Shown: one piece after another, positions 1 through 64,000 of the stretch
How the letters are laid out: each line of letters starts with the position of its first letter
Position numbering within the stretch: position 1 is the stretch's first letter
NCBI GenBank assembly: GCA_001831095.1
Contig: MIDP01000013.1
Coordinates: forward strand, 2,364-66,363
DNA: 64,000 nucleotides
From: Verrucomicrobia bacterium GWF2_51_19
GTDB taxonomy: Bacteria > Verrucomicrobiota > Verrucomicrobiia > Opitutales > UBA12508
Direction: 5' to 3'
Position numbers and translations under genes: made by a program
Notes under the pieces: generated by a model
What the model was told of the DNA's origin: nothing
Databases searched by the model: none
Seen by the model: only the letters and a program-made list of their open reading frames with translations

Positions 1-503
1 ACCAAGCCGACATCCGCCCCAAAAGCCAGTTGATCGCCGAAAAGAAAGCTTTTGGGAAAAACGCCCTTCTCAACAAGGCACTAGGCTTGTCCGCCGTCTT
101 CCTTTTTCTCTTGTTGCTGGGCTACGCTGGCCTCTTTGCCGGCAAGCTTTTCGTTCAAAAACAACAACTGCAATTCGAGGCCCAGGCGCCACGGGTCAAG
201 AAAATCGAAGCGCAAGACGCCCTCGTTACCAAGATTGACGGCATTATTTCAGAAAACTTTCGCCCATTTGAGCTCCTGGAAGTCTTGAATCAAGACCGCC
301 CCACAACGCTCTACTTTCTATCCTCGACACTCGAAAACAATCACCGGGTAGAGATTGTCGGCGTCGCTCAAAACATCAACGAAGTCAACGCTTATCGCCA
401 ACGCCTGCTTACATCCAAAGACCTGAGCTCTGCCGAACTCGACCGCGTTGAGTCTGCGATGGGCAAGGTGACCTTTAACCTCTACGTGAATTTCAAAAAA
501 TAA
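1..503 (+). CDS. PilN-like pilus/secretion-system inner-membrane assembly protein (5' end may lie outside the window)
   Basis: The frame is open from base 3, and the ORF-track start at 30 is a TTG. One TM helix (LGLSAVFLFLLLLGYAGLFAG) is followed by a coiled-coil and a small alpha/beta domain. The stop overlaps the next start (TAATG). The gene lies two genes upstream of a secretin. Confidence 0.55.
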   Translation, partial: QADIRPKSQLIAEKKAFGKNALLNKALGLSAVFLFLLLLGYAGLFAGKLFVQKQQLQFEAQAPRVKKIEAQDALVTKIDGIISENFRPFELLEVLNQDRPTTLYFLSSTLENNHRVEIVGVAQNINEVNAYRQRLLTSKDLSSAELDRVESAMGKVTFNLYVNFKK

Positions 504-1027
504 TGCGACTGCTAAAACGCAAACTCTCACTGCGCGAAAAAGGGCTCTTGACGGCTTGTGTCTGGGGCATCCTCTGTTTGTGGTTGAGCAGCGAGCTCAA
601 GGGCTTTCGAGAGCTGAATGGCCAAGTTGACACCATCGAAAAGGCACTGAAAAAACAGTCTGTTTGGATTGCCAACGAGGGGCTCATCCGCGAACGCTTA
701 CAGCAGTTGGTCAGCCGCCTCGACATCAAGAAGTCCCTCGACCGCAACACCTTCGCTGGACGCGTCGACGAATTGGCCGCAAAGAGCGCCATTCACTACA
801 CCCTCGAGTCCCCTAAAGAACAAGCAGGCGACGTCTTTGACATCTTTTCGCTGAAGTTGCGCTTTCGGGATTGCGACCTGCCTAGCCTCATTGCTTTCGA
901 AAAGGCCATCTACGACGAATCGCCCTACATGAGCGTTGAGTCGCTGCAGATGAAGCCAAACCCAACCAACCCGCAGTTGCTGAACGGCACCTTTGCTATA
1001 CTTGGAATGAAATTGACACTAAAATGA
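503..1027 (+). CDS. PilO/GspM-like inner-membrane assembly protein
   Basis: 174 aa with an N-terminal TM helix (LLTACVWGILCLWL), a coiled-coil and a C-terminal ferredoxin-like region. It sits between the PilN-like gene and the secretin, and its stop overlaps the secretin start. Confidence 0.5.
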   Translation: MRLLKRKLSLREKGLLTACVWGILCLWLSSELKGFRELNGQVDTIEKALKKQSVWIANEGLIRERLQQLVSRLDIKKSLDRNTFAGRVDELAAKSAIHYTLESPKEQAGDVFDIFSLKLRFRDCDLPSLIAFEKAIYDESPYMSVESLQMKPNPTNPQLLNGTFAILGMKLTLK

Positions 1028-3174
1028 AACGACTATTCCTATTTTTGATCCCCTTATTGACATACGCGATGCCCGCGGCCGATATCGTCAAAGACATGGA
1101 CGATGAGCCCGTATTCTTGGACAAGGATAACTTTATCGCGCCCGAAAAAGAGTCAGAGACCATTGACTCCATTGTACTCGTCGACGAGTCTGCCCAACAG
1201 ACCCTCGCCCTCTTGGAAAAGTTGACTGGAAAGATCATTCTGCCGCAACAAAATATTCCCAAAGTCAGGATCAACCTCAACATCAACACGCCCCTCAGCA
1301 AGGAAGAGGCCATTCTCGCCATCGAGAGCATTCTCGTCCTCAACGGTATCGCCATCACCGAAATGGGCGACAAGTTCCTCAAAGCCGTGCCCACCAGCCG
1401 CGTCAAGAGCCAATCCCCGACCTTTTTATCAGAATCGTCACTGCCGCTCGTGTCCAGTGAAAACATTTACACCAAGTTTTTCCGCCTCACCTACCTCTCG
1501 ACAGACGAAATTCGCATGATGCTCGCCCCCTCGATGACACCCGAATCATCGGCCCTCGTGACGCTGCAAAAATCAAACTCCATTCTCGTCACCGACACGC
1601 TGTCCAACATTCAGCGCGTGGAACAGATTTTGGAAAAGATCGACAAGCCGGCAGACGTCCGCGAAGAGGTGCTCTTTTACGCCCTCAAAAACACCAGCGC
1701 CAAGGACCTCGTTCAACACCTCACACGCTTTCAAAACAACATTTTTGGAAAGTACCTGAAGGGCAACACCAGCTTTGAGGCCGATGATCGCACCAACCAA
1801 CTCATCGTCATCACGCCGCCCGGCCACAAGCCCCTCATCGATCAAATTGTAAAAGGTCTCGACCTCGATATTCAACCGCTGACAAAGAGCGAGGTGTTTT
1901 ACATCAAGCACGCCCAGGCCAAAGACCTCTGTGCCGTCCTCAAGCGCGTCATTACGAGCCAGCAGGACAAAGAAGAAAAGAAAGATGCCGACAAAAAAGA
2001 TGCCGACAAAAAAGATCAAGATGACCAGTCGAAAACGCCCGCACAAACCTTCTTAGATCGCCTGCGCCAAATGCGCGAACAGCAGCAAAAACCAACGACT
2101 GGCTCAAGTGAAAGCGCCCAAAAGTTCAGCAAAGACTTCTCTCTCGACTTCGACGAGCGCAGCAACGCCATCATCGTTTTCGGTAACCCAACAGACATCC
2201 GCCAAATCAAAGAGCTGATTGATAAAGTTGACATCGTCCTGCCCCAGGTGCGCGTCCAGGTGATCATTGCCGAGGTAAAGCTCACCAACGACCAGGTCTC
2301 AGGCCTGCAGTCCTTCGGCATCGGGTATAATGAAAAATACAATGAATCGACGACAGGAACTACCATTCTGAAAAACGGCGAAAAGATTTATTTGAAAAAC
2401 ATTTCGAGCGCCATCACGACAAAACTATCGTCTCCATTTACATTGAATGGCTCCCTCCAAGATTTTGCCATCGATACTGTCTTTCAAAAAGCTCAAGAAA
2501 ATCAGAATATTCAACTCTTGTCGGCACCGATGATTCTAACGACCCACAATCAAGAGGCCTCTGTAACTATCGGAGAAAAACGTCCTATTGTTGAGGCCGT
2601 TGATACCAACAAAACTGATACCAACAACGTTACACAACGCGTTAAATACCAAGATATCGGCATTACATTGAAGATAAAGCCACTCATAGGTTCCAATGGC
2701 ACCGTTCAACTCAAAATTGATCAGACAGTCGATAACATATCTGGTTCGACTACTATCAATAATAATTCTCAGCCGATTATCACAAACAGGACGACTTCTT
2801 CCTTTGTCAGTGTCAATGACCGAGACACAATTGTTCTGTCCGGTCTACAGGAGCGTACCAACACGAAGACAAAATCAAAAGTTTTCCTCCTCGGATATTT
2901 GCCTTTCTTGGGCAGCGCGCTTTTTTCTCCAGAGAGTGACGTTGTAGAAACTCGTGAACTGATCCTCTTTATCCGTCCGCAAGTGGTCTACATGCCGAGT
3001 GATGCCGTTCCGCATGCCAAACAGATGATGGAGCAGATTGATGGCGGGAAGGACATTCAAACTTTCACAGATACCGGTAAGTTCCCACTGGAAAAGACGG
3101 AGCCAGAAAAGGGCAGCAAAGCGACGAGCCGCACAGAAAAGTTGTACAACAAAAAGATGGATGAAAGTAAATGA
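1024..3174 (+). CDS. Secretin (PilQ/GspD family outer-membrane channel)
   Basis: Signal peptide and repeated NolW-like N domains. The C-terminal secretin domain begins VLPQVRVQVIIAEVKL and ends LPFLGSALFS...RELILFIRPQVV. A low-complexity KKDADKKDADKKDQDD linker is present. Confidence 0.9.
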   Translation: MKRLFLFLIPLLTYAMPAADIVKDMDDEPVFLDKDNFIAPEKESETIDSIVLVDESAQQTLALLEKLTGKIILPQQNIPKVRINLNINTPLSKEEAILAIESILVLNGIAITEMGDKFLKAVPTSRVKSQSPTFLSESSLPLVSSENIYTKFFRLTYLSTDEIRMMLAPSMTPESSALVTLQKSNSILVTDTLSNIQRVEQILEKIDKPADVREEVLFYALKNTSAKDLVQHLTRFQNNIFGKYLKGNTSFEADDRTNQLIVITPPGHKPLIDQIVKGLDLDIQPLTKSEVFYIKHAQAKDLCAVLKRVITSQQDKEEKKDADKKDADKKDQDDQSKTPAQTFLDRLRQMREQQQKPTTGSSESAQKFSKDFSLDFDERSNAIIVFGNPTDIRQIKELIDKVDIVLPQVRVQVIIAEVKLTNDQVSGLQSFGIGYNEKYNESTTGTTILKNGEKIYLKNISSAITTKLSSPFTLNGSLQDFAIDTVFQKAQENQNIQLLSAPMILTTHNQEASVTIGEKRPIVEAVDTNKTDTNNVTQRVKYQDIGITLKIKPLIGSNGTVQLKIDQTVDNISGSTTINNNSQPIITNRTTSSFVSVNDRDTIVLSGLQERTNTKTKSKVFLLGYLPFLGSALFSPESDVVETRELILFIRPQVVYMPSDAVPHAKQMMEQIDGGKDIQTFTDTGKFPLEKTEPEKGSKATSRTEKLYNKKMDESK
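1981..2010 (+). repeat. 15-bp tandem duplication (aaagatgccgacaaa x2) inside the secretin linker
   Basis: Direct reading; encodes KDADK KDADK. Confidence 0.9.
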
Positions 3175-3773
3175 GAATAAGCCCCACAATCGCGCTATTC
3201 TTCGTTACAAGCGTCTTTGCCGATGAGGGCATTTCGAACCTCGTTAAAAATTCACCGTTCATACCTTACAACTACAAGGCCAATGCGCGCAATCGGCCAG
3301 GAGTGAAGGCTGAAGATGCCGTCAACCTCGAATTTCACGGTGTCTTTTTCAACAATGGCAAGGAGTTTTTCAGCATTTGGGACAAGACGGCCAACAAGGG
3401 CTATTGGGTCACACGCGAACAGCGGCCAGGCCAAACAATGCACGTTCTCGACTACGATGTTTCGAGCAAACAAGTGACCCTCCAAACCGACAAGGGCCCG
3501 CAATCCCTCAAGCTCATCACGTCGGCTGAAGGACCAAGCACGTTCGTTCCTGGCGCCGGCGGCCTGATCCGTCCAAACCTACTCTCACCGAAAAAGTCGA
3601 AAGACGATGACGATGACGATGATGATGATGATGACGATGATGACGATGATGACAAAGACACGCAACGTCGGAAAAACATCGAACGCCTGAAAAAACTCCT
3701 CTCACACTTGAGAGAAAAACAACGAATCGAGAACCAACAACAGGGCTCCTTCGCCGTTAACCAATACCGGTAG
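3171..3773 (+). CDS. Secreted protein with a possible PilP/GspC-like beta domain and a 17-residue poly-Asp tract
   Basis: Signal peptide MRISPTIALFFVTSVFA. The beta-rich segment (HGVFFNNGKEFFSIWDKTANKGYWV...VTLQTDKGPQSLKL) resembles PilP/GspC HR domains. D17 run at 3603-3653. The start overlaps the secretin stop. Confidence 0.6.
   Translation: MRISPTIALFFVTSVFADEGISNLVKNSPFIPYNYKANARNRPGVKAEDAVNLEFHGVFFNNGKEFFSIWDKTANKGYWVTREQRPGQTMHVLDYDVSSKQVTLQTDKGPQSLKLITSAEGPSTFVPGAGGLIRPNLLSPKKSKDDDDDDDDDDDDDDDDDKDTQRRKNIERLKKLLSHLREKQRIENQQQGSFAVNQYR
3603..3653 (+). repeat. Imperfect GAY trinucleotide run encoding 17 consecutive Asp
   Basis: gac gat gac gat gac gat gat gat gat gat gac gat gat gac gat gat gac, read directly. 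Confidence 0.95.
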
Positions 3774-3834
3774 CCTTTGTCTAGTATTGAGCGCTTCATC
3801 TCCATTAGGCCATTGATGTTTATTTAGTTAGATT

Positions 3835-3958
3835 AAAGACAGATGCAAAATGGCTCTATAGCAAGGCCCGAGAAGCGAGGGCGACAGGAGCGTACGTTTG
3901 TACGTGACTTAGCCCGAACGACGAGAACGACGCTAGAGACCATTTTGCATCTGTCTTT
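3835..3958 (+). repeat. Family A structured intergenic element, copy A1
   Basis: A perfect 19-bp outer inverted repeat (aaagacagatgcaaaatgg / ccattttgcatctgtcttt) encloses the conserved core ctatagcaaggcccgag..gcgacaggagcgtacgtttgtacgtgacttagcccgaacgacgagaac..gctagag. The element supplies the last 8 codons and the stop of mrdA. Confidence 0.9.
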
Positions 3959-5834
3959 GCAATAGCCTTGCAAACTCCTTAAAAATCGCCCTGGCGACGG
4001 GGCCAGCAGTTGTTCCGCCGTAGAAGAGGTCGCGGTCGTCGCGCTCCTCAATTGCAACAGCAACCGCGATTTGTGGGTCTTCGATCGGTGCAAAGCCGAT
4101 GAACCACGCGATGTGCAAAAAGCGCTTGACGCCCGCCACGCGGATTTGCGCCGTGCCTGTCTTTGCGGCTATACGGAATCCTTGAACGGAGACTGATTTT
4201 GCTGTGCCTTCCGTCGAGGCCATTTCCATACCTTCGAGAAGCGCCTTCATGTGTTCGGGACGCAGGCCAATAGCCTCTCCGCCGTGTTTAGGTTGTTTGT
4301 GGGTGTCGTGGACGAGCGTTGGTTGCGTACGCGTCTCTCCTCGAGCCAATGAGGCAACAAAGCAGGCCATTTGCAGCGGAGTTACCCGCGTAAACCCCTG
4401 TCCCTGTACCATATTGGCTGTATCACCACCCGTCCAAGAGCCCAGATCGCGGCGCTTTTTCCATTGCTTGTCGGGAATGAGACTGCTTGGCGTCTCTGGC
4501 AACTCGATGTGCGTGACCTGATTTAGGCCAAAACGCCTGGCCTCGTCGGCAAGCATCTCGTGGCCACACTTCAGCGCGTGTTCGATGAAAAATGGATTGC
4601 AACTGAGCGAAATCGCGTGGCGGAAGTCGAGTTGCCCGTGTCCCCAAAGGTTGTTGCAGTGAAACTGGCGGTTGCCAACCATTATCGAGCCAACACAGTT
4701 GTGGACGTCATGCGGGTCGAGGTAACCGTTGCGAAGCATCGCGATCGATGCAATCACCTTAAACGGCGACCCCGGCGGATAGAGCCCCTGCGTCGCACGA
4801 TTCACCCAGGCGCCCCTTTCGGTAATCGCGTCGTAGGTAGCTTGCGGAAGATAGGGCGTGAAGTCGTTGAGGTCGAAGTCTGGCTTGCTCGCCAACACAA
4901 GGACCTCGCCCGTTCGCACGTCGAGCGCCACCGCCGCACCACGATTGTCGCCCAGGGCCATTTCAGCCACTTCTTGGAGGTCGGCATCGAGGCTGCAATA
5001 GAAATCTTTGCCCTGCTCCGGGTGCTTTTTCAACAGCTGTTCGTACTTGTAACCAGACGGGTCGACCAGGCAGACTTCGTACCCGCTGAGGCCCTGCAAA
5101 TGGCTGTCAAAGCGCGCCTCCAGGCCCATCTTGCCCGATTTCCCCTTGATGCTAAAAGTGGTCAAATTCTCGCCCGGCACGCTGTCAGCCGTTTCCGACG
5201 ACGACACGACGTACCCCAAGGTGTGCGCCGCCAGCGAGTCGTAGGGGTAGACGCGGACACTGTCAACGTACACCTGAATTGGGTAACGCACAGGCAATTG
5301 CTCGGTCAGGATCGCATACTCCTGCGGCGTCAAGTCCTCGATCAGCGTCATCGGCAACAACATGTGTTGATAAAAGTGACGCTCCAGCTTTTTGGGATCA
5401 ATCTGGACGTTTTTTTGAAGCAGTGCGTTGATCTTGTCTAAATACTTTTGCAAAACCGCTGCCCGAGCAACACGTTTAATGTCATCACGGTCGACGCGCT
5501 CGTTCTTTTCGCGCTGCTCGCGGACAAGCTGGATGTACCTCTCGGCAAACTCCTTGCGCAACTCCTCCAAATACGCCACAACGCAGAAACGTGGACGATT
5601 GCCCACCAACAATATCCCTTTTCGATCGTAAATATTGCCACGCGTCCCAGGTGTTATCAACCGCCGCATGCTCTGCTGCTGCTCCTTTTCCTCGTAAATC
5701 GACGCCTGTATAAGCTGCCTCCACGCGAGTCCAAAAAACAGCGTAGCAAACGCCACCCCACTCAATAAGTAAAAAAAACGTATGCGCGGCGTGAAACTCC
5801 GGTGAGACTCGAAGGGCTTTTCATCTGCTTTCAT
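3933..5834 (-). CDS. mrdA: Penicillin-binding protein 2 (elongasome transpeptidase)
   Basis: N-terminal TM anchor, PBP dimerisation domain and transpeptidase domain (SPFK, KTGTA motifs). I chose the start at 5834 (MKADEK) because it forms an ATGA overlap with the mreD stop; the ORF-track start is 5858. Confidence 0.9.
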   Translation of the reverse strand: MKADEKPFESHRSFTPRIRFFYLLSGVAFATLFFGLAWRQLIQASIYEEKEQQQSMRRLITPGTRGNIYDRKGILLVGNRPRFCVVAYLEELRKEFAERYIQLVREQREKNERVDRDDIKRVARAAVLQKYLDKINALLQKNVQIDPKKLERHFYQHMLLPMTLIEDLTPQEYAILTEQLPVRYPIQVYVDSVRVYPYDSLAAHTLGYVVSSSETADSVPGENLTTFSIKGKSGKMGLEARFDSHLQGLSGYEVCLVDPSGYKYEQLLKKHPEQGKDFYCSLDADLQEVAEMALGDNRGAAVALDVRTGEVLVLASKPDFDLNDFTPYLPQATYDAITERGAWVNRATQGLYPPGSPFKVIASIAMLRNGYLDPHDVHNCVGSIMVGNRQFHCNNLWGHGQLDFRHAISLSCNPFFIEHALKCGHEMLADEARRFGLNQVTHIELPETPSSLIPDKQWKKRRDLGSWTGGDTANMVQGQGFTRVTPLQMACFVASLARGETRTQPTLVHDTHKQPKHGGEAIGLRPEHMKALLEGMEMASTEGTAKSVSVQGFRIAAKTGTAQIRVAGVKRFLHIAWFIGFAPIEDPQIAVAVAIEERDDRDLFYGGTTAGPVARAIFKEFARLLQRQMQNGL

Positions 5835-6331
5835 TGGCTCGCCTTTTTCAAAAACCAACTCTGCAATTCAAAAAACCAAAGCGCAACAGGAAATATTGTC
5901 AATGTTGAAAAAATCAAGTCGCCAACAGTCCTCGTCCAATACCCACATGCATGCCAATGCGGCTGCCCCAACAAGAAAATCTGGGCAATCCCCAGTAACG
6001 CGTTCAAAACAACCGCTAAACAGGCCGCTTGAAAGAAGTTACACTTTTGGAAAACATTTCTGAAAGCCGCTAATAACCCGTACCCAACCGCAAATAATAC
6101 CAACGATTGCCCCGAGGTCACCGGCAGTAACGCGTCAAAAAAATACCCCGTCAAAGCCATGCACAATAACCCTTGAAATACATTTAAATATAACCCCGAA
6201 TAAACCACCAACGCACCCCCCCAATATAAATACACAGCTAACCCACTCAACCCACTGTTCACCACTCCGTTCAGTCCTATCAGAACCCCGTTACTCACCA
6301 AAAATATAAAAAATCTTAAGTCTCTATGCAT
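5831..6331 (-). CDS. mreD: Rod-shape-determining protein MreD-like
   Basis: 166-aa polytopic membrane protein immediately upstream of mrdA and overlapping it. The call rests on size, topology and synteny only. Confidence 0.6.
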   Translation of the reverse strand: MHRDLRFFIFLVSNGVLIGLNGVVNSGLSGLAVYLYWGGALVVYSGLYLNVFQGLLCMALTGYFFDALLPVTSGQSLVLFAVGYGLLAAFRNVFQKCNFFQAACLAVVLNALLGIAQIFLLGQPHWHACGYWTRTVGDLIFSTLTIFPVALWFFELQSWFLKKASQ

Positions 6332-6345
6332 GTGAACGTTGTACT

Positions 6346-6444
6346 CGGGAAACCCTTTTTATAGAATAAAAAGTGTTTCCCGAACCCTTCCCAAAAACAC
6401 TTTTTTAGCGAAACATAAAAATACTTCGTATTTTTTTATTTCGC
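6346..6444 (-). repeat. Family B two-hairpin element, copy B1
   Basis: Read on the minus strand, hairpin 2 (6408-6444, gcgaaa..tttcgc type) comes first, then hairpin 1 (6346-6382, gggaaac..gtttccc type). The mreD ATG follows 15 nt later. Confidence 0.85.
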
Positions 6445-6480
6445 AAAACTTTTTTTAAAAACGGCAGCAAAAAACAAAGT

Positions 6481-6604
6481 AAGGCCGCTTCAAGATGCGC
6501 CTATAGCCAGGCCCGAGGAGTGAGGGCGACAGGAGCCTACTTAAGGTAGGTGACTTAGCCCGATCGACGAGAACGCCGCTAGAGGCGCATCTTGAAGCGG
6601 CCTT
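6481..6604 (+). repeat. Family A element, copy A2
   Basis: Perfect 20-bp outer inverted repeat aaggccgcttcaagatgcgc / gcgcatcttgaagcggcctt. The core is the same as A1, but the central hairpin is cctac-ttaag-gtagg. Confidence 0.9.
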
Positions 6605-6850
6605 TTGCAGCGTTAAAAATAGATGCAAAAATGCGGCTTGGCGCGAGCACGATTCGGCCGTAGCGGCATGGCGATCCATCCGGCTTCTCCAATTTTTTTG
6701 CGAAATATAAAAATGCATGCATTTTTGTGTTTCGCTTTAAAAGTTTTTTGGAGAGGGGGTCGGGGAGAGACTTTTTTTCAAAAAAGTCTTTCCCCGTGGC
6801 CAGTCGGCGGAGCGAGAAACGCATTTTGGCGCTATTTTCAACGCTGTCTT
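6605..6850 (+). repeat. Family T2 element, copy T2-1, interrupted by a family B copy
   Basis: The left part (6605-6692, ..aaaaatagatgcaaaaatgcggcttggcgcgagcacgattcggccgtagcg..) and right part (6796-6850, ..ggccagtcggcggagcgagaaacgcattttggcgctattttcaacgctgtctt) align with the uninterrupted copies. B2 lies between them. The right end overlaps the PP2C stop codon. Confidence 0.8.
6700..6795 (+). repeat. Family B element, copy B2 (nested inside T2-1)
   Basis: Hairpin 2 at 6700-6735 (gcgaaatataaaaatgcatgcatttttgtgtttcgc) and hairpin 1 at 6762-6795 (ggggagagactttttttcaaaaaagtctttcccc). Confidence 0.85.
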
Positions 6851-7577
6851 AAAAGAAGAGGGCGATGGCAGAGAGATTATCCGGAGCCTCCTTCTCGTAG
6901 GCAATTTTTTTAATTTCTGCGAGTAGATGTTCGGGTGTATCGTAGGCCTTCATGAGCATGCCCATGCGGTGTTCGCTGATAGTTTTGGTAACGCCGTCTG
7001 TGTAAAGGAGAAGTTTATCGCCAGGGAGAAGCTCGTGTTCATAGAAGTCAATATCGAGGCTTGGACGTTGGCCGAGGCAGCGTGTGAGTGTGTGGTAGAG
7101 CTGTTCGGGAATGGAGGTGTATTTGCGTTTTTCCTCAGAGAGTGACTGCCAAATCTCCTGGGCGACTGTGTGGTCTCGAGTGAGCTGTTGGATTTCGCGG
7201 TTGCGGAAGAGGTAGATACCGCTGTCACCGGCGTGGCCGATTGAGAAGAAGTTTTCGCGGAAGGACAACGCTGTCAAAGTTGTGGCGATGCCGTACTCGG
7301 GGTAGAGTTTTTTGCCTTCGTCGAAGATTTTTTTATTGATGTCGTTGAAAATGATGTCCCAATCGACGGGCCGGCCTGGCAAGGAATTGGCCTTGAAGAG
7401 TCCAGCGAGGTCACGGACTGCAATTTGGCTGGCGACGTCACCATCGGGCAGGCCTCCGAGGCCATCGGCGACGGCATAGAGATGTAAGTCATTGTCAATG
7501 AGAAAAGAGTCATCGTTTTTCTCTCGCCCCAGGCCGATATCCGTAAAGCCGGCAACCTTAAATTTTATCTCGGACAT
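6849..7577 (-). CDS. PP2C-family Ser/Thr protein phosphatase
   Basis: 242 aa with PP2C motifs (GREKNDDSF, AVADGLGG, DGVT). Confidence 0.85.
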   Translation of the reverse strand: MSEIKFKVAGFTDIGLGREKNDDSFLIDNDLHLYAVADGLGGLPDGDVASQIAVRDLAGLFKANSLPGRPVDWDIIFNDINKKIFDEGKKLYPEYGIATTLTALSFRENFFSIGHAGDSGIYLFRNREIQQLTRDHTVAQEIWQSLSEEKRKYTSIPEQLYHTLTRCLGQRPSLDIDFYEHELLPGDKLLLYTDGVTKTISEHRMGMLMKAYDTPEHLLAEIKKIAYEKEAPDNLSAIALFF

Positions 7578-8488
7578 GCCGTTAATCCTATAGGCGCCGT
7601 GTGATTTTTCAATGCTGAAAGTAAAAAATGTTCGAGGACGGCCGTTTCGGAAAGGTTGACATCGATGAGCCGCAGGCCGCGTTCGAGGGCATCCATGTCG
7701 GCGACAAAATTGCCGGCGGTGTCCAATTGCTGCATTTTTTCAAAAGCCCAATCGCTTGTAGCCTGCGCGATCTCCAAAAAGAGCTCGTGAATGAGGCCCT
7801 TTTCGGCGGAAGTCTGGATGGCGACGCGTTCCTCTTCGGACAACAGGCTGTCTGGCATTTTGGGCGTCATGGCGGTTGCGAGGCTGTCGAAGTTCGCAAC
7901 CAGCGCATAGGCCGTCATGATGGATCGCGCGCTGCCGTCAATCGTGTCGAGAAAGGCCCGATACTGACTCAGCCAACGCGTCCAGCGGTCGTCATTGAGA
8001 TGGATGCCCTGGTGAAAGCGCACCTCGATGCATCGGCTCTTGACCGTGTCTAGCAGCGACTCTGGTGACGTCGACGTCAGTAATAATAGACTGTCAGCAG
8101 GCGGCTCTTCCAACGTTTTCAGAAAAATGTTGGCCGCGCTCACGTGCATGCGGTCCGCTTCCAGCACCAGGGCCACGCGGTAACCGTTTGCCGACTTCTG
8201 AAAAAAGCTAACCAGCTCGCGAGTCCGCTCGGCACCAATCTGCCGCATCTTGTTGGCCGGCCTCAACGCAATTAGGTTAACCGCATCGGCATTTGCGTTC
8301 AGACCGCCCAGCAAAAAGTCTGCAAAACCAAGGGCCACGTTTTCCAAAAAGTCCTTGTCTTTTCCTGAAAATAACACCGCGTGCGGCAACCGTCGCCCCT
8401 CGTAAGCCCTCTTGAGCGCCGCCAATCCACGATGAACACCCACCGTTTCTCTAAAAATATCGTTCCACTTCATGCCAAATCCGCTCAT
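7565..8488 (-). CDS. holB: DNA polymerase III delta-prime subunit
   Basis: Clamp-loader AAA+ fold with a degenerate Walker A, the LKTLEEPP box and the SRC motif (KSRCIEVRF). The start is taken at MSGFGMKW (8488); the ORF-track start at 8518 is a TTG. Confidence 0.8.
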   Translation of the reverse strand: MSGFGMKWNDIFRETVGVHRGLAALKRAYEGRRLPHAVLFSGKDKDFLENVALGFADFLLGGLNANADAVNLIALRPANKMRQIGAERTRELVSFFQKSANGYRVALVLEADRMHVSAANIFLKTLEEPPADSLLLLTSTSPESLLDTVKSRCIEVRFHQGIHLNDDRWTRWLSQYRAFLDTIDGSARSIMTAYALVANFDSLATAMTPKMPDSLLSEEERVAIQTSAEKGLIHELFLEIAQATSDWAFEKMQQLDTAGNFVADMDALERGLRLIDVNLSETAVLEHFLLSALKNHTAPIGLTACPR

Positions 8489-8550
8489 GTATATCGCCGA
8501 TCTCGCCCTCACCGTCAATCAAAATACAGCTCCCCAGCTCCTCTTTAGTT

Positions 8551-8680
8551 AAAGACTGATGCAAAATAGATGCAAAAATGTGGCTTTGCGCGAGTATGAC
8601 CCGGCGTAGCGTACATAGACGTACGTGAGCAAGTCAACGGAGCGCGAAACGCGTTTTGGCGCTATTTTGACTCTGTCTTT
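8551..8680 (+). repeat. Family T2 element, copy T2-2 (complete)
   Basis: aaagactgatgcaaaatag..atgcaaaaatgtggctttgcgcgag..ccggcgtagcgtacatagacgtacgtgagc..ggagcgcgaaacgcgttttggcgctattttgactctgtcttt. Confidence 0.85.
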
Positions 8681-8698
8681 AGGTAGTGTTTTTGATAA

Positions 8699-8736
8699 GG
8701 GGCCTAACCCTCTTTATTGTGTAAAAAGGGTTCCCC
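8699..8736 (-). terminator. B-hairpin-1-like imperfect palindrome downstream of gap (candidate terminator)
   Basis: ggggcctaaccctcttt..aaaaagggttcccc lies 18 nt after the gap stop. The stem is imperfect and there is no clean U-tract. Confidence 0.35.
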
Positions 8737-8753
8737 GGCGATTCTGATCGATT

Positions 8754-9830
<1,077 letters not shown>

Positions 9831-9846
9831 TCAAAATATTCAGCAG

Positions 9847-11721
9847 TTATTTAAAAAAGTGTTTTAGGACTTCCACGGTTGGCGCGCTTAGGCCAAAGGT
9901 GTGAATGGCGTGGAGCTGCGTCGTTTGGTATTTTGCCCAAAAATGGCCAGTCGTCGCCTCATAGGCTGTCCGATCTTTACAGCGCGGGTCCAGTGTGGCG
10001 TTGCGGTAGTCCTCCGGTTGGGCGTCAAACAGCTCCATCGAAGGGAACGATACGACGCGCGTGTGTTTATTGGCCCGAGATATGGCGAGTGCAACTTCGC
10101 TGCCAGAAGCAAGGGCGATTGCCTGCAGGGCCTCCGATTCTGCCTGAACGACGTAAGCACCGCTGGCGACATTTTTGCGCGACGTCCCTTGGAGTACAGG
10201 CAGGTCTTGGCGTGAAAGAATGATGGCCGTCGGCCCATCTTTGCGATTGTAGGCCGTTTCGAGAGCACCAATTGTCTCTTCGGCGTCCGCTGGGCGCAGG
10301 ACAACGAGGTTTGGTATGCAACGCAGGCTATCAACGGTCTCCACGGGCTGATGCGTTGGGCCATCTTCGCCGACCGCCACCGAATCGTGCGTCCAGAGGT
10401 AGATCACCGGTAATTTGGCCATAGCTGCGAGACGGACAGCCGGCCGCATGTAGTCAGAGAAGACTAAAAAGGTCGCTCCCGAGGGCCGGAAGAAGTCGTC
10501 GTACGCAATGCCGTTTAAAATGGCCCCCATGGCGTGTTCGCGAATGCCTACCCACAAGTTGCGACCCGCAATGTTGTTTGCAGAGAAATCACCGCCGTCT
10601 TTAAGGTAGTTCTTGGTTGAGCCGAAGAGGTCCGCGCTGGCTGTCAAGAACAGCGGGTCTTTCTCAGCAATCGATTGCAAAACCTCTCCACAGGCCGTTC
10701 GAGTGGCGACAGTCTTTTCGAATTTAGGGAAGTCATCTAACGACAGAGCTGCCTTTTGCCCAAATAAGAGCTCATGTGTGGCCGCATTGGCCGTTTTCCA
10801 CGCATCAAAACGCGTCTGCCAAGTCCGGTAGCTGTTTGAGAGCTCTGCCAGGCGTTTTTCAAAGAATGCCCGCGTCTCTTCCGACACGTAAAACGGCTCT
10901 GATGGCAATCCCCAGCGTTGACGCGCTTCCTTGGCAAACTTGATGCCGCTCTCGCCGTGCGCCTTCGCCGTGCCCTCGACTTCCGGTATGCCCTTGCCTA
11001 TAACCGTTTTGACAATCACAATCTGCGGAAAACCCTCTGCCAACTTCGCCCGTTCAAGTGCCTCGACAACCGCCTCGATATTGTGACCGTCCACCGTCTG
11101 CACACCAAACCCAATCGCGCGCATGCGATCGGCCGTCTGCTCACTCTGAGTGCGTGAAAGCGACGCATCGAGCGTCACGTCGTTGGAATCGTACAGGAGA
11201 ATAAGGTTGTCCAGCTTCCAATGAGCCGCCAGGGCAAGGCTCTCCATCGCAACACCCTCTTGCATACAGCCATCGCCACACAAACAAAAGACATGCGAAT
11301 CAATCAGGTCGCCCATGTAGGCCCTCAGCTTCTTCTGCGACACCGCTAAACCAACAGCATTCCCTATCCCCTGACCCAACGGCCCCGTCGTGCATTCCAC
11401 TCCCTCTGTGTGCCCAAACTCCGGATGCCCCGGCGTCTTACTCCCCATCTGCCGAAACGCCCGAATGTCGTCCAGCGAAACCTTGTACCCAGCCATATGC
11501 AGCCACGCGTACAAAAACATGCTCCCGTGCCCCGCCGATAACACAAATCGATCCCGGTTTACCCACCGTGCATTCTCCGGATAATACCGCATCGCGCACC
11601 CAAAGAGCGCCACGCCAACCTCTGCACACCCAACCGGCAACCCTAAATGCCCCGACTTCGCAGCCGCTATCGCGTCCATCGCCAATCCACGTGCTTCATT
11701 CGCTATCTTATATAGGTTCAT
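9847..11721 (-). CDS. tkt: Transketolase
   Basis: Motifs SGHLG, GDGCMQEG (TPP-binding) and THDSVAVGEDGPTHQP. The start is taken at MNLYKIANE (11721); the longer ORF-track start would overlap the upstream gene. Confidence 0.95.
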   Translation of the reverse strand: MNLYKIANEARGLAMDAIAAAKSGHLGLPVGCAEVGVALFGCAMRYYPENARWVNRDRFVLSAGHGSMFLYAWLHMAGYKVSLDDIRAFRQMGSKTPGHPEFGHTEGVECTTGPLGQGIGNAVGLAVSQKKLRAYMGDLIDSHVFCLCGDGCMQEGVAMESLALAAHWKLDNLILLYDSNDVTLDASLSRTQSEQTADRMRAIGFGVQTVDGHNIEAVVEALERAKLAEGFPQIVIVKTVIGKGIPEVEGTAKAHGESGIKFAKEARQRWGLPSEPFYVSEETRAFFEKRLAELSNSYRTWQTRFDAWKTANAATHELLFGQKAALSLDDFPKFEKTVATRTACGEVLQSIAEKDPLFLTASADLFGSTKNYLKDGGDFSANNIAGRNLWVGIREHAMGAILNGIAYDDFFRPSGATFLVFSDYMRPAVRLAAMAKLPVIYLWTHDSVAVGEDGPTHQPVETVDSLRCIPNLVVLRPADAEETIGALETAYNRKDGPTAIILSRQDLPVLQGTSRKNVASGAYVVQAESEALQAIALASGSEVALAISRANKHTRVVSFPSMELFDAQPEDYRNATLDPRCKDRTAYEATTGHFWAKYQTTQLHAIHTFGLSAPTVEVLKHFFK

Positions 11722-11743
11722 AAAAATTCCTTTTTTTGCAGAG

Positions 11744-12298
11744 CTAATTCCAGCCAGACAAAGGTCCTTGCGCGATACGATACACTTCGAGGAGTTCGGG
11801 TTCGGTATGGACATCGATGCGGCCAGCGCGATCGTCCTGGAAGCGGACGGCAGTGATATTAAAGGGATCGCCGTAGTTCATGAGGCATTTGGCAGTCTGC
11901 GCCCAAACGGCTACTGGCTCGGAAAGGGACTCACCTTTTTCGATGGCAATTTCGACCGCGCGATCGATGACAGCCGGGTCGCAGAGTGGGAAATTGACGT
12001 TAAAATTGACATGGACGTCGCCTGGAAAGTTTTGCAAAATATGCTGAAAAACGGGCACTGACGGCACCTTATCACCAGCCAACTCCGGCGGACGACGCAG
12101 CGCAATCACGCCAAAGTCCTTCGCGATACGCGCAATCAGCTCGCTCTCGGTCGACACGACAATCTCGTCAACGAGTTTTGCTTGCCTCAACTTCTGTATA
12201 CCGAGCCCCAGCATCGGCACCCCAGCGAACGGCAGTATGTTCTTATACGGCAGCCTCTTACTTCCGAGACGCGCTATAATGGATCCTATAACTTTCAT
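11744..12298 (-). CDS. Acylneuraminate/CMP-sugar cytidylyltransferase-family protein (short)
   Basis: N-terminal IARLGSKRLPYKN motif and a VSTE segment, typical of the NeuA/KdsB-like CTP-transferase fold. Confidence 0.7.
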   Translation of the reverse strand: MKVIGSIIARLGSKRLPYKNILPFAGVPMLGLGIQKLRQAKLVDEIVVSTESELIARIAKDFGVIALRRPPELAGDKVPSVPVFQHILQNFPGDVHVNFNVNFPLCDPAVIDRAVEIAIEKGESLSEPVAVWAQTAKCLMNYGDPFNITAVRFQDDRAGRIDVHTEPELLEVYRIAQGPLSGWN

Positions 12299-12304
12299 AA
12301 TTTA

Positions 12305-12401
12305 TTGGGACAACCTTTTTTGAAAAAAAGGCTTTCCCAAGCCCTTTCTAAAAAACTGTTAAAGCGAAACACAAAAAATACTACGTATTTTTATATTTCG
12401 C
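12305..12401 (-). repeat. Family B element, copy B3
   Basis: Hairpin 1 at 12305-12340 ends 7 nt from the ATG (12298) of the minus-strand cytidylyltransferase gene. Hairpin 2 is at 12364-12401. Confidence 0.85.
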
Positions 12402-12470
12402 TATAAAATTTTGAGAAAAGTTTTGGAAACTTTTATTCAACAAAAGGCATAACGTTATTGTCATGACTGA

Positions 12471-15093
<2,623 letters not shown>

Positions 15094-15095
<2 letters not shown>

Positions 15096-15222
15096 AGAAC
15101 GATAAAAATGGCACCCAGCTTCGTTTCGCGCTCCGCCGACTGCCTCACGTACCTCTATGTACGCTACGGCAGATCGTGCTCGCGCAAAGCCAAACCTGTG
15201 CATCCATTTTTTATCGTTCTTC
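15094..15222 (-). repeat. Family T2 element, copy T2-3 (complete, inverted)
   Basis: The outer arms gaagaacgataaaaatgg / ccattttttatcgttcttc pair with a single-nt bulge. The inner stem is ctgcc..ggcag around gtagcgtac-ataga-ggtacgtga. The left end overlaps the gyrB TGA. Confidence 0.85.
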
Positions 15223-15269
15223 AGCTCCAATGATGACCAGTATACCAATACAAATAATCAATGAATTTT

Positions 15270-15368
15270 GCGAAATAGAAAAATACGCAGTATTTTTATG
15301 TTTCGCATAAAAAAGTGTTTTTAGGAAGGGTCTGGGAAACCTTTTTTATTCTATAAAAAGGGTTTCCC
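15270..15368 (+). repeat. Family B element, copy B4
   Basis: Hairpin 2 at 15270-15306 and hairpin 1 at 15334-15368; the gyrA ATG follows 16 nt later. Confidence 0.85.
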
Positions 15369-15384
15369 TGTTCAAAATTTTCAT

Positions 15385-17835
15385 ATGTACACGGAAAAGG
15401 AAAAAGTAATATCCAGCAACATTTGCGAGATCATGCAAGGAGCCTACATTGACTACTCGATGTCGGTTATTGTAAGTCGGGCGTTACCGGACGCGCGGGA
15501 TGGATTAAAGCCGGTTCAGCGGCGAATATTATACGCGATGTTGCGTGAAGGGCTGTTGCACAATCGTCCATTTGACAAATGTGCGGGCGTTGTTGGTGAA
15601 GTTTTGAAAAACTACCACCCGCACGGTGACAGTTCTGTCTACGACACGCTTGTTCGCTTGGCGCAGCCGTGGGTCTTGCATCATCCATTGATTGATCCGC
15701 AGGGAAACTTTGGCTCAATCGACGGTGATTCGGCGGCGGCCTATCGTTACACGGAGTGTCGGTTGAAGGCGATCGCGGAAGAGATGTTAAAAAACCTCGA
15801 TGAAAACACCGTTGATTTTGGCCCGAACTACAAAGAGAGCACGACGGAGCCGCTGGTATTGCCGGCCGCCTTCCCTAACCTTCTTGTCAATGGCTCCACA
15901 GGCATCGCGGTTGGCATGACGACGAACATTCCGCCACACAACCTCGGTGAAATCATCGACACCGCCTGTGAGATCATCGACAACCCCAACATTTCCCTCG
16001 ACGACATTAGCCAGATCATTCAGGGGCCAGACTTTCCTACGGGCGGGTACATTGTCGGCAAAAAGGGCATTGCGAGCTACCTCAAAAATGGCCGCGGCAT
16101 CGTTCGCGTTCGCGGGAAAGCGCACACCGAGGACCTCAAAAACGGCAAAGAACAGATCGTTCTCACGGAAATCCCGTACAACGTCAACCGCGCGTCGTTG
16201 GTTGAACGCATTGCCGAGCTCGTACAGGACAAGATTTTAACCGAGGTCAGCGACCTCCGCGATGAGTCGACCGAGACCACACGTATCGTCATTGAGCTGA
16301 AGCGCGGTGAAGTTCCACGGGTCGTCCTCAACAAGCTCTACAAACACACGCCGTTTGAGTCCTCGTTTGGTGTCATTCTTTTGGCCCTCGACAAGCAGCG
16401 GCCGAAACAGATGAACATCAAAGAAATGCTCGAATGCTTCATCGAGCACCGCCGCGAAGTCATCTATCGCCGCACCGCCTTTCAGTTGGCAAAGGCCGAA
16501 GAGCGCGCCCACATTCTCGAAGGCTACCGCATCGCCCTCGACAACCTCGACGACATTGTCAGGATCATTCGGAAATCGTCCAACCGCGAAGAGGCCCGCA
16601 TCGAGCTGATGAAGATCTACCCGCTAACGGAGACCCAGACAAACGCCATCCTCGACCTCCGCCTCTACCAACTCACCGGACTGGAACGCGAAAAGATCGA
16701 CCTCGAATTCCAAGATCTGGCGGAACGCATCGCCTATTACCGCTCCATTCTCGAAAACGAGTCAAAGCTGTTGGGCATCGTCAAATCGGAGCTGAAAGAG
16801 ATTCGCGAAAAGTACACTCTTCCGCGTCGCACGGAAATCATTCCCGACGAGACCGAATTCCGCCTCGAAGACGTCATTGCCAACGTCGGCTGCATCATCA
16901 CAGTCACGCACAACGGCTTTATCAAACGCACAGAAGTTAGTTCCTACAAATCTCAAAAACGCGGCGGCAAGGGCGTCATCGGCACCGGCCAACACGACGA
17001 GGACTTCGTTGAGCACCTCTTTACGGCCAGCACCCACGACTACGTCATGTTCGTCATGACCAATGGCCGCGTCTACGTTGAAAAGGTCTACGAGATTCCA
17101 GAGGGCACACGCATCTCAAAGGGTCGATCCCTCGTCAATGTCCTCGAAATGCCACAGGAGGAAAAACTCGCCTCCATGCTCTGCTTCAAGGAGTTCGCGG
17201 AAGGCATCCATATTGTCATGGCCACCGAAAAAGGTATCACGAAAAAAACCAACATTATGGCCTACGTCAATTACCGAAAGGGCGGCATCATCGGCATACA
17301 GATCGACGACGGTGACCGCGTCATCGACGCCCGCCTCACCAACGGCCAGAACGAAATCATTCTCATCACCCAAAACGGCATGTCCATTCGCTTCAACGAG
17401 GACGACCTCCGTGATCAGGGCCGTGTCACTCGAGGGGTTATCGGCATTCGCTTAAAAGAGTCCGATTGTGTCAAGGCCATGACCGTCGTCTACCCTGACC
17501 GCACCCTTCTCATTGCAGGAAAGAACGGCCAAGGTAAACGTTCGAGCTTCGACGACTATAAACTCCAAAAACGCGCCGGAAGCGGCCTCATCGCCATTAA
17601 GACTCCAGGTGTCGCAGGTGCCCTCGGTGTCCACGACAACGAAGAAGTGATGCTCCTAACCAAGTCCGGTCAGGCGGTCCGCTTCCCAGTCAAAGATGTC
17701 CGCATTATCGGTCGCACGACACAGGGCGTCCGCCTCATCAACCTCAGCAAAAATGATCAACTCATCGGTATCTGCCGCGTCATCAAAACCGATGAAGAAG
17801 CCGTTGATGTAATCGAAGAGGCCGAAGGGTCATAG
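15385..17835 (+). CDS. gyrA: DNA gyrase subunit A
   Basis: Motifs RALPDARDGLKPVQRR, HPHGD and AAAYRYTE (catalytic Tyr), plus C-terminal beta-pinwheel repeats. Confidence 0.97.
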   Translation: MYTEKEKVISSNICEIMQGAYIDYSMSVIVSRALPDARDGLKPVQRRILYAMLREGLLHNRPFDKCAGVVGEVLKNYHPHGDSSVYDTLVRLAQPWVLHHPLIDPQGNFGSIDGDSAAAYRYTECRLKAIAEEMLKNLDENTVDFGPNYKESTTEPLVLPAAFPNLLVNGSTGIAVGMTTNIPPHNLGEIIDTACEIIDNPNISLDDISQIIQGPDFPTGGYIVGKKGIASYLKNGRGIVRVRGKAHTEDLKNGKEQIVLTEIPYNVNRASLVERIAELVQDKILTEVSDLRDESTETTRIVIELKRGEVPRVVLNKLYKHTPFESSFGVILLALDKQRPKQMNIKEMLECFIEHRREVIYRRTAFQLAKAEERAHILEGYRIALDNLDDIVRIIRKSSNREEARIELMKIYPLTETQTNAILDLRLYQLTGLEREKIDLEFQDLAERIAYYRSILENESKLLGIVKSELKEIREKYTLPRRTEIIPDETEFRLEDVIANVGCIITVTHNGFIKRTEVSSYKSQKRGGKGVIGTGQHDEDFVEHLFTASTHDYVMFVMTNGRVYVEKVYEIPEGTRISKGRSLVNVLEMPQEEKLASMLCFKEFAEGIHIVMATEKGITKKTNIMAYVNYRKGGIIGIQIDDGDRVIDARLTNGQNEIILITQNGMSIRFNEDDLRDQGRVTRGVIGIRLKESDCVKAMTVVYPDRTLLIAGKNGQGKRSSFDDYKLQKRAGSGLIAIKTPGVAGALGVHDNEEVMLLTKSGQAVRFPVKDVRIIGRTTQGVRLINLSKNDQLIGICRVIKTDEEAVDVIEEAEGS

Positions 17836-17911
17836 GAAACCACGTATTTTAATCATTGACCCAGCAAGACAACTCCTCCAGATTGTTTGCCTCAGCTAAT
17901 TCTTTAAAGTC

Positions 17912-19291
17912 ATGCCTGAAGTCATTCAAAATCATGTAGCTGCCCAGCAATTGGACCAATACAGTTTTGACGACCTCCTCGTTCTCGGAGAATCAAACTT
18001 TGAGAGCATTGATCCGGAAAAGCTAGCACGCACGTCGCCGTACGAGATCAGCCGCTTTCTCGAACGACTGGACCTAGAAGAGCAGAAGACTTTTCTAAAA
18101 AAGCTCGGTGAGCGTCAGGTTTCGGACGTCTTGGCGGAAATGAACGCCGAGGATTCCGCGGAACTCATCACTGCGATAAGGGAGTACAGGGCGGTCAAGA
18201 TTTTGGAATCCCTGGGACCCGATGACGCCGTTGACCTCGTTAGCGAGCTCGATGAAGAGGACCGCGTCCGCCTGCTCGCCAAGATGCACGCTGACAAGGC
18301 GCTGACCATTCAGAAGCTGCTTTCATACGATCCTGACACCGCTGGCGGCGTCATGACACCCATTATTCCGACGGTCCACGACAACCTCACCGTCGACCAG
18401 GCCATCGATCACGTTCGCCACCTCCGTCACGACATCGAAAACATTTATGACCTCTACGTCGTCGACGCCCACAAGCACCTCTTGGGCACCGTCTCGCTGC
18501 GCCGCCTGATTCTCTCTGACCCCGGTCAACCGATCGCCGCCGTCATGAAAAAAGAGCTGCCAGGCATCTGTCACCCAAATCAAGACAAGGAAGAGGTCGC
18601 ACGCGCGATGGCCGAGTACAATTTGCGCGAAATCCCCGTTGTCGACAAGTCTGGAAAACTCTTGGGTGTCGTCACGCACGACGACGTCATCGACATTTTA
18701 CAGGCAGAGGCCACAGAAGATTTGCAAAAGCTTCACGGCGCCGGCGCGGATGAGAGCATCACGGACACCATCAAGTACAGCGTTCTCAAGCGTACGCCCT
18801 GGTTACTCATCAACCTGCTCACCGCCTACATGTCCGTAGCCGCCATCGCGCACTTCCAGAGTGCCATCGCGCAGTCAACACTGCTCGCCGTCTTCATGAC
18901 ACTCGTAATGAGCCTCGGTGGAAATACGGGCGCCCAGACCCTCGCCGTCTCCATTCGCGGCCTCGCTCTCGGCGAATTTCACGACCGAGACTCACTCATG
19001 TTGTGTCTCAAGGAAATGCTAAAGGGCTCCATCAGCGGATTCGTTGTGGGCATTAGCTCGGGCCTCCTGTCCGTCCTCTTTACACACAACATCTGGGTCG
19101 GTGTCACCGTCTCTGCGGCCATGATCCTCAATATGACGCTCTCTGGCCTTGTCGGTGCCTTCATTCCAATCGTTCTCCATCGACTGAAATTTGACCCCGC
19201 CCAGAGCTCCTACATCTTTTTAACAGCCATCACCGACGTCTCCGGAATTGTCATCTTTTTGAGCCTAGGCAAATGGCTAATTCTCAAATGA
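17912..19291 (+). CDS. mgtE: Magnesium transporter MgtE
   Basis: MgtE N domain, two CBS domains and a 5-TM C-terminal channel domain. Confidence 0.9.
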   Translation: MPEVIQNHVAAQQLDQYSFDDLLVLGESNFESIDPEKLARTSPYEISRFLERLDLEEQKTFLKKLGERQVSDVLAEMNAEDSAELITAIREYRAVKILESLGPDDAVDLVSELDEEDRVRLLAKMHADKALTIQKLLSYDPDTAGGVMTPIIPTVHDNLTVDQAIDHVRHLRHDIENIYDLYVVDAHKHLLGTVSLRRLILSDPGQPIAAVMKKELPGICHPNQDKEEVARAMAEYNLREIPVVDKSGKLLGVVTHDDVIDILQAEATEDLQKLHGAGADESITDTIKYSVLKRTPWLLINLLTAYMSVAAIAHFQSAIAQSTLLAVFMTLVMSLGGNTGAQTLAVSIRGLALGEFHDRDSLMLCLKEMLKGSISGFVVGISSGLLSVLFTHNIWVGVTVSAAMILNMTLSGLVGAFIPIVLHRLKFDPAQSSYIFLTAITDVSGIVIFLSLGKWLILK

Positions 19292-20268
19292 CACCCAATA
19301 ATACACCATTTACCGTCTTAGAACTCAAGGGCATCCCGGAGGAAGAAAAACGGACCTTTACGGCCATTTTGCTGGTGCTCAAGGTCAACCAAAAGGAGGC
19401 CCGCAACGGCTCGCCCTTTCTCACGATTGAGATGGGAGACGCCACTGGCAGCTTTTCATCTACCTGTTTTTCGGGCAACAACACATTTGACATCCTGTCA
19501 CGCAACGACATTGAGGGCGAAGTGGTTGCTCTCGAGGGCCAAACCGACACCTTTAACGGTAAGTTCGCGCCACGCATTCTCCACATTCGAGTATTGGGTG
19601 GTGAAGAAAAACAGGCCTGGTTGCCGAAGTTGATCGAATCTAGCCCCGAAGACCCCAATGCCCTTTGGAGTGAGTTGGAAGGCTTTATCGCATCCATTCA
19701 ACACGAAAAGCTGAGAAAGACGGTCGAGGCTGCCTTTCGCGAACACGCGGATGCCCTCAAAGTCAGCGCGGCTGCCATCAGCATGCATCACGCCTATCGC
19801 CACGGGCTGCTCGAACACACTGTCCACGTTACGCGACTCGCTCAAGCCGTCCTGCCGCTCTATCCCGAGGTTTCCCGCGACCTAACACTCGCAGGCTCCC
19901 TTCTCCACGACATCGGTAAAGTCCTTGAATACGATGGCGACCGCGTCGTCAAGAAAACACAGGCCGGCATTCTCCAGGGACATGTCATTCTCGGTTACCG
20001 AATCGTTCGCAAGGCGGCCCTGCAGTCCCAGCTAGACGAATCGCTGATGGAACGCCTGGAACACATCATTTTGAGCCACCAAGGCGCACTTGAATGGGGA
20101 GCACCTGTTCTCGCGGCAACGCCAGAGGCCATCCTCGTTTCACTCGTCGACAACCTAGACGCCAAGCTCGGCATGGCCCAAAAGGCCCTCCGATCGACAC
20201 CCCCCCATGAGCCCTTTTCCGAATTCATTCCTGGGCTGCAGTCGAAGCTGATGGTTGCCCCGGCATAA
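19288..20268 (+). CDS. OB-fold + HD-domain phosphohydrolase (YhaM-like 3'-5' exoribonuclease family)
   Basis: N-terminal OB fold, then HHAYRHGLLEHT and LLHDIGK HD motifs. The start at 19288 forms an ATGA overlap with the mgtE stop. Confidence 0.8.
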   Translation: MTPNNTPFTVLELKGIPEEEKRTFTAILLVLKVNQKEARNGSPFLTIEMGDATGSFSSTCFSGNNTFDILSRNDIEGEVVALEGQTDTFNGKFAPRILHIRVLGGEEKQAWLPKLIESSPEDPNALWSELEGFIASIQHEKLRKTVEAAFREHADALKVSAAAISMHHAYRHGLLEHTVHVTRLAQAVLPLYPEVSRDLTLAGSLLHDIGKVLEYDGDRVVKKTQAGILQGHVILGYRIVRKAALQSQLDESLMERLEHIILSHQGALEWGAPVLAATPEAILVSLVDNLDAKLGMAQKALRSTPPHEPFSEFIPGLQSKLMVAPA

Positions 20269-20379
20269 GACAAGCATCAGCGACTCAAACTTATTGTTTG
20301 TAGATAATAATGTTTCGACGTCCCACCTTCTTGAATCAAGTGCTTGTAACGCATATTTTTACATTACACTTGCATTGGC

Positions 20380-20759
20380 TTATTTTTTAAGTTGCTTATC
20401 AATCTTCATAATATGATTGACGAGCCAGTCACTGGCGACAGTGAGCAGTTTTATGCTGGCGCCGATTGAGGCGTTATTGACCTCTGCCCGGAGTTGATCG
20501 AGCATCGAGATAAAGATGGCGTGCTGTTTTTTATTTTCTGCGGCGGCCGGGCAATGCATTTTGTCCATCCAAACTTCTTCATCGTGGAAGTGTTTTTTGA
20601 CGTAATTTTCTAAAAAACAAAAATCTCTTTGGTCTTTTCTTTGCCTTTACCTTCCTTCATGAACTGATGAAAGCTATTGATTTGTCGAACGAGTTCTTTG
20701 TGCTGAGTGTCGACAGACTCTACACCTGTCTCGAGAGCGGAGGTCCATTGGATGAGCAT
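20380..20759 (-). pseudogene. Bacteriohemerythrin, split by a 1-nt frameshift in a homopolymer
   Basis: The N-terminal part MLIQWTSALETGVESVDTQHKELV..KEIFVF stops at TAG (20610-20612). The next frame continues LENYVKKHFHDEEVWMDK..WLVNHIMKIDKQLKK, carrying the remaining His/Glu/Asp iron ligands. The shift lies in the A6 run at 20612-20617 (T6 on the coding strand); one extra base would restore a ~126-aa hemerythrin. Confidence 0.8.
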
Positions 20760-20763
20760 AGTT

Positions 20764-21753
20764 TTATTCCTTTTCGATTGTTAGGTATGCCAAAGTTTGA
20801 TTGAGCAACTGGTAAACGATTTCGCCAAAAGTGATTGGACCTACAACGTGGCCGGTCTGTTTCCCTTCGAGTTCGGAATATAGGAAGTTGAGAATGCAAT
20901 TGCAAGAAAAGCAGATCTTTTCCGCTTTATCTTTTGGCATGTGCGTAACAAAGCGCTCGACATAGTTGTCGATTGGCTTGGCTTGCTTGTATTCAACTCC
21001 TTCAAAAAAGGGCGCATAAAAGGTGACCTTACCGCTCTTTCCCTCGACGGATTGAAAGCTGATATTGATACGCGTGCCTGTATAATCGGCGACGAGTGGC
21101 AGGCGAATATCCAGCTTTTTGCTTTTGATGTAGTCCGCAAAGTTGACTTCCTTCCCGTTGACAAAGGCCTTTTCAGTCGTCCAGCCCGAAGAACTGAAGG
21201 TGATGGTATCGCCGTCACCCTGTTCAAAAATATTGACAATACCGACGTCGGCATAAAAGCCTTTGGCGAGCTTACAATGAAAGACGAGGGCTCTATCAGA
21301 TGAAATTTTGCCAGTTTGCCCATCGACCACCTTAGCGGAGACTTTGCCGAGGTCAGATAAGTGCATGCCGGTGATCCACCCCACCAGCGGAACCTTTGCA
21401 AATTGCTTGTAAGCAGCGGCATTCATCGCAAAGCTGAGGTGTACCGGACTGGTTGCCGGAATCACGATCAAGCTAAAGCCGTTATCGTAAGCGTCTTCGT
21501 AGACAGAGGCAATGCTCTTGTCGTCATAAGCTACGATTTTTGCATCCACAACAGTTTTGGGCAATTCCGTAACGAAGATCTCATCGCGACTGACTTTGCC
21601 ACCCTGTTCGGCCATAAAGTATGGAATCGTTCCGCCGATCCACTGCCCTTTTGGCAACTGTGAAAGCATACTTTCGTCAGCAGCAAGGTACAGTTTTTTA
21701 CCAGATTTAATGAGTGAGGCAACGGCTGCTTTTTTATACATAACTTGTTTCAT
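20764..21753 (-). CDS. Conserved-looking hypothetical protein (329 aa), possibly a sensory partner of the hemerythrin
   Basis: Long clean ORF with soluble alpha/beta-like composition. Its stop is 4 nt from the hemerythrin start. I could not recognise a domain with confidence. Confidence 0.65.
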   Translation of the reverse strand: MKQVMYKKAAVASLIKSGKKLYLAADESMLSQLPKGQWIGGTIPYFMAEQGGKVSRDEIFVTELPKTVVDAKIVAYDDKSIASVYEDAYDNGFSLIVIPATSPVHLSFAMNAAAYKQFAKVPLVGWITGMHLSDLGKVSAKVVDGQTGKISSDRALVFHCKLAKGFYADVGIVNIFEQGDGDTITFSSSGWTTEKAFVNGKEVNFADYIKSKKLDIRLPLVADYTGTRINISFQSVEGKSGKVTFYAPFFEGVEYKQAKPIDNYVERFVTHMPKDKAEKICFSCNCILNFLYSELEGKQTGHVVGPITFGEIVYQLLNQTLAYLTIEKE

Positions 21754-21755
21754 GG

Positions 21756-22094
21756 CTATTTCCCTAGAATGAGCGCAATATCGTGTTTCACATCTGGCAA
21801 GCGTTCGTGCTTTTGCAGGAGCTCGGTGAATTCTCGCGTGTATTCTTTTATATTAAGTAGGTTTGGATCTTTCCGCACTTCCATTTTGATTCTCGCTAAA
21901 AGGATATTGAGTGCCAAAAATTTAAATTGCACTTGCCCTTTTCCTTTAAGCAGATCTCTGATGACGGTTTCGGGTATTTCCATGGGGATTTCCGGTTGAC
22001 TTTGCCAAGTATTCCAAAAGAACGGCCTATTGTCAAGCGTACTCAGGCATTTCTTGAAGCCTTTCTGTTTTCTGTTGGCTGTGGGCTGTTTCAC
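21756..22094 (-). CDS. Hypothetical protein (112 aa)
   Basis: This ORF fills the gap between the ankyrin gene (11-nt spacer) and the 329-aa gene (2-nt spacer). No motif recognised. Confidence 0.45.
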   Translation of the reverse strand: MKQPTANRKQKGFKKCLSTLDNRPFFWNTWQSQPEIPMEIPETVIRDLLKGKGQVQFKFLALNILLARIKMEVRKDPNLLNIKEYTREFTELLQKHERLPDVKHDIALILGK

Positions 22095-22105
22095 GGGCCT
22101 GTGAA

Positions 22106-24247
22106 TTAATCGCCAAAAAAGCCCTTAAATAAGCCAAAAAAGCCCTTAAATAAGCCACCCGCTAGATTACCTGGAGCTGCAAGTACTGACGTGATCGTCG
22201 CGGTGTTTTTAACAACGCCATTGACGTTTTCAAGCAAGTCTTTGACTCGTTTTTGATCTTCCTCACCGAGGACGTTTAATACGCCTTGGTTATTGGCTTT
22301 TTCGGTGATGGCCTCTATATTTTTAACGGACGTTTGGAGATCATCGAGAAGGCTCGCCCCCTTTTCGCCGCCCAATAAGCCAATGACACCGTTGTCTTTG
22401 ATAAAATTAACCAATTTTTCAGCTATCTGGATCGAGCTTGAAACCTTTGCGCGCAACTGATTCCAGCCATCTTGAGTCGTATCGACAGTCTTTTTTAAGA
22501 TTTCAGTTACTACTGTTGTGATGTTATTTATATTTTCAGTGACAGATTGGACAAAAAGTTTTTGGGCTTCTTCTGATTTTACGACTTCAAACAGATCTTT
22601 GTCTTTAAATTTTTCTATAATGCTTTTGACGGCTTGAGTACGAAATTGTACGATTTTCCCTTTATCGCCCTCCAACTCTATATTTCGTTCGCATTGTATG
22701 GCTAGCTGATTGTAGAAGATATCGAGTGGTGTGAATTCTTCATTCCCTAATAAAAACAATTCTGGTTTCTTTTCGAGAAATAATTTAAGACTGTCTAAAA
22801 AGACATTACACTCAGTCTCATCTGTAATCCAAGCAGCTTGATGCATGCAGGCGTTTAGAAAAGTCTTTCCGATAGTCTTTCCGGAATCCATCTGTGTATC
22901 TAGGACAGACCAATCGAGCTTTTGCAAAAAACTGCGGAGTTTGTGGAGTGTGCCTTTTTGCAGGAAAGGCAAGATTTTATTAGAATCTGTGGCGCAGAGT
23001 AGTTGTGGATTTTTTTCAATGAGTTTTCCGATAATGCGATCGCCTTCCTCGCCTGTGCTGACCAATAAAGTGGCTAGATGCAGAAGTGTTTTTTCGTTGT
23101 CGATTACTTTCCCATTCTCGTCGACTTTCTCATCGAAACGAGTGTTAATGCCCTCAGGCAAGCGTTCGATAAGCGTGTCGAGAATGGCCATGTGTGCATC
23201 CGTCGCAAAAGCAAACTTCATCCAAAATGCGGCATCCTCCTCATTGGTTATTTTCTCTGGAAGTATGGCCTGAAGCGTTTCCACGTTGCTCGACGCCAAT
23301 GCTATATCGACAAAGGGAGCGATGTCTTTAGGCATTACATTTTTATTAACCAACATGGCTTTAACGAGGTCAACGTTTCCAGTGCTGATGGCCACTGCCA
23401 TGGCACTGTCGCCTGGAAGTTGAAGGCCAACATCCGCGTTTTTATCGAGTAACAACAGCGCCACTTTGGTATTGCAAAGGGCCGTAGCGGTGTAGAGTGG
23501 CGTAAAGCCATCCTTGGATGTCGCATGGATATTGACTCCTTTTGCGAGCAAACAATTGAATAACGCTTTAGTCTTGTCGTTTTCTGTGTCGTTTTCTGGA
23601 AGGCAACAAAGGAGGTGAATAGGCGCAAAGCCTTTCTCGTCTTGTTCTGACAAGATATCCTTGTCCAATGCATCTAGAAATGACACATTACCAGCTTCTA
23701 TAGCCTTGTGGGCGAGCGTTTTACGTTCTGAATCGTTGGCGTTTTCAACGATGGCATTGACTATCTTAGGATCTATGCTGGTGTTCTTCAAACACGCGTT
23801 GATAGCGCTCTCGAAAGAGAATACCTTTTGTTGTTCCGGTGTCATCGAACCACGTTTTTCTAAAACCTTTTTAGCAAGTTCCGAATCATTCTCTTTTATA
23901 GCGAAGTCGAGAAAGGCGGAATTTACATAGCCTGCATCCAGGGCTTTTTCGATGAACTTTTTGGAAAGGTTGTGTTGACTGATCGCGCCCAAAATGCCTT
24001 TTTCGATCACGTCGCCCGACCGTACTTTACGCCGGCTGATGGGCGTCATCGCTGCATCCGAAGTGACGATGGCCGACCAGCCTTTCGCGCGTGCGTAGAG
24101 GTTAAATATGGCATTGGCCATCCAATTTCCCTTATCTCGCACGATGACGATGGATCGCTTGTTGTCTAAAAAGCAGACCTTTTCTTTGGCCAACAAATTT
24201 TCCTGAATGGTACCAAAATTCTCAGGGGTTTGGTCGAGTTTTAACAT
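22106..24247 (-). CDS. Ankyrin-repeat protein (713 aa) with a helical C-terminal region and a duplicated GLFKGFF tail
   Basis: Ankyrin consensus segments (GFAPIHLLC..LLAKGVNIHATSKDGFTPLYTATA..LLLDKNADV..GDSAMAVAISTGNVDLVKAML). AAGGAG Shine-Dalgarno 7 nt before the ATG, which lies 12 nt after the rpoN stop. Visibly more A/T-rich than the flanking genes. Confidence 0.85.
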   Translation of the reverse strand: MLKLDQTPENFGTIQENLLAKEKVCFLDNKRSIVIVRDKGNWMANAIFNLYARAKGWSAIVTSDAAMTPISRRKVRSGDVIEKGILGAISQHNLSKKFIEKALDAGYVNSAFLDFAIKENDSELAKKVLEKRGSMTPEQQKVFSFESAINACLKNTSIDPKIVNAIVENANDSERKTLAHKAIEAGNVSFLDALDKDILSEQDEKGFAPIHLLCCLPENDTENDKTKALFNCLLAKGVNIHATSKDGFTPLYTATALCNTKVALLLLDKNADVGLQLPGDSAMAVAISTGNVDLVKAMLVNKNVMPKDIAPFVDIALASSNVETLQAILPEKITNEEDAAFWMKFAFATDAHMAILDTLIERLPEGINTRFDEKVDENGKVIDNEKTLLHLATLLVSTGEEGDRIIGKLIEKNPQLLCATDSNKILPFLQKGTLHKLRSFLQKLDWSVLDTQMDSGKTIGKTFLNACMHQAAWITDETECNVFLDSLKLFLEKKPELFLLGNEEFTPLDIFYNQLAIQCERNIELEGDKGKIVQFRTQAVKSIIEKFKDKDLFEVVKSEEAQKLFVQSVTENINNITTVVTEILKKTVDTTQDGWNQLRAKVSSSIQIAEKLVNFIKDNGVIGLLGGEKGASLLDDLQTSVKNIEAITEKANNQGVLNVLGEEDQKRVKDLLENVNGVVKNTATITSVLAAPGNLAGGLFKGFFGLFKGFFGD
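22112..22153 (-). repeat. Perfect 21-bp tandem duplication encoding LFKGFFG x2 at the C-terminus of the ankyrin protein
   Basis: gccaaaaaagcccttaaataa x2, read directly. Confidence 0.95.
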
Positions 24248-24259
24248 AGTGTTTCTCCT

Positions 24260-25714
24260 TTAAAAGCGACGGCGGAGGTGTGTCGGCAGGATATTGAGCT
24301 CTTCGCGGTACTTGGCGACAGTGCGGCGCGCAACGTGAATGTTTTCAGCAGCGAGTGCATCGGAAATCGCCTGATCGCTGATGGGCTTTTTGCGATCTTC
24401 TGTTTCAATGAGCAGCTCAACTTTCTCCTTAACGCTGCGGTTCGAGAGCGACTTACCTTTGTCGATATCGATGAAGCCAGAGGTAAAGAAATAGCGCAAT
24501 TCGAAAGTGCCGTGGGGCGTCTCGACATACTTGTTTGCGATGGCGCGGCTGACGGTAGTCTCGTGGACGCCTATAAGGTCCGCCACGCTACTCATTGTGA
24601 GTGGTTTGAGCTTCGCCGTGCCGTGTTCAAAAAAGTCGTATTGGAAGTCCAAGAGGGCATGGGCGATATTTTGCAAGGTTTCCTGACGCTGGTGAATGGC
24701 GTTGATGAGGAATTTTCCCGAACGGATCTTGTTGCGGATGTAGTCTCTTTCGCTCTCGGAAATCTTTTCCTGAGCCATCAACTCCTTGTAACTGCGGCTG
24801 ATCCGAAGACGTGGAATGAACTCGCTGTTGGAGCGTACAACCCAGCGGTCGTTGTCTTTATAAATGGTCATGTCGGCGACGATCACCTGGTTGTTGATGG
24901 CCCCAAAGCGACGAGCCGGGGCGGGATCGAGGTGGGAAATGTCTTCAATGGCGTCCTGAATGGCGTTCATCGAGATAGAAAGCGCATGGGCCAACTCTGG
25001 CACGCGTCGACGCAAGAGGAGCGTGTAGTGATCCCTCAAAATCTTGTAGGCGATGCTGTCACGCAAACCCTTGTGGTCCAGCTGCATCAACAGACATTCC
25101 TGTAGGTTTTGCGCGCCGATACCGATTGGCTCCAACTTTTTCAGTGCCGCAACGGCCTCCCTAACAACCTCAACGTCAGCCGCATTTGCCTCAGCTATTT
25201 CCTCGATTGTAGCCGTCAAAAAGCCGTTATTGTCGAGACTGCCGAGCAAGTAAGGCAGGACCGCACGCACGGGTTCAGAATAATCTGTAAACTTCACCTG
25301 CTCCATGAGGAAGTCTTCTAGCGAGGCCTCGGAAGCAACCGAGTCTAACAGGTGTTGGTGGCGCAGGCCGTCTTCGCGCGAAAATGAATAATTGGAGCTC
25401 TGTTCGGCAAAGTACTCATTCCAGTCGCGGTCCAACTTGGCGAGCGTTGCATATTCTTTATCAAAGTTAACCTCGTTGTTTTCCTCATTCACAGTCTGGT
25501 CAAATGGAGAGGTCTCTTTAGGCGTCTCTTCTTCGAGACTGATGCCGAGCATGGGAAGTTCCTCGAGGGCCGGATTGGTTTGCAGCTCTTCTAAAATCGT
25601 ACTGCGCAACTCGAGAGTTGGTACCTGGAGAATTTTCAACGACTGACGCAGCTGAGGCGCCAGTATTTGCGTCTGGATTTGCGTCTGGAGTAATTCTGGA
25701 TCCGTCGTTTGCAT
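24260..25714 (-). CDS. rpoN: RNA polymerase sigma-54 factor
   Basis: Gln/Leu-rich region I (LQTQIQTQILAPQLRQSLKILQ), a core-binding region and the C-terminal RpoN box (ARRTVAKYRE). Confidence 0.95.
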   Translation of the reverse strand: MQTTDPELLQTQIQTQILAPQLRQSLKILQVPTLELRSTILEELQTNPALEELPMLGISLEEETPKETSPFDQTVNEENNEVNFDKEYATLAKLDRDWNEYFAEQSSNYSFSREDGLRHQHLLDSVASEASLEDFLMEQVKFTDYSEPVRAVLPYLLGSLDNNGFLTATIEEIAEANAADVEVVREAVAALKKLEPIGIGAQNLQECLLMQLDHKGLRDSIAYKILRDHYTLLLRRRVPELAHALSISMNAIQDAIEDISHLDPAPARRFGAINNQVIVADMTIYKDNDRWVVRSNSEFIPRLRISRSYKELMAQEKISESERDYIRNKIRSGKFLINAIHQRQETLQNIAHALLDFQYDFFEHGTAKLKPLTMSSVADLIGVHETTVSRAIANKYVETPHGTFELRYFFTSGFIDIDKGKSLSNRSVKEKVELLIETEDRKKPISDQAISDALAAENIHVARRTVAKYREELNILPTHLRRRF

Positions 25715-25718
25715 TTAT

Positions 25719-25842
25719 AAAGACCATTGAAAAATGCCTTATAGCGGCGTTCTCGTCGTTCGGGCTAAGTCACCTACCTTAAGTAGGCTCCTGTCGCCCT
25801 CGCTCCTCGGGCCTTGCTATAAGCCATTTTTCAACGGTCTTT
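25719..25842 (-). repeat. Family A element, copy A3 (inverted)
   Basis: The outer arms aaagaccattgaaaaatgcc / gccatttttcaacggtcttt pair with two mismatches. The core is the reverse complement of A1/A2 with the cctac..gtagg central hairpin. The element begins 5 nt from the rpoN ATG. Confidence 0.9.
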
Positions 25843-25857
25843 CCTTTCTTTAAAATA

Positions 25858-26838
25858 TCATATCATATCGGAACGCGTGGTCAGCCCGCTGGCCTTGTAC
25901 TTTTCAGGACTGATGTAATCCTTCAGGTATTCAGCCAATTTTTCATTGGTCGGGCCATAACCATCGCCGTAAATGTAGAGCTCGAGCGCGTTGAGCATTT
26001 CTTCTGCATTCTGATAACGCTCTTCGCGGTCGCGCGTCAAGGCTTTTTTCAAAATCACGTGGAGGCGATCATCGATCTCTGGGCGCACCTTCGGATAGTC
26101 CGGCAGAGGTTTTTCCAAAATATTTTGAATGGTCTGTTCAGGATCCTCATCGGCAAATATGTTTTCACCCAATAACAGCTCTGAGAGTACAATGCCGCAT
26201 GGAAAGATGTCGGCCCGCTCGTCCGTGATCTCTCGCCGCGCCTGTTCTGGAGACAGGTACTCATCTTTACCAGCAATCACCTTGCCTTCCTTGTTGTACA
26301 TCAAGTTGAGGGCCTTGGCTATGCCGAAATCGGTGAGCTTGACGTCGCCCTCCAAGCTGAGCATGATGTTTTTGGGGTTGACGTCGCGGTGGACGATGCC
26401 GAGAAGCTCTCCGTTGGTATTGCGTTTTTTGTGCGCGTAAGCCAGGCCGCGGCAGAGTCTCGAAACGATAAAGACAGCGATGTCAATGGGCACTCGGGCC
26501 TTTTTTTCCAGATGAAAGACCATAAACTCGTCCAAGTTGATCCCGTTAACGTACTCCATGACCATGAAATACTGCTGTTCGGTGTTTTTCCCGAGGTTGT
26601 AAATCTGGACGATATTGGTGTGGATCAAGTCTGCAACGAGCTTTCCCTCTCCAATAAAATTGTCGCGGAAGGGCTTGATGGACGAAAATTCTTCCCGAAT
26701 GACTTTGAGCGCCACCGTCTTTTCAAACAAGCCGGCCCCACGCTGAATCGCTTTGTAGACGGAGCCCATGCCGCCCTCTGCAATCAATTCGAGAATTTCG
26801 TACTCAACCGTATTGCTGAATTGGAAACCAACATTCAT
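25858..26838 (-). CDS. Hanks-type Ser/Thr protein kinase (kinase domain only)
   Basis: Gly-loop GGMGSVY, VALKVI, catalytic loop HRDVNPKN (Asn at the usual Lys position), DFG and SPE motifs. No TM helix or sensor domain. Confidence 0.9.
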
Positions 26839-26843
26839 GATAT

Positions 26844-26871
26844 AAAGACGGCACTGAAAATGGCCTCTAGC
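26844..26871 (-). repeat. Family A end-fragment
   Basis: aaagacggcactgaaaatggcctctagc matches one terminal arm plus the first core bases. It lies 6 nt upstream of the kinase ATG. Confidence 0.6.
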
Positions 26872-26979
26872 TCTTTGATGAATTAAAAGAGTGATTTTGA
26901 ATCAAAACTAATTTGATCTTTCTTCAGAATCGCTCATACTATTGAGAATAGCTATTTTAAAACAAAGATCAAGGAGCTT

Positions 26980-27678
26980 ATGCACAAAGTCAAAAAAAGT
27001 TTTAAGGTGTCCTCTTTTCAACTGTTGAACGCGATCGAAAAGTCGGTCATGGACGACATCCTCCTCGATCCCCATTTCGCCATTGGGAGGTTTGAATGCC
27101 AACGCATGGTGAACTTTGGCGAGGACGAGGCCAAGGCCACATTTATTTTTACTCCCGATGGCAGTACAGAGTGCGACACGATTGGAGAAATGCAGATCGA
27201 ATGCCTCGCAAAGGAGCAATACGAGTACGTCTACGAGGTGCGGCTCGCATTCTTCAAAATCGACAAACAGAAGCAAATTTCCATGTTGCTCTCTTCAGAC
27301 GAGTCAATTGACACTGAAGTCTTTAAAGTGGCCACAAACGTCAAAAGCTTTATCGCCAAGAGCTTTGCCGATCAAATTGGCGAAGTGATTATTCCAGACT
27401 TTTCAGCGCCCGTCGAGGACCTTTCCAATTTTGACCCAACAGCTAAACCGACTACACCCGCGGCCAAGAAGTTTTCTGTCCACACGCGTCCAGAAGACCT
27501 ACTCAAGGGCCTCGACGATGCGCCACCGGCTCAATCTGCACCGACAGTCGCCGCGGATGAAGACTTTGTGAAGAGCCTCCAGGCACAGTTGAATCAACCA
27601 ACAGCGCCGGCCGCGGATGAGGATTTCGTAAAAAGTCTGCAAGCAGAGATCAGCGGCCAACCCAAGGCAACTGAGTGA
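26980..27678 (+). CDS. Hypothetical protein (232 aa) with a duplicated AADEDFVKSLQA peptide motif
   Basis: GGAG Shine-Dalgarno before the ATG. Globular N-terminal ~140 aa, then a Pro/Ala-rich tail carrying two motif copies. 4-nt overlap with the next gene. Confidence 0.6.
   Translation: MHKVKKSFKVSSFQLLNAIEKSVMDDILLDPHFAIGRFECQRMVNFGEDEAKATFIFTPDGSTECDTIGEMQIECLAKEQYEYVYEVRLAFFKIDKQKQISMLLSSDESIDTEVFKVATNVKSFIAKSFADQIGEVIIPDFSAPVEDLSNFDPTAKPTTPAAKKFSVHTRPEDLLKGLDDAPPAQSAPTVAADEDFVKSLQAQLNQPTAPAADEDFVKSLQAEISGQPKATE
27550..27648 (+). repeat. Two 39-nt copies encoding AADEDFVKSLQAQ/E, differing almost only at synonymous sites
   Basis: Copy 1 at 27550-27588 and copy 2 at 27610-27648. Differences: gaa/gag, gac/gat, ttt/ttc, gtg/gta, aag/aaa, agc/agt, ctc/ctg, cag/caa. 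Confidence 0.85.
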
Positions 27679-28472
27679 CAGCTATGATTCCCTCCAAGCA
27701 GCACATTTCGACGATTGCCAAAAAGATTGCGCAAAAAAAAGGCCTCGACCTCGCTAGCCTCAAAGGGACGGGCCCAGCTGGCCGCATTCTCCGCACAGAC
27801 GTCGAAAAGATGGCCCTGCCGAACAGCATTCTTTTACCTCAACACACTCACATGGAACCCTGTTTTTACCTCACAATCGACGTCGCTTGCGAAGAGCTTC
27901 TCGCCTTTCAAGCCAAAGTGAACCAAAAGCTGGCGGACTCGGAAAAGATCACTCTGCCAGAATGCGTCCTAAAGGCAGCAGCAGTGGCGCTCGCCGATGT
28001 TAGCGAAATCAACCCTTCGCCCGACAATGGAGTCAACATTCGGTGGATCAATCGCTCAACAACTGCCGTCATCGACGGCGCTGACAAGAAGTCACTGCGG
28101 ACGCTCAGCCTAGAAGCTAAAGATTTGGCAAAGATCAACACAGCGCCATTTAAGGCAAGCGAGTTACTGAGCAAAACGACAGCAGAGGTCATTGGCAAAA
28201 CGGCTGTTGATGTACTCTTTAAATCCAATGAGTTAATTGCAGGGTTGTCCATTCGCGTCTGGGACTTTCCCAACATCAACGCCTTTTTCACTCCACCTAA
28301 CACACTATCGATCGGAGCCCTTCAATCGCGCCCGGTAGTCAAAAACAACACCGTACAGCCAGGGAACGTCCTAACACTGGGCTTTACAGGTGACACCAAC
28401 ACAGCCGCAGCCGCACGCTTCCTCAGCAAGATCAAGTCGCTCCTCGAAAACCCAATCGAAATGCTGCTGTGA
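27675..28472 (+). CDS. Degenerate 2-oxoacid dehydrogenase E2-like protein (E3-binding domain + acyltransferase-like core, no lipoyl domain)
   Basis: The peripheral-subunit-binding motif is IAKKIAQKKGLDLASLKGTGPAGRILRTDVEK. The C-terminal end ..LTLGFTGDTNTAAAARFLSKIKSLLENPIEMLL aligns with the E2 ..DHRxxDG..FL..LK..LE.P..LL segment, but the Asp-His-Arg residues are replaced. Confidence 0.7.
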   Translation: MTAMIPSKQHISTIAKKIAQKKGLDLASLKGTGPAGRILRTDVEKMALPNSILLPQHTHMEPCFYLTIDVACEELLAFQAKVNQKLADSEKITLPECVLKAAAVALADVSEINPSPDNGVNIRWINRSTTAVIDGADKKSLRTLSLEAKDLAKINTAPFKASELLSKTTAEVIGKTAVDVLFKSNELIAGLSIRVWDFPNINAFFTPPNTLSIGALQSRPVVKNNTVQPGNVLTLGFTGDTNTAAAARFLSKIKSLLENPIEMLL

Positions 28473-28605
28473 TATGCTGCTGTGATAAAGATTATTCCAA
28501 TCCTTAGGGCCACCAGAACTTCACGTTAAAACTTGTTTTGCTAGAGGAATGAGAAAGGTATAACTTTTTTTCAAAAATTGACTTAACAAAAGGCATCTTT
28601 TATGT

Positions 28606-29652
28606 ATGTTAACCCTCTGGAGTCACATGCACGCCTTGCCCATTCTCATTTTCCCGGCCTACCAACCACTGCCGTCCTTGCTGGGTTGCGTACGGGCGCT
28701 CATGGGCAAATATAAGATTATCGTTGTAGACGATGGTTCCACTTCGCCAGAGAGCCAGGATATTTTTAAAGAAATCGAAACGCTCCCATCAGTTATTTTC
28801 CTGCGTCATGCCGTAAACATGGGTAAGGGTGCCGCTTTGAAGACGGTCTTTAATTACACCTTACTCCATTTTCCGAAAGTTCCAGGTGTCGTCACGGCCG
28901 ATGCCGATGGCCAACATACCGTCGAAGACATTGACCGCATCGCCCAAGCACTGATGCAGGCCCCTTCTCAGTTGATCCTTGGGACGCGTCATTTTTCAAA
29001 AAATGTGCCATTTCGAAATTATTTCGGAAACAAGGTAACAAGTTTTGTTTGCAGTTATTTTGTAGGCCGCCGTGTCAGTGATACACAGACGGGACTCCGT
29101 GGTATTCCGCTAAAAATGTTACCACAATGCCTGCAAATCGATGCCAACCGCTACGATTTTGAACTCGAAATGCTTCTGGTTGCTAAAAACGCGATACGGG
29201 CTGTTCCGATCGCCACACTCTATGGAAACGATGCATCCTCTTCGTTTCATCCGATTTTAGATTCAGTCAGGGTCTATTTTGTCTTCTTGCGCTTTGCAAC
29301 CTCTTCACTCGTGACTAGCGCCCTAGACTTTCTCGTCTTTTCGGCAACCATGGCCCTCACGCAACGCTTATTTGCCAGTTTTCTATGCGCCCGCGTGGCT
29401 TCGATTATCTTTAACTTCTGTGTCAATAAGACGCTTGTGTTCAAGTCTCACGATAAACCTTGGCATGAATTGGCCAAATACCTCCTGATCGCAACCGCCC
29501 TCTTATGGTATGGCTATCAATCGACGGGGTGGTTGGTTCAACACTGGCATTGGAACGTTTATGTGGCGAAGATTTTCGTAGAATCCTTTATTTTTGCATT
29601 GAGTTTTTTAGCACAAAGTCTTTGGTGCTTTCACCGTCCGTATAAAAAATGA
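28606..29652 (+). CDS. Family 2 glycosyltransferase fused to a GtrA-like membrane domain (polyprenol-phosphate sugar synthase type)
   Basis: GT-A fold with VVDDGS and ADADGQH motifs, and four C-terminal TM helices of GtrA type. Confidence 0.85.
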   Translation: MLTLWSHMHALPILIFPAYQPLPSLLGCVRALMGKYKIIVVDDGSTSPESQDIFKEIETLPSVIFLRHAVNMGKGAALKTVFNYTLLHFPKVPGVVTADADGQHTVEDIDRIAQALMQAPSQLILGTRHFSKNVPFRNYFGNKVTSFVCSYFVGRRVSDTQTGLRGIPLKMLPQCLQIDANRYDFELEMLLVAKNAIRAVPIATLYGNDASSSFHPILDSVRVYFVFLRFATSSLVTSALDFLVFSATMALTQRLFASFLCARVASIIFNFCVNKTLVFKSHDKPWHELAKYLLIATALLWYGYQSTGWLVQHWHWNVYVAKIFVESFIFALSFLAQSLWCFHRPYKK

Positions 29653-30275
29653 AAAAAACAGACTGGGATATTCATTACCTCTCTCCATCGAAGTTCACAA
29701 TATACTCTCGTTGGGTAACCAAACGGCTATTAATTCGCACCCTCAAAAAATGGCTGCCAACACAGGGAACGATTGCCGAACTGGGTGGAGCTGGCAGCTG
29801 TACCTATCAAGGCATTCGAGAAAATTGTCAATGCAGCCGGTATGTCATGGTCGACATCAACGACGTCGGCTTGGAAATGGTCAAAAAAAGGCTCCTGTCT
29901 CCCCATGATGCCTGCTGGAAGCAAGACCTGACGGTACCCATTGAAAACCCGCCTGAAGTCTTTGATCTCGTTTTCAGCGTGGGTCTCATCGAGCACTTTG
30001 ACATTGCCCTCACAAAACGCGTGATTGACAACCATTTTGCCCTCACAAAAAAAGGCGGTATCGTCCTCATGACCTACCCAACGCCGACCCTGCCGTACAA
30101 AATTACGCGGTTTATTCTCGAAAAAACATCCAACTGGATCTTTTTTGACGAGAGGCCACTCAAGGCGCCCGAGGTGGTTGCCGATATCCAATCGGCAGGC
30201 GGCGAAGTGCTCTCTCACTTCATCAACTATGGTATCCCTCTAACCCAGGGTTACGTCATTGCACGAAAAGCATGA
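29649..30275 (+). CDS. Class I SAM-dependent methyltransferase
   Basis: Gly-rich motif I (IAELGGAGS) and a Rossmann-like pattern. ATGA overlaps at both ends. Confidence 0.75.
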   Translation: MKKTDWDIHYLSPSKFTIYSRWVTKRLLIRTLKKWLPTQGTIAELGGAGSCTYQGIRENCQCSRYVMVDINDVGLEMVKKRLLSPHDACWKQDLTVPIENPPEVFDLVFSVGLIEHFDIALTKRVIDNHFALTKKGGIVLMTYPTPTLPYKITRFILEKTSNWIFFDERPLKAPEVVADIQSAGGEVLSHFINYGIPLTQGYVIARKA

Positions 30276-32305
30276 GCCTTGCAGGACACCTATTGTTGAC
30301 AATTCTGGGTCTCAGTGGTCTTTTCGTTTTTAGCGAAAGGCAGCTGAATGTTCCACGACACCTTGTTCCAGCCTTTACGCTGTTCGGCATCATAAGCTGG
30401 TTGCATATCGGTCTCTGCCTGGATGTCTTGCCATACGGGACTTGGGGCCTATACATTCTCTCGCTGGGCGCACTCATCTACAATGCCATTCGTGTTCGAC
30501 ACGTCGGAAAACTCTTTGGCGTTGAATACCGTTATTTCTGGCTCTTTGCACTGATGTTGCTATCGGTTTGCTTCAGCAGTTTTTATCACACATGGGATGA
30601 ATTTTCGCATTGGGGCCTCGTTCCAAAAACGCTCCTATTACATAAGTCCTGGATCACTTTCCAAGTCGGCTGTCGAGAATACCCGCCTGGATCTGGTTTG
30701 ATGCACAGCTTTATCTGTTCGCTGATGGGTGGTTTTCATGAAGGTATCACGTATTGGAGCATGTCGCTATTGTTGCTCTCTCTTTGGTTTGTTTTTTTGG
30801 GGAAACTGCGCTGGAACCGGCTGCCACACGTATGGATTTTGCTGTGTGTGTCGACGTACGTTCTCTGGATGCATTTTACGGGCATTCGAACAAGGTGGTT
30901 TCTTTTAGGAATTGGTGTGGGCTTTGGACTCTATTGTCTTTTTAAAAACAAAGACAACCGATTGCGCCTCTTGCCATATGCCTTGTTTGTTCACCTCTGG
31001 ATCTACCTGATCTTTTTCTCTGCGTTTGGTGCCAGCGTACGGTCTTTGTATGTCGACCTTCTTCTCGCGGCAACCTTTGCAGCCGCCATTGTCATTTACT
31101 TTACAACGGATCGCTTGTGGATGCTACCACTCTTGTTTGCGCTTCCTGCGATTAAAAAATCGGGACTGTTTTTGGCTGCCCTCGTATTGGGCTTTTGTTT
31201 ATTAGACTGGGCTTTTCAAAATGGACTACTTTGCTTTCGCAAAAAAACTTGGCCGCAATGGCCCAGGCACGCTCTGAAAAAGGGACTTATCTGGTTAGCC
31301 TTGATTTTAACACCTTTTATAGCCACCACCTTGTGGCATCGGGTGGAATTAAGTATTAAAGCTCGGCAGACCTTTCCCCTTCAGCCGATCACGCCAACGA
31401 GGATAGCTACCAGTTTTTCGCCACAAGCGACGGCCAGAGATTCCCTAACGATTGCCAATTTTAAGAAGGCCTTGACAGAAAGAAACGTCGCTCCAGGGTT
31501 TAAAAAGTACGAACGCATCAAGCGTTTTTTGAATCACCTGATGGGCATTTCGACGCCCGCTAACTCGGCCTGGTTGCTTATTGTTTTTACCACAGTCTGC
31601 TTTGTTCTATTAGGCTTTTGGCAGAGGACGTGGATGCAAAAAGGCCGCCTTTGGCTCTTTGCGGGCAGTTTTCTTGTTGGGCTTGCGCTCTATGCCTGCA
31701 GTCTCTTGGTGCTGTATCTCTACTCATTTTCCGAATACGAAGGCGTCCGTTTGGCTTCTTTTGAGCGCTACATGAGCACTTACTTGCTCGCCGGAATATT
31801 GATTGTATTTGCATTTATGACGCGGAGCTTGACGCGAAAACGGGCGTGGATACCATTGCTCTTCTTCTGCTTTCTGTGGACGAGCCTGCGCCCTGTAGAT
31901 TATCGTAATTTATGGAATACTATTCCAAAGCCCGGTGATCGCCAAATCACCGAAGATCTCCTACTGGAATTCCCAAACATTCCTCCAAAGGCTCGTGTCT
32001 TTATGGTTTGGCAAAATTCGTCTGGAATCCAATCGCTTTTTGCGCGATTTGGCCTTTTCCCAAGGGTACTATCGTGCTACTCTCTAGGCGCTCCTTACTC
32101 CGATAAGGATATTTGGACTCAAAATTGGACACCCGAACAGTTGTCAGGAACATTGAAGCAGTTCGATTATCTATTATTGGCAAACGTCGATGACCGTTTT
32201 TGGCACGACTATGGACACCTGTTTGCAGAAAAAAACCAAAAGGGCCATTGGTATATTTTAACGAAAGAAGCGGCGAATCTCCGCATTGCGCCACTACCCA
32301 ATTAA
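30272..32305 (+). CDS. Large polytopic membrane protein, possible GT-C-type glycosyltransferase
   Basis: 677 aa with more than 10 predicted TM helices in two blocks. It follows the GT2-GtrA fusion, the arrangement seen in Gtr/Arn-type periplasmic glycosylation modules. No catalytic motif verified. Confidence 0.7.
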   Translation: MSLAGHLLLTILGLSGLFVFSERQLNVPRHLVPAFTLFGIISWLHIGLCLDVLPYGTWGLYILSLGALIYNAIRVRHVGKLFGVEYRYFWLFALMLLSVCFSSFYHTWDEFSHWGLVPKTLLLHKSWITFQVGCREYPPGSGLMHSFICSLMGGFHEGITYWSMSLLLLSLWFVFLGKLRWNRLPHVWILLCVSTYVLWMHFTGIRTRWFLLGIGVGFGLYCLFKNKDNRLRLLPYALFVHLWIYLIFFSAFGASVRSLYVDLLLAATFAAAIVIYFTTDRLWMLPLLFALPAIKKSGLFLAALVLGFCLLDWAFQNGLLCFRKKTWPQWPRHALKKGLIWLALILTPFIATTLWHRVELSIKARQTFPLQPITPTRIATSFSPQATARDSLTIANFKKALTERNVAPGFKKYERIKRFLNHLMGISTPANSAWLLIVFTTVCFVLLGFWQRTWMQKGRLWLFAGSFLVGLALYACSLLVLYLYSFSEYEGVRLASFERYMSTYLLAGILIVFAFMTRSLTRKRAWIPLLFFCFLWTSLRPVDYRNLWNTIPKPGDRQITEDLLLEFPNIPPKARVFMVWQNSSGIQSLFARFGLFPRVLSCYSLGAPYSDKDIWTQNWTPEQLSGTLKQFDYLLLANVDDRFWHDYGHLFAEKNQKGHWYILTKEAANLRIAPLPN

Positions 32306-32378
32306 AGCTTTTTACAACGGTCACAATCCGTTGCTATTTTGCTGCAGATCTTGACAGGCTACCTATATTCTCACCATA

Positions 32379-34016
32379 ATGCTTCACAAAAGACCGTTGT
32401 ACTTTTGTTGTTTAATTAGCACCTCCATGCTCCTTCTTTTCAACACCCTGAGACACCTGCGTTTTCGGCAGATTTTTTACCGGATCTATTACAGATGTCG
32501 GCCGTTGAAAATCCGCCCCATCCAAGCACCGCCCGTGCGCCTCTGGCCAGAATCGTGGAATGCCCCGCGATGGAAGCCCGCCTGTTTGTCGACCAACACC
32601 TTTCATTGCCTCAATCGAACACAATCAATCGAATCACCGCAGATTTGGAATGATCCCAAGCAGCCAAAACTCTGGCTCTACCACTTGCACTATTTCGATG
32701 ACCTCAACGCCGTCAACCCAATCAACCTGGACAACTGGGTTCAACGTTGGATCAATGAAAACCCGTGTGGCTGCGGTTGGGAGCCCTACCCATTGTCATT
32801 GCGGATCGTCAACTGGGTCCAGTGGCTGAAGGGCGCAGGGAAGGATAACACGCTCATATTGAACAGCTTAGCGACACAAGCAGAGGCCTTGTCGACGCGG
32901 TTGGAGTTTCATCTTTTGGGGAATCATCTCTGGGCCAATGCCAAGGCGCTGGTCTTCGCCGGGGCCTTTTTTGAGGGATTAGGAGAACGGTGGTTGCAAC
33001 GTGGCCTCGCTCTTTTAGACCGTGAACTCGCTCAATTTTTACCTGACGGTGGGCATTTTGAACGTTCGCCCATGTATCATGCCATTTTGACCTGGGACCT
33101 ATGTGACTGCATTCATTTGGCTCAAGTGTCGCAATTGCCAGACCTGCTCGATCGCGTGCCCGTTTGGGAAAAAACCTTAGAGCGGGCGTATCTTTGGTTG
33201 CGTGGCATGACGCATCCAGACGGCGACATCAGCTTTTTCAATGATGCCACCTTGGGAGTAGCCCCCACTCTAGCCTCAATCAAGACATATATTCAAAAAC
33301 TGTGCCCGGACTTTTCTTGGCCATCGAGCTCCGATGAGCTGCAAATATTTCCCGACAGCGGCTATATTCGAGTTGCCTTTCCACATGGCGTTGCCCTCAT
33401 CGATGTTGGCCCGCTCGGTCCCGATTTTCTACCGGGTCACGGTCATGCAGACACGTTGAGTTTCGAGCTCAGCCTGTACGGGCAACGCGTGTTTGTAAAC
33501 TCCGGCATTTCCACGTACGAAACCAACGCCGATCGACTTTCACAGCGTGGAACAGCGGCCCACAACACCCTGACTATCAACAACAAAGATTCATCTGAAG
33601 TATGGTCGAGTTTCCGTGTTGCCCGACGAGCACGGCCGCAATTTCAAACTCAGAAAACACCGGTCGTCATCGAAGCCAGCCACGATGGTTACCGACGTTT
33701 GGCGACAAAAAACACGCACCGGCGTAGTTGGCAGTTTTCTGATCAAACCATCGAGATTACAGACAGCATCGACGGTCCCTTTGAGACCGCTACCGCCTAT
33801 TTTTACCTGCATCCCGCAATCAGTGCAAAAAATACCGACACACATGTCACATTATCCTTGCCCAATGGGCCCACCCTAGCTTTTATGATCGACGGTGGAA
33901 CGCTCACTCTGCTACCGAATAAGTGGCATTGTGGGTTTTATAAATCCGTTCCAAACACGTGCCTCGTTATCTCTCTCAAAAACCCCAACCTACGAACCAC
34001 GCTTAGCTGGAAGTGA
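32379..34016 (+). CDS. Heparinase II/III-like family protein (paralog 1)
   Basis: Motifs ..GNHLWANAKALVFAG.., GHGHADTLSFEL and AAHNTLTINN are shared with the ORF at 42244. The true start may be M at 32427. Confidence 0.8.
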   Translation: MLHKRPLYFCCLISTSMLLLFNTLRHLRFRQIFYRIYYRCRPLKIRPIQAPPVRLWPESWNAPRWKPACLSTNTFHCLNRTQSIESPQIWNDPKQPKLWLYHLHYFDDLNAVNPINLDNWVQRWINENPCGCGWEPYPLSLRIVNWVQWLKGAGKDNTLILNSLATQAEALSTRLEFHLLGNHLWANAKALVFAGAFFEGLGERWLQRGLALLDRELAQFLPDGGHFERSPMYHAILTWDLCDCIHLAQVSQLPDLLDRVPVWEKTLERAYLWLRGMTHPDGDISFFNDATLGVAPTLASIKTYIQKLCPDFSWPSSSDELQIFPDSGYIRVAFPHGVALIDVGPLGPDFLPGHGHADTLSFELSLYGQRVFVNSGISTYETNADRLSQRGTAAHNTLTINNKDSSEVWSSFRVARRARPQFQTQKTPVVIEASHDGYRRLATKNTHRRSWQFSDQTIEITDSIDGPFETATAYFYLHPAISAKNTDTHVTLSLPNGPTLAFMIDGGTLTLLPNKWHCGFYKSVPNTCLVISLKNPNLRTTLSWK

Positions 34017-35170
34017 ATATCCTCGTCTTAACGCTCAACTACATACCCGATCTCTCTGCCGGATCGTTTCGTGTGACGGCCCTTGTGGAAGCTTTAAGAC
34101 AAGCACCTCAATGTTCGGTTGACGTCGTAACGGCTCTCCCCAATCGTTACAGCGGCTTTTGTCCAAAAATCCAGGAGGACCCAGAGGGTTTCAACATTCA
34201 CCGGATCGCCCTGCCCCAACACAAGGGAACGTTGATCAGCCAAGTGCGCGCCTATCGGCATTTTATTGCAGGCGTATTGGACTACACAAAAAACAAGCAT
34301 TACAACTGCGTCGTCGCGTCGTCGTCTAGGCTCATGACAGCCGTTTTAGGCGCCATCATAGCAAAAAAAACGCGGGCCAAACTGTACCTCGATATACGCG
34401 ATATCTTTGCCGAGAGCCTGCCAGACGTTCTTCCACTGAAGCTGGGGTACGCGCTCAAGCCACTTTTGTCGTGTTTGGAACGCTGGGCGATTGGACGTGC
34501 GGACCGAGTCAACCTCGTTTCCGAAGGCTTTTTGGAATACTTCCAAAAACGTTACCCGAAGCGGTCATTCACTTGTTGGACTAACGGTGTCGATTCCGAG
34601 TTCTGCTCATTGAGTTCAAAGCAACCAGGACCTATCTTGAACATTCTATACGCAGGCAACATCGGACTTGCCCAGGGCTTGCACCTCATTGTACCGCAGT
34701 TGGCCAAACGTTTGGAGCATCGGGCGCGCTTTACCCTTATTGGAAGCGGAAACGGACTGCGTAAGCTCACACGCGAACTCGAAAAACAACGCGTTGACAA
34801 CGTTGATTTACTGCCGCCGCAGGAACGAAAAACCCTGGTTGAATCGTATGAAAACGCAGATATTCTATTTTTACATTTGACAACACAAAAGGCTTTTCTC
34901 AAAGTACTGCCCTCAAAGCTCTTTGAGTATGCCGCGACTGGAAAACCCATTTGGGCCGGTTTGGCAGGATACGCCGCTCGCTTTGTCTCGAGTCAAATAG
35001 AGAATGCCGCTCTCTTTGACCCAGAAAACGTCGAGCAAGCACTCTCTGCCCTAGATCGCCTCAATCGGGAATCGACGCCCAGGACGGACTTTGTCGCGCG
35101 TTACTCTCGAGAGACCCTCAGTCGTCAAATAGCCAAAGATATTATTGATGTCTCCAAACAGTCAGTTTAA
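34013..35170 (+). CDS. Family 4 (GT-B) glycosyltransferase, WbuB-like
   Basis: GT4 architecture with the C-terminal E..(x7)..E-type segment (LPSKLFEYAATGKPI). GTGA overlap with the upstream gene. Confidence 0.85.
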   Translation: MNILVLTLNYIPDLSAGSFRVTALVEALRQAPQCSVDVVTALPNRYSGFCPKIQEDPEGFNIHRIALPQHKGTLISQVRAYRHFIAGVLDYTKNKHYNCVVASSSRLMTAVLGAIIAKKTRAKLYLDIRDIFAESLPDVLPLKLGYALKPLLSCLERWAIGRADRVNLVSEGFLEYFQKRYPKRSFTCWTNGVDSEFCSLSSKQPGPILNILYAGNIGLAQGLHLIVPQLAKRLEHRARFTLIGSGNGLRKLTRELEKQRVDNVDLLPPQERKTLVESYENADILFLHLTTQKAFLKVLPSKLFEYAATGKPIWAGLAGYAARFVSSQIENAALFDPENVEQALSALDRLNRESTPRTDFVARYSRETLSRQIAKDIIDVSKQSV

Positions 35171-36278
35171 AGTGTTAGTCGTCATGGGAACGCGGCCTGA
35201 AGCCATCAAGCTCGTGCCCGTCATCCGAGAATTGAAAAAGCGCGACATGGATGTCAAGGTCTGTGTGACGGCGCAGCACCGGGAAATGCTCGACCAGGTT
35301 TTAACGCTTTTTAATGTTGTTCCGGACTTCGACCTCAATATTATGAAGCCGCATCAGGACATCACCGATGTGACGACACAGGTGTTAGTCGGTATGCGGC
35401 AAGTATTGGGGGCTTGTCGACCGGATGTGGTCCTGGTTCACGGCGACACCACCACGGCCATGGCAACCGCGCTGGCATCCTTTTACCAGAAAATCCCCGT
35501 TGGGCACATCGAAGCGGGCCTGCGTTCGGGAAACCGCTATTCTCCTTGGCCAGAAGAGATCAACAGGCAACTCGTAGGCACCTTGAGCACTCTCCATTTT
35601 TGTCCAACGGAATCGGCACGACAAAACCTCTTGAAGGAGGGTGTTGATCCCTCCATTCTCCACGTAACAGGCAATACCGTCATCGACACTCTTTTAGAAG
35701 TCAACACACGTATCGAAGCAGACGCGGGATTGCAGCATTCTCTCGAAAAGAGCTTGGCGCTGGAGGGTCGCAAAATGATTCTCGTTACGATGCATCGGCG
35801 AGAACATTTCGGCCAAACATTTGAAAATATCTGCTTGGCTCTCAAAGACATTGCACAAAAAGACGTTCAAATCGTATACCCCGTTCATCCCAATCCCAAC
35901 ACCCGCGAACCCGCACAACGTCTTTTGGGAGGCATCGAAAACATACATTTGATTGAGCCCCAAGAGTACCTATCTTTTGTCTACCTCATTCGACGCAGTT
36001 TCCTGATTCTAACCGATAGCGGCGGGCTTCAAGAGGAAGCGCCATCCCTACACAAGCCTGTCTTGGTTGTGCGCAATAACACGGAACGTCCAGAAGGCGT
36101 CGAGGCGGGAGCTGTAAAGTTGGTAGGCACCGAAAGGGCAAACATTTTTCGAGAAACCCTCAATTTGTTAGAAAACACACGCGCTTATGAGGCGATGACC
36201 ACCGTAAACAACCCATATGGGGATGGTCATGCGGCCGAGCGCATTGCAGATATATTGGTTCGTCATGCATCTAGATAA
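35148..36278 (+). CDS. wecB: UDP-N-acetylglucosamine 2-epimerase (non-hydrolysing)
   Basis: Motifs VMGTRPEAIKLVP, HVEAGLRS-like (HIEAGLRSG), DSGGLQEE and NPYGDGHAAERI. Confidence 0.92.
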   Translation: MSPNSQFKVLVVMGTRPEAIKLVPVIRELKKRDMDVKVCVTAQHREMLDQVLTLFNVVPDFDLNIMKPHQDITDVTTQVLVGMRQVLGACRPDVVLVHGDTTTAMATALASFYQKIPVGHIEAGLRSGNRYSPWPEEINRQLVGTLSTLHFCPTESARQNLLKEGVDPSILHVTGNTVIDTLLEVNTRIEADAGLQHSLEKSLALEGRKMILVTMHRREHFGQTFENICLALKDIAQKDVQIVYPVHPNPNTREPAQRLLGGIENIHLIEPQEYLSFVYLIRRSFLILTDSGGLQEEAPSLHKPVLVVRNNTERPEGVEAGAVKLVGTERANIFRETLNLLENTRAYEAMTTVNNPYGDGHAAERIADILVRHASR

Positions 36279-37503
36279 CACTAAAACAATCGTCATTATA
36301 GGACTCGGCTATATCGGATTGCCGACAGCTGCTGTCTTTGCGAGCCATGGCGTGAAAGTCATTGGCGTCGACGTCAACCCCAACACCGTCAGCACCATCA
36401 ATAGTGGCAACGCACACATCGTTGAGCCCGACCTCAATGGTCTCGTCTACGGCGTGACGCACGAAGGCCTCCTCAAGGCGCAGACAAAACCCGCAGAGGG
36501 GGATGCCTTCATTATCGCCGTTCCAACGCCGTTTAAAGGGGACCATCAGCCAGACCTTTCTTATGTGCGGGCAGCCGTCGAGTCGATTGCACCCTTCTTG
36601 CGCCAGGGCAACGTCGTCATTCTCGAATCGACATCGCCCGTTGGAACAGTAGATGAGATGGCCTCCTGGCTCGAAAAGGCGCGCCCCGACTTGAAATGCA
36701 AGGGGGACGATTCCGACATCCACCTCGCCTACTGTCCCGAACGCGTGTTGCCAGGTCATATTTTAAAAGAGCTCGTTGAAAATGACCGCATCATTGGTGG
36801 ACTGACTCCAATTGCGTCAGAAAAAGCAGCCGAATTATACCGCATTTTTGTCCAAGGCGAGTGCATTTTGACCGACGCCCGCACCGCGGAGATGTCGAAG
36901 TTGACAGAAAACGCTTTTCGCGACGTCAACATCGCTTTTGCAAACGAATTATCGCTGATCTGTGACAAGCTCGATATCGATATCTGGGAGCTCATACGGC
37001 TGGCCAACCGGCATCCGCGGGTTAAAATCCTGCAACCCGGGCCGGGAGTTGGCGGACATTGCATTGCGGTTGACCCCTGGTTTATCGTCAACAAGACACC
37101 CGAAGAGGCCCAACTGATACGGACAGCCCGCGAAGTCAATAATCGCAAACCACATGTCGTTTTGGAAAAAATTCTGCAAGCGGCAGCAGACGTGCACAGC
37201 CCCACGATTGCCTGTTTCGGTCTCGCCTTTAAGCCAGACATCGACGATTTACGCGAGAGTCCCGCGGTAGAAATTGTGGAACAGTTGGCCAGGCATAAGG
37301 TCAAGGTGTGCGTCGTCGAGCCCTACATAGATACCCTTCCAATGGCCTTAACTGCATACAAAAACGTCCGACTGACTGATTGTGAAACGGCCTTAAACGA
37401 GACCGACGTCGTTGTCATGTTTGTCAAACACCGCGCGTTTACCGAAATCGATCGGTCCCAATTGAGTCAAAGAATCCTCGATGTCTGTGGGGTGTGGCAA
37501 TGA
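36265..37503 (+). CDS. wecC: UDP-N-acetyl-D-mannosamine dehydrogenase (UDP-sugar 6-dehydrogenase family)
   Basis: N-terminal GLGYIGLP NAD-binding motif and the catalytic Cys segment GGHCI. The start at MHLDNTK overlaps the wecB end by 14 nt. Confidence 0.9.
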   Translation: MHLDNTKTIVIIGLGYIGLPTAAVFASHGVKVIGVDVNPNTVSTINSGNAHIVEPDLNGLVYGVTHEGLLKAQTKPAEGDAFIIAVPTPFKGDHQPDLSYVRAAVESIAPFLRQGNVVILESTSPVGTVDEMASWLEKARPDLKCKGDDSDIHLAYCPERVLPGHILKELVENDRIIGGLTPIASEKAAELYRIFVQGECILTDARTAEMSKLTENAFRDVNIAFANELSLICDKLDIDIWELIRLANRHPRVKILQPGPGVGGHCIAVDPWFIVNKTPEEAQLIRTAREVNNRKPHVVLEKILQAAADVHSPTIACFGLAFKPDIDDLRESPAVEIVEQLARHKVKVCVVEPYIDTLPMALTAYKNVRLTDCETALNETDVVVMFVKHRAFTEIDRSQLSQRILDVCGVWQ

Positions 37504-39623
37504 AACAAGTTCTCATTCAAAAAGGGGCCGTCGTCGTCGAAGAAGTGCCGACACCTCTGGTAGGCAACAAAAATATTTTGGTCCGCGTCCAATACTCCTG
37601 TATCAGCGTCGGAACAGAGTCGGCTGGCATCAAGATGTCGGGACTTCCACTGTGGCGCAGGGCCTTGCAACAGCCAGAAAATTTCGATAAGGTGGTCGAA
37701 ATGGCCCGACAACATGGCATCAAGCGGACACTCAAGCGCGTCCTGGGCCAATTGTCTTTTGGGACGCCCACTGGTTACTCTGCGGCAGGAATCGTCATCG
37801 GAGTTGGCCACGAGAGCCACGGGTTTGCGATCGGCGACCGCGTCGCTTGCGCCGGGGCAGGTATCGCCAATCACGCTGAGGTCATCGATGTCCACTGCAA
37901 CCTCGCCGTCAAGATTCCAGATAACGTCGACATGGAAAGCGCTTCGACAGCCACGTTGGGCAGCATAGCACTGCAGGGCATTCGACGCGCACAGCCCACT
38001 ATGGGTGAGACTTTTCTCGTCATCGGACTGGGGCTCTTGGGACAATTGACGACGCAAATGCTGTTGGCCAATGGCTGCCGAGTGATCGGTACCGACCTGG
38101 ATGCCTCTCTCATTAAATTGGCGGAAGCGACAGGCTTTGTGGGTCTCGATCCGAGCGCGGAAGATGTCGTGGCGAGCACTTTGAGACACACCGCTGGTCA
38201 TGGAGCCGATGGAGTTATCATTACAGCCGCAACGGCAAGCCAATCCGTCATTCGCCAAGCCATGCAAGCGTGTCGTAAAAAGGGGCGCGTGGTCCTAGTC
38301 GGCGACGTTGGCCTGAATCTCGTTCGCTCCGACTTCTACAAAAAAGAAATCGATTTTCTCATCTCTTGTTCCTACGGTCCAGGACGTTATGACAGTTCCT
38401 ATGAAGAGGGCGGCATCGATTATCCCCTACCCTATGTTCGCTGGACAGAAAATCGCAATTTGCAGGCCTTTTTGCAGTTGTTGGCCGACAAGAAAATCGA
38501 CCTGAAACGGTTTTATTCAAAGCCATACGCGGTTGCAGACGCTCCGGCAGCTTATGCTTCACTCAAAGATCCAGAAACGCGTCCACTGTTGGCTCTCCTC
38601 GCTTATGGGGAACCTATGGAAATGCGCCGAGTCGATCTTAAACAGCCACAAGAGGTCAAAAACAAAATTCGCGTGGCCCTCATTGGAGCTTCGAGCTTTG
38701 CCCAGGGCATGCACTTGCCTAACCTCGTTAAATTGCGCAAAGATTATGTTTTGCACGCCGTTATGAGTCGAACGGGCGCCAACGCCAAAGTCATCGCGAC
38801 GCAATACAAGGCCAACTACTGTTCGACGGATTATGCGGCCATTTTGAATGATCCAGACGTCGACCTCGTCTTGATTGCCACGCGTCACAACTTGCACAGC
38901 TCAATGGTCTTACAGGCCCTCAAGGCAGGCAAACACGTCTTTGTCGAAAAGCCACTCGCCCTTTCGGAAGAAGAGCTGGTAGCCATCGAAGATTTTTACA
39001 AAGCGAACGAGGGCCCTCTCCTAATGACCGGCTTCAACAGACGTTTTGCACCGGCTATTCAGAAAATGCGGGCCTTATTGAAGAACCGGACGACACCACT
39101 AATCGCCAATTACCGAATGAATGCGGGATTTTTGCCAAGCGATCACTGGGTTCATGGACCCGAGGGAGGCGGTCGCAATATCGGCGAAGCGTGCCACATC
39201 TACGACCTCTTTGACAATCTCTGCAACGACAGCCCGGTTGTTTCGATTACAGCAAAGTCGATTAGACCCATTTCCGCTCAGTGGCATCGCAATGACAACT
39301 TTGTCGCCACACTCCAATACTCCGATGGCTCTGTCTGCACACTGACCTACACAGCCTTGGGCTACAAGTCGTATCCCAAGGAGCGCATGGAAGTCTTTGC
39401 CGACGGCAAGGTCCTTGCCATGGATGACTACAAAAAACTCGATGTGTTTGGCGGCAAAGGTCGCGGATGGCATTCCAAAACCATCCAAAAAGGTCAATTG
39501 GAAGAACTCGAATGCCTCGCCGACACACTCTTGCGAGGAGCCGATTGGCCCATATCTTTCGCCTCACAATTGCAGGCCACACGCATCAGCCTCGAAATAG
39601 AAAGACAGTTGAAAAACGGATGA
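37500..39623 (+). CDS. Bi-domain oxidoreductase (MDR alcohol-dehydrogenase-like N-half + Gfo/Idh/MocA C-half)
   Basis: The N-half has a GroES-like/Rossmann pattern (VIGLGLLG). The C-half has IRVALIGASSFAQ and EKPLA motifs. ATGA overlap with the wecC stop. Confidence 0.85.
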   Translation: MKQVLIQKGAVVVEEVPTPLVGNKNILVRVQYSCISVGTESAGIKMSGLPLWRRALQQPENFDKVVEMARQHGIKRTLKRVLGQLSFGTPTGYSAAGIVIGVGHESHGFAIGDRVACAGAGIANHAEVIDVHCNLAVKIPDNVDMESASTATLGSIALQGIRRAQPTMGETFLVIGLGLLGQLTTQMLLANGCRVIGTDLDASLIKLAEATGFVGLDPSAEDVVASTLRHTAGHGADGVIITAATASQSVIRQAMQACRKKGRVVLVGDVGLNLVRSDFYKKEIDFLISCSYGPGRYDSSYEEGGIDYPLPYVRWTENRNLQAFLQLLADKKIDLKRFYSKPYAVADAPAAYASLKDPETRPLLALLAYGEPMEMRRVDLKQPQEVKNKIRVALIGASSFAQGMHLPNLVKLRKDYVLHAVMSRTGANAKVIATQYKANYCSTDYAAILNDPDVDLVLIATRHNLHSSMVLQALKAGKHVFVEKPLALSEEELVAIEDFYKANEGPLLMTGFNRRFAPAIQKMRALLKNRTTPLIANYRMNAGFLPSDHWVHGPEGGGRNIGEACHIYDLFDNLCNDSPVVSITAKSIRPISAQWHRNDNFVATLQYSDGSVCTLTYTALGYKSYPKERMEVFADGKVLAMDDYKKLDVFGGKGRGWHSKTIQKGQLEELECLADTLLRGADWPISFASQLQATRISLEIERQLKNG

Positions 39624-40288
39624 AAAATCGTTTCCATTTTACAAAAAAATCACTCCTCGTTTGGATCTTACTAATGGGTGCTCTGGGCTTGGCTGGGAAA
39701 GCCTATTGGGATACTCGCATATTGCACAATCGCGTCCATGCCGTCGAGGAAAGCTTGATACGCGTTTTTGTAACGCAGAAAATCGATGTTATTACACCCG
39801 ATGCGATCGCAGACTATGTTTATACGCATTCTGAAGTAGAGAATACAACGGCATTGTACGGCGAAGATGGCGGTTTTATCTTTGCCAGCGGTCTTTTTAA
39901 CAAAGGCTATTGTGGGGGTTTTGCAAACGTTTTTAATAAAATTGCGACCGCGTTTGGTTATCGCACGCGCACGATACAGCTCGTTGGCACCAATCCAAAA
40001 GATACCCATATTCTCAACGAAGTTTGGGAAAAGGATCGATGGGTGGCGATCGATCCCTCCTTCAATTGCACCTATGCGTGTTTGACGTGCCATAAACAAC
40101 GACTGAGCGTGAAAGCCGTAAAAAACTGTCTTGCAAAAAGACACACCGTCAAGGACGTTCCTGGAGCACATCAAACAACCGATCGATCTTGGGATAGTTA
40201 TTGCATTTCTCTCGCTCAACTGGTCCATAAAGCCTATGTTTACCGTAGCTCTGTCATGAACGGCCAACCTGGAGACGAAACGCTATAA
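39620..40288 (+). CDS. Membrane-anchored transglutaminase-like (Cys-His-Asp) protein
   Basis: N-terminal TM helix, then GYCGGFANVF .. THILNEVW .. WVAIDPS, which resembles the transglutaminase-core Cys/His/Asp arrangement. The start forms an ATGA overlap with the upstream stop. Confidence 0.55.
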   Translation: MKNRFHFTKKSLLVWILLMGALGLAGKAYWDTRILHNRVHAVEESLIRVFVTQKIDVITPDAIADYVYTHSEVENTTALYGEDGGFIFASGLFNKGYCGGFANVFNKIATAFGYRTRTIQLVGTNPKDTHILNEVWEKDRWVAIDPSFNCTYACLTCHKQRLSVKAVKNCLAKRHTVKDVPGAHQTTDRSWDSYCISLAQLVHKAYVYRSSVMNGQPGDETL

Positions 40289-40292
40289 TTTT

Positions 40293-42263
40293 ATGTGTGG
40301 TATCGTTGGCATTTTCAATACAAACGGCAAGCCAGTCGACGAGGCGTTGTTGTGTCGTATGCGCGACACGATGGTTCACCGTGGGCCAGATGGATGTGGA
40401 CATTACTGTTCACGCGATGGTTCTGTTGGGTTAGGGCATCGGCGTCTCTCGATTCTCGACCTCGCAACATCGGCCAATCAACCCATGCCGAATGAAGACA
40501 AGACGGTTTGGGTGACCTTCAACGGCGAAATTTACAACCACGCGGGTCTACGTCGAGAACTGAAGGCTGCCGGACACACGTTTCAAACCGACCATTCTGA
40601 CACCGAAGTTCTCGTACACGGTTATGAAGAATGGGGTATCGATAGCCTCATGCAGCGCATTGAAGGCGATTACGCGATTGGCCTCTGGGACGAACGGCAA
40701 GGGCAACTCTTTCTGATTCGCGACCGCATTGGCGTAAAGCCACTTTATTTTACACTGACGCCACGAGGTCTCATTTTTGCCTCCGAGATCAAGGCCATTT
40801 TAGCAGACCCTCAAGTTGAACGCGATATCGAGCCGATCGCGATGTACCATTATTTGTCATTTTTTACAACACCGGCACCTCTCACAATGTTCAAAGGCAT
40901 CTTCAAGTTGCCACCGGGATATTGTCTTCAATTTAAAACGAATCGCAGCTTGAAAACATGGCGCTATTGGAATGCCATTCCAAATGAAAAAGAAAGGTTC
41001 TCGGTACAAGCAAACAGTGAAGAAGACCATATTCGCGAAATTCGAAAACGTTTAATCGCTTCTGTCGAAAAGCGCATGATGGCAGATGTCCCTCTGGGTG
41101 TTTTTCTATCAGGAGGCGTCGATTCTTCAACGAATGTCGCCCTGATGTCGCGCTACATGGACCGCCCCGTAGACACTTTTACAGTCGGGTTTAAAGACCA
41201 CACCAACCTCAACGAATTCGATTACGCCAACCGCATCGCCAAACAATTTAAGACGAATCACCACGAAATTCTTATCGACGAACACGACATGCAGGGCTAT
41301 TTAGATGCCCTCATCTATTCTCAGGATGAGCCGATTGCCGATTGGGTCTGTATTCCACTCTACTTTGTCTCGAAGTTAGCCAAAGATAACGGCATGACAG
41401 TCATTCAGGTAGGCGAAGGATCCGATGAACAGTTCTGCGGATACAGGAATTACATGGGACACCTTTGGATATATAATCATCCTTGGCAAATACTCAATAA
41501 GTATGCCCCCCATTTTCTATCACGCATCTTTGCACACGGTGCAAAATGGATAGCCAATCAGAGACCATCGTTGACACGTTACGCTGAAGTTATCCATCGT
41601 GCTGCCTATAATCGCGAACACTTCTGGACAGGCGCGATCGCCTTTTCCGATCTTGCTAAAGAACGTTTGGTAAAAAAAGAAATGTTCCCTCTCGCTAATA
41701 TTCCAGAAGAGTTGTCCAACTTACTCCCAAATGCTTATCTCGAAACCGATTCTTTCAATGTGATTCAGTCATTTAATCAAGATCTCGAATCGAATTGGCC
41801 CGATCACGACATTCTTGCCCGCATGACCTACAATGAGTTTAAATTGAGACTTCCAGAGCTCCTTTTGATGCGCGTCGACAAAATTACGATGTCGGTCTCA
41901 CTTGAAGCTCGTGTACCTTTTCTCGATCACAATCTCGTCGAATATTCAACAGCCATTCCAATGCATGAGAAGATTCGTGGAAACACTGCCAAGTACCTTC
42001 TCAAAAAAGCAGTTGAAGGTATCATCCCTCACGACATTATTTATCGCAAGAAGATGGGATTTGGTGCGCCAATGGACAAATGGATGCAAGGTGATTTTGG
42101 CAAACGAGTGCAAAGTTCCGTACTCGCGTCCCCACTTATCAAACGAGGCTTTTTTGATCAAAAACAGCTCGAACACCTGCTCAAAAATGAAAAAGGTGAT
42201 TATTTTATTTACAACTGGATTCTCTTCAACTTAACGAGCTGGTATGACTACTGGATTGGGTGA
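40293..42263 (+). CDS. asnB: Asparagine synthase (glutamine-hydrolysing) family amidotransferase, O-antigen WbpG/WbtH-like context
   Basis: MCGI N-terminal nucleophile of the Ntn glutaminase domain, and the SGGVDSS PP-loop in the synthetase domain. Confidence 0.9.
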   Translation: MCGIVGIFNTNGKPVDEALLCRMRDTMVHRGPDGCGHYCSRDGSVGLGHRRLSILDLATSANQPMPNEDKTVWVTFNGEIYNHAGLRRELKAAGHTFQTDHSDTEVLVHGYEEWGIDSLMQRIEGDYAIGLWDERQGQLFLIRDRIGVKPLYFTLTPRGLIFASEIKAILADPQVERDIEPIAMYHYLSFFTTPAPLTMFKGIFKLPPGYCLQFKTNRSLKTWRYWNAIPNEKERFSVQANSEEDHIREIRKRLIASVEKRMMADVPLGVFLSGGVDSSTNVALMSRYMDRPVDTFTVGFKDHTNLNEFDYANRIAKQFKTNHHEILIDEHDMQGYLDALIYSQDEPIADWVCIPLYFVSKLAKDNGMTVIQVGEGSDEQFCGYRNYMGHLWIYNHPWQILNKYAPHFLSRIFAHGAKWIANQRPSLTRYAEVIHRAAYNREHFWTGAIAFSDLAKERLVKKEMFPLANIPEELSNLLPNAYLETDSFNVIQSFNQDLESNWPDHDILARMTYNEFKLRLPELLLMRVDKITMSVSLEARVPFLDHNLVEYSTAIPMHEKIRGNTAKYLLKKAVEGIIPHDIIYRKKMGFGAPMDKWMQGDFGKRVQSSVLASPLIKRGFFDQKQLEHLLKNEKGDYFIYNWILFNLTSWYDYWIG

Positions 42264-44283
42264 GTATTACGAGCGCATATGTCGCATTTTGAAAAAACCG
42301 CCTGGTTTTATTTTACGACGTGTGTGGCAAGAGGTCTGCGCGCAAATGGATTGTTTTACGGCACCGCGTATGGGGCGAATGTCGTTAGCATCGCTTTTGG
42401 CACGCTTTGGGCAGTCTTCGCTTGACACCTGGTGGAGCGCACTTGCCAATCGTCCTTATCCATTGCAGAAAAGCCTCGATGTAGCCGCATTGGATGCCTT
42501 GTGTCCTGCAGCGAAAGACGAAATTTTGAAACGCGCACAGGCGGCCCTTCATAGGAATGTGAATGTGTTGGGATCTGGCACTATCAAGCTTTCAACGCCA
42601 GTTGAGTGGTCAAAGGATTACGCCTCGGGCTACAGTTGGGAAAAAGGCTATTTTAGAGACATTGATTACAACAATTCGGAACGGCCGAGCGACGTCAAGA
42701 TGGCGTGGGAGGTGTCGCGCATGCAGTGGGCGATCCCTCTTGGCCAAGCATGGGTGTTGACGGGTAATGATGGCTTTGCGGCGGAACTTCGTAAGCTATT
42801 GGAAGAATGGATCGACGGCAACCCTTATGGGCAAACGGTTAATTGGTCGTGCACGATGGAAGTGGCCATGCGGATTTTCACCTGGACGTGGTTTTTCCAC
42901 ATGTGTTCGGCGGCGCCATCGTGGGCCGACACACGCTTTCGGGAACGTTTTTTGAAGACATTGTGGCTTCATGGAATATTTACCGAACGCTACATCGAAC
43001 GTTCAGACGTCAATGGCAACCACTTTACGGCCGATGCCGCTGCACTGGTCGTGTTGGGCCTGTTTTTTGGGAAAAATGGAGAACGTTTGGCAAACTTTGG
43101 ATGGCGCGAGCTCGAACGCGAACTGCCGCTTCAAGTGACTCCCGATGGCGTTGATTATGAGGCGTCTTGCGCCTACCACCGCTTGGTCACCGAACTCTTT
43201 TTATTGCCCGCTTGCTACCGAGAGGCCTGTGGGCTGGACGTTTCTGATACCTACAAAGAGTGTTTGCGACGCATGGCCCTGTTTACCGCTGCCTACACAA
43301 AGCCAACTGGCCTGTGCCCACTCTGGGGAGACGCCGATGATGCCCGCGTCTTGCCCTTCGGACATCAAAACATCAATGATCACCGTTATTTGGTTGGCCT
43401 CGTTGGACTTTATTGTAACGATAGGAATCTTCTACATATGTCAGGTGGACCGCTATTGGAGGCAATCTATTGGTTTGGCGAGCGCGCAAAAGGCCTCAGT
43501 GATCGCGTATTCCCATCGAGCCAACTCTTTCGCGATGCAGGTGTCGTCATTTTGCGAAAAGGGGGCAACCATTGCTTCATTGACTGCGGGCCGGTGGGTC
43601 TTGCGGGGAGGGGCGGTCACGGCCACAACGACTGCCTTAGCCTTGAACTCGTTCTCAACGGGACACCGCTTATAACGGATTGCGGCTCCTACGTTTATAC
43701 AAAAAATTACCGCGAGCGACAGGCCTTTCGATCGACCGCTTCCCACAACACACCACAGGTCGACGGAGAAGAAATCAACAGATGGATCAGTCCAAAACAC
43801 TTGTGGAACCTTCATAACGACGCGATTCCAGAACTTTTGGAGTTTTTGGCAAATGAACATACTGCGTTTTTTAAAGGCAGCCATAGGGCTTACGATCGAT
43901 TGGGCGACGCCGTAAAAATCATCCGCCAATGCACCCTCGATTTTGACAACGTCTGTTTTACCTTGAGCGACTCTTTTTCAGCCAAACACGCACACACGGT
44001 CACCATTCCGCTTCACCTGGCTCCTGGTGTGACCTGCACCCAGGCCGCTCCACAACGCTTCTTACTGCAGCCCAAAGCAGACTTACTGCAGGCAAACGCA
44101 GACTATTTCCTTGACTGGAACAGCGATGTGCCTTGTGATTGCGAGATCATTCCAGCACGCGTCTCCCAATCTTACGGCACCTACCGAAAAACCGTCAAAC
44201 TGCAGTGGTCTTTCCACACAGAAAAGGCAAACATCCAATGGACGCTGGGGGCTATCAACAACAGCCATGCAAGTCAAACGTAA
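42244..44283 (+). CDS. Heparinase II/III-like family protein (paralog 2)
   Basis: Motifs NGNHFTADAAALVVLG, GHGHNDCLSLEL and ASHNTPQVDG parallel the ORF at 32379. Confidence 0.8.
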   Translation: MTTGLGEYYERICRILKKPPGFILRRVWQEVCAQMDCFTAPRMGRMSLASLLARFGQSSLDTWWSALANRPYPLQKSLDVAALDALCPAAKDEILKRAQAALHRNVNVLGSGTIKLSTPVEWSKDYASGYSWEKGYFRDIDYNNSERPSDVKMAWEVSRMQWAIPLGQAWVLTGNDGFAAELRKLLEEWIDGNPYGQTVNWSCTMEVAMRIFTWTWFFHMCSAAPSWADTRFRERFLKTLWLHGIFTERYIERSDVNGNHFTADAAALVVLGLFFGKNGERLANFGWRELERELPLQVTPDGVDYEASCAYHRLVTELFLLPACYREACGLDVSDTYKECLRRMALFTAAYTKPTGLCPLWGDADDARVLPFGHQNINDHRYLVGLVGLYCNDRNLLHMSGGPLLEAIYWFGERAKGLSDRVFPSSQLFRDAGVVILRKGGNHCFIDCGPVGLAGRGGHGHNDCLSLELVLNGTPLITDCGSYVYTKNYRERQAFRSTASHNTPQVDGEEINRWISPKHLWNLHNDAIPELLEFLANEHTAFFKGSHRAYDRLGDAVKIIRQCTLDFDNVCFTLSDSFSAKHAHTVTIPLHLAPGVTCTQAAPQRFLLQPKADLLQANADYFLDWNSDVPCDCEIIPARVSQSYGTYRKTVKLQWSFHTEKANIQWTLGAINNSHASQT

Positions 44284-46792
44284 TTTCGATAAAGTCTATC
44301 AATCTTCAGAGGATCCTTGGGCTATTGGTCCAGCGGACTCTGATCGTTACAATCAGTATTGTCGTTGGCTCGAACCCTATGTTCGCGGCAAAACAATGCT
44401 CGATATTGGATGCGGAATTGGCGCTTTTTTAAACCGCTTTGATGGCGTCGCTACGGAATTACATGGCATCGAAGTCTGTCCAGAAGCGATTGCGAGAGGG
44501 AGCAAACGTCATTCCAACATACATTTTCATTTAGGTTCAGCTGGGAAACTGCCTGCTATAACCTCACTGCCTCGTGAGCATTTTGGGTTTATTCTCTGCT
44601 CAGATGTTCTTTACTACCTCAAGGAAAACCAAAAGCGGTCCTGTTTGACGTGGATTCGCGATCATTTGGAAGAAGGAGGTGTTTGTTGCCTTGCTGGCTG
44701 GTCGCCAGGGGGCCATTACTTCCGCGCCGAAGAATTCGCCGATTACATCAAGGCTTTTTTTAGACCTCTCGAAATCCATTACCTCGCCGACACTCAACAC
44801 CTATTGGTCATAGCGACGAAACGCAAAAGCCTTGTCGCCATTACTATCGATTATGAAACGTGGCAACCGCTGCCTTCTGGCAAAAGTATCGATTGGGATA
44901 TCAACATTTTTCAGCCTACAAAACGCCTCTTGAAACTCGCTGAGCAGGTCAATGTACCTTTGACTTTTTTTGCCGAAATGGGCGAGTATTTTTATCTCAA
45001 AAAACATGATCCTGCAAACGCTCTTCTAATGGAGCAACAGTGGTGTGAAATAATTCGACAGGGACATGATGTGCAGTTGCACCTACACCCGAGTTGGCTG
45101 CCTGAATGTGGAGCTAAACAGGAGAGGCAATCCTGGTATTGGGATACACAATACGCAAAAATAGAGAACTATCCTGGTGACCTTTCTGCACTCATCCAAC
45201 GTTGTCAACATACCCTAGAAACGCTCTTAAGGCCCATTCGGCCAACCTATTGCGTAACGACCTTTCGCGCTGGAGCCTATCAAGCACAGCCCTTTGGACG
45301 ACTCTGGCAAGCTTTAAAAAACAATCACATTGTCTGCGATACATCTGTTCATTGGGGTGGATTTTCATTGGAGCGCGGCTACGATTATCGTTTCGCCTAT
45401 ACACGTCACTCCCCTTACTTCGCAAGCTCGACCGATCCACAATTGAAGGCCCCTCCTACAGAAGAGGCAGTCATCGAATTGCCTGTTTTTTGTCATACGT
45501 GGGGGCAAAAATGGATGTTAGATGGCAATGAGGGCAATCTTTTTGGCATACGATTGCTAAAATACCTTAAAACCGCAAATCCAATAATTTCGGCCGAACG
45601 GTTACGATTCCAGTATCATTGCAAACGCCTGATGAACGCTGTATGCAGTTTTTGGCCACGATTGAAGCTGTTTTTGCATCATGCTGGTTCCACGAAACCT
45701 AAACCTCCACAAGATGACCACGATCGTTACTTTGTGCTCATCGGACATACGAAGAGTGAGCTGAATGTAGAGGCAATTGCTCAGCAAATAGAACTTCTGA
45801 AGGCCCATGGGCTTACTTTTGTCAGCATGAGCGACGCCTGTTTGCTCGCCCAAACCTCTCTAAAATTCACACATGCCTCGGTACCCAATTTTGGAAAAGA
45901 TACTCCACCCTCATCTGCCTTACAAAGATTTCTGCCGTTCGATTGCGACCTGGTATTGAATCTCCACGGTGCACAAAGCTTTACAAACACCATTGCGCGC
46001 GATTACCCATGGATGCAAATCGTTGACTGTGATCTAGCCGAAGGACTCGCCTTTCCAAATGCACACTTTGATTGCCTCTATGCAAACCATTCCCTTCAAC
46101 ACGCTGTTGATGTTCAGAAAACGCTCCTAGAGGCTTTTTGCGTATTAAAAGATAATGGCGTACTCGTCGCAGCGATTCCACTGACGCAAACTTGTTCCAA
46201 TTGGACTGCAACACCAGAAGATATTCGCGTTCGTCTTCAAGCCGCTGGGTTCGAGAAGATCGTGATTCACCAAGACCTTTCTATCGCCTATATTCAAGCT
46301 TGGAAACACGCGTGGAATGAAGTCGATCGCGTGTCTCGCCTCATGCAATGGGTTTACACTCGCCTCGATCCGACAAGGCCCAACACTTGTGAAAACCCCA
46401 TTCGCCTACTCACAGACGGTTATGGTTATTGCATTGCTTATACAGTCGTCTTGGGGAAATTTCTACAAAGAGAGGGTTTTGCCGTCATATGGATCACCAT
46501 GCATGCCGAGGGGCACATCCGTGGTCGTGGCCCAAAACAACAAGACACTCATGAGGTCATAGAATTGTATTGTGAGGACAAAATATACACTTTAGACCCA
46601 ACCACAAATCGGATTTTCCCATACAGTATTGAAGCGCTCTTAAAAACCCCTGCATTGGCAACAGAGAGAACCGATGTCGACAATCGCTACAAAAAGTGCA
46701 ATTATCACTTATATGACACCCATTATTGGTACTCAAAGGTGAAGTGGTACAAACGGAGAATACTCAAAAACTCCCTCTTACAATCGTCTTGA
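44267..46792 (+). CDS. Four-module fusion protein: SAM-methyltransferase / polysaccharide-deacetylase-like / second methyltransferase / transglutaminase-like
   Basis: Module 1: NodS-like DPWAIG..MLDIGCGIGAF. Module 2: VAITIDYETW..HDVQLHLHPSW. Module 3: FDCLYANHSLQHA..LKDNGVLV. Module 4: GYGYCIAYTVV..HEVIELY..YTLDPT. The start is taken at MQVKRNF (44267); the ORF-track start at 44111 lies inside the upstream gene. Confidence 0.7.
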   Translation: MQVKRNFDKVYQSSEDPWAIGPADSDRYNQYCRWLEPYVRGKTMLDIGCGIGAFLNRFDGVATELHGIEVCPEAIARGSKRHSNIHFHLGSAGKLPAITSLPREHFGFILCSDVLYYLKENQKRSCLTWIRDHLEEGGVCCLAGWSPGGHYFRAEEFADYIKAFFRPLEIHYLADTQHLLVIATKRKSLVAITIDYETWQPLPSGKSIDWDINIFQPTKRLLKLAEQVNVPLTFFAEMGEYFYLKKHDPANALLMEQQWCEIIRQGHDVQLHLHPSWLPECGAKQERQSWYWDTQYAKIENYPGDLSALIQRCQHTLETLLRPIRPTYCVTTFRAGAYQAQPFGRLWQALKNNHIVCDTSVHWGGFSLERGYDYRFAYTRHSPYFASSTDPQLKAPPTEEAVIELPVFCHTWGQKWMLDGNEGNLFGIRLLKYLKTANPIISAERLRFQYHCKRLMNAVCSFWPRLKLFLHHAGSTKPKPPQDDHDRYFVLIGHTKSELNVEAIAQQIELLKAHGLTFVSMSDACLLAQTSLKFTHASVPNFGKDTPPSSALQRFLPFDCDLVLNLHGAQSFTNTIARDYPWMQIVDCDLAEGLAFPNAHFDCLYANHSLQHAVDVQKTLLEAFCVLKDNGVLVAAIPLTQTCSNWTATPEDIRVRLQAAGFEKIVIHQDLSIAYIQAWKHAWNEVDRVSRLMQWVYTRLDPTRPNTCENPIRLLTDGYGYCIAYTVVLGKFLQREGFAVIWITMHAEGHIRGRGPKQQDTHEVIELYCEDKIYTLDPTTNRIFPYSIEALLKTPALATERTDVDNRYKKCNYHLYDTHYWYSKVKWYKRRILKNSLLQSS

Positions 46793-48012
46793 TGAAGCCA
46801 ATTCACAACATCACACTGACTGTGCTTACCCGATTTATTCAGATGTTTGCTGGCTTCTCCGTCGCCGTTCTAACGGCCCGCTTTCTGGGACCCACGCTTC
46901 GCGGTGAGTATTTTTTATACATGAATTTCGTTGCCATCGCCATCCAATTTGGCGATTTGGGCTTTTCGATATCAACCATGTATCAGTCTGCCAAACACCC
47001 GGACTCGAAACAATCACTCGTTCCTCTTTTCACAATCATCGCAGGCGTAATTGGAATACTCGCTTGGGTTGCACTGATACTCGCAAGCAAGGAGGTTTTC
47101 CATCTATTGGATATTAAATTAAACTATGCATTTCTGGTCGGTATCGGTATCCCTTTCGGCTTATATGCGCTCTTTGCTAGCAATTGGTTGATAGGTGCTG
47201 GAAAAATTCATGTGTACAATGGCGTTGAAAGTATCAAGCAACTCTTTTTGGTGAGCAGTCTGTGTTTTTTCGGATTACAGTATGCCTCATTAGATCTATT
47301 TTTATGCTTAAGCATCGCCTCCTCCATTCTCAGCGCGCTCATCCTCAGTCGGTGGACGTTGAAATGTGGCTTTGTTTTCAAGTTTGACCGGGCGCTGTTT
47401 GGTTCACAATTTCATTACGCAGCGAAATCTTGGATCATCAGCTGCTTGTTTTTTGGAATGTCGCGGTTTATTGTCTTGTGGATGGACGCTTATACGACAA
47501 AAGAGGCCCTCGGCATTTGGTCTATTGCTTTGCAGATCGGTGACGCCATCTCGATTATTCCCTGCGCCATTGGCCAGGTAATGTTCGCTGACACCGTTGC
47601 GGCAGACGATCCTTGGAAAGTCGCTAAGGGCTATATTCGCCAAACCGCTTGGATCATGACCCTGGCCTGCTTGGGTGCCGCGGTGGTCGGCTTTCCTCTC
47701 ATACGCTTGGCCTTTGGCAAACCTTATGAAGGGGCCTATTTCCAACTGCTTTTTCTCCTGCCTGGAATATGGCTGCGCGGCATCTTGAGCCCACTCGGAC
47801 AATACATCGGGGCGATCGGACAGCCCTTGTACGTTGTTCCAGTCTGGGGAGGAGGCTTACTCGTGTCCATGACGCTGGGATGGTTCTTCATCCGACAATG
47901 GCAGGGCATCGGGGCAATGATCAGTATTTCGATAGCCTATGTATTCGTCTCTGCTTGCCTGTGGATCTTGGCCACGCGCAACAGAAAACAATTGATTGGC
48001 GTTAAAGTGTAG
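46792..48012 (+). CDS. wzx: Polysaccharide flippase (MOP/Wzx family)
   Basis: ~12 TM helices and a typical oligosaccharide-flippase length. The start MKPIHN overlaps the upstream stop (TGATG). Confidence 0.75.
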   Translation: MKPIHNITLTVLTRFIQMFAGFSVAVLTARFLGPTLRGEYFLYMNFVAIAIQFGDLGFSISTMYQSAKHPDSKQSLVPLFTIIAGVIGILAWVALILASKEVFHLLDIKLNYAFLVGIGIPFGLYALFASNWLIGAGKIHVYNGVESIKQLFLVSSLCFFGLQYASLDLFLCLSIASSILSALILSRWTLKCGFVFKFDRALFGSQFHYAAKSWIISCLFFGMSRFIVLWMDAYTTKEALGIWSIALQIGDAISIIPCAIGQVMFADTVAADDPWKVAKGYIRQTAWIMTLACLGAAVVGFPLIRLAFGKPYEGAYFQLLFLLPGIWLRGILSPLGQYIGAIGQPLYVVPVWGGGLLVSMTLGWFFIRQWQGIGAMISISIAYVFVSACLWILATRNRKQLIGVKV

Positions 48013-48041
48013 TCCCGGTCGAAGTGAACAAAAGTGACATT

Positions 48042-49343
48042 TTAGGTCTCTTTAAGGGCCTTTTGTTCACTGATCCCAGGCCCGTGAAACAGCGGCCAAA
48101 AGAGAAATAAAAAGAGATAGCTGCCAACGTTGATAGAGCTGAGCCTGCAAAAATCATAATCATGAAAGCATAGCAGAAAAAAGATAATAAAGCCAATAAA
48201 ACATACCCATTGTTTCTGTTCGTAAGAAATACGCAATCCCTTGTATAGAAGCCATAGTATAATGAATAGCACAAAAATGCCATTGGCTAAAAAATGATCA
48301 ATAAACAAATTGTGAGTTTTGCTGTCCCTATTTTTGTATTTTTTTAACAATGAATACTGGTCAAATCCTATACCATGCAACACAATACGGTATACTGGTA
48401 AGTTGTTCTGTGCAATGATTTCAGGCAATTCACGCCATTGACTGAAACGTTTGTTCATTGTTCCCAAAAAACCTGGACTCGGAGTAGTTTTAATTTTGGC
48501 ATGAACTAAATACTGATAAATAACATTTAACTCAGGTATAGTTTTTTCTCTTTCGAAAGCTATTGTAACAGTAAGTAAAGATAAACTAACAAACAATAAA
48601 GCCTTCCACCATAATTTAAAATGGATGATGACAATGAAAGGTAAAAGTAGCCATGCGGCTCGAGTATATACTAGAACAATAACAACAATAGACGCCACAA
48701 AAAAAAGCATCAAAAGTAGTTTTTTATAACGTTTGCCACCAGTCAAAATAATAGGCGCAATCAGCAAGGCCAAGGTCAAATAATTAGTGGATGAATTAAC
48801 GTTCCCAAAAAATCTTAGAAAATACATATCATAACAGTACCGCAGAAAAATAAGGCCCGTTAACCCATTCTTTTGTTTAAATACATTGAAGAGCGTTTCT
48901 CGATCTTTATAAAATAAAAGCGCCAAAACAATGATTAAAAAGATGGTATAGGAGAGAAAAAAAGAGTAGAAAAAGTATGATTGTAGGTGCTTGCGTGTAC
49001 TTAAAAATAACAAGATAATACAGGGGCTTAAAAAGCCAAGTAAAAACTCTCGAAAAGCCAGGGCTTGTCGGTCTGAGAAAAATAGGGCCAAAATAACCTG
49101 AATCGTTCCAATAGCTAGGAAGGCACACAATATCTTAAAAAACTGTCCCGAGACACGTTGCTTATCGCGAACCATAAAAAATAGTATTAAAATGGCAGCC
49201 ATAATATGAATGACTCTAAAAATTCCTAGACCCAGCCATATGGAAAGAGATGCACGAGTAAATGGGATTGTGACAGCGGCAACAATAACTGATGCCATTT
49301 CTAAAAAATTATATGAAAGCCGCTGCTTTATGTTTATTTGCAT
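48042..49343 (-). CDS. O-antigen polymerase/ligase-like polytopic membrane protein (Wzy/WaaL superfamily)
   Basis: ~10-12 TM helices with a large loop near the C-terminal third. Strikingly A/T-rich compared with its neighbours. The start is taken at MQINIK, 1 nt from the stop of the upstream glycosyltransferase. Confidence 0.7.
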   Translation of the reverse strand: MQINIKQRLSYNFLEMASVIVAAVTIPFTRASLSIWLGLGIFRVIHIMAAILILFFMVRDKQRVSGQFFKILCAFLAIGTIQVILALFFSDRQALAFREFLLGFLSPCIILLFLSTRKHLQSYFFYSFFLSYTIFLIIVLALLFYKDRETLFNVFKQKNGLTGLIFLRYCYDMYFLRFFGNVNSSTNYLTLALLIAPIILTGGKRYKKLLLMLFFVASIVVIVLVYTRAAWLLLPFIVIIHFKLWWKALLFVSLSLLTVTIAFEREKTIPELNVIYQYLVHAKIKTTPSPGFLGTMNKRFSQWRELPEIIAQNNLPVYRIVLHGIGFDQYSLLKKYKNRDSKTHNLFIDHFLANGIFVLFIILWLLYKGLRISYEQKQWVCFIGFIIFFLLCFHDYDFCRLSSINVGSYLFLFLFWPLFHGPGISEQKALKET

Positions 49344-49344
49344 G

Positions 49345-51078
49345 TTAAAATCCTTCCAAGATCGCCTCAACGTGGTGTTCCCATGTGTAGTGATCCAAGG
49401 CGAGTTTTCTAGCGTTTTTACCCAAGCTACAACGTAAGTCTAAATTGGCAACTATTTTTTCAATGGCGAGAGCTAATTCTTTTACATTTCCCGGTTGAAC
49501 CAAACACGCGACGGCGTTTTCGTTCGAGCAGCGTTCAAGGCTATCAACGCGTACTGCGTTTTGTAAAATGGAGCCAATTTGTTCCAAGTCCGACGCTATA
49601 ATGGCTTTCCCCATGCACATATATTCGAACAATTTTGTGGGCGAACCGAAGAATTTAGAGCCATCGGCGTTGGGTACGTGCGGTGAGACCAAAACATCCG
49701 CAATCGACAAATACAATGGCGCCTGTTCTTGTCTCACCAATCCAGTGAGCGTCACAAAGGACCCCGTTGCGTGTTGTCCCAAAATGTCTTTGACAACGGG
49801 CATTTTCAGACCATCGCCGATCAAAAGAAAATGGACTTTGTTGGATTGAAGCCATTCGGTGCGTGTCTCTATCAACTCTCGAATGGCCGCGGCCAAAACG
49901 TCGACGCCATGCCATTGACCAAACGTGCCAATAAAGCCAAACACACAGGCGTCATGGGATATCTGCCATTGTTGCCTCAATGTATGTTTTTCAACATTCG
50001 AAAACCGCGCTGGATCAAACAAGGTCGGATCGACACAATTGGGATAAGTGACAATGCGTTCAGGCTCAACGCCACGGGCAATCAATTCATCGCGGAGGAC
50101 CTCTGAAACGGTAACGATCCGGTGGGCATGGCGCAAGTTAACAGCCTCTACCTGTTCTGCGATTTTTTGAAACATGAGCGGCCTTCCCCAATTGCGGGCA
50201 ACCCACACTTCCGATCCGTTGTATTCCAAGATCAGAGGCACTCCCCATTCACGGGCGAGAACGACACCAGAGTAATTGGCCGTTGAGAGGCGTTGATAGA
50301 TCCATCTGGGCTTTTGCTTCACCATTTTTCTCGCTTGACGCAGTATGGCGTAGTGAAAGCGGTAGTAGTTGCAGATATTGGGTGAGCCAAAGTATTTTGG
50401 GGCTTCTAAAGGGAAAAAAGCGACGTTCGAACGCAGCATTTCATTTTTAGACACAGATAAAAAGTGGATAGCATATCCCTTCGCCAACGCGTTGACGACT
50501 CCAGCGATATGGCCAACCGAGCCGCCTGCTTGAACCCCAAACCAAAGGTTAGCGTTGAGGTAAACGATGTTTTTGTTTTCAGAAACTACAGGAGATGCTG
50601 CCCGATCGATTTTCAACCAATGGCGCACGTCCGCCGCCACTTTGAATAGGGCAAACATTGACAGCAGTGAAGCTCCTATAACATGGAATAGCGCTGGTAT
50701 CGCCGACAGACGACTGACGGGCGCAAAAGCCTCATTTTCAACACGGTAGAGCGTTTTTGCGCGAGTCATGGAAGCACACAAAAGTAAGACTTCTTTCAGA
50801 CAAGCGCTGTTTTCCGTTTCGCAAAGTAGCAAAAGTTCGGACGGCATACATTGTCTCAACGTCACCAACATTTTCCAGAGTGAAAGTTTACGAATGTTGG
50901 TAAATGTGAGGTTCGTAAAGGGACGGCCCCATTTATTTTTGAAACGCAAAGTATCTTCTTGCGTCAACGGAGAGATAGAAAAAATACAGGAATCTGTGTT
51001 CACATCAGACTGACAAGACGCATTTTCTCTCATTATGGCACCTAGTAAGTCAATATTCTTGGAAAGATCAAGCGACAA
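49345..51078 (-). CDS. Family 4 glycosyltransferase with a ~170-aa N-terminal extension
   Basis: The C-terminal GT-B domain has FIGTFGQWHG and SPTKLFEYMCMGKAII (E-x7-E-like). The N-terminal extension contains a hydrophobic helix. Confidence 0.8.
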   Translation of the reverse strand: MSLDLSKNIDLLGAIMRENASCQSDVNTDSCIFSISPLTQEDTLRFKNKWGRPFTNLTFTNIRKLSLWKMLVTLRQCMPSELLLLCETENSACLKEVLLLCASMTRAKTLYRVENEAFAPVSRLSAIPALFHVIGASLLSMFALFKVAADVRHWLKIDRAASPVVSENKNIVYLNANLWFGVQAGGSVGHIAGVVNALAKGYAIHFLSVSKNEMLRSNVAFFPLEAPKYFGSPNICNYYRFHYAILRQARKMVKQKPRWIYQRLSTANYSGVVLAREWGVPLILEYNGSEVWVARNWGRPLMFQKIAEQVEAVNLRHAHRIVTVSEVLRDELIARGVEPERIVTYPNCVDPTLFDPARFSNVEKHTLRQQWQISHDACVFGFIGTFGQWHGVDVLAAAIRELIETRTEWLQSNKVHFLLIGDGLKMPVVKDILGQHATGSFVTLTGLVRQEQAPLYLSIADVLVSPHVPNADGSKFFGSPTKLFEYMCMGKAIIASDLEQIGSILQNAVRVDSLERCSNENAVACLVQPGNVKELALAIEKIVANLDLRCSLGKNARKLALDHYTWEHHVEAILEGF

Positions 51079-51150
51079 AGTGTAAAAAGTGCGTTATTTC
51101 CTACACCATTTGACGCTATAAAAACCTCTATTTTTGTCTCGCCTATTGAG

Positions 51151-53466
51151 ATGCGAAAATGGAGAATAATGAACCTTTTTATGGAGACAGCGAGCGTCAT
51201 ACGAGACCTATCAATAGTGTTGGCGACAGCCGGCATTGTGGCGATAGCATTTTCATTTCTGCGCCTGCCGGTGATGTTGGGTTACATTTTCAGCGGACTA
51301 GTCATTGGGCCAAACATTTCCAACGGAATTGTCATACAGAACGAGGCGACGATCCGGCAATTGAGCGAATTGGGCGTAATTTTTCTAATGTTTTACATCG
51401 GCCTCGAGTTTGACCTCCGCAAGCTGAGATCGCTGATGGGGCCGTCGTTGTTGTCGGTCGTGTTGCAATCGATCTGCATGTGCTTTTTGGGACTGTTTAT
51501 CGCGCCGCTCTTGGGGTGGTCTGGCCTCAACGGTTTTTTCCTCGGCGGGCTATTGGCAATCAGTTCGACCATGATAACCATCCCCATTCTCCGCGATTCC
51601 AATGCCCTCCAGAGCAATTACGCGCAATGGACCATCGGCATTCTGATTCTGGAAGACATTGTCGCCATTCTCTTATTGGTCGTGTTGGCCGGTGTGGCAG
51701 TGACGGGCCGTTTCGCCTGGGATGACGTCGTTCAAGTGACGTTCTTTGTCGGCATTTTCGTGGTCATGGTGTTTTTCATAGGCCGTCTGCTGGCCCCATG
51801 GATGGTGCGCGTCCTGGACAAGATTGGCAAAGTCGACATCTTGACCATCGCCGTCATCGGATTTGTGCTGGGCATTGGTCAGCTCGCCCAGCAGTTTTCG
51901 CTCGCACTGGGGGCCTTTTTAGCGGGATCCATCCTCTCTCAGACGCTTCTGGCGGAAAAAATTGAGGCCGTCACGGAGCCCTTTCGCAACGTCTTTTCGG
52001 CCGTTTTTTTTGTGACCGTCGGCATGCTGATTCAGCCAAACTTGCTGATTGCTTACTGGAAGATCATTCTGCTTTTGACAGCCCTGGTGGTCATTGGAAA
52101 GATCGTGACGTGCTGGCTGGGCCTGTTTTTGAGTGGGCAACAGTCAAAGACGGCCTTTCTGGCATCCGTTTCCAAGGCGCAAATTGGCGAGTTCAGCTTC
52201 GTCATCGCGACGTTGGGGCAGTCATTTGGCGTCACGGATTCGGGCCTGATGGCGGTGGCGGTCGGTGTTTCACTTGGAACGATCACCGTCGTGACGCTAC
52301 TAACCCCTTTTGCTGATCCGATCTTTGAGAGCTTTGCCAAACGGACGCCCAAGGCAATGCAATTGTGGGGCGCGCATTACCACAAGTTCCTCGAAATACT
52401 TCAAATACGGCTGACTAAGTGGTCTCTCCTCAAGCTGATCTACAAGCCATTGGGCCAAATTCTCGTTTATTTCTTCTTGCTGAACGGCATTGTTTGGCTT
52501 GCCTCGTTTTTCACTCGCACCATATCCGCCTCGCCCATCTGCACGGGACACACGCTCGCAATGAAATCGACGTTGTGGGTTGTTGCGGCCGTCATTTCGT
52601 TGCCATTTCTCACTGGCGTCATCTGCAACATCAACGTCATTCTCATGATATTTACAGAGTTCGCCTTTCCCGCAACGTCGGTGCTCATGCGTGGACGCGT
52701 GCGCAACTGGCTCCATTCGATGGTTCTGATTGTAGCCATTTTGAGCTTTGGGCTCATCTTTCTCTCCGCAGCCGCAGCTCACCTGCCATCAGGAATCGCG
52801 TTGACCTTCCTTCTGCTCTTGACGCTCTGCCTCGCCTTCATCTTTTGGAAGTCCTTTATCCGCCTCAACAGCCGCATCGAGTACCTCTTTCTGAAAAGCT
52901 TCAGCACGCAGACCATCAACGAAGAACTCCAACGCCGTCAAAAGGCCCTTGAACACCTTGCATCGAGGCGCCCCTGGGACGTCTCCACAGCCACGTTGCA
53001 CATTCCCAAACACTCCTTCGCCGTCGGCAAGCGCATACTCGACCTCGACCTCCGCAAACAGACCGGGGCAACCATCATCGGCATCGCGCGCAACCGTTAC
53101 ATTCACTACGAGCCGAGCCCTGAAACGCCACTCTTCCCGGACGACAAGCTCATCGTTCTCGGAGACAAGAAACAGATTGAGTGCGCCGAGGCCTTTCTTT
53201 CCCAAGAGGCTGAACAAGCGGCGCCGGAAGGCAGCTACTCTTTTGACTTTGCCCAAGTTTGCCTGTCGGTCAACTCTCCCTTGAAAAACGAAACCCTCGC
53301 CGGGGCTCGCATTCGGCAACAATTCGGCGTCAACGTTGTCGGCATTCAAAGAGGGCCTGAACGCATCACAACCTTGCGCCCAGAATTCATTTTAAAGGCC
53401 AACGACGTCCTCCTCGTCGTCGGCAGCACTCACGCGTTGAAAGCATTTCAGGAAAGTAATGGATGA
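51151..53466 (+). CDS. CPA2 (Kef-type) cation:proton antiporter with two C-terminal RCK_C/TrkA-C domains
   Basis: 12-13 TM Na/H-exchanger-like domain followed by two TrkA-C repeats (..GKRILDLDLRKQTGATIIGI.. and ..LAGARIRQQFGVNVVGI..). The start may instead be at 51169 or 51181. Confidence 0.85.
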   Translation: MRKWRIMNLFMETASVIRDLSIVLATAGIVAIAFSFLRLPVMLGYIFSGLVIGPNISNGIVIQNEATIRQLSELGVIFLMFYIGLEFDLRKLRSLMGPSLLSVVLQSICMCFLGLFIAPLLGWSGLNGFFLGGLLAISSTMITIPILRDSNALQSNYAQWTIGILILEDIVAILLLVVLAGVAVTGRFAWDDVVQVTFFVGIFVVMVFFIGRLLAPWMVRVLDKIGKVDILTIAVIGFVLGIGQLAQQFSLALGAFLAGSILSQTLLAEKIEAVTEPFRNVFSAVFFVTVGMLIQPNLLIAYWKIILLLTALVVIGKIVTCWLGLFLSGQQSKTAFLASVSKAQIGEFSFVIATLGQSFGVTDSGLMAVAVGVSLGTITVVTLLTPFADPIFESFAKRTPKAMQLWGAHYHKFLEILQIRLTKWSLLKLIYKPLGQILVYFFLLNGIVWLASFFTRTISASPICTGHTLAMKSTLWVVAAVISLPFLTGVICNINVILMIFTEFAFPATSVLMRGRVRNWLHSMVLIVAILSFGLIFLSAAAAHLPSGIALTFLLLLTLCLAFIFWKSFIRLNSRIEYLFLKSFSTQTINEELQRRQKALEHLASRRPWDVSTATLHIPKHSFAVGKRILDLDLRKQTGATIIGIARNRYIHYEPSPETPLFPDDKLIVLGDKKQIECAEAFLSQEAEQAAPEGSYSFDFAQVCLSVNSPLKNETLAGARIRQQFGVNVVGIQRGPERITTLRPEFILKANDVLLVVGSTHALKAFQESNG

Positions 53467-53524
53467 CAATTACCTATGCAAAATACCGTGAAAGCTCTTT
53501 TCGCGCTATTTTGCTACGTGTCTT
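53467..53524 (-). repeat. Miniature T2-related element (terminal arms + short core)
   Basis: ..acctatgcaaaataccgtgaaagctcttttcgcgctattttgctacgtgtctt starts 1 nt after the antiporter stop. The arms pair only imperfectly. Confidence 0.4.
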
Positions 53525-53600
53525 AAAATGCGGCTTTTTTAACGCCTTATAAGGTTGCTTTTTCTTAAACAGACATTAGTCTCTTGGGGTTTATCTGAAA

Positions 53601-54437
53601 ATGTTTGTCATGAAAAAGAGGCTAATCAGTACAGTGTGTTTGTGGTTGATCGTGTTGGGCGTGATTTTATTTTTGGGACCAACCGCAGCTGTATTTTTGT
53701 TGGCAGTGTTGTCGGCTTTGACACAAAATGAGCTGTATAAGCTGCAGAAGCGCATGGGATATAAGCCATTACGTCGATTGGGACTGACGTTGGGATTTTT
53801 GCTTCCCCTGATCGTTTGGTTCTCAGACAACCCACACGCCGGCAGCGATTTCTTTGTTTTCAGCCTGATTTTGATAAGCCTGTCGATCTTGTTTCAAGAC
53901 ATTCGACACGGCATGGAATCCTTGCTCATTCCGACCTTGTTTGGCTTTGTCTACATCCCGTTCATGTTGCAATATTACGTCCAAATCCTGAAGGACTGGG
54001 ATACGCTCGGTAACACCACTGGCGGGCTCTTTCTCATCGTTTGGCTGATCGCGGTGGCCAAGTTTACCGACGTCGGTGGCCTCCTAGTCGGCAATGCCAT
54101 TGGACGACATAAGTTGGCTCCTCACATAAGCCCCAAAAAGACGTGGGAGGGTGTTGTCGGAGGAACCGCCCTGGCTACGGCTGTCGGATTGGCCTTAGCA
54201 GTCGTCTTTCGCCCATGGATGCCACCTTCCTTTACCCTCGCAAAGTCGGTAATCATCGCAATACCCATATCAGCGGCGTCCATTTTATCTGACCTCATCG
54301 AATCGGCCATCAAACGCTTTTCAGGCCAAAAAGACTCAGGCCACGTCATTCCGGGCATCGGTGGCGCCTTTGACCTCGTCGACAGCCTTGTTTTGACTGC
54401 TCCATTGGGTTATCTTCTCTTCAAGTACTTCATTTAA
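53601..54437 (+). CDS. cdsA: Phosphatidate cytidylyltransferase
   Basis: Polytopic membrane protein with a CdsA-signature-like segment SAIKRFSGQKDSGHVIPGIGGAFDLVDS (non-canonical at several positions). Confidence 0.85.
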   Translation: MFVMKKRLISTVCLWLIVLGVILFLGPTAAVFLLAVLSALTQNELYKLQKRMGYKPLRRLGLTLGFLLPLIVWFSDNPHAGSDFFVFSLILISLSILFQDIRHGMESLLIPTLFGFVYIPFMLQYYVQILKDWDTLGNTTGGLFLIVWLIAVAKFTDVGGLLVGNAIGRHKLAPHISPKKTWEGVVGGTALATAVGLALAVVFRPWMPPSFTLAKSVIIAIPISAASILSDLIESAIKRFSGQKDSGHVIPGIGGAFDLVDSLVLTAPLGYLLFKYFI

Positions 54438-54554
54438 GGCCTGGGAAAGGGCCTATAGCGGCGTTCTCGGCGTTCGGGCTAAGTCACGTACCACCCGTAC
54501 GGCTCCTGTCACCCTCACGCCTCGGGCCTTGCTATAGACCCTTTCCCAGGCCTT
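54436..54554 (-). repeat. Family A element, copy A4 (inverted)
   Basis: The outer stem aaggcctgggaaagggcctatagc / gctatagaccctttcccaggcctt forms 24 bp with one mismatch. The central hairpin is cgtac-gggtg-gtacg. The left end overlaps the cdsA TAA. Confidence 0.9.
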
Positions 54555-54627
54555 AAAGGCTCGAAGAAAAATGGCAGAATCGTGCGCAGCGCGAAACGCA
54601 TTTTGGCGCCATTTTACAACGGTCTTT
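54555..54627 (+). repeat. Internally deleted T2 element
   Basis: aaaggctcgaagaaaaatgg..cagaatcgtgcgcagcgcgaaacgcattttggcgccattttacaacggtcttt. The right half matches T2-1 and T2-2. Confidence 0.6.
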
Positions 54628-54669
54628 CACTTGACTCCGTTTGTCTTTCCACTTAAGCTATCCACCACT

Positions 54670-55437
54670 ATGGAAAAAGTAAGACGAACCCTAATTGCAG
54701 GTAACTGGAAGATGAACAAAACGGCTGCTGAGGCCGAAGAGCTGACACGTGGCATTCTCGCAGAGATTGGCAAAGTCACAGACGTCAATGTGGTGATTTG
54801 TCCACCTTTTACAGCATTGGAGCGCGTCAGCAAGGTTTTGGGGAACTCCACAATACAGCTCGGTGCGCAAAATATGCACTTTGAGCCTTCGGGTGCCTTT
54901 ACAGGAGAAATTTCTGCCGAAATGCTCCGCAATAGTTTTTGCAAGTTTGTCATTCTTGGCCACAGCGAACGTCGTGCCTACTTTAAAGAGAGCGACGAAC
55001 TCATCAATAAAAAGGTCCTATCGGCCCTACATAATAAAATTAAGCCCATTTTGTGCGTCGGCGAAACCCTCGAAGAACGCGAAAAAGGCAAAATGCTTTC
55101 TGTCATCAAAAAACAGGTCCTGGGTGGACTAGCAGAGGTCTCCAAAGAGGTCGCTGAAGAGGTCGTCGTCGCCTACGAGCCCGTTTGGGCAATAGGAACA
55201 GGCAAGACAGCCACTCCAGAAATGGCCCAAGAAGTCCACGGCGCCATTCGCAAGATGCTCGCCCAGCTCTTTGGCCCCGTTTCAGAAAAAATCCGCATTC
55301 TCTACGGCGGCTCCATGAAGCCCGAAAACGCCAAAGAACTCCTCGCCCAGCCAGATATCGATGGCGGCCTCATCGGCGGAGCAGCACTTAAAGCGTCTTC
55401 CTTTGCCGAATTGGTCAAGATTGCCCTCGCCCAATAA
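54670..55437 (+). CDS. tpiA: Triosephosphate isomerase
   Basis: Motifs IAGNWKMNK, ILGHSERR, AYEPVWAIGTGKTA and GGLIGGAALK. The start is taken at MEKVRR; the ORF-track extension reads through repeat sequence. Confidence 0.95.
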   Translation: MEKVRRTLIAGNWKMNKTAAEAEELTRGILAEIGKVTDVNVVICPPFTALERVSKVLGNSTIQLGAQNMHFEPSGAFTGEISAEMLRNSFCKFVILGHSERRAYFKESDELINKKVLSALHNKIKPILCVGETLEEREKGKMLSVIKKQVLGGLAEVSKEVAEEVVVAYEPVWAIGTGKTATPEMAQEVHGAIRKMLAQLFGPVSEKIRILYGGSMKPENAKELLAQPDIDGGLIGGAALKASSFAELVKIALAQ

Positions 55438-55440
55438 CAC

Positions 55441-55654
55441 GCCGCGGCATGGCGCACAGATCTTTGTATATCAATAACTTACGAACTGCAAAGACCGTTG
55501 GAAAATGGCCGGCAAGGCCGTTTTTTCAAAACTAAGTGATTAATGCGAAAAGACCGTTGAAAAATGGATGCAAAAATGTGGCTTTGCGCGAGTACGATCT
55601 GCCGTAGCGTACATTTGTGCACAGGTCTTAGTCTATCAATAACTTACAAATGAA
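55441..55654 (+). repeat. Cluster of truncated repeat pieces
   Basis: Contents: a T2 central fragment; a solo terminal arm at 55490; a truncated T2-4 at 55549-55629; and a duplicated tatcaataacttac spacer at 55469-55483 and 55634-55648. The terminal arm aaagaccgttg(g/a)aaaatgg occurs in direct orientation at 55490, 55549 and 55655. The unit cacagRtctt..tatcaataacttacRaa..aaagaccgttgRaaaatgg occurs twice. Confidence 0.75.
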
Positions 55655-55778
55655 AAAGACCGTTGAAAAATGGCTCTATAGCAAGGCCCGAGGAGCGAGG
55701 GCGACAGGAGCGTACGTTGGTACGTGACTTAGCCCGAACGACGAGAACGCCGCTAGAGGACATTTTTCAACGGTCTTT
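55655..55778 (+). repeat. Family A element, copy A5
   Basis: The outer arms aaagaccgttgaaaaatgg / acatttttcaacggtcttt pair at 18 of 19 positions. The core is nearly identical to A1. Confidence 0.9.
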
Positions 55779-55790
55779 TCGGTCTTTTAT

Positions 55791-55818
55791 TTGACAGATT
55801 GCAAATAGGGTGTACAAT
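55791..55818 (+). promoter_or_regulatory. Near-consensus sigma-70-type promoter (TTGACA-16 nt-TACAAT) in front of the T3SS-like module
   Basis: TTGACA at 55791-55796 and TACAAT at 55813-55818. The ATG of the first ORF is at 55830, so the implied leader is only a few nt. Identified by sequence match only. Confidence 0.5.
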
Positions 55819-55829
55819 AAGGTTATACC

Positions 55830-56222
55830 ATGGAACTACTGAAAAAAGAACCGGCAAACGGGAATGTGCAAAAAGGCTATGAGGCCCTGCAAAAGCAGTT
55901 TGATTTTGCAGATAAAATGCAGTCTTTGCTTAAAAAACAGGGCTACACGACGGGTACAACCGACGAGATTTTTAAAAAGTTGGAAGCTAAGGGCCTTTCA
56001 AAGGAGTCGCGCCAAAAGATCCGTGACACCATAAAAGCGATCGAGCAAGACCCTTTGCTTGAGCCAACCGGCATCTTGGAAGACTTAGAATCGAAGACAG
56101 ACAAATTGTCACTTTTCTTGGTAAAAATATCCAAAGAACAATTACGAAAAGAGCAACTTCCACAAAAACCAGCTTCGCAAGGCACTCTGACAAACGCTTT
56201 GCGCGGCCGTAACATGATTTGA
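55830..56222 (+). CDS. Hypothetical small helical protein (130 aa), occupying the LcrG-equivalent position
   Basis: Charged, predicted helical, no TM. First gene of the module. The LcrG comparison rests on position only. Confidence 0.5.
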   Translation: MELLKKEPANGNVQKGYEALQKQFDFADKMQSLLKKQGYTTGTTDEIFKKLEAKGLSKESRQKIRDTIKAIEQDPLLEPTGILEDLESKTDKLSLFLVKISKEQLRKEQLPQKPASQGTLTNALRGRNMI

Positions 56223-56234
56223 GAGGACACTTTT

Positions 56235-64000: not shown

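What the first reader, a model, noticed from the sequence alone, without database searches (positions are those of the whole stretch)
3835..3958. Family A: ~120-nt intergenic element with a conserved core and co-varying outer and central stems
Full copies lie at 3835-3958(+), 6481-6604(+), 25719-25842(-), 54436-54554(-) and 55655-55778(+). A degenerate copy lies at 58167-58283, and end-fragments at 26844-26871 and 60467-60500. All share the core CTATAGCAAGGCCCGAGGAGCGAGGGCGACAGGAGC-[hairpin]-GTGACTTAGCCCGAACGACGAGAACGCCGCTAGAG. The 17-20 bp outer stem exists in three unrelated sequence versions: AAAGACAGATGCAAAATGG, AAGGCCGCTTCAAGATGCGC and AAGGCCTGGGAAAGGGC. Each version is perfectly or almost perfectly complementary to its own partner arm. 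A1 and A5 differ at three stem positions, and all three are compensated on the other arm. The central hairpin switches between CGTAC..GTACG and CCTAC..GTAGG, which is also compensated. The two long internal arms are not complementary to each other and look like degenerate direct repeats (GCCCGA..CGAG..CG). The first arm can form GCCC-9 nt-GGGC. The only two informative stem mismatches (A3, A4) are C.A on one strand and G.U on the strand reading CUAUAGCAAGG. This pattern suggests selection for a folded nucleic acid rather than simple decay of a palindrome. I do not recognise it as a known RNA or repeat family.
Basis: partly seen in the sequence, partly recalled or inferred. Interest (0 to 1): 0.8.

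Follow-up and report, generated by a model that had tools for sequence, protein, structure and literature searches.

The report
ERIC-like hairpin repeats in a Verrucomicrobium
The ~124-nt element is a real, abundant, hairpin-forming intergenic repeat with true compensatory changes, but it is a divergent member of the long-known ERIC/IRU family of miniature mobile palindromes, here found far outside the enterobacteria, in an uncultured groundwater Verrucomicrobium.

Summary
I found 64 near-full copies in 401 kb of the same genome (Verrucomicrobia bacterium GWF2_51_19, Rifle groundwater). The covariation is real: 213 doubly changed cells against 75±9 in shuffles, and two central pairs switch A-T/G-C and G-C/C-G without exception. 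The "non-complementary" inner arms fit a continuous rod in which G-C rungs alternate with invariant tandem G·A/A·G mismatches. The family is not unknown. A covariance model built only from these copies finds canonical E. coli ERIC copies full length (E 5e-7 and 1.4e-6). It also finds ~130-nt rods in two other Verrucomicrobia, in alphaproteobacterial GTA or prophage loci, and in phage contigs. All share the apex GGAGC(G/T)TAC-loop-GTA(C/A)GTGA with a G·U kept in 32 of 32 non-Family-A members. Best reading: a MITE-like foldback element of the ERIC superfamily. It is selected to fold as one strand, sits against start or stop codons, and probably acts on flanking mRNAs when co-transcribed. Its mobilising enzyme is unknown, and RNA versus ssDNA is unresolved. 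It is a new member of a known kind. The cross-phylum reach, the density (about one per 4 kb) and the conserved apex are the interesting parts.

The parts
3835..3958 (+). Family A copy A1 (the finding). Outer stem 3835-3853 / 3940-3958. Inner box CTCTATAGC 3854-3862 / GCTAGAG 3932-3938. Apical hairpin C3891-GTAC-GTTT-GTAC-G3904, flanked by GGAG / TGAC. The PBP2 ORF (3933..5858, minus strand) reads through the right arm and stops at the TAG inside GCTAGAG.
   Evidence: 145.9 bits
6481..6604 (+). Family A copy A2. It has a private outer arm, AAGGCCGCTTCAAGATGCGC, forming a 27-nt arm pair that is 96% complementary. Central stem is the CCTAC/GTAGG variant.
   Evidence: 138.3 bits
25719..25842 (-). 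Family A copy A3. Its 3' end lies 5 nt upstream of the rpoN start codon and is in sense orientation to rpoN.
   Evidence: 139.5 bits
54433..54557 (-). Family A copy A4. Its private outer arm TTTAAGGCCTGGGAAAGGG overlaps the cdsA stop codon.
   Evidence: 117.6 bits
55655..55778 (+). Family A copy A5, identical to the consensus. It is preceded by the 5' 'head' motif (about 55630-55654) and by fragments of a sister family.
   Evidence: 147.4 bits
58164..58287 (+). Degenerate Family A copy. Its 3' end lies 2 nt from an ATG.
   Evidence: 46.1 bits
26844..26871 (+). Truncated copy: a left arm plus the CTCTAGC box only.
60467..60500 (-). Truncated copy: only the element's 5' part (left arm AAGACGGGCTCCAAATGG + CCTATAGCAAGG) is kept. 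The window + strand reads CCTTGCTATAGG + CCATTTGGAGCCCGTCTT.
8548..8684 (+). Sister family B. It has the same type of outer arm (AAGACTGATGCAAAATAG) and the same apex (GCGTAC-ATAGAC-GTACGTGAG) but different inner arms.
   Evidence: (30 bits)
15090..15225 (-). Sister family B copy between gyrB and gyrA.
   Evidence: (29.6 bits)
57950..58145 (.). A family B-type element that carries a nested insertion (134 nt between its arms).
55491..55630 (+). Arm-only and family B fragments, lying in tandem upstream of A5 in the tpiA-downstream spacer.

Best explanation
Family A is a lineage-specific subfamily of the ERIC/IRU superfamily. These are non-coding, ~125-130-nt miniature foldback (MITE-like) elements.

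Shown here:
- It is highly repeated in one genome (64 near-full Family A copies and about 100 superfamily members per 401 kb).
- It occurs as truncated, internally deleted, chimeric and nested copies.
- It has a patchy distribution among relatives.
- It shares a length, a rod-shaped fold and three sequence modules with canonical E. coli ERIC: a left AAGGC loop, the apex GGAGC(G/T)TAC-loop-GTA(C/A)GTGA, and a right (C/G)AACGC loop.
- Its stems are kept by compensated substitutions, while specific non-Watson-Crick positions are kept as such (G.U, tandem G.A/A.G, an A.G in the arm).

Inferred:
- The element is selected to fold as a single strand, the strand reading CTATAGCAAGG.
- The invariant apex is the part recognised by whatever propagates it. 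The outer stem only has to pair, probably to bring the two ends together.
- Because copies sit 0-25 nt from start codons or against stop codons, they are co-transcribed with flanking genes. They then act as RNA hairpins on mRNA processing, stability or translation, as reported for Yersinia ERICs.

Not known: the mobilising enzyme, and whether the selected fold is RNA or single-stranded DNA.
For: Repetition and degradation products:
- 64 near-full copies.
- R1 gives 112 hits in 387 kb of the same genome.
- The central motif occurs 102 times per 401 kb.
- Deletion, chimeric and nested copies are seen.
- The arm motif occurs 181 times per 401 kb and is shared with sister families.

Link to ERIC:
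- R1, trained only on Family A, hits two E. coli K-12 ERIC copies full length. L273 (iscX-pepB) scores 31.8 bits, E 4.9e-7.
- L126 was fetched for another purpose. Its only hit in 10 kb scores 32 bits, E 1.4e-6, and carries the ERIC1R/ERIC2 primer sites.
- The intermediate L168 scores 36.6 bits with R1 and matches all 5426 E. coli genomes by blastn, with a median of 10 places per genome.
- The three modules are shared in alignment A3.
- A sequence-only nhmmer profile of Family A reaches L047 (1.8e-5), L133 (3.4e-4), L111 (1.8e-3) and the L126 ERIC copy (4.9e-3).

Structure:
- Covariation within the genome and across 31 distinct members (32 hits, two identical) from other taxa. In the latter, 87.8% of cells pair against 53.3% in shuffles, 41 of 42 pairs show double changes, and the covariation score is 0.786 against 0.184.
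- Rod fold: -56.8 kcal/mol, z = -7.0. RNAalifold gives the same rod.
- G.A/A.G and G.U are invariant.

Mobility-type distribution:
- Among 80 Opitutales-related loci, only L047 and L111 carry it.
- It is present after the capsid stop codon in 7 GTA or prophage loci and undetected in the other capsid relatives, including L213, L216 and L226 (79-83% identity), which lie between carriers of 86-100% and 72-73%.

Position:
- Sense 28 against antisense 12 between co-directional genes. All 8 copies between divergent genes are sense to the adjacent gene. The 3' end abuts a start or stop codon.

Literature:
- ERIC is described as a ~127-bp MITE with TIRs, A-G mispairs in the stem, co-transcription, and an orientation-dependent RNase E effect (PMC2229807, PMC3184786, PMC10969869).
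Against: - No target-site duplication is evident. TA..TA flanks occur in only 11 of 64 copies, and AA..TT in 16 of 64.
- No filled-versus-empty site pair exists for this genome, because the two assemblies are the same strain.
- No transposase is linked to the element. tblastn with the E. coli RAYT found nothing in 401 kb, and the neighbours in phage loci are unrelated genes.
- Plain pairwise similarity of the Family A consensus to a single E. coli ERIC copy is not significant (457 of 2000 shuffles reach it). Homology therefore rests on the structure-aware model, shared modules and intermediates. Convergence on a common protein-binding apex is not formally excluded.
- The ends are more variable than the centre (77-79% against 92% column identity). 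This is the reverse of ordinary TIR-defined MITEs.
- After stop codons, the minus strand rather than the folding strand lies in the upstream gene's mRNA. The RNA-level role is therefore not simple.
- There are no expression data.
Confidence: 0.75

Rival explanations
1. A family of genes for a stable, trans-acting structured small RNA of about 120 nt.
For: - Strong covariation.
- An invariant G.U and G.A motifs on one strand, and G.T more frequent than A.C.
- Sense bias of 28:12.
- The apex is conserved across phyla.
Against: - About 100 copies per 400 kb, including truncated, chimeric and nested ones.
- 20 of 56 copies are convergent with or antisense to neighbouring genes.
- No conserved promoter or terminator was identified. 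The start codon of the next gene follows within 0-25 nt.
- No Rfam family matches.
- It belongs to a family already described as mobile MITE-like DNA (PMC2229807).
Confidence: 0.08
2. A REPIN-like element: a doublet of REP sequences moved as single-stranded DNA by a REP-associated tyrosine transposase (RAYT), or by another HUH/Y1 enzyme that binds the apical hairpin.
For: - Structure rather than end sequence is conserved, and one strand is favoured.
- One central variant reads CTAC-loop-GTAG, like tail-to-tail GTAG REP dimers. Opitutus terrae, in the same order-level group, is rich in GTAG REPs, and REP dimers nested in long palindromes are known (PMC3733652).
- A TTAC lies 8-9 nt 5' of the hairpin foot in many copies.
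Against: - The major apex is GTAC, not GTAG.
- The halves are not themselves REP-like stem-loops.
- No RAYT was found by tblastn in 401 kb. This is a weak test, since the genome is incomplete and the query distant.
- Orientation is mixed within one replichore-sized window with constant GC skew.
- ERICs have never been tied to a RAYT (own knowledge).
Confidence: 0.12
3. A passive DNA palindrome whose arms stay complementary through intrastrand gene conversion or mismatch repair of extruded hairpins, with no selection on folding.
For: Copies with private arms are perfect 26-40-bp palindromes found nowhere else.
Against: - Specific mismatches persist across copies and phyla. These are A19.G126 in the arm, A31.G114 (36/58), the tandem G.A pairs and the G.U. 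Conversion would erase them.
- The inner arms are asymmetric and purine-rich on one strand only.
Confidence: 0.03
4. Locally evolved gene-end hairpins (terminators or mRNA stabilisers) that merely resemble each other.
For: They lie against stop and start codons. Many have A-tracts and T-tracts at the stem foot.
Against: The core is 92% identical at 64 unrelated loci. The same apex occurs in different phyla. Nested and chimeric copies exist.
Confidence: 0.02

Closest known systems
ERIC / IRU / RU-1 (enterobacterial repetitive intergenic consensus, ~127-bp MITE-like imperfect palindrome)
   Same: - Similar length (124-131 nt against about 127).
- A single rod-like hairpin with purine-purine mispairs.
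- The same three modules in the same order: AAGGC, then GGAGC(G/T)TAC-loop-GTA(C/A)GTGAC, then CAACGC.
- Intergenic, lying against stop or start codons, in both orientations, non-coding.
- Copy number differs widely between lineages.
- A model of Family A detects E. coli ERIC copies.
   Different: - The host is a Verrucomicrobium. Reviews place ERIC in Enterobacteriaceae and Vibrionaceae only (PMC10969869).
- The apex has GCGTAC rather than GCTTAC.
- The arm carries an A-tract (AAAATGG/CCATTTT) and the inner arms are built of CGAG-type tandem G.A steps.
- A conserved 5' 'head' is present.
- Several sister families share the arms.
- Density is about one per 4 kb. For comparison, 30 copies are reported in E. 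coli K-12 and 711 in Photorhabdus.
- A TA duplication was not demonstrable.
REP / REPIN elements with RAYT transposases
   Same: Abundant intergenic palindromes in which structure is conserved more than sequence. Dimers form long hairpins, and mosaic tandem arrays with conserved linkers occur, as in BIMEs.
   Different: There is no GTAG tag on most copies. The unit is a 124-nt rod rather than two 20-40-bp stem-loops. No RAYT was found.
Correia/NEMIS, RUP and other TIR-defined bacterial MITEs
   Same: Size, intergenic location, co-transcription, and folding into long RNA hairpins that RNases can cut (PMC10969869, PMC2229807).
   Different: In those elements the terminal inverted repeats are the conserved part and match a known IS. 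Here the ends are hypervariable, the centre is conserved, and no parent IS is known.
Integron attC sites
   Same: A 60-140-nt imperfect palindrome recognised as a folded single strand, with conserved unpaired bases and a variable but complementary stem. It abuts the stop of one gene and the start of the next.
   Different: The copies are dispersed among housekeeping genes and are not in a cassette array. There are no R/L boxes (RYYYAAC/GTTRRRY) and no integrase nearby.
CIR (Caulobacter CcrM-associated intergenic repeats)
   Same: Intergenic ~110-nt repeats of Alphaproteobacteria, which also carry ERIC-like rods.
   Different: CIRs fold into two arms joined by a linker and carry GANTC sites (PMC2229807). 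The rods here are single hairpins without that motif.

Membership tests
ERIC/IRU superfamily | Unit length of about 127 bp | tested here: met
   Family A measures 124 nt from arm to arm, and R1 has 131 model positions. The E. coli copies align full length at 116-130 nt.
ERIC/IRU superfamily | Conserved central inverted repeat (the core targeted by the ERIC1R and ERIC2 primers: CCAGGAGCTTACAT / AAGTAAGTGACTGGGG) | tested here: met
   Family A reads CAGGAGCGTACGT / GGTACGTGACT. The apex columns are 90-100% conserved across 15 members, including E. coli. Primer sequences were confirmed. The G.U and tandem G.A are shared.
ERIC/IRU superfamily | Detectable homology to bona fide E. coli ERIC copies | tested here: met
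   R1 scores 31.8 and 32 bits (E 4.9e-7 and 1.4e-6) on two K-12 copies, one of them unselected. A chain through L168 links the two. Caveat: plain pairwise alignment is not significant, and nhmmer gives only 4.9e-3.
ERIC/IRU superfamily | Imperfect palindrome that folds into one long hairpin with non-Watson-Crick mispairs | tested here: met
   the description is in PMC2229807 (Table 1 footnote).
ERIC/IRU superfamily | Insertion duplicates a TA dinucleotide, giving TA at both termini | tested here: inconclusive
   TA..TA flanks occur in 11 of 64 copies and AA..TT in 16 of 64. No empty site is available for this genome.
ERIC/IRU superfamily | Intergenic, close to ORFs, with orientation linked to position relative to stop codons | tested here: met
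   All 56 scorable copies are intergenic or overlap an ORF end. One particular end abuts the start or stop codon. The Yersinia orientation rule itself is cited from memory of De Gregorio 2005, which was not held.
ERIC/IRU superfamily | Host range of Enterobacteriaceae and Vibrionaceae (as stated in reviews) | tested here: not met
   The host is Verrucomicrobia bacterium GWF2_51_19. This is a matter of distribution, not anatomy, and is the novel part.
Classical MITE | Conserved terminal inverted repeats matching a parent IS, plus a direct target-site duplication | tested here: not met
   The ends are the most variable part. No IS with these ends occurs in 401 kb. No consistent TSD is seen.
REPIN / RAYT system | GTAG-tagged REP stem-loops in an inverted doublet, plus a RAYT gene flanked by REPs | tested here: not met
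   The apex is GTAC in 42 of 58 copies and GTAG in 16 of 58. tblastn with the E. coli RAYT gave no hit below E 0.39. The genome is incomplete, so absence of a RAYT is not proven.
Any Rfam family | Score at or above the gathering threshold | tested here: not met
   There are 0 hits in the window. The best sub-threshold hit is RNAI at 13 bits, E 7.7. Only a tRNA is found in 13 related loci.
Integron attC | R''/L''-L'/R' boxes, a cassette array and an integrase | tested here: not met
   The flanking genes are PBP2, rpoN, cdsA, tpiA and gyrA/B. There is no array, and no integrase among the genes annotated at the rpoN/gyrA locus and the element-flanking ORFs. The boxes were judged by eye only.

The most novel reading that the evidence does not exclude
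ERIC is not an enterobacterial curiosity. On this reading it is one branch of a cross-phylum superfamily of ~130-nt rod elements, found here in Gammaproteobacteria, Alphaproteobacteria and their GTAs, Verrucomicrobia and phage contigs. The superfamily would be defined by an invariant apical hairpin (G.U plus tandem G.A under a CGUAC stem) and by hypervariable, self-complementary outer stems. It would be propagated through recognition of the folded single strand at its apex by a still unidentified, widely distributed enzyme. That mechanism would differ from end-recognising DDE transposition. Phages and GTAs would carry it between phyla.
Probability: 0.3. Interest if true: 0.75.

Novelty: new member of a known kind. 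Interest (0 to 1): 0.5.

Why it matters
ERIC sequences have been used for 30 years as PCR fingerprinting targets, yet how they move and what they do is still unsettled. No transposase has been tied to them. This study found a very dense, well-preserved ERIC-like population in a Verrucomicrobium. Relatives occur in two other Verrucomicrobia, in Rhizobiales and Sphingomonadales replicons, in GTA capsid loci and in phage contigs.

That makes the open question a comparative one. The invariant parts are the apex with its G.U and tandem G.A and the two internal loops. The free parts are the outer stem sequence and the loop. Together they define what any mobilising or binding factor must recognise. 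The patchy distribution allows phylogenetic profiling for the partner gene.

For genome annotation, about 3% of this genome, and the 5' or 3' ends of many of its transcripts, are made of these rods.

Tried and rejected
- **Exact-pattern scan of GTDB representative genomes with the 3' core:** 0 hits. The species is not among the representatives, so this said nothing about relatives.
- **Metagenome scan:** hits came from only two datasets, which proved to be the same strain. No empty-site comparison was possible.
- **Regex search for arms and cores in 80 relatives:** it found nothing, but this was misleading. The covariance model later found divergent members in two of them.
- **Idea that the core inserts into pre-existing terminator or REP-like hairpins:** no arm-only hairpins were found. 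Short-spaced arm pairs are deletion derivatives or chimeras, and the A-tract arm module is itself conserved in the alphaproteobacterial members. The idea is not excluded for the copies with private arms.
- **RAYT/REPIN idea:** no RAYT was found.
- **Integron attC, retron, k-turn and ribozyme ideas:** these were considered from the anatomy and dropped. There is no array and no RT. The G.A pairs have no 3-nt bulge next to them. There are no Rfam hits.
- **Closest TPI homologue P0002:** it belongs to an unrelated organism.
- **blastn of Family A against phage and plasmid collections:** no match.
- **blastn of the GTA-type member against INPHARED phages:** no match.
- **Search for a constant neighbouring gene in viral loci:** none. 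Neighbours include terminase, sheath, capsid, NrdD and integrase genes.
- **Pairwise Smith-Waterman of the consensus against one ERIC copy:** not significant.
- **De Gregorio 2005 (PMC1291288):** the paper could not be read.
Full report
**1. The observation**

The element at 3835-3958 reads AAAGACAGATGCAAAATGG-CTCTATAGCAAGGCCCGAGAAGCGAGGGCGACAGGAGC-GTACGTTTGTAC-GTGACTTAGCCCGAACGACGAGAACGACGCTAGAGA-CCATTTTGCATCTGTCTTT. Each of the two core motifs matches five times within 3 mismatches, at the stated places and strands, against 0 in shuffles. The arms are 93-100% complementary within each copy for which an ungapped arm pair was reported (A1, A2, A3, A5). A covariance model made later recovers the five copies at 117-147 bits and the degenerate copy (58164-58287) at 46 bits. 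The two 'end fragments' are truncated ends.

**2. The organism and the size of the family**

- The window is a scaffold from the Rifle groundwater metagenomes.
- Its TPI is identical to that of 'Verrucomicrobia bacterium GWF2_51_19'.
- Its GyrA is at most 72% identical to Opitutales and Puniceicoccales MAGs.
- A degenerate pattern scan of JGI metagenomes returned 42 loci from only two datasets. These are the same strain at 99.7-100% identity.
- In 401 kb of non-redundant sequence from this genome there are 64 near-full Family A copies, about one per 6 kb.
- The same sequence holds 181 arm-like sites and 102 copies of the central motif.
- R1 gives 112 hits in 387 kb. About 62 are Family A, and the rest are sister families with the same arm type and apex but other inner arms. 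An example is family B at 8548-8684 and 15090-15225.
- Internally deleted, chimeric (A/B) and nested copies are common.

**3. Structure and covariation within the genome**

On the 64-copy alignment A2:
- 86% of cells pair, against 76% in shuffles.
- 213 cells changed on both sides, against 74.7±8.7 in shuffles (0 of 500 shuffles reach the observed value).
- Slid registers give 33-47% paired.

The highest mutual-information column pairs are the palindromic partners (counts on the 58 intact copies). Columns 60/86 are A-T 40 / G-C 18 and columns 67/80 are G-C 42 / C-G 16, both without exception. Columns 60/86 are not linked to the variable columns lying between them. That argues for pairing and against simple subfamily linkage.

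The plus-strand RNA fold is -56.8 kcal/mol with z = -7.0. The rod has G-C rungs separated by four tandem G.A/A.G steps:
- 5'-CGAGGAGCGAG / 3'-GAGCAGCAAGC

The G.A positions are conserved in 49-58 of 58 copies. The few rung changes are mostly double (C-G to T-A twice; G-C to T-A, A-T and C-G). RNAalifold finds the same rod independently. The minus strand cannot form it; its mismatches would be C.T, T.C and A.C. A G.T at the base of the apical stem is 57/58. Elsewhere G.T outnumbers A.C by 52:35.

Specific mismatches persist, namely A19.G126 and A31.G114 (36/58). This rules out blind homogenisation of the arms.

The ends are more variable than the centre. Column identity is 77-79% for the outer stems against 92% for the core, and there are 28 different 6-mers at arm columns 13-18. 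Copies with private arms use sequences found nowhere else in the data and form 26-40-bp perfect palindromes.

**4. Position**

Of 56 scorable copies:

| Context | Copies |
|---|---|
| Between co-directional genes, sense | 28 |
| Between co-directional genes, antisense | 12 |
| Between divergent genes (all sense to the adjacent gene) | 8 |
| Between convergent genes | 8 |

The sense excess among co-directional contexts has a binomial p of about 0.02 by my arithmetic.

The 3' end of the element (on the strand reading CTATAGCAAGG) almost always abuts a gene boundary. This is either a start codon 0-25 nt downstream or the stop codon of a converging gene. Start-codon examples include rpoN, ychF-, murC- and recN-like starts. 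In A1 the PBP2 frame ends at a TAG inside the element. The 5' side carries a conserved ~20-nt 'head' (TTAACAACTTACGAAAGG or ..CAACGAC..) and often a further element 43-47 nt away.

**5. Relatives elsewhere: the turning point**

- Rfam gives nothing.
- Regex searches found nothing in 1.4 Mb from 80 Opitutales relatives.
- The covariance model R1, built only from Family A with the rod structure, found full-length ~130-nt rods in two of them. These are Verrucomicrobia bacterium GWC2_42_7 (L047, 4 hits) and an Opitutales MAG (L111, 6-7 hits).
- Those rods have different arms but the same apex, GAGCGTAC-N4-6-GTACGTGA.
- Scanning IMG/VR for that apex gave 80 loci.
- R1 found full-length rods at 35 of its 36 matches at E ≤ 1; 19 of them are at E ≤ 0.01 (18 listed, plus L146 and L176 when re-searched).
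- No Rfam family matches these either.
- Their neighbours are unrelated genes: terminase, tail sheath, major capsid, NrdD and integrase. In 7 of 9 cases the rod begins at or within a few bases of a stop codon.

One group lies right after the major capsid gene of small GTA-like clusters. Using the capsid protein as an independent probe, the rod is present in 7 loci (capsid identity 72-100%). It went undetected in the other capsid relatives, including L213, L216 and L226 at 79-83% identity, which fall between carriers of 86-100% and 72-73%. Between close relatives a mid-stem segment is replaced by an unrelated but still complementary one (L211 against L212). blastn places this group in Rhizobiales and Sphingomonadales replicons.

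**6. Identification as ERIC**

One viral member, L168, reads GAATCCCCGGGAGCGTACATTCAGTACGTGACTGGGGTGAGCGAGCGCAGCCAACGC. [quoted passage not shown]
- The ERIC primers are ATGTAAGCTCCTGGGGATTCAC and AAGTAAGTGACTGGGGTGAGCG (confirmed).
- L168 matches all 5426 complete E. coli genomes, with a median of 10 places each.
- R1 aligns full length to the K-12 ERIC between iscX and pepB (31.8 bits, E 4.9e-7).
- R1 also hits an ERIC in a 10-kb K-12 stretch that I had fetched for another reason. It is the only hit there (32 bits, E 1.4e-6) and carries CCAGGAGCTTACATAAGTAAGTGACTGGGGTGA.
- In both E. coli cases the same end abuts a gene boundary: the iscX stop, and the ykfJ start 7 nt away.
- A 15-member alignment across taxa shows the three shared modules in the same order: AAGGC, then GGAGC(G/T)TAC-loop-GTA(C/A)GTGA, then (C/G)AACGC.

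On 31 distinct members (32 hits, two identical) from other taxa, none used to train the model:
- 87.8% of cells pair, against 53.3% in shuffles.
- 41 of 42 pairs show double changes.
- The covariation score is 0.786 against 0.184.
- The G.U is 32/32 and the tandem G.A is 30-31 of 32.
- G.T against A.C is 74:37.

Caveats:
- That alignment is fitted to the model.
- The viral loci were chosen by the apex motif.
- Plain pairwise alignment of the Family A consensus to one ERIC copy is not significant.
- A sequence-only profile reaches the E. coli copy only at E 4.9e-3.
- Homology therefore rests on the structure-aware model, shared modules and intermediates.

**7. What is known about ERIC**

Reviews describe ERIC/IRU/RU-1 as follows (PMC2229807, PMC3184786, PMC10969869):
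- It is a ~127-bp MITE with TIRs, TA at the termini and A-G mispairs in its stem.
- It is co-transcribed with neighbouring genes.
- It has an orientation-dependent effect on upstream mRNA through an RNase E site.
- Copy numbers are 30 (E. coli K-12), 150 (Salmonella LT2) and 711 (Photorhabdus).
- Its range is stated as Enterobacteriaceae and Vibrionaceae.

From memory of De Gregorio et al. 2005 (not held), insertion duplicates TA, and copies next to stop codons prefer one orientation. The second point matches what is seen here. I could not show the first: TA..TA flanks occur in 11 of 64 copies.

**8. How it most likely works**

Shown:
- It is a repeated, non-coding foldback element of the ERIC superfamily.
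- Its pairing is maintained by compensated change.
- Defined non-canonical positions are conserved on one strand.
- It has a patchy, mobile-type distribution.
- It is placed tightly against start and stop codons.

Inferred:
- (a) The single-stranded rod is the selected form.
- (b) The invariant apex and internal loops are the recognition surface for the factor that propagates or binds it. The outer stem only needs to pair.
- (c) When transcribed with neighbours, the rod acts on mRNA processing, stability or initiation.

Unresolved:
- Whether the selected fold is RNA or ssDNA. After stop codons the non-folding strand lies in the upstream mRNA.
- The origin of new private arm pairs.
- The mobilising enzyme. 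No RAYT was found in 401 kb, and there is no constant neighbour.

**9. Verdict**

It is a new member of a known kind. Three things go beyond the textbook picture:
- It occurs in Verrucomicrobia, Alphaproteobacteria with their GTAs, and phage contigs.
- Its density is about one superfamily copy per 4 kb, roughly 3% of the sequence.
- Conservation is 'centre conserved, ends free but paired', with an invariant G.U and G.A apex.

Noticed in passing
window 8548-8684, 15090-15225, 57950-58145, 55550-55630, 54560-54626: Sister family B. It has the same arm type and the same apex (GCGTAC..GTACGTGAG) but different inner arms (GGCTTTGCGCGAGCACGATCTGCCGTA / GGCAGTCGGCGGAGCGCGAAACGC). Some copies carry nested inserts or are chimeric with Family A.
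   Followed up: partly
window 6345-6383, 6761-6796, 15320-15370; also inside L027 9893-10139 and L032 6645-6890: A family of small hairpins, (C)GGGGAGAGACTTTTTT-CAAAAAAGTCTTTCCCCG. With it is an AT-rich palindrome, TTTGCGAAATATAAAAATGCATGCATTTTTGTGTTTCGC (window 6693-6742). Both are found nested within family B elements.
   Followed up: no
L009 5400-6300 (copies in L022, L038, L030, L024, L043, L010): An ORF-less repeat of about 0.9 kb, 85-92% identical between copies. It is bounded by direct repeats of ATGAGGTCTTACAAGCT and lies next to an arm and a Family A-like copy.
   Followed up: partly
upstream of the left arm of most Family A copies, e.g. window 55630-55654; L006, L032, L035: A conserved asymmetric ~20-nt 5' 'head' (TTAACAACTTACGAAAGG or ..ACCAACGAC..). 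It also forms the 43-47-nt linker between tandem elements. In L028 9915-10047 it is mirrored on the 3' side.
   Followed up: partly
L024 7003-7197 and L029 14416-14640: Local tandem duplications (97 nt and 87 nt) of the 5' flank plus left arm (plus the first ~20 nt of the core in L029), next to a full copy.
   Followed up: no
L010 2864-2994, L043 4701-4945, L032 3518-3649: A composite about 250 nt long: a Family A copy with another ERIC-like rod (apex GCGCAT..ATGCGTGAC) inserted into its right inner arm. It is present at three different loci, so the composite itself has spread.
   Followed up: no
window ~23690-23960 (L001 11755-11856 against L002 11755-12026): A 170-bp length difference between two assemblies of the same strain, inside the ankyrin-repeat gene downstream of rpoN.
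   Followed up: no
L209-L244 (alphaproteobacterial GTA-like capsid loci): The spacer after the major capsid stop codon is a hotspot for several unrelated palindromic repeats (e.g. CCCCTCACCCG...CTCTCCC..GGGAGAGG), in addition to the ERIC-like rod.
   Followed up: no
L126 7346-7461 (NC_000913.3 about 253345-253460) and L273 1500-1629: The E. coli K-12 ERIC copies found by the model carry no repeat annotation in the RefSeq records shown.
   Followed up: no

Follow-up and report, generated by a model that had tools for sequence, protein, structure and literature searches.

How does a spacer between two bacterial genes come to consist almost entirely of repeats? The question is raised by a 517-nt spacer (6332–6848) in the genome of the uncultured "Verrucomicrobia bacterium GWF2_51_19", the largest among ~140 repeat sites that we recognise there. 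In the window, by which we mean the whole 64,000-nt stretch of DNA analysed, it separates a 166-aa membrane-protein-like open reading frame (ORF; 5831–6331, minus strand, start codon 6331–6329 in the ORF list) from a PP2C-family phosphatase gene (6849–7577, minus strand, stop TAA 6851–6849; Pfam PP2C_2, E 3.9e-13). Self-blastn of the window and a repeat search bear out the earlier note's account of a build from three families, recovering every segment close to where it had first been placed: B1, 32 unique nucleotides, A2 and a 248-nt T2 element (6605–6852), in that order, all three units belonging to genome-wide, hairpin-forming repeat families. The spacer is mostly repeat, as had been said, with a total not of 470 but of ~485 of its 517 nt (~94%), because a leader at 6666–6699 that is specific to the T2B subfamily counts as repeat; only 6449–6480 is unique.

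The spacer sequence is not an assembly artefact: the independent ENA and JGI assemblies are identical over its whole length, a third assembly has an N-gap, and a fourth breaks inside B2, the B-derived part of the T2 element. An apparent 189-nt deletion in GCA_003530575.1 is a scaffold N-gap and no polymorphism. A chance origin of the repeats is likewise excluded, the 19-nt terminus common to A and T2 having 11 matches in the window against 0.04 expected. The exact PP2C protein occurs only on contigs of one strain, in all of which the spacer is identical; a genome scan with PP2C found no relative, and the nearest PP2C homologues (42–45% identity) lie in a gene order different from that of this locus.

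Reading from the membrane-protein-like ORF, the first unit is B1 (6330–6448, minus strand), a free copy of the B double-hairpin module delimited by blastn, alignment and folding, with hairpin 1 at 6346–6382 and hairpin 2 at 6408–6444, such that the gene strand reads hairpin 2, hairpin 1, 14 nt and ATG. B1 is 87.5% identical to the reverse complement of 15266–15384, upstream of gyrA (E 6e-31), also matches 12307–12418, and folds at −28 to −32 kcal/mol (z about −7); its position and orientation equal those of the copies preceding gyrA and the gene at 12298. The ORF itself had been labelled mreD. It does overlap the PBP2 gene (3933–5858) and is likewise called in assembly loci L001 and L002, but Pfam and NCBIfam searches matched it neither to MreD nor to any other family, and it is the position, that is, the overlap with PBP2, that suggests the name. 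Beyond B1 and the A/T-rich linker at 6449–6480, the sole stretch with no self-blast match, lies A2 (6481–6604, plus strand; alignments and fold), one of the copies of the 124-nt A palindrome. It has an outer stem of 22 bp that is diverged yet fully compensated (AAGGCCGCTTCAAGATGCGCC / GGCGCATCTTGAAGCGGCCTT), and it carries the conserved A core, which is invariant across 35 aligned sequences. A2 (6472–6605) is 84% identical to the reverse complement of 25719–25851 (E 2e-30), has further matches at 3836–3958, at 55656–55779 and on the complement of 54451–54537, and folds at −76.2 kcal/mol (z −8.8).

The remaining element, T2-1, is a T2 palindrome with a B-like centre. Its left arm (6605–6665, plus strand), in which the outermost 4–5 nt are degenerate at the A2 junction, matches 8563–8611, 55555–55609 and the complement of 15162–15211 over 6611–6665; its right arm (6798–6852, plus strand) matches 8624–8679, the complement of 15100–15149 and 54584–54626 over 6795–6850, and its terminal GTCTT (6846–6850) gives two bases of the PP2C stop codon. 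The left T2 part had been drawn as far as 6692. That assignment holds to 6665; from 6666 it gives way to the leader (6666–6699, plus strand), which is present in 10 of 10 T2B copies and has no match in short T2 copies. In the predicted fold the leader forms a small hairpin (GGCATGG-CGAT-CCATCC), and its TTCTCCAA pairs with TTGGAGAG at 6747–6754. The B-derived core, B2 (6700–6797, plus strand; hairpin 2 at 6700–6735, hairpin 1 at 6761–6796), is 81% identical over 6685–6797 to the complement of 12307–12417 (E 5e-21), also matches 15266–15371, and folds at −42.9 kcal/mol (z −6.9). Alignment with uninterrupted T2 copies agrees with the earlier observation that B2 stands at the exact place of their apical hairpin, CGTAC-loop-GTACG, and that T2 sequence resumes after it (...GGCCAGTCGGCGGAGCG...). 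Alignments with short T2 and T2B copies reveal no short duplications flanking B2.

To what kind of families do these units belong? A metagenome scan returned 56 loci, ~475 kb of non-redundant sequence from one strain, which contain about 81 T2, 64 A and 29 B copies; in the window the three families occupy 2.1 kb, about 3%. A and T2 form 125–130-nt rod hairpins with common termini (AAAGACC...GGTCTTT) and a common apex (AGCGTAC-loop-GTACGTGA); the two families are related. The rods are maintained by compensatory change: across 46 T2 sequences and 45 pairs, 97.5% of cells are paired and 22 pairs have changed on both sides, a score that 0 of 500 shuffles equalled and that collapses when partners are slid, and 36 A sequences give 38 pairs, 96% paired and 21 compensatory. 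Internal loops are better conserved than stems, and in the T2 terminal inverted repeat only the outer 5 nt (AAGAC/GTCTT) are fixed, the remainder covarying. The T2 apex reads GTAG-CGTAC-loop-GTACG, with GTAG-CG directly 5′ of the apical hairpin, within the 130-nt rod, in all three T2 subfamilies; A has GGAG there. Uninterrupted short copies are exemplified by our reference, T2-2 (8551–8680, plus strand), which is followed by a hairpin-1-only B fragment (8685–8737), and by T2-3 (15095–15221, minus strand), whose right end overlaps the gyrB stop codon and beside which a full B copy (15264–15384, plus strand) stands directly before the gyrA ATG.

Rfam contains none of the three families. Its models gave nothing at or above the gathering threshold in the window and only tRNAs in five loci; on the spacer at E≤1 they gave only sub-threshold hairpin look-alikes, such as MIR7510 (36 bits, threshold 93), and tRNA and tmRNA searches returned nothing. 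A is absent from the plasmid and viral-contig collections searched, and its core sequence was not found in a literature search. T2, whose distribution is known from the metagenome scan only, was found there in the host strain and in two chance matches.

The three families differ in how they sit relative to genes. Free B copies exist outside T2; about 9 of 18, among them B1 and the copies at gyrA and at a CTP-transferase gene, share one orientation and have a start codon ≤45 nt downstream. Free B looks more like a module tied to gene starts than like a mobile repeat. Within the window no repeat site reaches further into a gene than its last codons, and the rest lie wholly between genes. T2 lies antisense to co-directional neighbours by 35 to 5 with strict gene calls and by 43 to 7 with looser ones (binomial p 2e-7), and the bias relative to transcription flips along the window with gene direction; A has no such bias (15 to 8). 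Fusion to stop codons is confined to the T2 right end: in 26 of 65 copies, T2-1 at PP2C among them, a long ORF enters from that side and terminates within −6 to +1 nt of the element's terminus, and no copy does this at the left end. The elements also cluster: among ~140 sites there are 21 pairs and 2 triples, with a recurrent unit composed of A(−), the linker TTTCGTAAGTTGTTAAT and T2(+) (at least 12 such A(−)-H1-T2(+) junctions) and a second linker (H2), GTATTCATTTAGTTAGAT, at 8 junctions.

Direct evidence that the A-like family inserts into genomes comes from a second phylum, in which the A core is also conserved. In a Cryptobacteroides (Bacteroidales) genome, a homologous A-like element with no Rfam match is fused to the end of dnaA, a junction present in three independent assemblies; in three relatives with conserved synteny the orthologous site has no A-like element and the DnaA C-terminus is different. 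For T2 and the B-derived core, we infer mobility from copy number and from the contrast between cores and arms, because the assemblies represent one strain and relatives of the host with 42–45% PP2C identity do not have the same gene order.

The elements could also be mainly functional RNAs or cis-acting structures whose mobility is secondary, a reading compatible with accretion from mobile families that we regard as somewhat unlikely. As 3′-end hairpins they might stabilise or terminate the mRNA upstream of them, or hold up ribosomes at termination; they might also be genes for antisense sRNAs, and B might serve as a promoter module or 5′ leader. A function in RNA would suit the conserved internal loops and the A core kept in two phyla, the T2 bias that tracks gene direction, the fusion to stop codons, and the free B copies just upstream of start codons; conserved G-U pairs, moreover, favour the folding of one T2 strand (−53.5 against −38.6 kcal/mol), and the whole spacer as sense RNA folds into four independent domains (z −11.3). 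Yet the better-folding T2 strand is the antisense one, A is not oriented, Rfam has no match, and the site that is empty in relatives of the Cryptobacteroides genome shows that elements of the A type, at least, do insert. Consensus scans, too, found no terminator-like sites on either strand of 6332–6852 or in the B and T2 copies at 12200–15450, and no sites within the elements, in the relevant direction, resembling consensus sigma-70, which may not be the host's. These scans thus give no support to reading the B hairpins as terminators or as sigma-70 promoters, with the same caveat on the sigma-70 consensus; a literature search on REPs and ribosome stalling gave nothing.

How, then, did a B-like segment come to lie inside T2? 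The earlier note took the nesting for a secondary insertion and was right in this, a B-like segment being secondary inside T2; the nesting does not, however, testify to an event in this spacer, for at least 10 loci with distinct flanks share the composite. In these T2B copies, all with the same leader, B-derived core and break points, the core replaces the T2 apical hairpin at a fixed point, between GTAGCG and TGGCCAGTCGG. The possibility had been raised that the segment belongs to a full-length T2 variant found elsewhere with no similarity to B: the variant does exist, but it has B similarity. Cores and arms have different degrees of divergence. Eight of the ten cores are near-identical (97–100%), in loop and linker positions too, the other two being older-looking variants. 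The arms are 55–88% identical (average 69–73%), represent both short-T2 arm types and, in 9 of 9 full copies, find in a short T2 a match no worse than the best among the other T2B copies (one tie; 0.83 against 0.58 in L018). To free B copies, B1 included, the B2 core is about 63% identical (48–81%); the nested copies L055 and L027 look like intermediates, because both keep a free-B-type hairpin 1.

Near-identical cores in diverged, short-T2-like arms indicate that the core was acquired secondarily and repeatedly, through apex-specific insertion or gene conversion, and that it spread among pre-existing T2 elements, being neither a single insertion nor the passenger of one T2 lineage. A different history, in which T2B is a composite subfamily that moves as a unit and was pre-formed on arrival, its arms set apart by fast compensatory drift and its core held by constraint, would explain why leader, core and break points are the same in 10 of 10 copies and why T2B has the polarity of other T2 copies, and stems rich in compensatory change would allow it. 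We think this history unlikely, since the cores agree at 97–100% even in loops and linkers against arms at 55–88% that include both short-T2 types and resemble short T2 at least as closely as they resemble one another. Nor is B the only sequence found at this position: T2C (57950–58143, minus strand; beside a degenerate A copy at 58168–58283) shares the break point but is filled there by another multi-hairpin centre, of ~90 nt, which marks the T2 apex as a general hotspot for secondary sequence.

The insertion signature bears on the mechanism. With palindromes first extended to their ends, target-site duplication (TSD), including that of a TA target, is absent: the flanks agree over 2 nt in 6 of 86 copies, where chance predicts ~5, and over 3 nt and over 4 nt in a single copy each. 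Across ~475 kb, none of the ten ORFs bracketed by element termini encodes a transposase, all being ordinary genes or ORFs with no assignment; inverted termini 350–4000 nt apart enclose only ordinary genes, an XerD or unassigned ORFs, and an ordinary XerD is the sole tyrosine recombinase encountered. Searches by tblastn of ~600 kb, ~20% of the genome, with approximate IS200 TnpA and RayT queries gave nothing significant, with best E values of 0.19 and 0.51, the best match to the approximate RayT query being an arginyl-tRNA synthetase. Multi-copy 500-nt segments (L024, L012, L023 and others), considered as insertion sequences (IS), contain no ORFs and represent another non-coding repeat. Classical MITEs derived from a DDE-transposase IS with the same ends come to mind, since the elements are small, numerous and intergenic and have a conserved ~19-nt terminal inverted repeat; such an origin is quite improbable given 86 copies with no TSD, terminal repeats that covary rather than staying conserved beyond the outer AAGAC, and no IS carrying A- or T2-type ends in ~475 kb. 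Very improbable indeed is the literal reading of the earlier note, by which a T2 already resident in this spacer received a transposing free B in a single local event: B1 is only 250 nt from B2 and two T2 halves bracket B2, but the B2 core is 97–100% identical to other T2B cores against ~63% to free B copies, comes with the T2B-specific leader and has no duplication around it.

We therefore consider it probable, on balance, that the spacer arose by accretion of three units from genome-wide families of structured palindromic repeats and did not evolve locally. A and T2 would spread by a hairpin-dependent mechanism that leaves no TSD, as REPs and REPINs do, and accumulate in BIME-like mosaics. 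T2 would land at the extreme 3′ end of ORFs with fixed polarity, its terminal T-run joining the stop codon, which would explain why T2-1 sits on that of PP2C. A B-derived double hairpin with its ~30-nt leader may have been captured once at a T2 apex and then have spread to at least 10 T2 copies with different arms, T2-1 among them, whether through insertion targeted to the apex or through ectopic gene conversion for which the nearly invariant inner arms serve as primers. B1, finally, would be part of the 5′ region of the downstream gene, a free B module that stands, as such modules usually do, immediately before a start codon. An enzyme acting on single-stranded DNA or hairpins, the spread by gene conversion and any function are what we infer from these patterns.

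A bolder proposal, which we put forward only tentatively, is that A and T2 are undescribed cross-phylum hairpin elements of ~130 nt, recognised not by their ends but by a conserved asymmetric core, TSD-free, inserting with polarity into last codons where they supply a new stop, endowed with an apex at which other modules dock before being passed on among copies, and moved by an unknown or host enzyme acting on single-stranded DNA hairpins. The docked module in that case is the B-type double hairpin, normally found before start codons, pointing antisense into the upstream gene.

Whichever applies, three unannotated structured families break assemblies and create spurious ORFs, and repeat elements define the real stop codons of many genes, gyrB, PBP2 and PP2C among them. 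They also offer an unusually clean natural series: a short palindrome, two subfamilies whose apices were expanded independently, and intermediates, the histories of core and arm being uncoupled. Such a pattern would follow from breakage of palindrome centres and their repair on ectopic templates, or from a non-coding module that homes in on hairpin tips. Fixed polarity and the filled and empty sites in another phylum make the targeting of ORF 3′ ends a testable claim, and the families would be a new example of mobile palindromic DNA inserting at gene ends. If confined to one lineage, they would simply be a new REP/BIME-like system of an uncultured verrucomicrobium.

Several known systems invite comparison. 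Integron attC sites, recognised by structure, with covarying stems and acting as single strands, are imperfect palindromes of similar length. Unlike attC, the elements here have no RYYYAAC/GTTRRRY ends, their termini varying (CCGTTG, CCGATG, CCTATG, CCTGTG) with the core-site consensus absent, and occur one by one, scattered between housekeeping genes of either orientation; with neither core sites nor a cassette array, we reject the attC reading. Correia elements of Neisseria and ERIC/IRU elements of enterobacteria are imperfect intergenic palindromes of 100–160 nt, co-transcribed with genes, in which an internal segment, carried by some copies and missing from others, accounts for the size variants. 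Insertion of Correia elements duplicates a TA target, in contrast to the absence of TSD here, and there is neither sequence similarity nor an Rfam match. For the T2B core, IS1397 and ISKpn1-type elements, which reportedly insert into the loop of palindromic units, set a precedent for DNA landing in the apex of a REP-type hairpin. These are full IS that encode a transposase, whereas the T2B insert is a double hairpin of ~130 nt with no coding capacity, and the T2B core could equally well have come by gene conversion.

The closest parallels are with REPs, REPINs and BIMEs. Compensatory changes are common in REPIN hairpins (PMC3116915), and a related verrucomicrobium, Opitutus terrae, has GTAG-tagged REPs in abundance (PMC3733652). 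Like REPs and REPINs, which are associated with RAYT/TnpA-REP tyrosine HUH transposases, the elements described here are extragenic, present in high copy, built of compensated hairpins, free of TSD and clustered with conserved linkers; T2 has a GTAG tetranucleotide at the foot of its apical hairpin, although within a 130-nt rod. They differ in that they are rods of 125–250 nt with conserved internal loops, not the 20–40-nt palindromes or simple doublets of classical REPs, in that A has GGAG at the equivalent position, and in that the ~475 kb sampled contain no RAYT gene. We know of no description of strict polarity and stop-codon fusion, as seen in T2, as a REPIN property. BIMEs of enterobacteria combine palindromic units into mosaics, with set relative orientations and conserved linker motifs, and the recurrent A(−)–T2(+) unit and its two linkers are organised in the same way, although sequences, unit size and phylum differ. 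We accordingly file the A, T2 and B elements as REP/REPIN/BIME-like: they are extragenic hairpin palindromes with compensatory change and no TSD and, in the manner of BIMEs, palindromic units held in fixed relative orientation by conserved linkers.

The spacer between a 166-aa ORF (5831-6331, minus strand; ORF list) and the PP2C-family phosphatase gene (6849-7577, minus strand; ORF list and Pfam) divides, much as the earlier note had parsed it, into copies of three hairpin-forming repeat families, A, T2 and B. Window self-BLAST and repeat searches recovered B1 (6330-6448), a unique stretch of 32 nt (6449-6480), A2 (6481-6604), a T2 left arm (6605-6665), a B-like segment (6685-6797) and a T2 right arm (6795-6852), with self-BLAST E-values of 1e-9 to 1e-31. 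Aligned against uninterrupted T2 copies (8551-8680 and the reverse complement of 15095-15221), the T2 copy of this spacer, T2-1, resumes as that note described, and its extra 130 nt stand in place of the apical hairpin. A2(+) directly abuts T2-1, whose outermost 4-5 nt are degenerate. Two independent assemblies agree base for base throughout the spacer, so the sequence is real; of two further assemblies, one has an N-gap there and the other stops within B2, the nested B-like copy. Searches of Pfam and NCBIfam did not match the 166-aa ORF, labelled mreD, to MreD, a role that only its overlap with the PBP2 gene suggests.

A (124 nt) and T2 (~130 nt) are long imperfect hairpins (z-scores -5 to -9). 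Because they have in common both a ~19-nt terminus, AAAGACCGTTGAAAAATGG (11 window matches versus 0.04 expected), and an apex, AGCGTAC-loop-GTACGTGA, we regard them as sister families. In T2 (46 distinct copies, 45 pairs), pairing holds in 97.5% of cells and 22 pairs have two-sided changes; any observed measure was reached by 0 of 500 shuffles, and sliding the partners by 1-3 columns lowers the paired cells to 27-51%. A gives a similar picture (36 copies, 38 pairs, 21 compensatory, 96% of cells paired), and the many departures from consensus in the 22-bp outer stem of A2 are all compensated. The internal loops hardly vary. In B, a conserved linker connects two hairpins, which also carry compensated differences. 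The T2 apex (for example, at 8604-8612) reads GTAGCGTAC and contains TAGCGT, a hexamer that matches the CS-6 motif of the ssoA terminal loop, perhaps by coincidence; ssoA-type single-strand origins of rolling-circle plasmids are, like T2, hairpins of ~130 nt, and are strand-specific.

The PP2C protein is named on Verrucomicrobia bacterium GWF2_51_19, its next homologue being only 45% identical. Scanning JGI metagenomes with a T2-specific pattern yielded 56 loci that, minus two chance matches, represent two assemblies of the same strain (99.7-100% identity); the non-redundant sample drawn from them, ~475 kb, holds ~81 T2, ~64 A and ~29 B copies after filtering. In the unbiased 64-kb window the repeats amount to 2.1 kb, and all are intergenic or touch terminal codons only. 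Some 140 repeat sites comprise 116 singletons, 21 pairs and 2 triples, the largest being the present spacer (523 nt). The common pair consists of A(-), a 23-33-nt linker with TTTCGTAAGTTGTTAAT, and T2(+), while other copies are preceded by a second linker, GTATTCATTTAGTTAGAT; such pairing through conserved linkers is a BIME-like mosaic organisation.

Downstream of the triose-phosphate isomerase gene, a duplication of 165-nt period (55454-55509 and 55619-55674) copies native flank, the recurrent A(-)-T2(+) linker and an element terminus, and adjoins a T2 left half that is cut off at the apex (55549-55614); upstream of the same gene lies a mini-T2 of 70 nt (54558-54627). A non-coding, multi-copy segment of ~500 nt has no ORFs, contains 57-60-nt tandem repeats that are flanked by an inverted AAAAAGTCAAGCTTTTTCG motif, and shows 78-83% identity between copies (metagenome loci L024 348-874, L012 5607-6104, L038 4948-5467, L023 5288-5851, L051 7996-8563 and L056 ~400-700); one locus has 2 tandem copies in the Ga0154578 assembly (L056) and 3 in Ga0209417 (L058). 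Positions 48001-50000 of the window have a G+C of 0.39, versus ~0.50 elsewhere.

The interrupted form of T2-1 recurs. At 10 distinct loci, T2 arms surround the same leader and B-like core with identical break points, and this subfamily, T2B, includes copies at window position 6605 and at L055 2937, L027 3826, L045 3077, L046 3777, L032 13468, L041 3344, L029 9893 and L018 2796 and, in truncated form, at L018 472. Of the ten cores, eight are 97-100% identical to each other; the L055 and L027 copies retain a hairpin 1 (the first half of B) of the free-B type, with its ATTCTATAAAA loop, and look like intermediates. Against free B copies the cores reach only 48-81% identity. The arms have a mean identity of 69-73% and represent both arm types of short, uninterrupted T2. 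For the outer arms of all nine full T2B copies, the match to a short T2 is never poorer than that to another T2B (one tie), as at L041 (0.92 versus 0.83), L018 (0.83 versus 0.58) and T2-1 (0.79 versus 0.72). Short copies outnumber T2B six to one, which makes nearest-neighbour counts alone weak evidence; the sizes of these gaps, taken together with the near-identical cores, are not. In another subfamily, T2C, with six or more copies (one at the reverse complement of 57950-58143), an unrelated multi-hairpin centre of ~90 nt departs from the same GTAGCG point, and GTAG-CG followed by a hairpin is kept at the break point in all three T2 subfamilies. T2B is predicted to fold into a three-way structure, with pairing between its leader and the B linker.

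The proposal that B2 was inserted into T2-1 holds in part, in that the B-like core is secondary in T2; T2-1 is, however, one member of a propagated nested subfamily, and with the core present at 10 T2B loci the event need not be local to this spacer. From identical cores in diverged arms we infer that transposition of whole units would not by itself be adequate. The core might be a module that inserts specifically into the T2 apex, for which insertion of IS1397 into palindromic units (cited in PMC3116915) offers a precedent. Alternatively, the tip of the hairpin might be broken and then restored by ectopic gene conversion, with a T2B copy as donor and no change to the outer arms. The inner arms are >90% invariant across all T2 copies and could therefore guide such repair; SbcCD cleaves the hairpin tips of long palindromes.

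Between co-directional genes, T2 lies antisense 43 times and sense 7 times (35 versus 5 with stricter gene calls), and where gene direction flips, as it does several times within the window, T2 orientation flips along with it, which ties the bias to transcription and not replication. Long flanks are available for 65 T2 copies. In 46 of them an ORF of 120 codons or more enters the right end, and for 26 of these its stop codon starts -6 to +1 nt of the terminus; the left end has 11 such ORFs, none within 6 nt. The PP2C stop, TAA (6851-6849), draws on the final two T's of GTCTT, the terminus of T2-1 (fusion at 6846-6851), and gyrB ends likewise in T2-3 (15093-15099). Candidate explanations are targeting of stop codons or of terminators, or a stop codon borne by the element. 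A shows no significant orientation bias (15 versus 8), and several A copies are fused to stop codons in the same way, including A1 at the PBP2 stop.

The A-core pattern has a single match among 185,579 species representatives, a 135-nt palindrome (L064 4762-4897) in a Candidatus Cryptobacteroides sp. MAG (JBJEBQ010000046.1; Bacteroidales) with the same core as A, a covarying apex (TTAC/GTAA) and a recognisably related outer stem. There dnaA runs into the element's right arm and its product ends in LVPVGSK, the stop codon lying within the element. The dnaA-peptidase synteny is conserved, with the element absent, in relatives whose DnaA is 87% and 75% identical (L065 2931-3079, L067 2925-3002 and L068 2928-3019; spacers of 147, 76 and 90 nt), and in them DnaA ends in VPVRR or VPARR. 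The filled junction is present in three independent run assemblies. These sites provide direct evidence for insertion of the A type at the very 3' end of an ORF, with donation of a new stop codon. The A-like element had no match in plasmid or viral collections, and the A core was not found in the literature searched. Short-read unitig assemblies break within the A-like and B2 palindromes (L004 ends inside hairpin 1 of B2, and L070-L072 stop at one shared base beyond the A-like apex), so public metagenome assemblies probably under-represent such elements or place them at contig ends.

Free B is placed differently. Of the 18 free copies with hairpin 1, about 9 precede a start codon by no more than 45 nt, arranged as hairpin 2, hairpin 1, ATG, among them B1 before the mreD-like gene, 15264-15384 before gyrA and 12299-12418 before a CTP-transferase-family gene. 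Consensus scans at these gene-start copies revealed no sigma-70 promoter aimed at those genes and no terminator. Free B behaves as a gene-start module, not obviously as a mobile repeat, and it is probably not the mobile partner. Within T2B, the B core is aimed antisense into the upstream gene.

At palindromes extended to their ends we found no target-site duplication, 2-nt flank identity (6/86) being at chance, and in A and T2 ends only AAGAC/GTCTT is fixed, the remainder of the 'TIR' covarying. ORFs bracketed by inverted termini were ordinary genes, an XerD and unknowns, with no transposase among them, and IS200 and RayT queries gave no significant match in the sampled sequence.

Among known systems, REP/REPIN elements and BIME mosaics come closest; they resemble the present families in their extragenic hairpins, lack of target-site duplication and conserved linkers, and the GTAG of T2 may correspond to the GTAG tag of REPs. 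Compensatory change is common in REPIN hairpins (PMC3116915), as in A and T2, and GTAG REPs are abundant in Opitutus terrae (PMC3733652). The units here are, however, three to six times larger than REPs, GTAG is absent from A and RAYT was not found in the sampled sequence; membership is not established. A classical MITE fails on the absence of target-site duplication, and membership also fails for attC, intrinsic terminators and, with no match for the repeat elements, any Rfam family. Correia and ERIC elements are similar in size to A and T2 and also have internal-segment variants. The families described here would take a higher standing if the cross-phylum core, ORF-3'-end targeting and apex docking prove general.

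Follow-up and report, generated by a model that had tools for sequence, protein, structure and literature searches.

The locus and its repeats

The DNA analysed here (the window) is a stretch of 64 000 nucleotides from the verrucomicrobial genome GWF2_51_19. It carries gyrB/gyrA, gap, holB and tpiA together with genes for a secretin, a type III chaperone of the SycD/LcrH type, an ankyrin protein, a Ser/Thr kinase and a PP2C phosphatase. Of its approximately 17 intergenic gaps of at least 120 nt, 10 are occupied by a copy of one of two repeat families, A and T2. The T2 copy at 8551-8680 is found between gap (− strand, stop codon at 8754) and holB (− strand, start codon at 8518). The copies, derivatives and associated modules recognized in the window are the following.

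8551-8680, + strand: full-length T2 with short apex, inner-arm subfamily 1 (GATGCAAAAATGTGG.. / ..CGCGTTTTGGCGC); covariance model match 8548-8682, 118.5 bits
15094-15222, − strand: full-length T2 with perfect 19-nt outer arms GAAGAACGATAAAAAATGG / CCATTTTTATCGTTCTTC; model match 15092-15225, 129.6 bits
57951-58143, − strand: T2 variant b, the expanded form; model match 57950-58146, 79.1 bits
6605-6850, + strand: T2 variant c, the interrupted form; found by BLAST, with an insert shared with other loci
55549-55629, + strand: truncated T2, in which a left half ending in the apical loop (55549-55614) is followed by a remnant of the right outer arm (55615-55629); found by BLAST
53472-53524, − strand: T2 deletion derivative, outer arms plus ..GAAAGCTCTTTTCGCGC, core lost; found by BLAST
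54584-54627, + strand: T2 right-half derivative (GCGCAGCGCGAAACGCATTTTGGCGCCATTTTACAACGGTCTTT); 14.9 bits, E = 0.16 with the T2 model
3835-3958, + strand: family A copy, with the outer stem and apex of T2 and other inner arms
6481-6604, + strand: family A copy adjoining T2 variant c; its outer arms AAGGCCGCTTCAAGATGCG / CGCATCTTGAAGCGGCCTT covary and its apex, GCCTAC/GTAGGT, is compensated
25719-25842, − strand: family A copy ending 4 nt before the start codon (25714) of a sigma-54 gene
54436-54554, − strand: family A copy, outer arms AAGGCCTGGGAAAGGG / CCCTTTCCCAGGCCTT
55655-55778, + strand: family A copy 5' of a near-consensus promoter (55791-55818) and of the ATG at 55830
58167-58282, + strand: degenerate A-like copy directly 5' of the ATG at 58284
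58144-58166, + strand: linker module (ATGGATCAATATTTTACGAAAGG) between T2(−) and A(+), with relatives at 55465-55489 and 55630-55654
55490-55519, + strand: truncated left arm of an A-type element (AAAGACCGTTGGAAAATGGCCGGCAAGGCC), the same variant being full-length at locus L013, 6383

The preliminary description of this DNA had distinguished T2 as a second family, with the ends and central hairpin of family A and with different internal arms, and this distinction was borne out both by direct reading and by a covariance model built from 58 aligned T2 copies. The seven T2 copies and derivatives that it listed were all recovered at approximately the positions given there by BLAST, repeat finding and the model. 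With 8541-8690 as the query, BLAST returned 15221-15122 (81% identity over 100 nt) and 55549-55614 (88%, 66 nt), with further matches at 6616-6665 plus 6795-6850, 54585-54615, 58114-58084 and 53479-53507, and a search for repeats in the window led to the same families. The copy at 55549-55629 had been read as a truncated T2, which is correct for the left half; the right-outer-arm remnant has to be added to it.

The similarity of the ends is not an effect of A/T composition, since the terminal arm AAAGACNNNTGNAAAAT (at most one mismatch) occurs 15 times in the window against 0.19 expected, a count that none of 100 shuffles reached. The central AGCGTAC-N6-GTACGTGA motif was found twice, with 0.03 occurrences expected by chance.

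Structure of the T2 hairpin

In the alignment of the 58 copies T2 forms a single long imperfect hairpin of 46 pairs. Paired cells amount to 97.7%, against 88.3% in shuffles, and compensatory double changes were detected at 24 of the 46 pairs (12.5 expected) and in 242 cells (65.5 expected), values reached in none of 500 shuffles; in slid controls the double changes were at most 13 pairs and 33 cells. Stems are conserved or covary, whereas loops vary freely.

The outer stem, for which a consensus AAAGACCnnnGnAAAATGG can be written for T2 and A together, is flanked by a short A-run and a short T-run (AAAGACC..GGTCTTT). These ends had initially been described as shared termini. They are not fixed terminal inverted repeats: the outer arms differ from copy to copy, in some cases being replaced by a wholly different sequence (AAGACCGATGCAAAATG, AAGACCGGCGTAAAATGG, AAGTCCGGCGCAAAATAG and TTAAATGGCAGCAGAGAAAGGG are examples), yet they stay complementary within each copy. 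Two main subfamilies of inner arms exist, in each of which the left and right arms are matched (GATGCAAAAATGTGG with CGCATTTTGGCGC, GTCAAAGCTTGG with CGAGCTTTCACGGC). The CTGCC/GGCAG pairing, previously interpreted as an extra stem of one copy (T2-3), belongs to the T2 consensus and covaries.

At the apex, the consensus is CGTAG-CGTAC-loop-GTACG-TGAG, that is, a stem-loop tagged by GTAG, as anticipated in the earlier comparison with REP sequences; GGAG takes the place of GTAG in family A. The tag precedes the apical stem in all five window T2 copies that have kept their centre. Its presence in all 58 aligned copies reflects ascertainment, the search pattern having contained CGTAGCG, and the invariance of GGCTTTGCGCGAG and CGTAGCG is likewise due in part to the pattern that required them. 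Neither the conserved right half nor the difference between conserved stems and variable loops is affected in this way. Decayed T2 copies obtained as by-catch carry ATAG or GTAT instead of GTAG.

What T2 and A have in common is the outer arm together with the AGCGTAC..GTACGTGA apex, the inner arms of one family being unrelated to those of the other; consistently, the T2 model also matches the family A copies over their full length at 28-39 bits. Outer-arm covariation is found in family A too, along with a compensated apex, GCGTAC/GTACGT or GCCTAC/GTAGGT. The two families thus constitute one lineage-specific superfamily of intergenic imperfect palindromes of approximately 125-135 nt.

The two strands of T2 are not equivalent. 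On the + strand of the 58 copies 250 cells hold G·T and only 22 hold A·C, and four wobble positions are G·T in nearly every copy. With RNA parameters the + strand is predicted to be the more stable one in 57 of 58 copies (mean, −75.0 versus −63.1 kcal/mol), with DNA parameters in 56 of them, and the model scores it at approximately 150 bits, against approximately 60 for the − strand. For the copy at 8551-8680 the folding energies are −53.3 kcal/mol (+ strand) and −37.9 kcal/mol (− strand), and for that at 15094-15222 they are −67 and −50.3 kcal/mol for the better and the other strand, respectively.

A coding role of T2 was discarded on the basis of its short open reading frames, which lie in different frames in the two inner-arm subfamilies. 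In the window no Rfam 15 family is matched at gathering level, the only sub-threshold match being a snoRNA (16 bits, E = 0.16).

Apex variants and free-standing modules

The two copies described earlier as interrupted and expanded proved to be recurrent structural variants. In the interrupted copy at 6605-6850 (variant c) an insert of approximately 150 nt, which contains the palindrome GCGAAATATAAAAATGCATGCATTTTTGTGTTTCGC as well as a hairpin (GGGGAGAGAC..GTCTTTCCCC), replaces the apex, and the same insert (140-152 nt) is present at six further loci (L008/L028, L032, L039, L044, L045). In the expanded copy at 57951-58143 (variant b) a string of small hairpins of approximately 100 nt stands in place of the apical hairpin and of part of the right inner arm, a form found again at three further loci (L026, L027 and L039). 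In both variants the left arm continues to CCGTAGCG and the central hairpin is replaced. In all, three recurrent apex variants of T2 were distinguished, in addition to the copy at 55549, which is truncated in the apical loop. By taking into account also the apex common to A and T2, these forms indicate that cores are exchanged, expanded or lost at the apex, in agreement with the exchangeable cores proposed in the preliminary description.

The insert of variant b consists of five small hairpins, namely GCAGGGC..GCCCTGC, GGATAC..GTATCC, CCACTTTT..AAAAGTGG, GGATGC..GCATCC and GGGGGCC..GCCCCC; the last of them also occurs outside T2 (L007, approx. 4026-4060). The insert has no Rfam match. The insert of variant c includes (6700-6735) a palindromic module, GCGAAAyATAAAAATnC..GnATTTTTnTrTTTCGC, which is free-standing at 6408-6444 and 15270-15306.

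Distribution and host lineage

The T2 core pattern gave 81 exact matches at 54 metagenome loci, all of them from two JGI data sets that represent one population (99.9-100% identity). No match was obtained in 185 579 genomes of GTDB species representatives or in viral contigs; in the latter a looser pattern for the central hairpin yielded chance matches only, and the covariance model found nothing in 30 verrucomicrobial loci identified through gyrB. In approximately 0.54 Mb of redundant data 135 T2 and 79 A fragments were counted, corresponding, after de-duplication, to 47 different A copies and to approximately 59 different T2 copies of the short form, besides 10 copies of the two longer T2 variants and many decayed ones. 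The window sequence is identical in four independent assemblies (ENA ERZ27254744, GCA_003530575.1, JGI 3300025154 and Logan SRR6482117). T2 is, therefore, a real, very abundant and lineage-specific hairpin repeat of approximately 130 bases, found in one population.

The closest gyrB sequences are those of Opitutales and Puniceicoccaceae metagenome-assembled genomes (MAGs), with only 72-76% amino-acid identity, and the best HolB protein outside this population is 43% identical, values that describe an isolated verrucomicrobial lineage without a close relative for comparison. The secretin, ankyrin-repeat and eukaryote-type Ser/Thr kinase genes, two family-less open reading frames and the SycD/LcrH chaperone gene are distributed over 1024-3174, 22106-24247, 25858-26838, 55830-57950 and 58284-58793. 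Taken together, these genes suggest an Opitutae lineage associated with a host. A polysaccharide-biosynthesis cluster at approximately 28600-51100, encoding glycosyltransferases, heparinase-like proteins, an epimerase, a UDP-sugar dehydrogenase and a flippase, contains no copy of A or T2, though some of its spacers are long enough.

Position relative to genes and possible host functions

The two families follow placement rules that had escaped the preliminary description: T2 is found after stop codons and A before start codons, often in the order T2(−)-linker-A(+). The median distance of T2 from the upstream stop codon is +1 nt, and several open reading frames end 1-24 nt within the element. 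In the window, the gyrB stop codon (TGA, 15093-15095) is overlapped by the end of the T2 copy at 15094-15222, and that of the PP2C gene (6849-7577, − strand) by the right end of variant c; variant b begins directly 3' of the stop codon at 57948-57950, and the derivative at 53472-53524 directly 3' of that at 53464-53466. T2 is located between convergent genes in 23 cases versus 5 between divergent ones (p = 0.0009). A(+) copies precede start codons by a median of 17 nt, often by 1-8 nt, and A has the same orientation as the downstream gene in a ratio of 25:5 (p = 0.0003). A recurrent composite, in which a stop codon is followed by T2(−), a linker (..TTAACAACTTACGAAAGG), A(+) and an ATG, occupies entire spacers.

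These rules bring in an alternative in which T2 is a functional punctuation element of the host, namely a 3'-end hairpin acting as bidirectional terminator, mRNA stabilizer or processing site, and A is a 5'-leader module, both kept by selection, which would be compatible with a selfish origin. The contact of T2 with upstream stop codons, its enrichment between convergent genes, the proximity and co-orientation of A with gene starts and the recurrence of the composite all speak for it, and so do the covariation of paired positions against freely varying loops and the fact that copies are old yet structurally intact. From the reading of the sequence, the A-run and T-run bracket the outer stem as they would in a bidirectional terminator.

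The main argument to the contrary comes from the strands: the better-folding + strand is antisense to the flanking (tandem) genes in a ratio of 31:11 among intact copies (p = 0.003) and of 27:15 among all copies (p = 0.09), and is, therefore, more often the non-transcribed one. (The orientation with respect to GC skew, 44:28, p = 0.08, does not decide the matter.) Furthermore, no long U-tract follows a G+C-rich stem, many copies are truncated, decayed or rearranged, Rfam offers no match, and proximity to stop and start codons would also be expected had the elements filled spacers that were already short. The comparison with an intrinsic terminator cuts both ways: the A-run and T-run bracket the outer stem, but the Ts belong to the stem itself, the hairpin measures approximately 130 nt and a scan for consensus terminators did not call the T2 and A elements. 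On balance, selection for such a role is unlikely to be the primary explanation of T2, but a role at gene ends is a serious rival, and one compatible with a selfish origin.

An extension of the host-function alternative, which is decidedly speculative and considered improbable, is that T2 and A might form a paired, genome-wide system marking gene boundaries, both families being read by one protein through the common outer stem and apical motif. Such a protein, equally conjectural, could be a structure-specific nuclease, an RNA-binding protein or a domesticated HUH enzyme, for which T2 would denote gene ends and A gene starts. The system might then determine where transcripts begin, end or are processed in a compact verrucomicrobium that is probably associated with a host, an idea of the same low likelihood. 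Just as tentatively, selection or intramolecular template-switch correction could preserve the pairing of the outer stem despite the drift of its sequence.

With respect to transcription initiation, no convincing consensus promoter was found inside T2, A or the linker, and the sole strong one is outside the elements. It is a sigma-70 near-consensus (TTGACA-16-TACAAT, 11 of 12 positions) at 55791-55818, ending 12 nt 5' of the ATG at 55830. The start assigned mechanically to the chaperone open reading frame, 58194, falls inside the degenerate A copy at 58167-58282. Counted from there, residue 63 is the first of the chaperone domain, which makes the ATG at 58284 the probable true start.

Evidence on mobility

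That T2 has been copied as a whole unit is indicated by three sets of data. Homology between copies is bounded by (A)AAGAC on one side and by GTCTT(T) on the other. Left inner arms of one subfamily always go with right inner arms of the same subfamily, never with those of the other (columns 30/119, 35/114 and 36/113), and derived features, such as a 4-nt deletion (at least three loci) and an A·G mismatch that recurs in the outer arm, are shared by dispersed loci. The closest two copies at different loci are 94.8% identical and no identical copies exist, hence there is no sign of current activity; the present population is old.

Shared ends with exchangeable cores had led to the suggestion of one mobilization or maintenance mechanism for several cargo types, and the arrangement in T2-3 had been likened to the REP sequences mobilized by RAYTs. 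The absence of a transposase from the window was confirmed, as no transposase, integrase or HUH domain was detected in any of its open reading frames (Pfam, NCBIfam). In approximately 0.46 Mb of DNA of this organism, perhaps a tenth of the genome, there were no multi-copy open reading frames, and no match to Y1/RAYT proteins was obtained with phmmer, using approximate IS200, IS608 and RAYT queries, or with a scan for the HUH..Y motif, which is a weak negative. With no RAYT/Y1 gene in this sample, mobilization by a RAYT is still an analogy. In the sampled DNA, T2 halves were not found to flank cargo of kilobase size, and none of the open reading frames flanked by elements is a transposase candidate. 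No direct repeats indicative of target-site duplication are present at the boundaries of the 58 T2 copies, and TA is found on both sides in approximately 7 of 45 copies, a frequency close to chance.

The comparison of two JGI assemblies, with 48 differences in the approximately 80.6 kb that they share, revealed no gain or loss of a whole element, and a single cluster of differences lies inside one. The latter affects the left inner arm of an A copy, which at the same locus reads GCGCCTATAGCCAGGCCC (L046, 8595-8610) in one assembly and AATTATTGAGTGTTTGC (L055, approx. 4523-4540) in the other. An apparent deletion of 6494-6696 in the NCBI MAG (DPTP01000039.1; L002, 6084-6097) was rejected as a polymorphism because a run of N shows it to be an assembly gap, which corresponds to an A copy and the left part of a T2 copy in the window.

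[quoted passage not shown] Small size, non-coding character, intergenic location, high copy number, the existence of deletion derivatives and ends with a recognizable consensus, as frequent as noted above, are all in line with it. However, the terminal repeats are not fixed but vary by copy with compensation, up to complete replacement, and outer arms that are variable yet self-complementary fit poorly with sequence-specific binding of duplex ends. No insertion sequence with matching ends that could act as parent was found in the approximately 0.46 Mb sampled, target sites are not duplicated, and the strong strand asymmetry would not be expected of an element handled as duplex DNA. A DDE-driven MITE is, thus, very unlikely. 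Correia/NEMIS and RUP elements are MITEs of a size similar to that of T2, with terminal inverted repeats, non-coding and adjacent to genes, to which their ends supply stop codons. T2 differs from them by the lack of TA or other target-site duplications, by its covarying terminal repeats and by the lack of a parent insertion sequence among the sequences found.

Comparison with known palindromic repeats

GTAG-containing REP families with RAYTs have been described in Opitutus terrae and in other phyla, with the GTAG tag by a short stem, frequent G·T pairs, downstream placement with respect to genes and association with RAYTs or with the RAYT-like TIRYTs, whose genes are flanked by long families of terminal inverted repeats (PMC3733652). 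For REPINs, compensatory changes in the hairpin arms have also been described (PMC3116915). T2 resembles these systems in being a high-copy extragenic palindrome with compensatory arm changes and no target-site duplication (PMC3116915), with a hairpin predicted in single-stranded DNA or RNA, the GTAG by a short stem, common G·T pairs (PMC3733652) and placement downstream of genes; moreover, the related genus Opitutus is rich in GTAG REPs. The unpaired GTAG at the end of a stem, observed in the five window copies with a centre, is a feature of REPs, and the apex alone (CGTAG-CGTAC-N4-6-GTACG, approx. 25 nt) has the size of one (approx. 20-40 nt, stem of 5-13 bp), for which the whole T2 (approx. 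130 nt) is too long.

The differences are equally clear. A REPIN is formed by two inverted REPs at its ends, whereas T2 is a single hairpin with one apical GTAG stem-loop, and the inner arms of T2, GGCTTTGCGCGAG / GGAGCGCGAAACG, are not themselves REP hairpins. T2 is conserved centrally and variable outside, the reverse of a REPIN, and has neither a RAYT found for it nor identical 'master' copies. Being far longer than a REP and lacking the doublet, T2 is better regarded as a variant of that kind than as a member of the REP or REPIN classes. The TIRYT-associated families are also long, moderately to highly abundant inverted repeats, perhaps spread by HUH enzymes (PMC3733652), but no TIRYT gene flanked by T2 or A is present in the sampled DNA.

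Other families are similar in architecture. In the BIMEs of enterobacteria, mosaics of palindromic units and linkers fill intergenic spacers, as T2 and A cores, linker and apex inserts do here, but the modules are unrelated in sequence and those of T2/A are nested in a common outer stem instead of lying side by side. ERIC (or IRU) elements are 127-bp imperfect palindromes forming one long hairpin, found in intergenic or transcribed regions across many genera, with longer variants that arise from insertions at fixed internal sites; no mobilizing enzyme is known for them. They are not known to resemble T2 in sequence, and T2 was found in one population only.

A reading of T2 as a structure-specific, single-strand recombination site marking cassettes, like the attC sites of integrons or those of another tyrosine recombinase, appears highly improbable. 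An imperfect palindrome of approximately 130 nt after stop codons, folding asymmetrically with bulges and with conserved ends, is reminiscent of attC. However, the flanked genes are dispersed, essential housekeeping genes (gyrB/gyrA, gap, holB, tpiA, rplS) rather than cassettes in an array, orientation relative to the gene is only 64-74% consistent (27:15 to 31:11), and the ends, read as AAAGAC/GTCTTT, do not match the RYYYAAC/GTTRRRY core sites; no intI or array was seen, and the sole recombinase found is an ordinary xerD-like gene. Finally, chance, low complexity or misassembly can practically be dismissed: although the public MAG contig breaks at the repeats with an N-gap and the Logan contig ends in the copy at 8551-8680, the copies are identical in the four independent assemblies, the motifs are approximately 80-fold enriched over shuffles and the statistics of covariation are strong.

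A proposed origin of T2

The covarying outer arms, the strand asymmetry and the absence of target-site duplications favour a unit whose folded single strand is what is read or selected; the arms, in particular, point to recognition or selection of such a structure and not to the binding of duplex ends by a transposase. The best explanation, in which we place about even confidence, is that T2 is, or was, an old and selfish non-autonomous element of the REP/REPIN type, which would have spread by way of a hairpin intermediate of single-stranded DNA and was perhaps co-opted at gene ends. According to this proposal, T2 would have been copied as a whole unit through a hairpin formed by the + strand and recognized by its structure together with the apical motif. 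The mobilizing enzyme would be encoded elsewhere, a HUH/Y1 nuclease (RAYT- or TIRYT-like) being the leading candidate; by analogy with known systems, a RAYT mechanism is plausible. The apex may have been the point at which cores were exchanged, expanded or truncated. Copies would have persisted in the short spacers at gene ends, with T2 directly after stop codons, where some may have been co-opted as 3'-end hairpins, the current population being the aged remainder of this process.

If this explanation is correct, the family offers a natural experiment on the spread and persistence of palindromic repeats, with approximately 60 or more covarying copies and an identifiable folding strand, and points to a mechanism of single-stranded, structure-read mobilization outside the proteobacterial REP/RAYT models. 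The strands of T2 provide concrete substrates with which candidate HUH enzymes can be assayed, and the placement rules make host functions testable with metatranscriptomes. There are also practical consequences, since the T2/A family breaks short-read assemblies, as seen from the N-gap in the public MAG and from contigs that end inside copies, and causes start codons to be mis-called. The Logan contig, for example, stops at 8567, inside the T2 copy at 8551-8680.

Additional repeats

Three further types of repeat were noted. A third family in the window is a small A/T-rich hairpin, AACCCTTTTTAT..ATAAAAAGGGTT(T)CCC, present at 6351-6381, 8706-8736, 15338-15368 and 61476-61506, which looks like a terminator and often adjoins T2 or A copies. 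A separate non-coding repeat, made of tandem units of approximately 57 nt with 83-85% identity between loci (L056, 9367-9681; L013, 5591-6243; L024, 370-874), is unrelated to T2 and A. Finally, a 60-nt direct repeat (77% identity) is found at 27550-27648, inside the coding region 26980-27678.

Follow-up and report, generated by a model that had tools for sequence, protein, structure and literature searches.

A modular two-hairpin repeat with a single-strand signature in the intergenic spacers of an uncultured Opitutae bacterium

In the metagenome-assembled genome 'Verrucomicrobia bacterium GWF2_51_19' (alias 'Opitutae bacterium'), the spacer between gyrB and gyrA contains a non-coding sequence of about 100 nt, termed B here, that folds into two hairpins and ends shortly before the gyrA start codon. 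This raises the question of whether such a sequence is a leader belonging to the gene that it precedes or a repeat that has come to lie there. The analysis was based on a window of 64 kb, this being the whole stretch of DNA under study, in which the original prediction had placed four copies, at 15270-15368, 6700-6795, 6346-6444 and 12305-12401. All four were recovered at these positions as full copies, the first two on the plus strand and the last two on the minus strand, each with hairpin 2 (H2), a linker and hairpin 1 (H1) in this order, and they comprise the following features:

15270 to 15306, plus strand: H2 of copy 1, a stem of 15-16 bp (GCGAAATAGAAAAAT/ATTTTTATGTTTCGC) with a C-GCA-G loop
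15307 to 15333, plus strand: linker of copy 1, A/T-rich ATAAAAAAGTGTTTTT followed by the purine tract AGGAAGGGTCT
15334 to 15373, plus strand: H1 of copy 1 with its 3' extension (GGGAAACCTTTTTT..AAAAAGGGTTTCCC); the gyrA ATG at 15385 lies 11-16 nt further on
6341 to 6444, minus strand: copy 2, stand-alone, with H2 at 6408-6444 and the extended H1 at 6344-6384; the minus-strand ATG at 6331 is next
6700 to 6797, plus strand: copy 3, at the centre of a long T2 repeat, with H2 at 6700-6735 and H1 at 6761-6796
12300 to 12401, minus strand: copy 4, stand-alone, with H2 at 12364-12401 and H1 at 12305-12340; the cytidylyltransferase ATG at 12298 lies 6 nt past H1

The similarity of the four copies, all built from the same two stem-loops, is far beyond chance. 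The H2 arm pattern had nine matches in the 64-kb window against 0.86 expected, a number attained by none of 100 shuffles, and the H1 arm pattern had 26 matches against 9.2 expected. H2 and H1 together form the minimum-energy fold of each copy, with z-scores of -5.5 to -6.5 on the element strand. Four parts can be distinguished, namely a short A/T-rich left end, H2, a linker consisting of an A-run/T-run and a purine tract, and H1. The stems are A/T-rich and 15-20 bp long; H2 begins with GCGAAA and H1 with GGGAAAC, and apart from a common stem base (G-S-G-A-A-A ... T-T-T-C-S-C) the two differ. Hairpin 1 was present as predicted, but its proposed boundary at 'CCC' was too short, since in most copies the linker GGGTC pairs with the 3' flank and extends the stem by 5-6 nt; B therefore ends 6-12 nt from the three window ATGs.

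Enlarging the sample with metagenome contigs of the same species resulted in 22 distinct full copies, in addition to a few decayed and half copies, all from this one species. Nine of the full copies stand alone, and the remaining 13 are attached to T2 arms and have no start codon in their vicinity. Stand-alone, H2-only (L045:10516), linker-plus-H1-only, back-to-back double and T2-joined forms were all seen, indicating separable modules in varying combinations and orientations, as in repeats of the BOX and BIME kind. The partial elements and T2 repeats of the window are:

8682 to 8736, plus strand: half element, linker and H1 without H2, about 17 nt from the stop codon of a convergent GAPDH gene
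12402 to 12450, plus strand: degenerate second linker and H1 arm on the opposite side of the H2 of copy 4, also repeat family D10
61470 to 61508, no strand assigned: solo H1-like palindrome between two convergent genes
15096 to 15219, minus strand: short T2 with inverted ends AGAACGATAAAAATGG / CCATTTTTTATCGTTCT (D16), adjoining the gyrB stop codon, 50 nt upstream of B copy 1
6604 to 6850, plus strand: long T2 with B copy 3, consisting of a left arm (6604-6669), a variable linker (6670-6699) and a right arm (6797-6850)

A palindrome downstream of a gene had been described as a solo hairpin 1 at 8699-8736; it is there, but accompanied by the linker, making it the half element listed above. The region 12305-12450 is a back-to-back double element in which one H2 is common to both arms, the plus-strand arm pointing at gyrB (true ATG at 12600). 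The right arm of the long T2 overlaps the PP2C stop codon (6849-6851), and T2 also occurs empty (8551-8676). When joined to T2, B has an invariant H2, two non-Watson-Crick positions included, and a linker to T2 that is about 60-80% identical by eye. T2 and another repeat of the same genome, T1, possess inverted ends.

Comparison with relatives showed that B is an insertion. In six relatives gyrB and gyrA are adjacent and separated by only 19-98 nt, whereas the spacer of GWF2_51_19 measures 289 nt and consists of the 124-nt T2, the 104-nt B and a remainder of 61 nt. The start of gyrA is marked by a conserved N-terminus (MYTEKEK in L067, MYN in L069 and MYT in the other relatives displayed). Small, non-coding, present in many copies and inserted relative to empty sites, B is an ordinary kind of bacterial interspersed repeat and not a dedicated gene leader. 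The module of linker and H1 recurs in Verrucomicrobia bacterium GWC2_42_7, where the upstream hairpins vary; one module of B is present in at least one Verrucomicrobia MAG besides GWF2_51_19 (GyrA 72% identical). No B-like modules were detected in the gyrA-linked regions (6-22 kb) of five other relatives. A scan of species-representative genomes, in which the source species was not among the matches, returned a partial look-alike of H2 and linker in a Victivallaceae MAG and otherwise chance palindromes only.

Searches against Rfam 15 gave no matches at the gathering score in the whole 64-kb window, and with lax thresholds just generic hairpin-like matches overlapped B, every one with an E-value of at least 0.46. 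Several candidate functions were considered and discarded. A small ORF read from an ATG/GTG within the 3' arm of H2 is not conserved, being closed after 3-8 codons in some copies and open in others; A-tracts spaced by 14, 16, 9, 24 and 13 nt are not in the helical phasing required for bending; and arm order or spacing does not fit attC, parS, Noc or LacI-type operators.

B also shows a strand asymmetry. Nine informative non-Watson-Crick positions had been reported for the window copies, each a G.U wobble on the element strand. We counted ten G.U pairs, or nine without one outer pair of the copy at 6346, and no C.A or A.C, but the other non-Watson-Crick positions proved to be transversion-type mismatches (G/A, A/A, A/G). 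The asymmetry itself was borne out and extends from the four window copies to 17 distinct sequences. In all 17 the element strand folds more stably than its complement, by 3.7-14.8 kcal/mol, with one to six G.U pairs per copy on the element strand and none on the complement. Wobbles occur at nine or more distinct stem columns and an A.C mismatch at none on the element strand; the reverse-complement folds contain 13 1x1 C/A or A/C clashes. Covariation was observed in H2 at pairs 9-30 (UG, CG, UA, GC), 7-32 (UG, UA, CG) and 16-22 (GC in nine sequences, AU in eight). The alignment obtained with MAFFT/RNAalifold was good for H2, but the arms of H1 were misaligned owing to differing loop lengths, and H1 pairs were therefore tallied from the folds of individual copies. 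B is thus constrained as a single strand of fixed polarity. Replication-strand mutation bias was rejected as the cause, as two plus-strand and two minus-strand copies within one stretch of uniform GC skew display the same element-relative asymmetry. In the half element at 8682-8736 the B strand shows a C/A clash where the mRNA-sense strand has a wobble, and in the homologous cassettes of GWC2_42_7 the asymmetry is not consistent.

These data bear directly on the idea that the palindromes are double-stranded binding or cruciform sites for a dimeric regulator or nucleoid protein, with B marking gene boundaries in the DNA. The invariance of H2 in T2-joined copies would suit such a site, as would the GGGGAAAC..GTTTCCCC stem base conserved across genera and the A/T-rich centres of both palindromes, which would favour cruciform extrusion. 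A duplex site, however, explains neither the wobble-only asymmetry of one strand nor the compensatory G-C, C-G and U-A at H2 pair 9-30, and its half-sites would stand 20-25 bp apart; we regard this explanation as very unlikely.

Whether the strand acts as RNA or as DNA is a separate matter. The asymmetry had been taken to mean function as RNA. Use of a single strand stands, but RNA does not follow from it, as G.T pairs are equally tolerated in hairpins of single-stranded DNA and the asymmetry extends to antisense and T2-associated copies. In two copies antisense to their neighbours (L023, L060b), and in T2-joined copies of either orientation, the wobbles are still on the element strand, independently of the local direction of transcription; this fits selection at propagation, through a single-stranded intermediate, better than RNA selection locus by locus.

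B could accordingly be a non-autonomous transposable element moving via single-stranded DNA in an IS200/IS605-derived palindrome-associated or REP/RAYT manner, an alternative that we consider possible, if doubtful. H2 and H1 would then be the subterminal hairpins of the left and right ends, with the top strand read by a tyrosine (HUH) transposase, the asymmetry would reflect transposition competence instead of RNA function, and closeness to genes would result from insertion into very short spacers. As in IS200/IS605-derived elements, B has a hairpin a few nucleotides inside each end and no terminal inverted repeats, the left end being an A/T-rich stretch followed by H2 and the right end H1, which are not inverted copies of each other. 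Target duplications of constant length or position were sought at the ends of B and none was consistent; the flanks are A/T-rich and share short words (for example, AATTTT on both sides of the copy at 15270) of inconstant length and position. The stem base common to H2 and H1 points the same way, and so does the H2 loop, which reads C-GNA-G, N alone being variable, in seven of eight stand-alone copies with an ACGNAGT-type loop, a triloop that is notably stable in DNA. Several wobbles recur within sub-lineages (L039 and L060b, for example), the pattern that inheritance from master copies would give, and REP-type repeats are plentiful in Opitutus terrae, a member of the same class (PMC3733652).

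Other observations speak against transposition of this type. No constant tetra- or pentanucleotide was found 5' of the left end, where the flanks terminate in ATTTT, GTTTT, TTATA, AATTT, ATTTA, TATCT, AGTTG, ACTTG and TACAG and the exact boundary is uncertain. The GTAG or CGTC head that stands beside a palindrome of 20-40 nt in REPs (PMC3733652) is absent from B. Outside the stem base the sequences of H2 and H1 are unlike, and B lies in both orientations within 64 kb of uniform GC skew, whereas IS200/IS605 elements are replication-biased. No Y1/RAYT transposase was detected among 1,426 ORF fragments from about 450 kb, which, the motif scan being crude, is a weak negative.

The placement of B relative to genes is the basis for the proposed role in expression. 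Six of the nine stand-alone copies finish 6-16 nt upstream of an ATG on the same strand, as do three of the four window copies, and an ATG 25 nt downstream makes the H2-only copy a seventh sense case close to a start. Within the window the distance from hairpin to ATG is 16 nt for gyrA, 14 nt for the ORF at 5831-6331 on the minus strand and 6 nt for the cytidylyltransferase gene; the value for gyrA agrees with that first reported, and the other two replace 15 and 7 nt, respectively. The second of these genes had been named mreD, a name that we do not retain: its 166-aa product, a hypothetical protein encoded upstream of PBP2, had no match in Pfam, and NCBI annotators start the ORF 10-11 codons further in. 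For gyrA, tmk and the cytidylyltransferase gene, conserved N-termini make the predicted starts secure. The other three stand-alone copies adjoin stop codons of opposite-strand genes, and two of them, L023 and L060b, are antisense to both co-directional neighbours; the ratio of sense to antisense copies between co-directional genes, 6:3, is not significant. Furthermore, the unrelated repeat T1 likewise ends 4 nt from an ATG, indicating that closeness to start codons is at least partly a matter of repeats invading spacers of about 45-60 nt.

The suggestion that B is a portable 5'-UTR or promoter module is thus supported in part, by the placement of the start-proximal copies; a dedicated cassette of this kind is not supported, most copies being joined to T2 or beside opposite-strand stop codons, and neither is the promoter part. 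A scan for sigma-70 promoters (-35/-10, 16-18 nt spacing) of the window copies gave none on the element strand, with a consensus that may not be that of this phylum, and the only nearby match (15375-15348, minus strand) is antisense and draws on flanking DNA. Candidates picked by eye, namely TTGCGA-N17-TATTTT across H2, TATAAA in the H1 loop, a sigma-54-like GG/GC spacing and a leaderless -10, are not conserved across copies.

In a stronger form, B would be an adaptive, portable cassette for translation initiation, which we think unlikely. The purine tract just 5' of H1 (AGGAAGGG, AAAGAGGGG) would serve as a Shine-Dalgarno (SD) sequence that folding of H1 places 7-12 nt from the AUG; alternatively, the H1 helix would take the place of the SD-anti-SD duplex, and an internal promoter may exist too. 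The distance from purine tract to H1 base plus that from H1 base to AUG does amount to 7-12 nt in five of the six start-proximal copies, but to 19 nt for gyrA. An SD is missing from the 6-16 nt ahead of the AUG in all of these genes, and essential genes such as gyrA and tmk tolerate B at this position. The motif TTTT-n-GGAAGG(G/A)G is conserved in GWC2_42_7 and in the Victivallaceae MAG, and the double element at 12305-12450 directs one arm toward each of two divergent genes. Against this, 16 copies have no downstream start codon (13 T2-joined, three beside stop codons), and L060b sets the reverse complement of H2, without a purine tract, 9 nt before another ATG, a proximity also seen with T1. 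By eye, SD-like sequences seemed uncommon ahead of candidate starts in this genome, and it is therefore not necessary to see a signal for ribosome binding in the purine tract. In phage T4, genes 38 and 25 have split ribosome-binding sites, in which a hairpin separates the SD-like purine tract from the AUG. There, as B might do, folding brings tract and AUG to a workable distance; however, the T4 sites are single and locus-specific, whereas B is a dispersed repeat for which this role is a candidate one. That B is in addition mobile as such a cassette, a transposable leader landing 6-16 nt before start codons and replacing the native ribosome-binding region, appears quite improbable.

The three stand-alone copies beside stop codons, the half element at 8682-8736 and the solo hairpin at 61470-61508 could instead suggest transcription terminators or insulators at gene ends. 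Neither stem is followed by a U-tract on either strand, however, and a scan for intrinsic terminators around all window copies found none in or beside B, the T and A runs of which are inside the stems. Canonical terminators are found elsewhere in the window, for example GGCCGGCAAGGCC followed by TTTTTT after the gene at 54571-55437, and sense copies occur within gyrB-gyrA, an operon spacer in relatives. A terminator function is hence extremely unlikely.

Several known systems resemble B in part. BOX of Streptococcus pneumoniae (boxA-boxB-boxC) also consists of small, modular, non-coding intergenic repeats with variously combined modules and tight folds, and can be co-transcribed with neighbouring genes with orientation-dependent effects (PMC3049150). 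There is no sequence relation, and the inverted ends of BOX, for which a link to ISSpn2 has been proposed, base-pair with one another, unlike B, whose two hairpins are internal and unrelated; the wobble-only asymmetry is a feature of B of which we found no mention for BOX in the same source (PMC3049150). REP/BIME of enterobacteria, and the GTAG/CGTC REPs associated with RAYT, are likewise extragenic imperfect palindromes in mosaics with other motifs, located in operon spacers and after genes, and REPs are considered to work as single-stranded hairpins. Their stems are mostly 6-9 bp (PMC3733652), much shorter than those of B, and REP systems have a RAYT, of which the crude motif scan yielded none for B. 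IS200/IS605 and their non-autonomous derivatives resemble B in lacking inverted ends, in having a subterminal hairpin at either end and in their strict strand polarity; they have no target duplications, and none was consistent for B. The left end of IS200 contains two hairpins upstream of the transposase start, one terminator-like and one occluding the ribosome-binding site, a layout similar to the H2-linker-H1-ATG arrangement of B. Differences are the conserved target tetranucleotide and the Y1 transposase, neither of which was found for B in the material scanned, and the housekeeping genes that lie downstream of B; nor are H2 and H1 copies of each other. ERIC is a single long imperfect palindrome, and Correia elements have a TA target duplication. 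Both the Correia elements of Neisseria, which have 26-bp inverted ends, and ERIC of enterobacteria are gene-proximal and co-transcribed and create RNase III/RNase E sites or promoters in an orientation-dependent manner (PMC3049150); B has neither Correia-type ends nor the single palindrome of ERIC, and no consistent target duplication was found for it.

Taken together, we give about an even chance to B being a new family of modular interspersed stem-loop repeats that acts as a single strand and is a co-transcribed leader at some loci. B, T1 and T2 would represent a mosaic of modules that invaded the short intergenic spacers of this uncultured Opitutae (Verrucomicrobiota) bacterium, and RNA is favoured over single-stranded DNA as the acting strand. 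Where a sense copy is preceded by a gene or promoter and followed by a start codon, as in the gyrB-gyrA spacer and before tmk, the cytidylyltransferase gene and others, it would be co-transcribed and could fold in vivo as a two-hairpin leader. The base of H1, 6-16 nt from the AUG, would then be within the footprint of the ribosome, and we propose that it thereby shapes how translation of these SD-less genes begins and how stable their 5' ends are. With its A/U-rich, single-stranded sequence flanked by stable hairpins, the linker is a plausible target for an endonuclease; a cut in it would cap the 3' end of the upstream message with H2 and the 5' end of the downstream message with H1. T2-joined and antisense copies would be passengers. 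Effects of this kind have precedents, as the co-transcribed repeats BOX, ERIC, Correia and BIME change mRNA stability, processing or expression (PMC3049150).

On present evidence, B is a new family within a familiar class of repeats and does not represent a new mechanism. What is known of small interspersed repeats as elements that reshape the stability, processing and expression of mRNA comes from a few well-studied pathogens; almost nothing is known of them in Verrucomicrobia or in uncultured groundwater bacteria. The placement of B, within the predicted ribosome footprint of the essential genes gyrA and tmk, is unusually good, and its single-strand signature is clean and statistically solid. 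Were the mobile cassette true, a self-spreading dispersed element would be rewiring the starts of SD-less genes in a lineage of Verrucomicrobia. B thus offers a tractable case for asking whether an asymmetry of wobbles is a sign of function as RNA or of a transposition intermediate made of single-stranded DNA, and whether such repeats are tolerated parasites or have been recruited as gene-start signals in a genome where SD-like sequences look uncommon.

The ~100-nt non-coding repeat B, which reads H2 hairpin, linker (an A-run/T-run and a purine tract) and H1 hairpin, has four full copies in the window, each where the original prediction had placed it. The H2 arm pattern gave nine matches in the window against 0.86 expected, a number attained in 0 of 100 shuffles, and the H1 arm pattern gave 26 against 9.2 expected. 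The minimum free energy structure of each window copy consists of both predicted stem-loops (z −5.5 to −6.5, dinucleotide shuffles), and in most copies the H1 stem runs 5–6 nt beyond 'CCC'.

Full and partial B elements in the window
15270-15368, forward strand: full copy, ATG of gyrA 16 nt past H1
6700-6795, forward strand: full copy, among the 13 joined to the T2 repeat (composite 6604-6850)
6346-6444, reverse strand: full copy, ATG of a 166-aa ORF 14 nt past H1
12305-12401, reverse strand: full copy, ATG of the cytidylyltransferase gene 6 nt past H1
12402-12450: degenerate second B arm, on the far side of H2 of the preceding copy
8682-8736: linker and H1, adjoining a stop codon
61470-61508: solo H1, adjoining a stop codon

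The close ATGs predicted for gyrA, 'mreD' and the cytidylyltransferase gene were recovered, but the name mreD was not borne out; the product of this 166-aa ORF has no match in Pfam, and its start in the NCBI annotation lies 10–11 codons further in. Similarly, an H1 is present at 8699-8736 as predicted but is not solo, being preceded by a linker. This element and that at 61470-61508 fold slightly better on the mRNA-sense strand of the adjacent gene.

Exact protein matches place the window in the MAG Verrucomicrobia bacterium GWF2_51_19, which is also deposited under the name Opitutae bacterium. A strand-neutral palindromic pattern was used as the search query for H2. It had no match from the species of GWF2_51_19 among species-representative genomes, and ~30 matches in two sets of same-species metagenome contigs, which after deduplication yielded 22 distinct full copies. 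A further search with a profile turned up the half elements, a single decayed copy and a single H2-only copy. The GyrA of the nearest relatives is only 73% identical.

When both strands were folded, the element strand (read from H2 to H1) was the more stable in 17 of 17 distinct sequences, by 3.7–14.8 kcal/mol, with 1–6 G.U pairs per copy against 0 on the complement. For the four window copies, the nine wobbles originally reported were counted as ten, or as nine if one outer pair is left out, with no C.A mismatch on this strand, and the bias holds across the 17 sequences. All 1x1 mismatches on the element strand were transversion-type (G/A, A/A, A/G, T/T, G/G); the reverse-complement folds contained 13 1x1 C/A or A/C clashes. 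Several wobbles are common to sub-lineages, for instance the copies at loci L039 and L060b; allowing for shared ancestry, wobbles occur in at least nine distinct stem columns and clashes in none (~0.002 under equal odds). Covariation was seen in H2 at pairs 9-30 (UG, CG, UA or GC), 7-32 (UG, UA or CG) and 16-22 (GC in nine sequences, AU in eight). Replication-strand mutation bias was ruled out, as two forward and two reverse copies in uniform GC skew show identical element-relative asymmetry.

The best-supported reading is that B works in single-stranded form, always with the same polarity. The asymmetry had been taken to indicate RNA function; it argues for one strand of fixed polarity but does not imply RNA over DNA. 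As it persists in antisense and T2-joined copies, a constraint on propagation through a single-stranded intermediate fits at least as well as locus-by-locus selection on RNA. The H2 loops of seven stand-alone copies (window 15285-15291, 6423-6429 and 12379-12386; contig loci L023, L037, L039 and L060) are C-GNA-G, with GCA in four, GAA in one and GTA in two, only the middle base varying, a pattern suggestive of a constrained GNA triloop. The GNA triloop is notably stable in DNA hairpins. The main rival to a leader function is that the hairpins serve transposition via single-stranded DNA, in the manner of IS200/IS605 or REP elements. This would better account for the context-independent asymmetry, the C-GNA-G loops and the lack of terminal inverted repeats in B, but neither a target word nor a transposase was found: B has no GTAG head, the flanks of its copies show no consistent target duplication or constant left-flank word, and a crude scan of ~450 kb revealed no Y1-transposase-like ORF.

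Six relatives have gyrB and gyrA side by side, with a spacer of 19–98 nt. The window spacer is 289 nt, comprising T2 (124 nt), 50 nt, B (104 nt) and 11 nt before the ATG; minus both repeats it is 61 nt, inside the relatives' range. By this comparison, B is an insertion into short spacers. In the longer spacers inspected in the window, much of the intergenic DNA was B, T1 and T2 repeats. T1 (~125 nt) has inverted ends, AAAGACC(A/G)TTGAAAAATG, and a conserved, strongly folded core, GCCCGAGGAG.GAGGGCGACAGGAGC..GGTAGGTGACTTAGCCCGA.CGACGAGAACGCCGCTA; nothing in Rfam matched it above threshold, the best lax match being a miRNA-like hairpin (E = 2.8e-4).

Copies of T1 in the window
3836-3958
6481-6605
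25719-25843, reverse complement
54446-54544, reverse complement
55656-55778

The T1 copy at 25719-25843, unrelated to B, takes up a spacer of 143 nt, and its end lies 4 nt from the ATG at 25714 (reverse strand). Since T1 also adjoins an ATG, the closeness of repeats to starts is partly a general outcome of repeats invading ~45–60-nt spacers.

Nine of the 22 copies stand alone. The predicted position before a start codon was found in six of these, with a same-strand ATG 6–16 nt past the B end, but not in the 13 T2-joined copies or the remaining three, where opposite-strand stop codons lie at −2 to +6 nt. The six genes are gyrA, the 166-aa ORF, the cytidylyltransferase gene, a 169-aa ORF read as SixA-like, a gene for a >489-aa protein and tmk; the starts of gyrA, the cytidylyltransferase gene and tmk are secure from N-terminal motifs, that of gyrA being kept in relatives (MYTEKEK in L067, MYN in L069, MYT in the others shown). 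Downstream of the H2-only copy, a 199-aa ORF begins after 25 nt. At seven loci, then, B necessarily makes up the DNA immediately upstream of a gene. At L023 and at L060b the copy lies antisense between two co-directional genes, with the ATG of the next gene 9 nt from the H2 end at L060b, and the decayed copy (L044:12321) is antisense as well; between co-directional genes, six sense versus three antisense copies is not a significant difference. The end that meets a gene boundary is H1 in each of the nine stand-alone copies, and any other repeats lie on the H2 side (estimated chance roughly 1 in 100). A solo, fully paired H2-like hairpin with a different loop (GCGAAACACAAAAA..TTTTTGTGTTTCGC; L022:2525-2560, same locus as L028) lies 24 nt past one gene's stop and 73 nt before the next co-directional start.

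In the 13 joined copies, B has the common loop GCATGC followed by the right arm of T2, a ~124-nt repeat with inverted ends.

T2 repeats
8551-8676: short form without B
15096-15219: short form without B, 124 nt, 0 nt past the gyrB stop codon
6604-6850: composite with B, overlapping the PP2C stop codon (6849-6851) by 2 nt
L025, L032, L045, L055, L057, L062: further contig loci

In most of the 13 the left arm also lies 5' of H2, so that B is central in a long T2; at L032, L033:621 and L040 the right arm is kept and the left flank is different DNA. In 7/13 the T2 right end adjoins an opposite-strand stop codon, and no joined copy adjoins a start codon. The position of T2 ends suggests insertion at or beside TAA/TGA, or selection for that site. 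H2 is near-invariant, with two changes over 13 x 36 nt; when the alignment of 13 was inspected by eye, the 30–40 nt between left arm and H2 showed only ~60–80% identity and the arms ~85–90%. This uneven conservation implies that B, H2 above all, is held constant by selection or gene conversion.

No Rfam family matched B, and scans of B for sigma-70-type promoters and terminators found none; canonical terminators were found elsewhere in the window. Hairpin-plus-T-run terminators looked rare among the window gene ends inspected. Many candidate starts in the window had no SD-like sequence upstream and, by our own reading, such sequences looked uncommon across this genome's candidate starts, so their absence before B-linked genes is nothing special.

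In Verrucomicrobia bacterium GWC2_42_7, whose GyrA is 72% identical, 14 kb of one contig carries at least six homologous modules, in the order TTTTCGGAAGGGGTGC, then GGGGAAACGCTTTT, loop, AAAAGC(A/C)GTTTCCCC, with hairpins of variable sequence (GCGC..GCGC) 5' of the conserved linker and H1. They lie near gene ends, some as back-to-back pairs, and no consistent strand asymmetry was found among them.

Cassettes of GWC2_42_7 (L069, MIDO01000079.1)
2197-2310
2465-2585
6900-7010
7195-7304
12587-12700, with an extra hairpin, ACCTTTCTTTTT..AAAAAGAAAGGT, past H1 on the element strand
13130-13166
14005-14041, with the same extra hairpin

Five other relatives had no homologous modules in 6–22 kb around gyrA. 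In a Victivallaceae MAG (L004:1100-1200, JAVBUI010000328.1), an H2-like hairpin is followed after 13 nt by GGTGTTTTCAGGAAGGAGG, close to the B linker, then by a good TTGACA-N17-TATTTT, with a gene start ~45 nt downstream; this hints that a promoter can follow the H2-linker module in a distant PVC-group member. B is best regarded as a modular interspersed stem-loop repeat of the same general kind as BOX and BIME elements (PMC3049150; PMC3733652), forming a family that is new and restricted to its lineage.

Between gyrB and gyrA, B occupies what relatives have as an operon spacer, from which it is natural to infer that it is co-transcribed there as a leader with two hairpins. H1, 6–16 nt ahead of the AUG, would be a 5'-proximal structure influencing initiation and stability, the A/U-rich linker a likely endonuclease site, and H2 may cap the 3' end of the upstream message. 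The portable leader first proposed survives in this weak form; in its strong form B would be a mobile split ribosome-binding site, a possibility with thin support, from a summed purine tract-to-AUG spacing of 7–12 nt in five of six copies. Leader function and single-stranded DNA transposition are compatible, one concerning effect and the other spread. Nothing yet shows a new mechanism, but with its clean strand signature and its place within the footprint of the ribosome on essential genes, B is a good test case.

Follow-up and report, generated by a model that had tools for sequence, protein, structure and literature searches.

Taken together, our comparative and sequence-based analyses favour, with some reservation, the view that the region behind rpoN in Verrucomicrobia bacterium GWF2_51_19 is a lineage-specific accessory islet and not a sigma-54 functional unit, and we found nothing that functionally links this patchwork of genes to sigma-54. 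The organism branches deeply within the Opitutales, comes from groundwater and has a reduced genome of about 1.3 Mb. In this genome an ancestral layout of kinase-rpoN followed by tsaB-like/alr or by MgtE-HD appears to have been rearranged, and about 3.9 kb of accessory DNA of low GC separates the rpoN stop from an inverted MgtE-HD pair. This DNA appears to consist of three unrelated pieces, namely a gene for a 713-aa ankyrin-repeat protein (ANK713), a 75-aa protein together with a DUF6976 protein, and a hemerythrin gene. Their co-location with rpoN would then mark a landing place of accessory DNA in a compact genome.

The gene string and its assembly

The window, i.e. the whole stretch of 64,000 nucleotides that was analysed, contains the following features, given by position, strand and the basis on which each was assigned.

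25858-26838, minus strand: Ser/Thr protein kinase (Pkinase domain, E 2.5e-42)
25720-25855, no strand: highly repeated intergenic element ('A element') between kinase and rpoN (Logan word depth)
24260-25714, minus strand: rpoN (sigma-54), intact (three sigma-54 Pfam domains and TIGR02395)
24248-24259, minus strand: rpoN-ANK spacer of 12 nt with Shine-Dalgarno AAGGAG (read from the sequence)
22106-24247, minus strand: ANK713, orphan ankyrin-repeat protein of 713 aa (Ank_2 match)
23689-23960, minus strand: polymorphism hot spot in ANK713, residues about 97-186, in the helical-repeat region (bubble and assembly alleles)
22112-22153, minus strand: perfect 21-bp tandem duplication in the ANK713 C-terminal tail (repeat family D3)
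22008-22036, minus strand: predicted sigma-70-like promoter candidate (consensus scan)
21756-21983, minus strand: 75-aa helical partner of DUF6976 (alignment with homologues from Met38)
20764-21753, minus strand: DUF6976 protein, 329 aa (PF22396, E 2e-136)
20380-20759, minus strand: frameshifted hemerythrin gene (translations and Hemerythrin Pfam match)
58194-58793: SycD/LcrH chaperone (128.9 bits, cut-off 104.8)

The string that the initial annotation had described, from the kinase through the repeat element, rpoN, the ankyrin gene, a small ORF and DUF6976 to the hemerythrin, is real. RpoN carries the Sigma54_AID, CBD and DBD domains (PF00309, PF04963 and PF04552, all above cut-off), scores 415 bits against TIGR02395 (cut-off 277) and has the RpoN-box ARRTVAKYR readable in its translation. 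The kinase and the A element do lie directly upstream, and because the element sits there the kinase-rpoN gap has widened to 143 nt, as against at most 34 nt in relatives; its summed Logan word depth is about 2000, where the flanks have about 13, and variant contigs and joints are numerous. On the other side, the ANK713 ORF does begin 12 nt behind the rpoN stop, with the AAGGAG overlapping the stop codon and standing 7 nt before the ATG. Since this Shine-Dalgarno spacer leaves no room for a promoter or terminator, rpoN and ANK713 are, judging from the layout, almost certainly co-transcribed.

The remainder of the string is less uniform than had been proposed. The 112-aa ORF read from a GTG at 22094 was over-extended, as its homologues align only from Met38 (ATG 21983, 75 aa), and because this ATG is the true start the gap between ANK713 and the small gene is about 122 nt and not 11 nt. 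Within it we find a promoter candidate (TTGACA, 17 nt, AATACT, with TG; 10 of 12 consensus matches) and no terminator-like fold (z 0.32). From there on the small ORF, DUF6976 and the hemerythrin reading frame are tightly packed: the 329-aa ORF, which is the DUF6976 protein, follows after 2 nt as had been described, and the spacing of 4 nt to the hemerythrin reading frame was also correct, but that gene is frameshifted and not intact. Co-transcription of the whole string, as first suggested, is thus almost certain for rpoN and ANK713, whereas the DUF6976 pair probably has its own promoter. Close spacing says little about co-transcription here, because the median same-strand gap in this genome is 13 nt (crude ORF calls), and the only RNA run from the site (a metatranscriptome, SOLiD, 1.5 million letters of contigs) leaves the locus uncovered.

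An assembly chimera that joined rpoN to foreign DNA would be in keeping with a MAG in 43 contigs, with contigs ending in repeats close to either edge of the region (at 20339-20365 and at 25720-25855) and with the deviant GC of the islet. However, the rpoN-ANK junction lies inside a single Logan contig (23793-25769) free of mismatches, another (20339-23740) covers the remainder, five separately built assemblies span the junction in base-for-base agreement, and Logan depth is even at 11-14 over the whole region, and we regard the probability of a chimera as negligible.

The rpoN neighbourhood in the Opitutales

Our comparison set comprised 40 order-level genomes, with the gene order around rpoN read in 20 relatives' loci and two metagenome loci. 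All relatives belong to other families, the nearest rpoN being 54% identical, so conservation over a shorter range is beyond the reach of this comparison. The typical order in these loci is kinase-rpoN, followed either by tsaB-like and alr genes or by MgtE-HD; in 10 of the 20 relatives' loci a same-strand orthologue of the kinase immediately precedes rpoN, and one precedes it directly in both metagenome loci. Neither an ANK gene nor DUF6976 was found behind rpoN in any of the 40 relatives or the two metagenome loci; none of the 40 genomes has an ANK713 orthologue, and the single one with DUF6976 (G025) does not have it near rpoN. The neighbourhood is atypical, as the initial annotation had held, and the linkage itself is absent from all relatives at order level, an outcome which that annotation had itself taken to indicate chance juxtaposition. 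A young, lineage-specific coupling would nevertheless be compatible with this absence, given that the relatives are of other families, and we count this against our islet reading.

The reference originally used to call the neighbourhood unusual, i.e. the proteobacterial operon lptB-rpoN-hpf-ptsN-rapZ-npr, does not apply. The two share an intact rpoN with closely spaced genes of the same direction behind it, but hpf, ptsN and rapZ are all absent behind rpoN here, and unlike in that operon the typical partner of rpoN in the Opitutales is the upstream Ser/Thr kinase. In fact hpf (Ribosomal_S30AE), present in 36 of 41 Opitutales genomes, never adjoins rpoN in those searched, lying more than 0.3 Mb away or on another contig, and in the present genome (G000) it is found on contig C9. 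The rpoN-hpf-ptsN layout is simply the wrong reference for Verrucomicrobia.

Pieces of the typical layout are found elsewhere. MgtE-HD is convergent to rpoN in the window whereas it is co-directional in two of the loci compared (L023 and L124), and the tsaB-like gene is now on contig C5, where it is followed by an 802-aa low-GC3 ANK gene that overlaps it by 20 nt; it is beside this second large ANK gene, wedged directly behind tsaB, that we set the landing-place view of the islet. Moreover, ANK713, the small gene, DUF6976 and the hemerythrin lie at GC3 percentiles of 6, 3, 15 and 10, respectively, compared with 57-94 for the flanking genes. A search for direct repeats bordering the islet, such as a mobile island might have, gave none. 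An unusual rpoN neighbourhood can arise when a compact genome is rearranged and accessory genes are inserted into it, and as posed the rpoN-ANK finding matters little.

ANK713 and the ankyrin repertoire

ANK713 has an Ank_2 match at residues 228-303 (E 2e-11, 44.7 bits, cut-off 27.3), and among PDB entries it is ankyrins and DARPins that match, over residues about 160-330. Outside its own population, a word-indexed set of 5.8 billion proteins returned ANK-repeat matches only (E at least 5.6e-8), an exhaustive phmmer search of 1.84 billion representatives found no homologue of the C-terminal 374 aa (residues 340-713), and the ESM Atlas, queried with the whole protein and with the C-terminal part, gave only ANK-repeat matches; there is no paralogue in its own genome. 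By these searches ANK713 is an orphan. Its single-sequence AF2 model is poor (pLDDT 52, pTM 0.32), and a fold search was dropped because a model made without an alignment was too poor to use. The 21-bp tandem duplication encodes a GLFKGFF-GLFKGFF tail with the same copy number in six of six assemblies. We considered whether this tail could be a shared C-terminal sorting motif; the motif occurs in no other ORF of the genome.

Within the population, variation is concentrated in the repeat region. A bubble allele (Logan contigs) carries 6 SNPs at 23741-23792 at a depth of 4.3 versus 9.5, a second allele (L036) carries 7 SNPs at 23839-23959 versus 1 SNP across the other 13 kb, and three assemblies are broken or N-filled exactly at this hot spot. 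Two mechanisms that could have produced it were set aside: a DGR, as only 5 of 13 substitutions fall at a coding-strand A and the genome holds no template copy, and gene conversion, as no donor copy of the region exists anywhere in the genome. Changes in ANK713 overall are 8 nonsynonymous and 6 synonymous, giving a hot-spot dN/dS of roughly 0.4 by a rough site estimate, which points to constraint and not to neutrality.

These data bear on whether ANK713 could be a recent orphan gene that does little or nothing, tolerated in a read-through position and decaying along with the hemerythrin. Its want of homologues beyond ANK repeats, its low GC3 (0.473, the 6th percentile) and low codon-adaptation percentile, the poor AF2 model, the polymorphic N-terminal region and the already frameshifted adjacent hemerythrin would all agree with such a view. 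However, the 2.1-kb frame has stayed open in a reduced genome of 1.26 Mb, the C-terminal 527 residues are identical in six of six assemblies, the hot spot appears constrained, and a good Shine-Dalgarno precedes the gene, and on balance we find decay distinctly unlikely.

ANK713 is also one of many. The genome has 20 Ank_2 matches in 1.26 Mb, about 12 ANK genes, and 9 of the 11 scored lie at or below the 8th GC3 percentile. It further encodes an injectisome, with SctV (918 bits), SctC (350.8), SctJ (227) and the SycD/LcrH chaperone listed above all exceeding their NCBIfam cut-offs; the chaperone gene is a T3SS-type gene in the window, where a T3SS-like module had been noted. Among the Opitutales searched, injectisome genes were confined to small genomes of at most 2 Mb, several of them with ANK expansions. 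Because the genome combines about 12 mostly low-GC3 ANK genes with an injectisome, ANK713 would most likely be a protein-binding factor directed against a host or prey cell, and otherwise a cytoplasmic scaffold; its gene, with its own Shine-Dalgarno, is most likely a passenger on an mRNA that starts with rpoN or with the kinase and rpoN.

The case for an effector role is an indirect one. No chaperone gene adjoins ANK713, its first 25 residues contain zero Ser and four acidic residues, and this acidic, Ser-free N-terminus has little resemblance to the usual T3S signal; by eye, seven other ANK proteins have a Sec-signal-like hydrophobic N-terminus that ANK713 does not. Through the SD-coupled junction of 12 nt, expression of ANK713 would depend on that of rpoN, and this might itself be functional, a point that again weighs against the islet reading. 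We can speculate that ANK713 serves the injectisome as an effector whose production is hard-wired to rpoN expression, with a binding surface polymorphic in the population, in an undescribed host-associated groundwater lineage of Opitutales, which we hold to be unlikely though not far-fetched.

Compared with the ANK sets of Legionella/Coxiella, Wolbachia, Rickettsia, chlamydiae and sponge symbionts, this genome is similar in having many ANK genes in a small genome, atypical composition, lineage-specific orphans, an injecting secretion system and, for ANK713, polymorphism localised to the repeat region. It differs in that the organism comes from groundwater with no host known, that ANK713 lacks both a Sec signal and a T3SS chaperone gene beside it (its secretion being putative), and that it is SD-coupled to a housekeeping sigma-factor gene and not placed in an effector islet. 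Another precedent is katB-ankB of Pseudomonas aeruginosa, in which an ankyrin protein is co-transcribed with a stress enzyme. There too the ANK gene lies directly behind a non-effector gene and shares its transcript, but AnkB is a small, exported protein whose partner is a defined enzyme, whereas ANK713 has 713 aa and no export signal and follows a sigma factor.

The DUF6976 module, the hemerythrin and sigma-54

In G025 an 82-aa ORF precedes DUF6976, and the 75-aa protein aligns with it as well as with the first 85 residues of fused DUF6976 proteins of 410 aa; across phyla, 76 of 80 genome loci have this partner domain either immediately before DUF6976 or in one protein with it. DUF6976 itself has 3697 homologues of 53-63% identity across bacterial phyla and Asgard archaea. 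As the copy here is closer to those of Calditrichia, Asgard and Chloroflexi (55-63%) than to the Opitutales copy in G025 (only 38%), it appears to have been acquired horizontally, and by sequence the small gene and DUF6976 are an independent, horizontally spread module. Its expression would probably come from the sigma-70-type promoter candidate in the 122-nt gap; this step of the islet reading is open to the objection that the candidate is a consensus match only.

What the module does can be approached through its fold. DUF6976 has an invariant CxC motif, and 4 of 21 members give weak FIST_C hits, none of which reaches gathering level (best E 0.006). The AF2 model (pLDDT 83) finds FBXO22 as its top PDB match in Foldseek (E 0.02, probability 0.92, TM 0.31), with FBXO22 chains as the best PDB matches; solved structures gave no match by sequence, and our literature search returned no papers on DUF6976. 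The modelled fold is thus weakly FIST-like, and the module may well be a FIST-like small-molecule or redox sensor. NosP, a haem-based NO sensor, is a FIST-domain auxiliary encoded beside a histidine kinase (PMC12570481), and similarly 8 of 80 DUF6976 loci, the only ones with a kinase within 5 kb, adjoin GAF-HisKA_3 kinases and response regulators. Unlike NosP, DUF6976 has no adjacent kinase in this genome and its ligand binding is putative, and its similarity to FIST sensors stays below family thresholds throughout; it also differs from them in its obligate 75-85-aa helical partner or fusion and in the CxC.

A frameshift within a run of six T (A6 at 20612-20617 of the plus strand) breaks the hemerythrin gene, with a TAG after codon 49 and the reading resumed in another frame. 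Its C-terminal part scores 39.7 bits against the Hemerythrin Pfam (cut-off 25.3), and the same split is found in all assemblies and Logan contigs, with no indel variant among the contigs. This is the sole hemerythrin of the genome, and it is probably decaying. As a candidate conserved partner of DUF6976 it was rejected: hemerythrin-like sequence occurs at 1 of 80 loci.

These findings allow the regulatory role first suggested for ANK713 to be weighed, here in the form of a functional sigma-54 operon in which it serves as a cytoplasmic adaptor connecting sigma-54 or its activators to two sensors, the FIST-like DUF6976 and the hemerythrin for O2/NO/iron. Such an arrangement would be consistent with the SD-coupled junction, with the lack of any terminator-like structure in the string, with an ANK713 that has no signal peptide or TM segment (maximum 19-aa hydropathy 1.43), with two bEBP genes in the genome, on contigs C40 and C18 (full Sigma54_activat matches of 238 and 235 bits), and with the weak FIST resemblance of DUF6976, NosP-type FIST proteins being auxiliary sensors (PMC12570481). 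However, the linkage is missing from every relative and metagenome locus, ANK713 is an orphan with no conserved partner, the DUF6976 pair, for which a promoter of its own is probable, moves from phylum to phylum independently, the hemerythrin is not only broken but also no usual neighbour of DUF6976, and tight spacing is the norm of this genome. Sigma-54 promoters (TGGCAC-N5-TTGC-type) occur in the window at chance level (65 found, 71 expected), and a genome-wide scan revealed no clear regulon. We know of no ankyrin protein that regulates sigma-54. The proposed link between sigma-54, the ankyrin protein and the sensors thus finds no support, and such an operon seems to us very improbable. Its most specific form, in which ANK713 is a lineage-specific cytoplasmic adaptor whose synthesis keeps a set stoichiometry to sigma-54 by SD coupling and which modulates sigma-54 or the two activators on FIST-like sensor input, is slighter still in its chances, although if true it would be the first ankyrin-type regulator of sigma-54.

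The broader meaning of these observations lies outside the rpoN-ANK junction. The small Opitutales genomes with an injectisome are probable host-associated lineages, this groundwater one included, and the recurrent Ser/Thr kinase-rpoN pair across the order hints at kinase control of sigma-54-dependent transcription. For DUF6976, a family with thousands of members in anaerobes, Asgard archaea included, the obligate partner of 75-85 aa, fused in some lineages, together with the weakly FIST-like fold provides a testable handle.

The gene string behind rpoN

The gene order reported in the initial annotation (kinase, repeat element, rpoN, ankyrin-repeat gene, small ORF, DUF6976 gene, hemerythrin) is real, with two details corrected below.

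Features of the rpoN region (window coordinates)
25858-26838, minus strand: Ser/Thr kinase, first gene of the string
25720-25855: one copy of a highly repeated element, filling the 143-nt kinase-rpoN gap
24260-25714, minus strand: rpoN, complete sigma-54
22106-24247, minus strand: ankyrin-repeat (ANK) ORF of 713 aa (ANK713), next after rpoN
23689-23960, minus strand: polymorphism hot spot, ANK713 residues about 97-186
True start ATG 21983, minus strand: small ORF of 75 aa, between the ANK713 and DUF6976 genes
20764-21753, minus strand: DUF6976 protein, 329 aa
20380-20759, minus strand: hemerythrin reading frame, frameshifted
17912-20268, plus strand: MgtE-HD genes, convergent with the string

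All three sigma-54 domains were found in the rpoN product, which scores above the TIGR02395 cut-off and has an RpoN box, and two enhancer-binding proteins are encoded away from this locus in the source genome (1.26 Mb in 43 contigs, 92% complete, its family's only representative). The rpoN stop lies 12 nt from the ANK713 start, with an AAGGAG that overlaps the stop codon and sits 7 nt ahead of the ATG. Because five separately built assemblies and Logan contigs agree on this junction at even depth, a chimeric join was ruled out; all DNA of these assemblies apparently comes from one groundwater site, and they are therefore not independent samples of nature. Such tight spacing argues for co-transcription of rpoN and ANK713, as had been proposed, but says nothing of shared function; same-strand genes of this genome are a median of 13 nt apart, with 52% of gaps at 15 nt or less (crude ORF calls). 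The chance that one of the genome's about 12 ANK genes (20 Ank_2 matches; about 1290 ORFs) adjoins rpoN is about 2%, which is low, yet post hoc among many possible "interesting" neighbours.

The small ORF had been over-extended to 112 aa (from GTG 22094) and placed 11 nt after ANK713. The 82-aa ORF directly upstream of DUF6976 in G025, the one related genome with this gene, and the N-terminal extensions (about 85 aa) of DUF6976 proteins of about 410 aa in other organisms all align to it only from Met38, that is ATG 21983, and therefore the real gene encodes 75 aa and its spacer from the ANK713 stop is about 122 nt. This gap holds the region's best sigma-70-like match on this strand (TTGACA, 17 nt, AATACT, with TG before), and no terminator-like fold was found in it. 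As for the hemerythrin, the sole one in the genome, its reading frame is present but the gene is not intact, with a frameshift in a T6 run. All assemblies share the identical break, the contigs show no indel variant, and a decaying gene is the best reading; since all data are single-site, the frameshift might also be a systematic homopolymer error of sequencing.

The assembly graphs are broken at either end of the region (25720-25855 and 20339-20365). The repeat in the kinase-rpoN spacer has a summed depth of about 2000 versus 13, which suggests some 100 copies or more; the spacer that follows the hemerythrin (20339-20365) reaches about 3-4 times the depth of its flanks.

The rpoN neighbourhood in Opitutales

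The string had been judged atypical against the proteobacterial rpoN-hpf-ptsN layout, a yardstick that is inapplicable here: 36 of 41 Opitutales genomes carry hpf, yet at a long distance from rpoN or on a separate contig, so that adjacency of the two is not the expectation. The sigma-54 has at most 54% identity to any other, its nearest named homologues being from Puniceicoccaceae, Opitutaceae and Opitutales. We fetched 20 rpoN loci from relatives, clustered their ORFs and then named the clusters. In 10/20 the gene immediately upstream of rpoN is a Ser/Thr kinase, at most 34 nt away; a TsaB-like gene follows rpoN in 7/20 and alanine racemase in 5/20. The two metagenome loci with the most similar sigma-54 proteins are both kinase-rpoN, and in one of them and in the relative G037 MgtE and an HD-domain gene come after rpoN on the same strand. 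Judged from gene order, the kinase and rpoN may form a conserved kinase-sigma-54 operon. The upstream kinase is seen in about half of the sampled Opitutales families plus both metagenome loci; in the source genome the pair is split by the repeat-element insertion.

No ANK gene, DUF6976 or hemerythrin lies behind rpoN in the 20 relatives' loci or the two metagenome loci, no ANK713 orthologue was found in 40 relatives, and DUF6976 occurs in one of the 40, away from rpoN. The linkage, whose absence from related genomes had been named as a sign of chance juxtaposition, is thus absent at the only phylogenetic depth available, and the proposal that the string is a regulatory unit with sigma-54 is unsupported.

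MgtE-HD in the window converge on the string rather than following rpoN, so their orientation is opposite to that in L023 and L124 (a relative's and a metagenome locus). The TsaB-like gene is now on contig C5, with alr on another part of C5, and at C5:74607-77568 it is followed, with a 20-nt overlap, by an 802-aa ANK gene placed likewise, with a GC3 in the 1st percentile. Among ORFs of the genome, GC3 of ANK713, the small gene, DUF6976 and the hemerythrin falls in the 6th, 3rd, 15th and 10th percentiles, versus the 57th to 94th for the kinase, rpoN, HD and MgtE genes. No direct repeats flanking these four genes were found. They look like accessory DNA inserted at a rearrangement point, and the string is best read as an accessory islet specific to this lineage, lying at a rearrangement breakpoint.

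The DUF6976 pair

Thousands of DUF6976 homologues, 53-63% identical, are spread over Calditrichia, Chloroflexi, Desulfobacterota, Myxococcota, Spirochaetota, Bacillota, Omnitrophota and Asgard archaea; the CxC and WIGGxIPYF motifs of DUF6976 are invariant. The window copy is nearer to these other-phylum proteins than to that of G025 (38% identity), which indicates horizontal acquisition. In 76/80 genome loci DUF6976 is either immediately preceded by a helical domain of 75-85 aa or fused to one, and this conservation marks the small protein as its obligate upstream partner. The fusions, in some loci, are the proteins of about 410 aa, and the loci span many bacterial phyla and Asgard archaea. 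The remaining neighbours vary (GAF-HisKA_3 kinases in 8/80, a hemerythrin-like sequence in 1/80).

FIST_C gave weak matches in 4/21 DUF6976 members. An AF2 model from an alignment was good (pLDDT 83, pTM 0.79), and its best PDB matches were four chains of FBXO22, the protein behind the FIST domain's name (E 0.02, prob 0.92, TM about 0.3), a weak likeness in predicted fold. NosP and other FIST proteins serve kinases as auxiliary sensors (PMC12570481). The description "sensory-looking" is therefore reasonable for the DUF6976 pair as a weak structural inference, and the pair is a self-contained module with no tie to sigma-54.

ANK713, secretion genes and the meaning of the islet

Pfam places ANK repeats in ANK713 only around residues 228-303, and PDB ankyrins align over about residues 160-330. 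A single-sequence AF2 model, poor overall, predicts helical hairpins at about 77-500 and long helices at 559-690. The protein has neither a signal peptide nor a TM segment, and the duplicated GLFKGFF tail occurs nowhere else in the genome. Apart from its repeats ANK713 is an orphan: neither a 5.8-billion-protein search nor, for residues 340-713, one run exhaustively against 1.84 billion representatives returned a homologue beyond ANK-repeat matches.

Over 13.2 kb, 8 positions separate one alternative assembly from the window, 7 of them at 23839-23959; Logan unitigs of the source run form a two-allele bubble at 23711-23822 (6 differences, depth 4.3 versus 9.5); and three assemblies have a break or a run of Ns exactly between 23689 and 23960-24055. 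Across six assemblies every ANK713 amino-acid difference falls within residues 97-186, the C-terminal 527 residues being identical. The hot spot holds at least four haplotypes, which diverge by about 5% over some 270 nt, compared with about 0.01% in 13 kb outside it, and its 8 nonsynonymous and 6 synonymous changes give a dN/dS of roughly 0.4 (sites only roughly estimated). The changes lack adenine specificity, and no donor copy of the tract was found in the genome. The pattern suggests a constrained gene in which several haplotypes coexist and one tract has diverged locally, through recombination or as old balanced alleles; it is compatible with, not proof of, a binding surface under pressure.

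In nine of 11 scored ANK genes GC3 does not exceed the 8th percentile, and seven ANK proteins have a hydrophobic Sec-signal-like N-terminus (judged by eye), which ANK713 lacks. The genome encodes a flagellar export gate plus a non-flagellar T3SS, with SctV, SctC and SctJ all above equivalog (NCBIfam) cut-offs. Its injectisome-type genes are scattered over contigs C36, C5 and C16, alongside flagellar genes. The T3SS-type gene noted in the window is borne out as a SycD/LcrH-family chaperone.

Secretion-related features of the window
56235-60462, plus strand: SycD/LcrH chaperone (58194-58793) between family-less ORFs of 571 and 549 aa, candidate translocators
1024-3174, plus strand: secretin, nearest GspD-type T2SS (309 bits, below the 351 cut-off)

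The secretin was rejected as SctC, being closer to GspD; the true SctC is on C5. Of 41 Opitutales genomes, the 13 in which SctJ exceeds its cut-off all measure 2 Mb or less, and the ANK-rich Opitutales genomes fall among these 13, a pattern rather than a test, as related genomes are not independent observations.

Taken together, ANK713 is a probable passenger of rpoN expression and most plausibly belongs to the organism's host- or prey-directed ANK proteins; next to it would stand a FIST-like sensor pair that was acquired independently, and a hemerythrin gene in decay. The more reusable results are the DUF6976-partner module, the conserved kinase-rpoN pair, which may be an operon, and the apparent association of injectisomes with small genomes in Opitutales.
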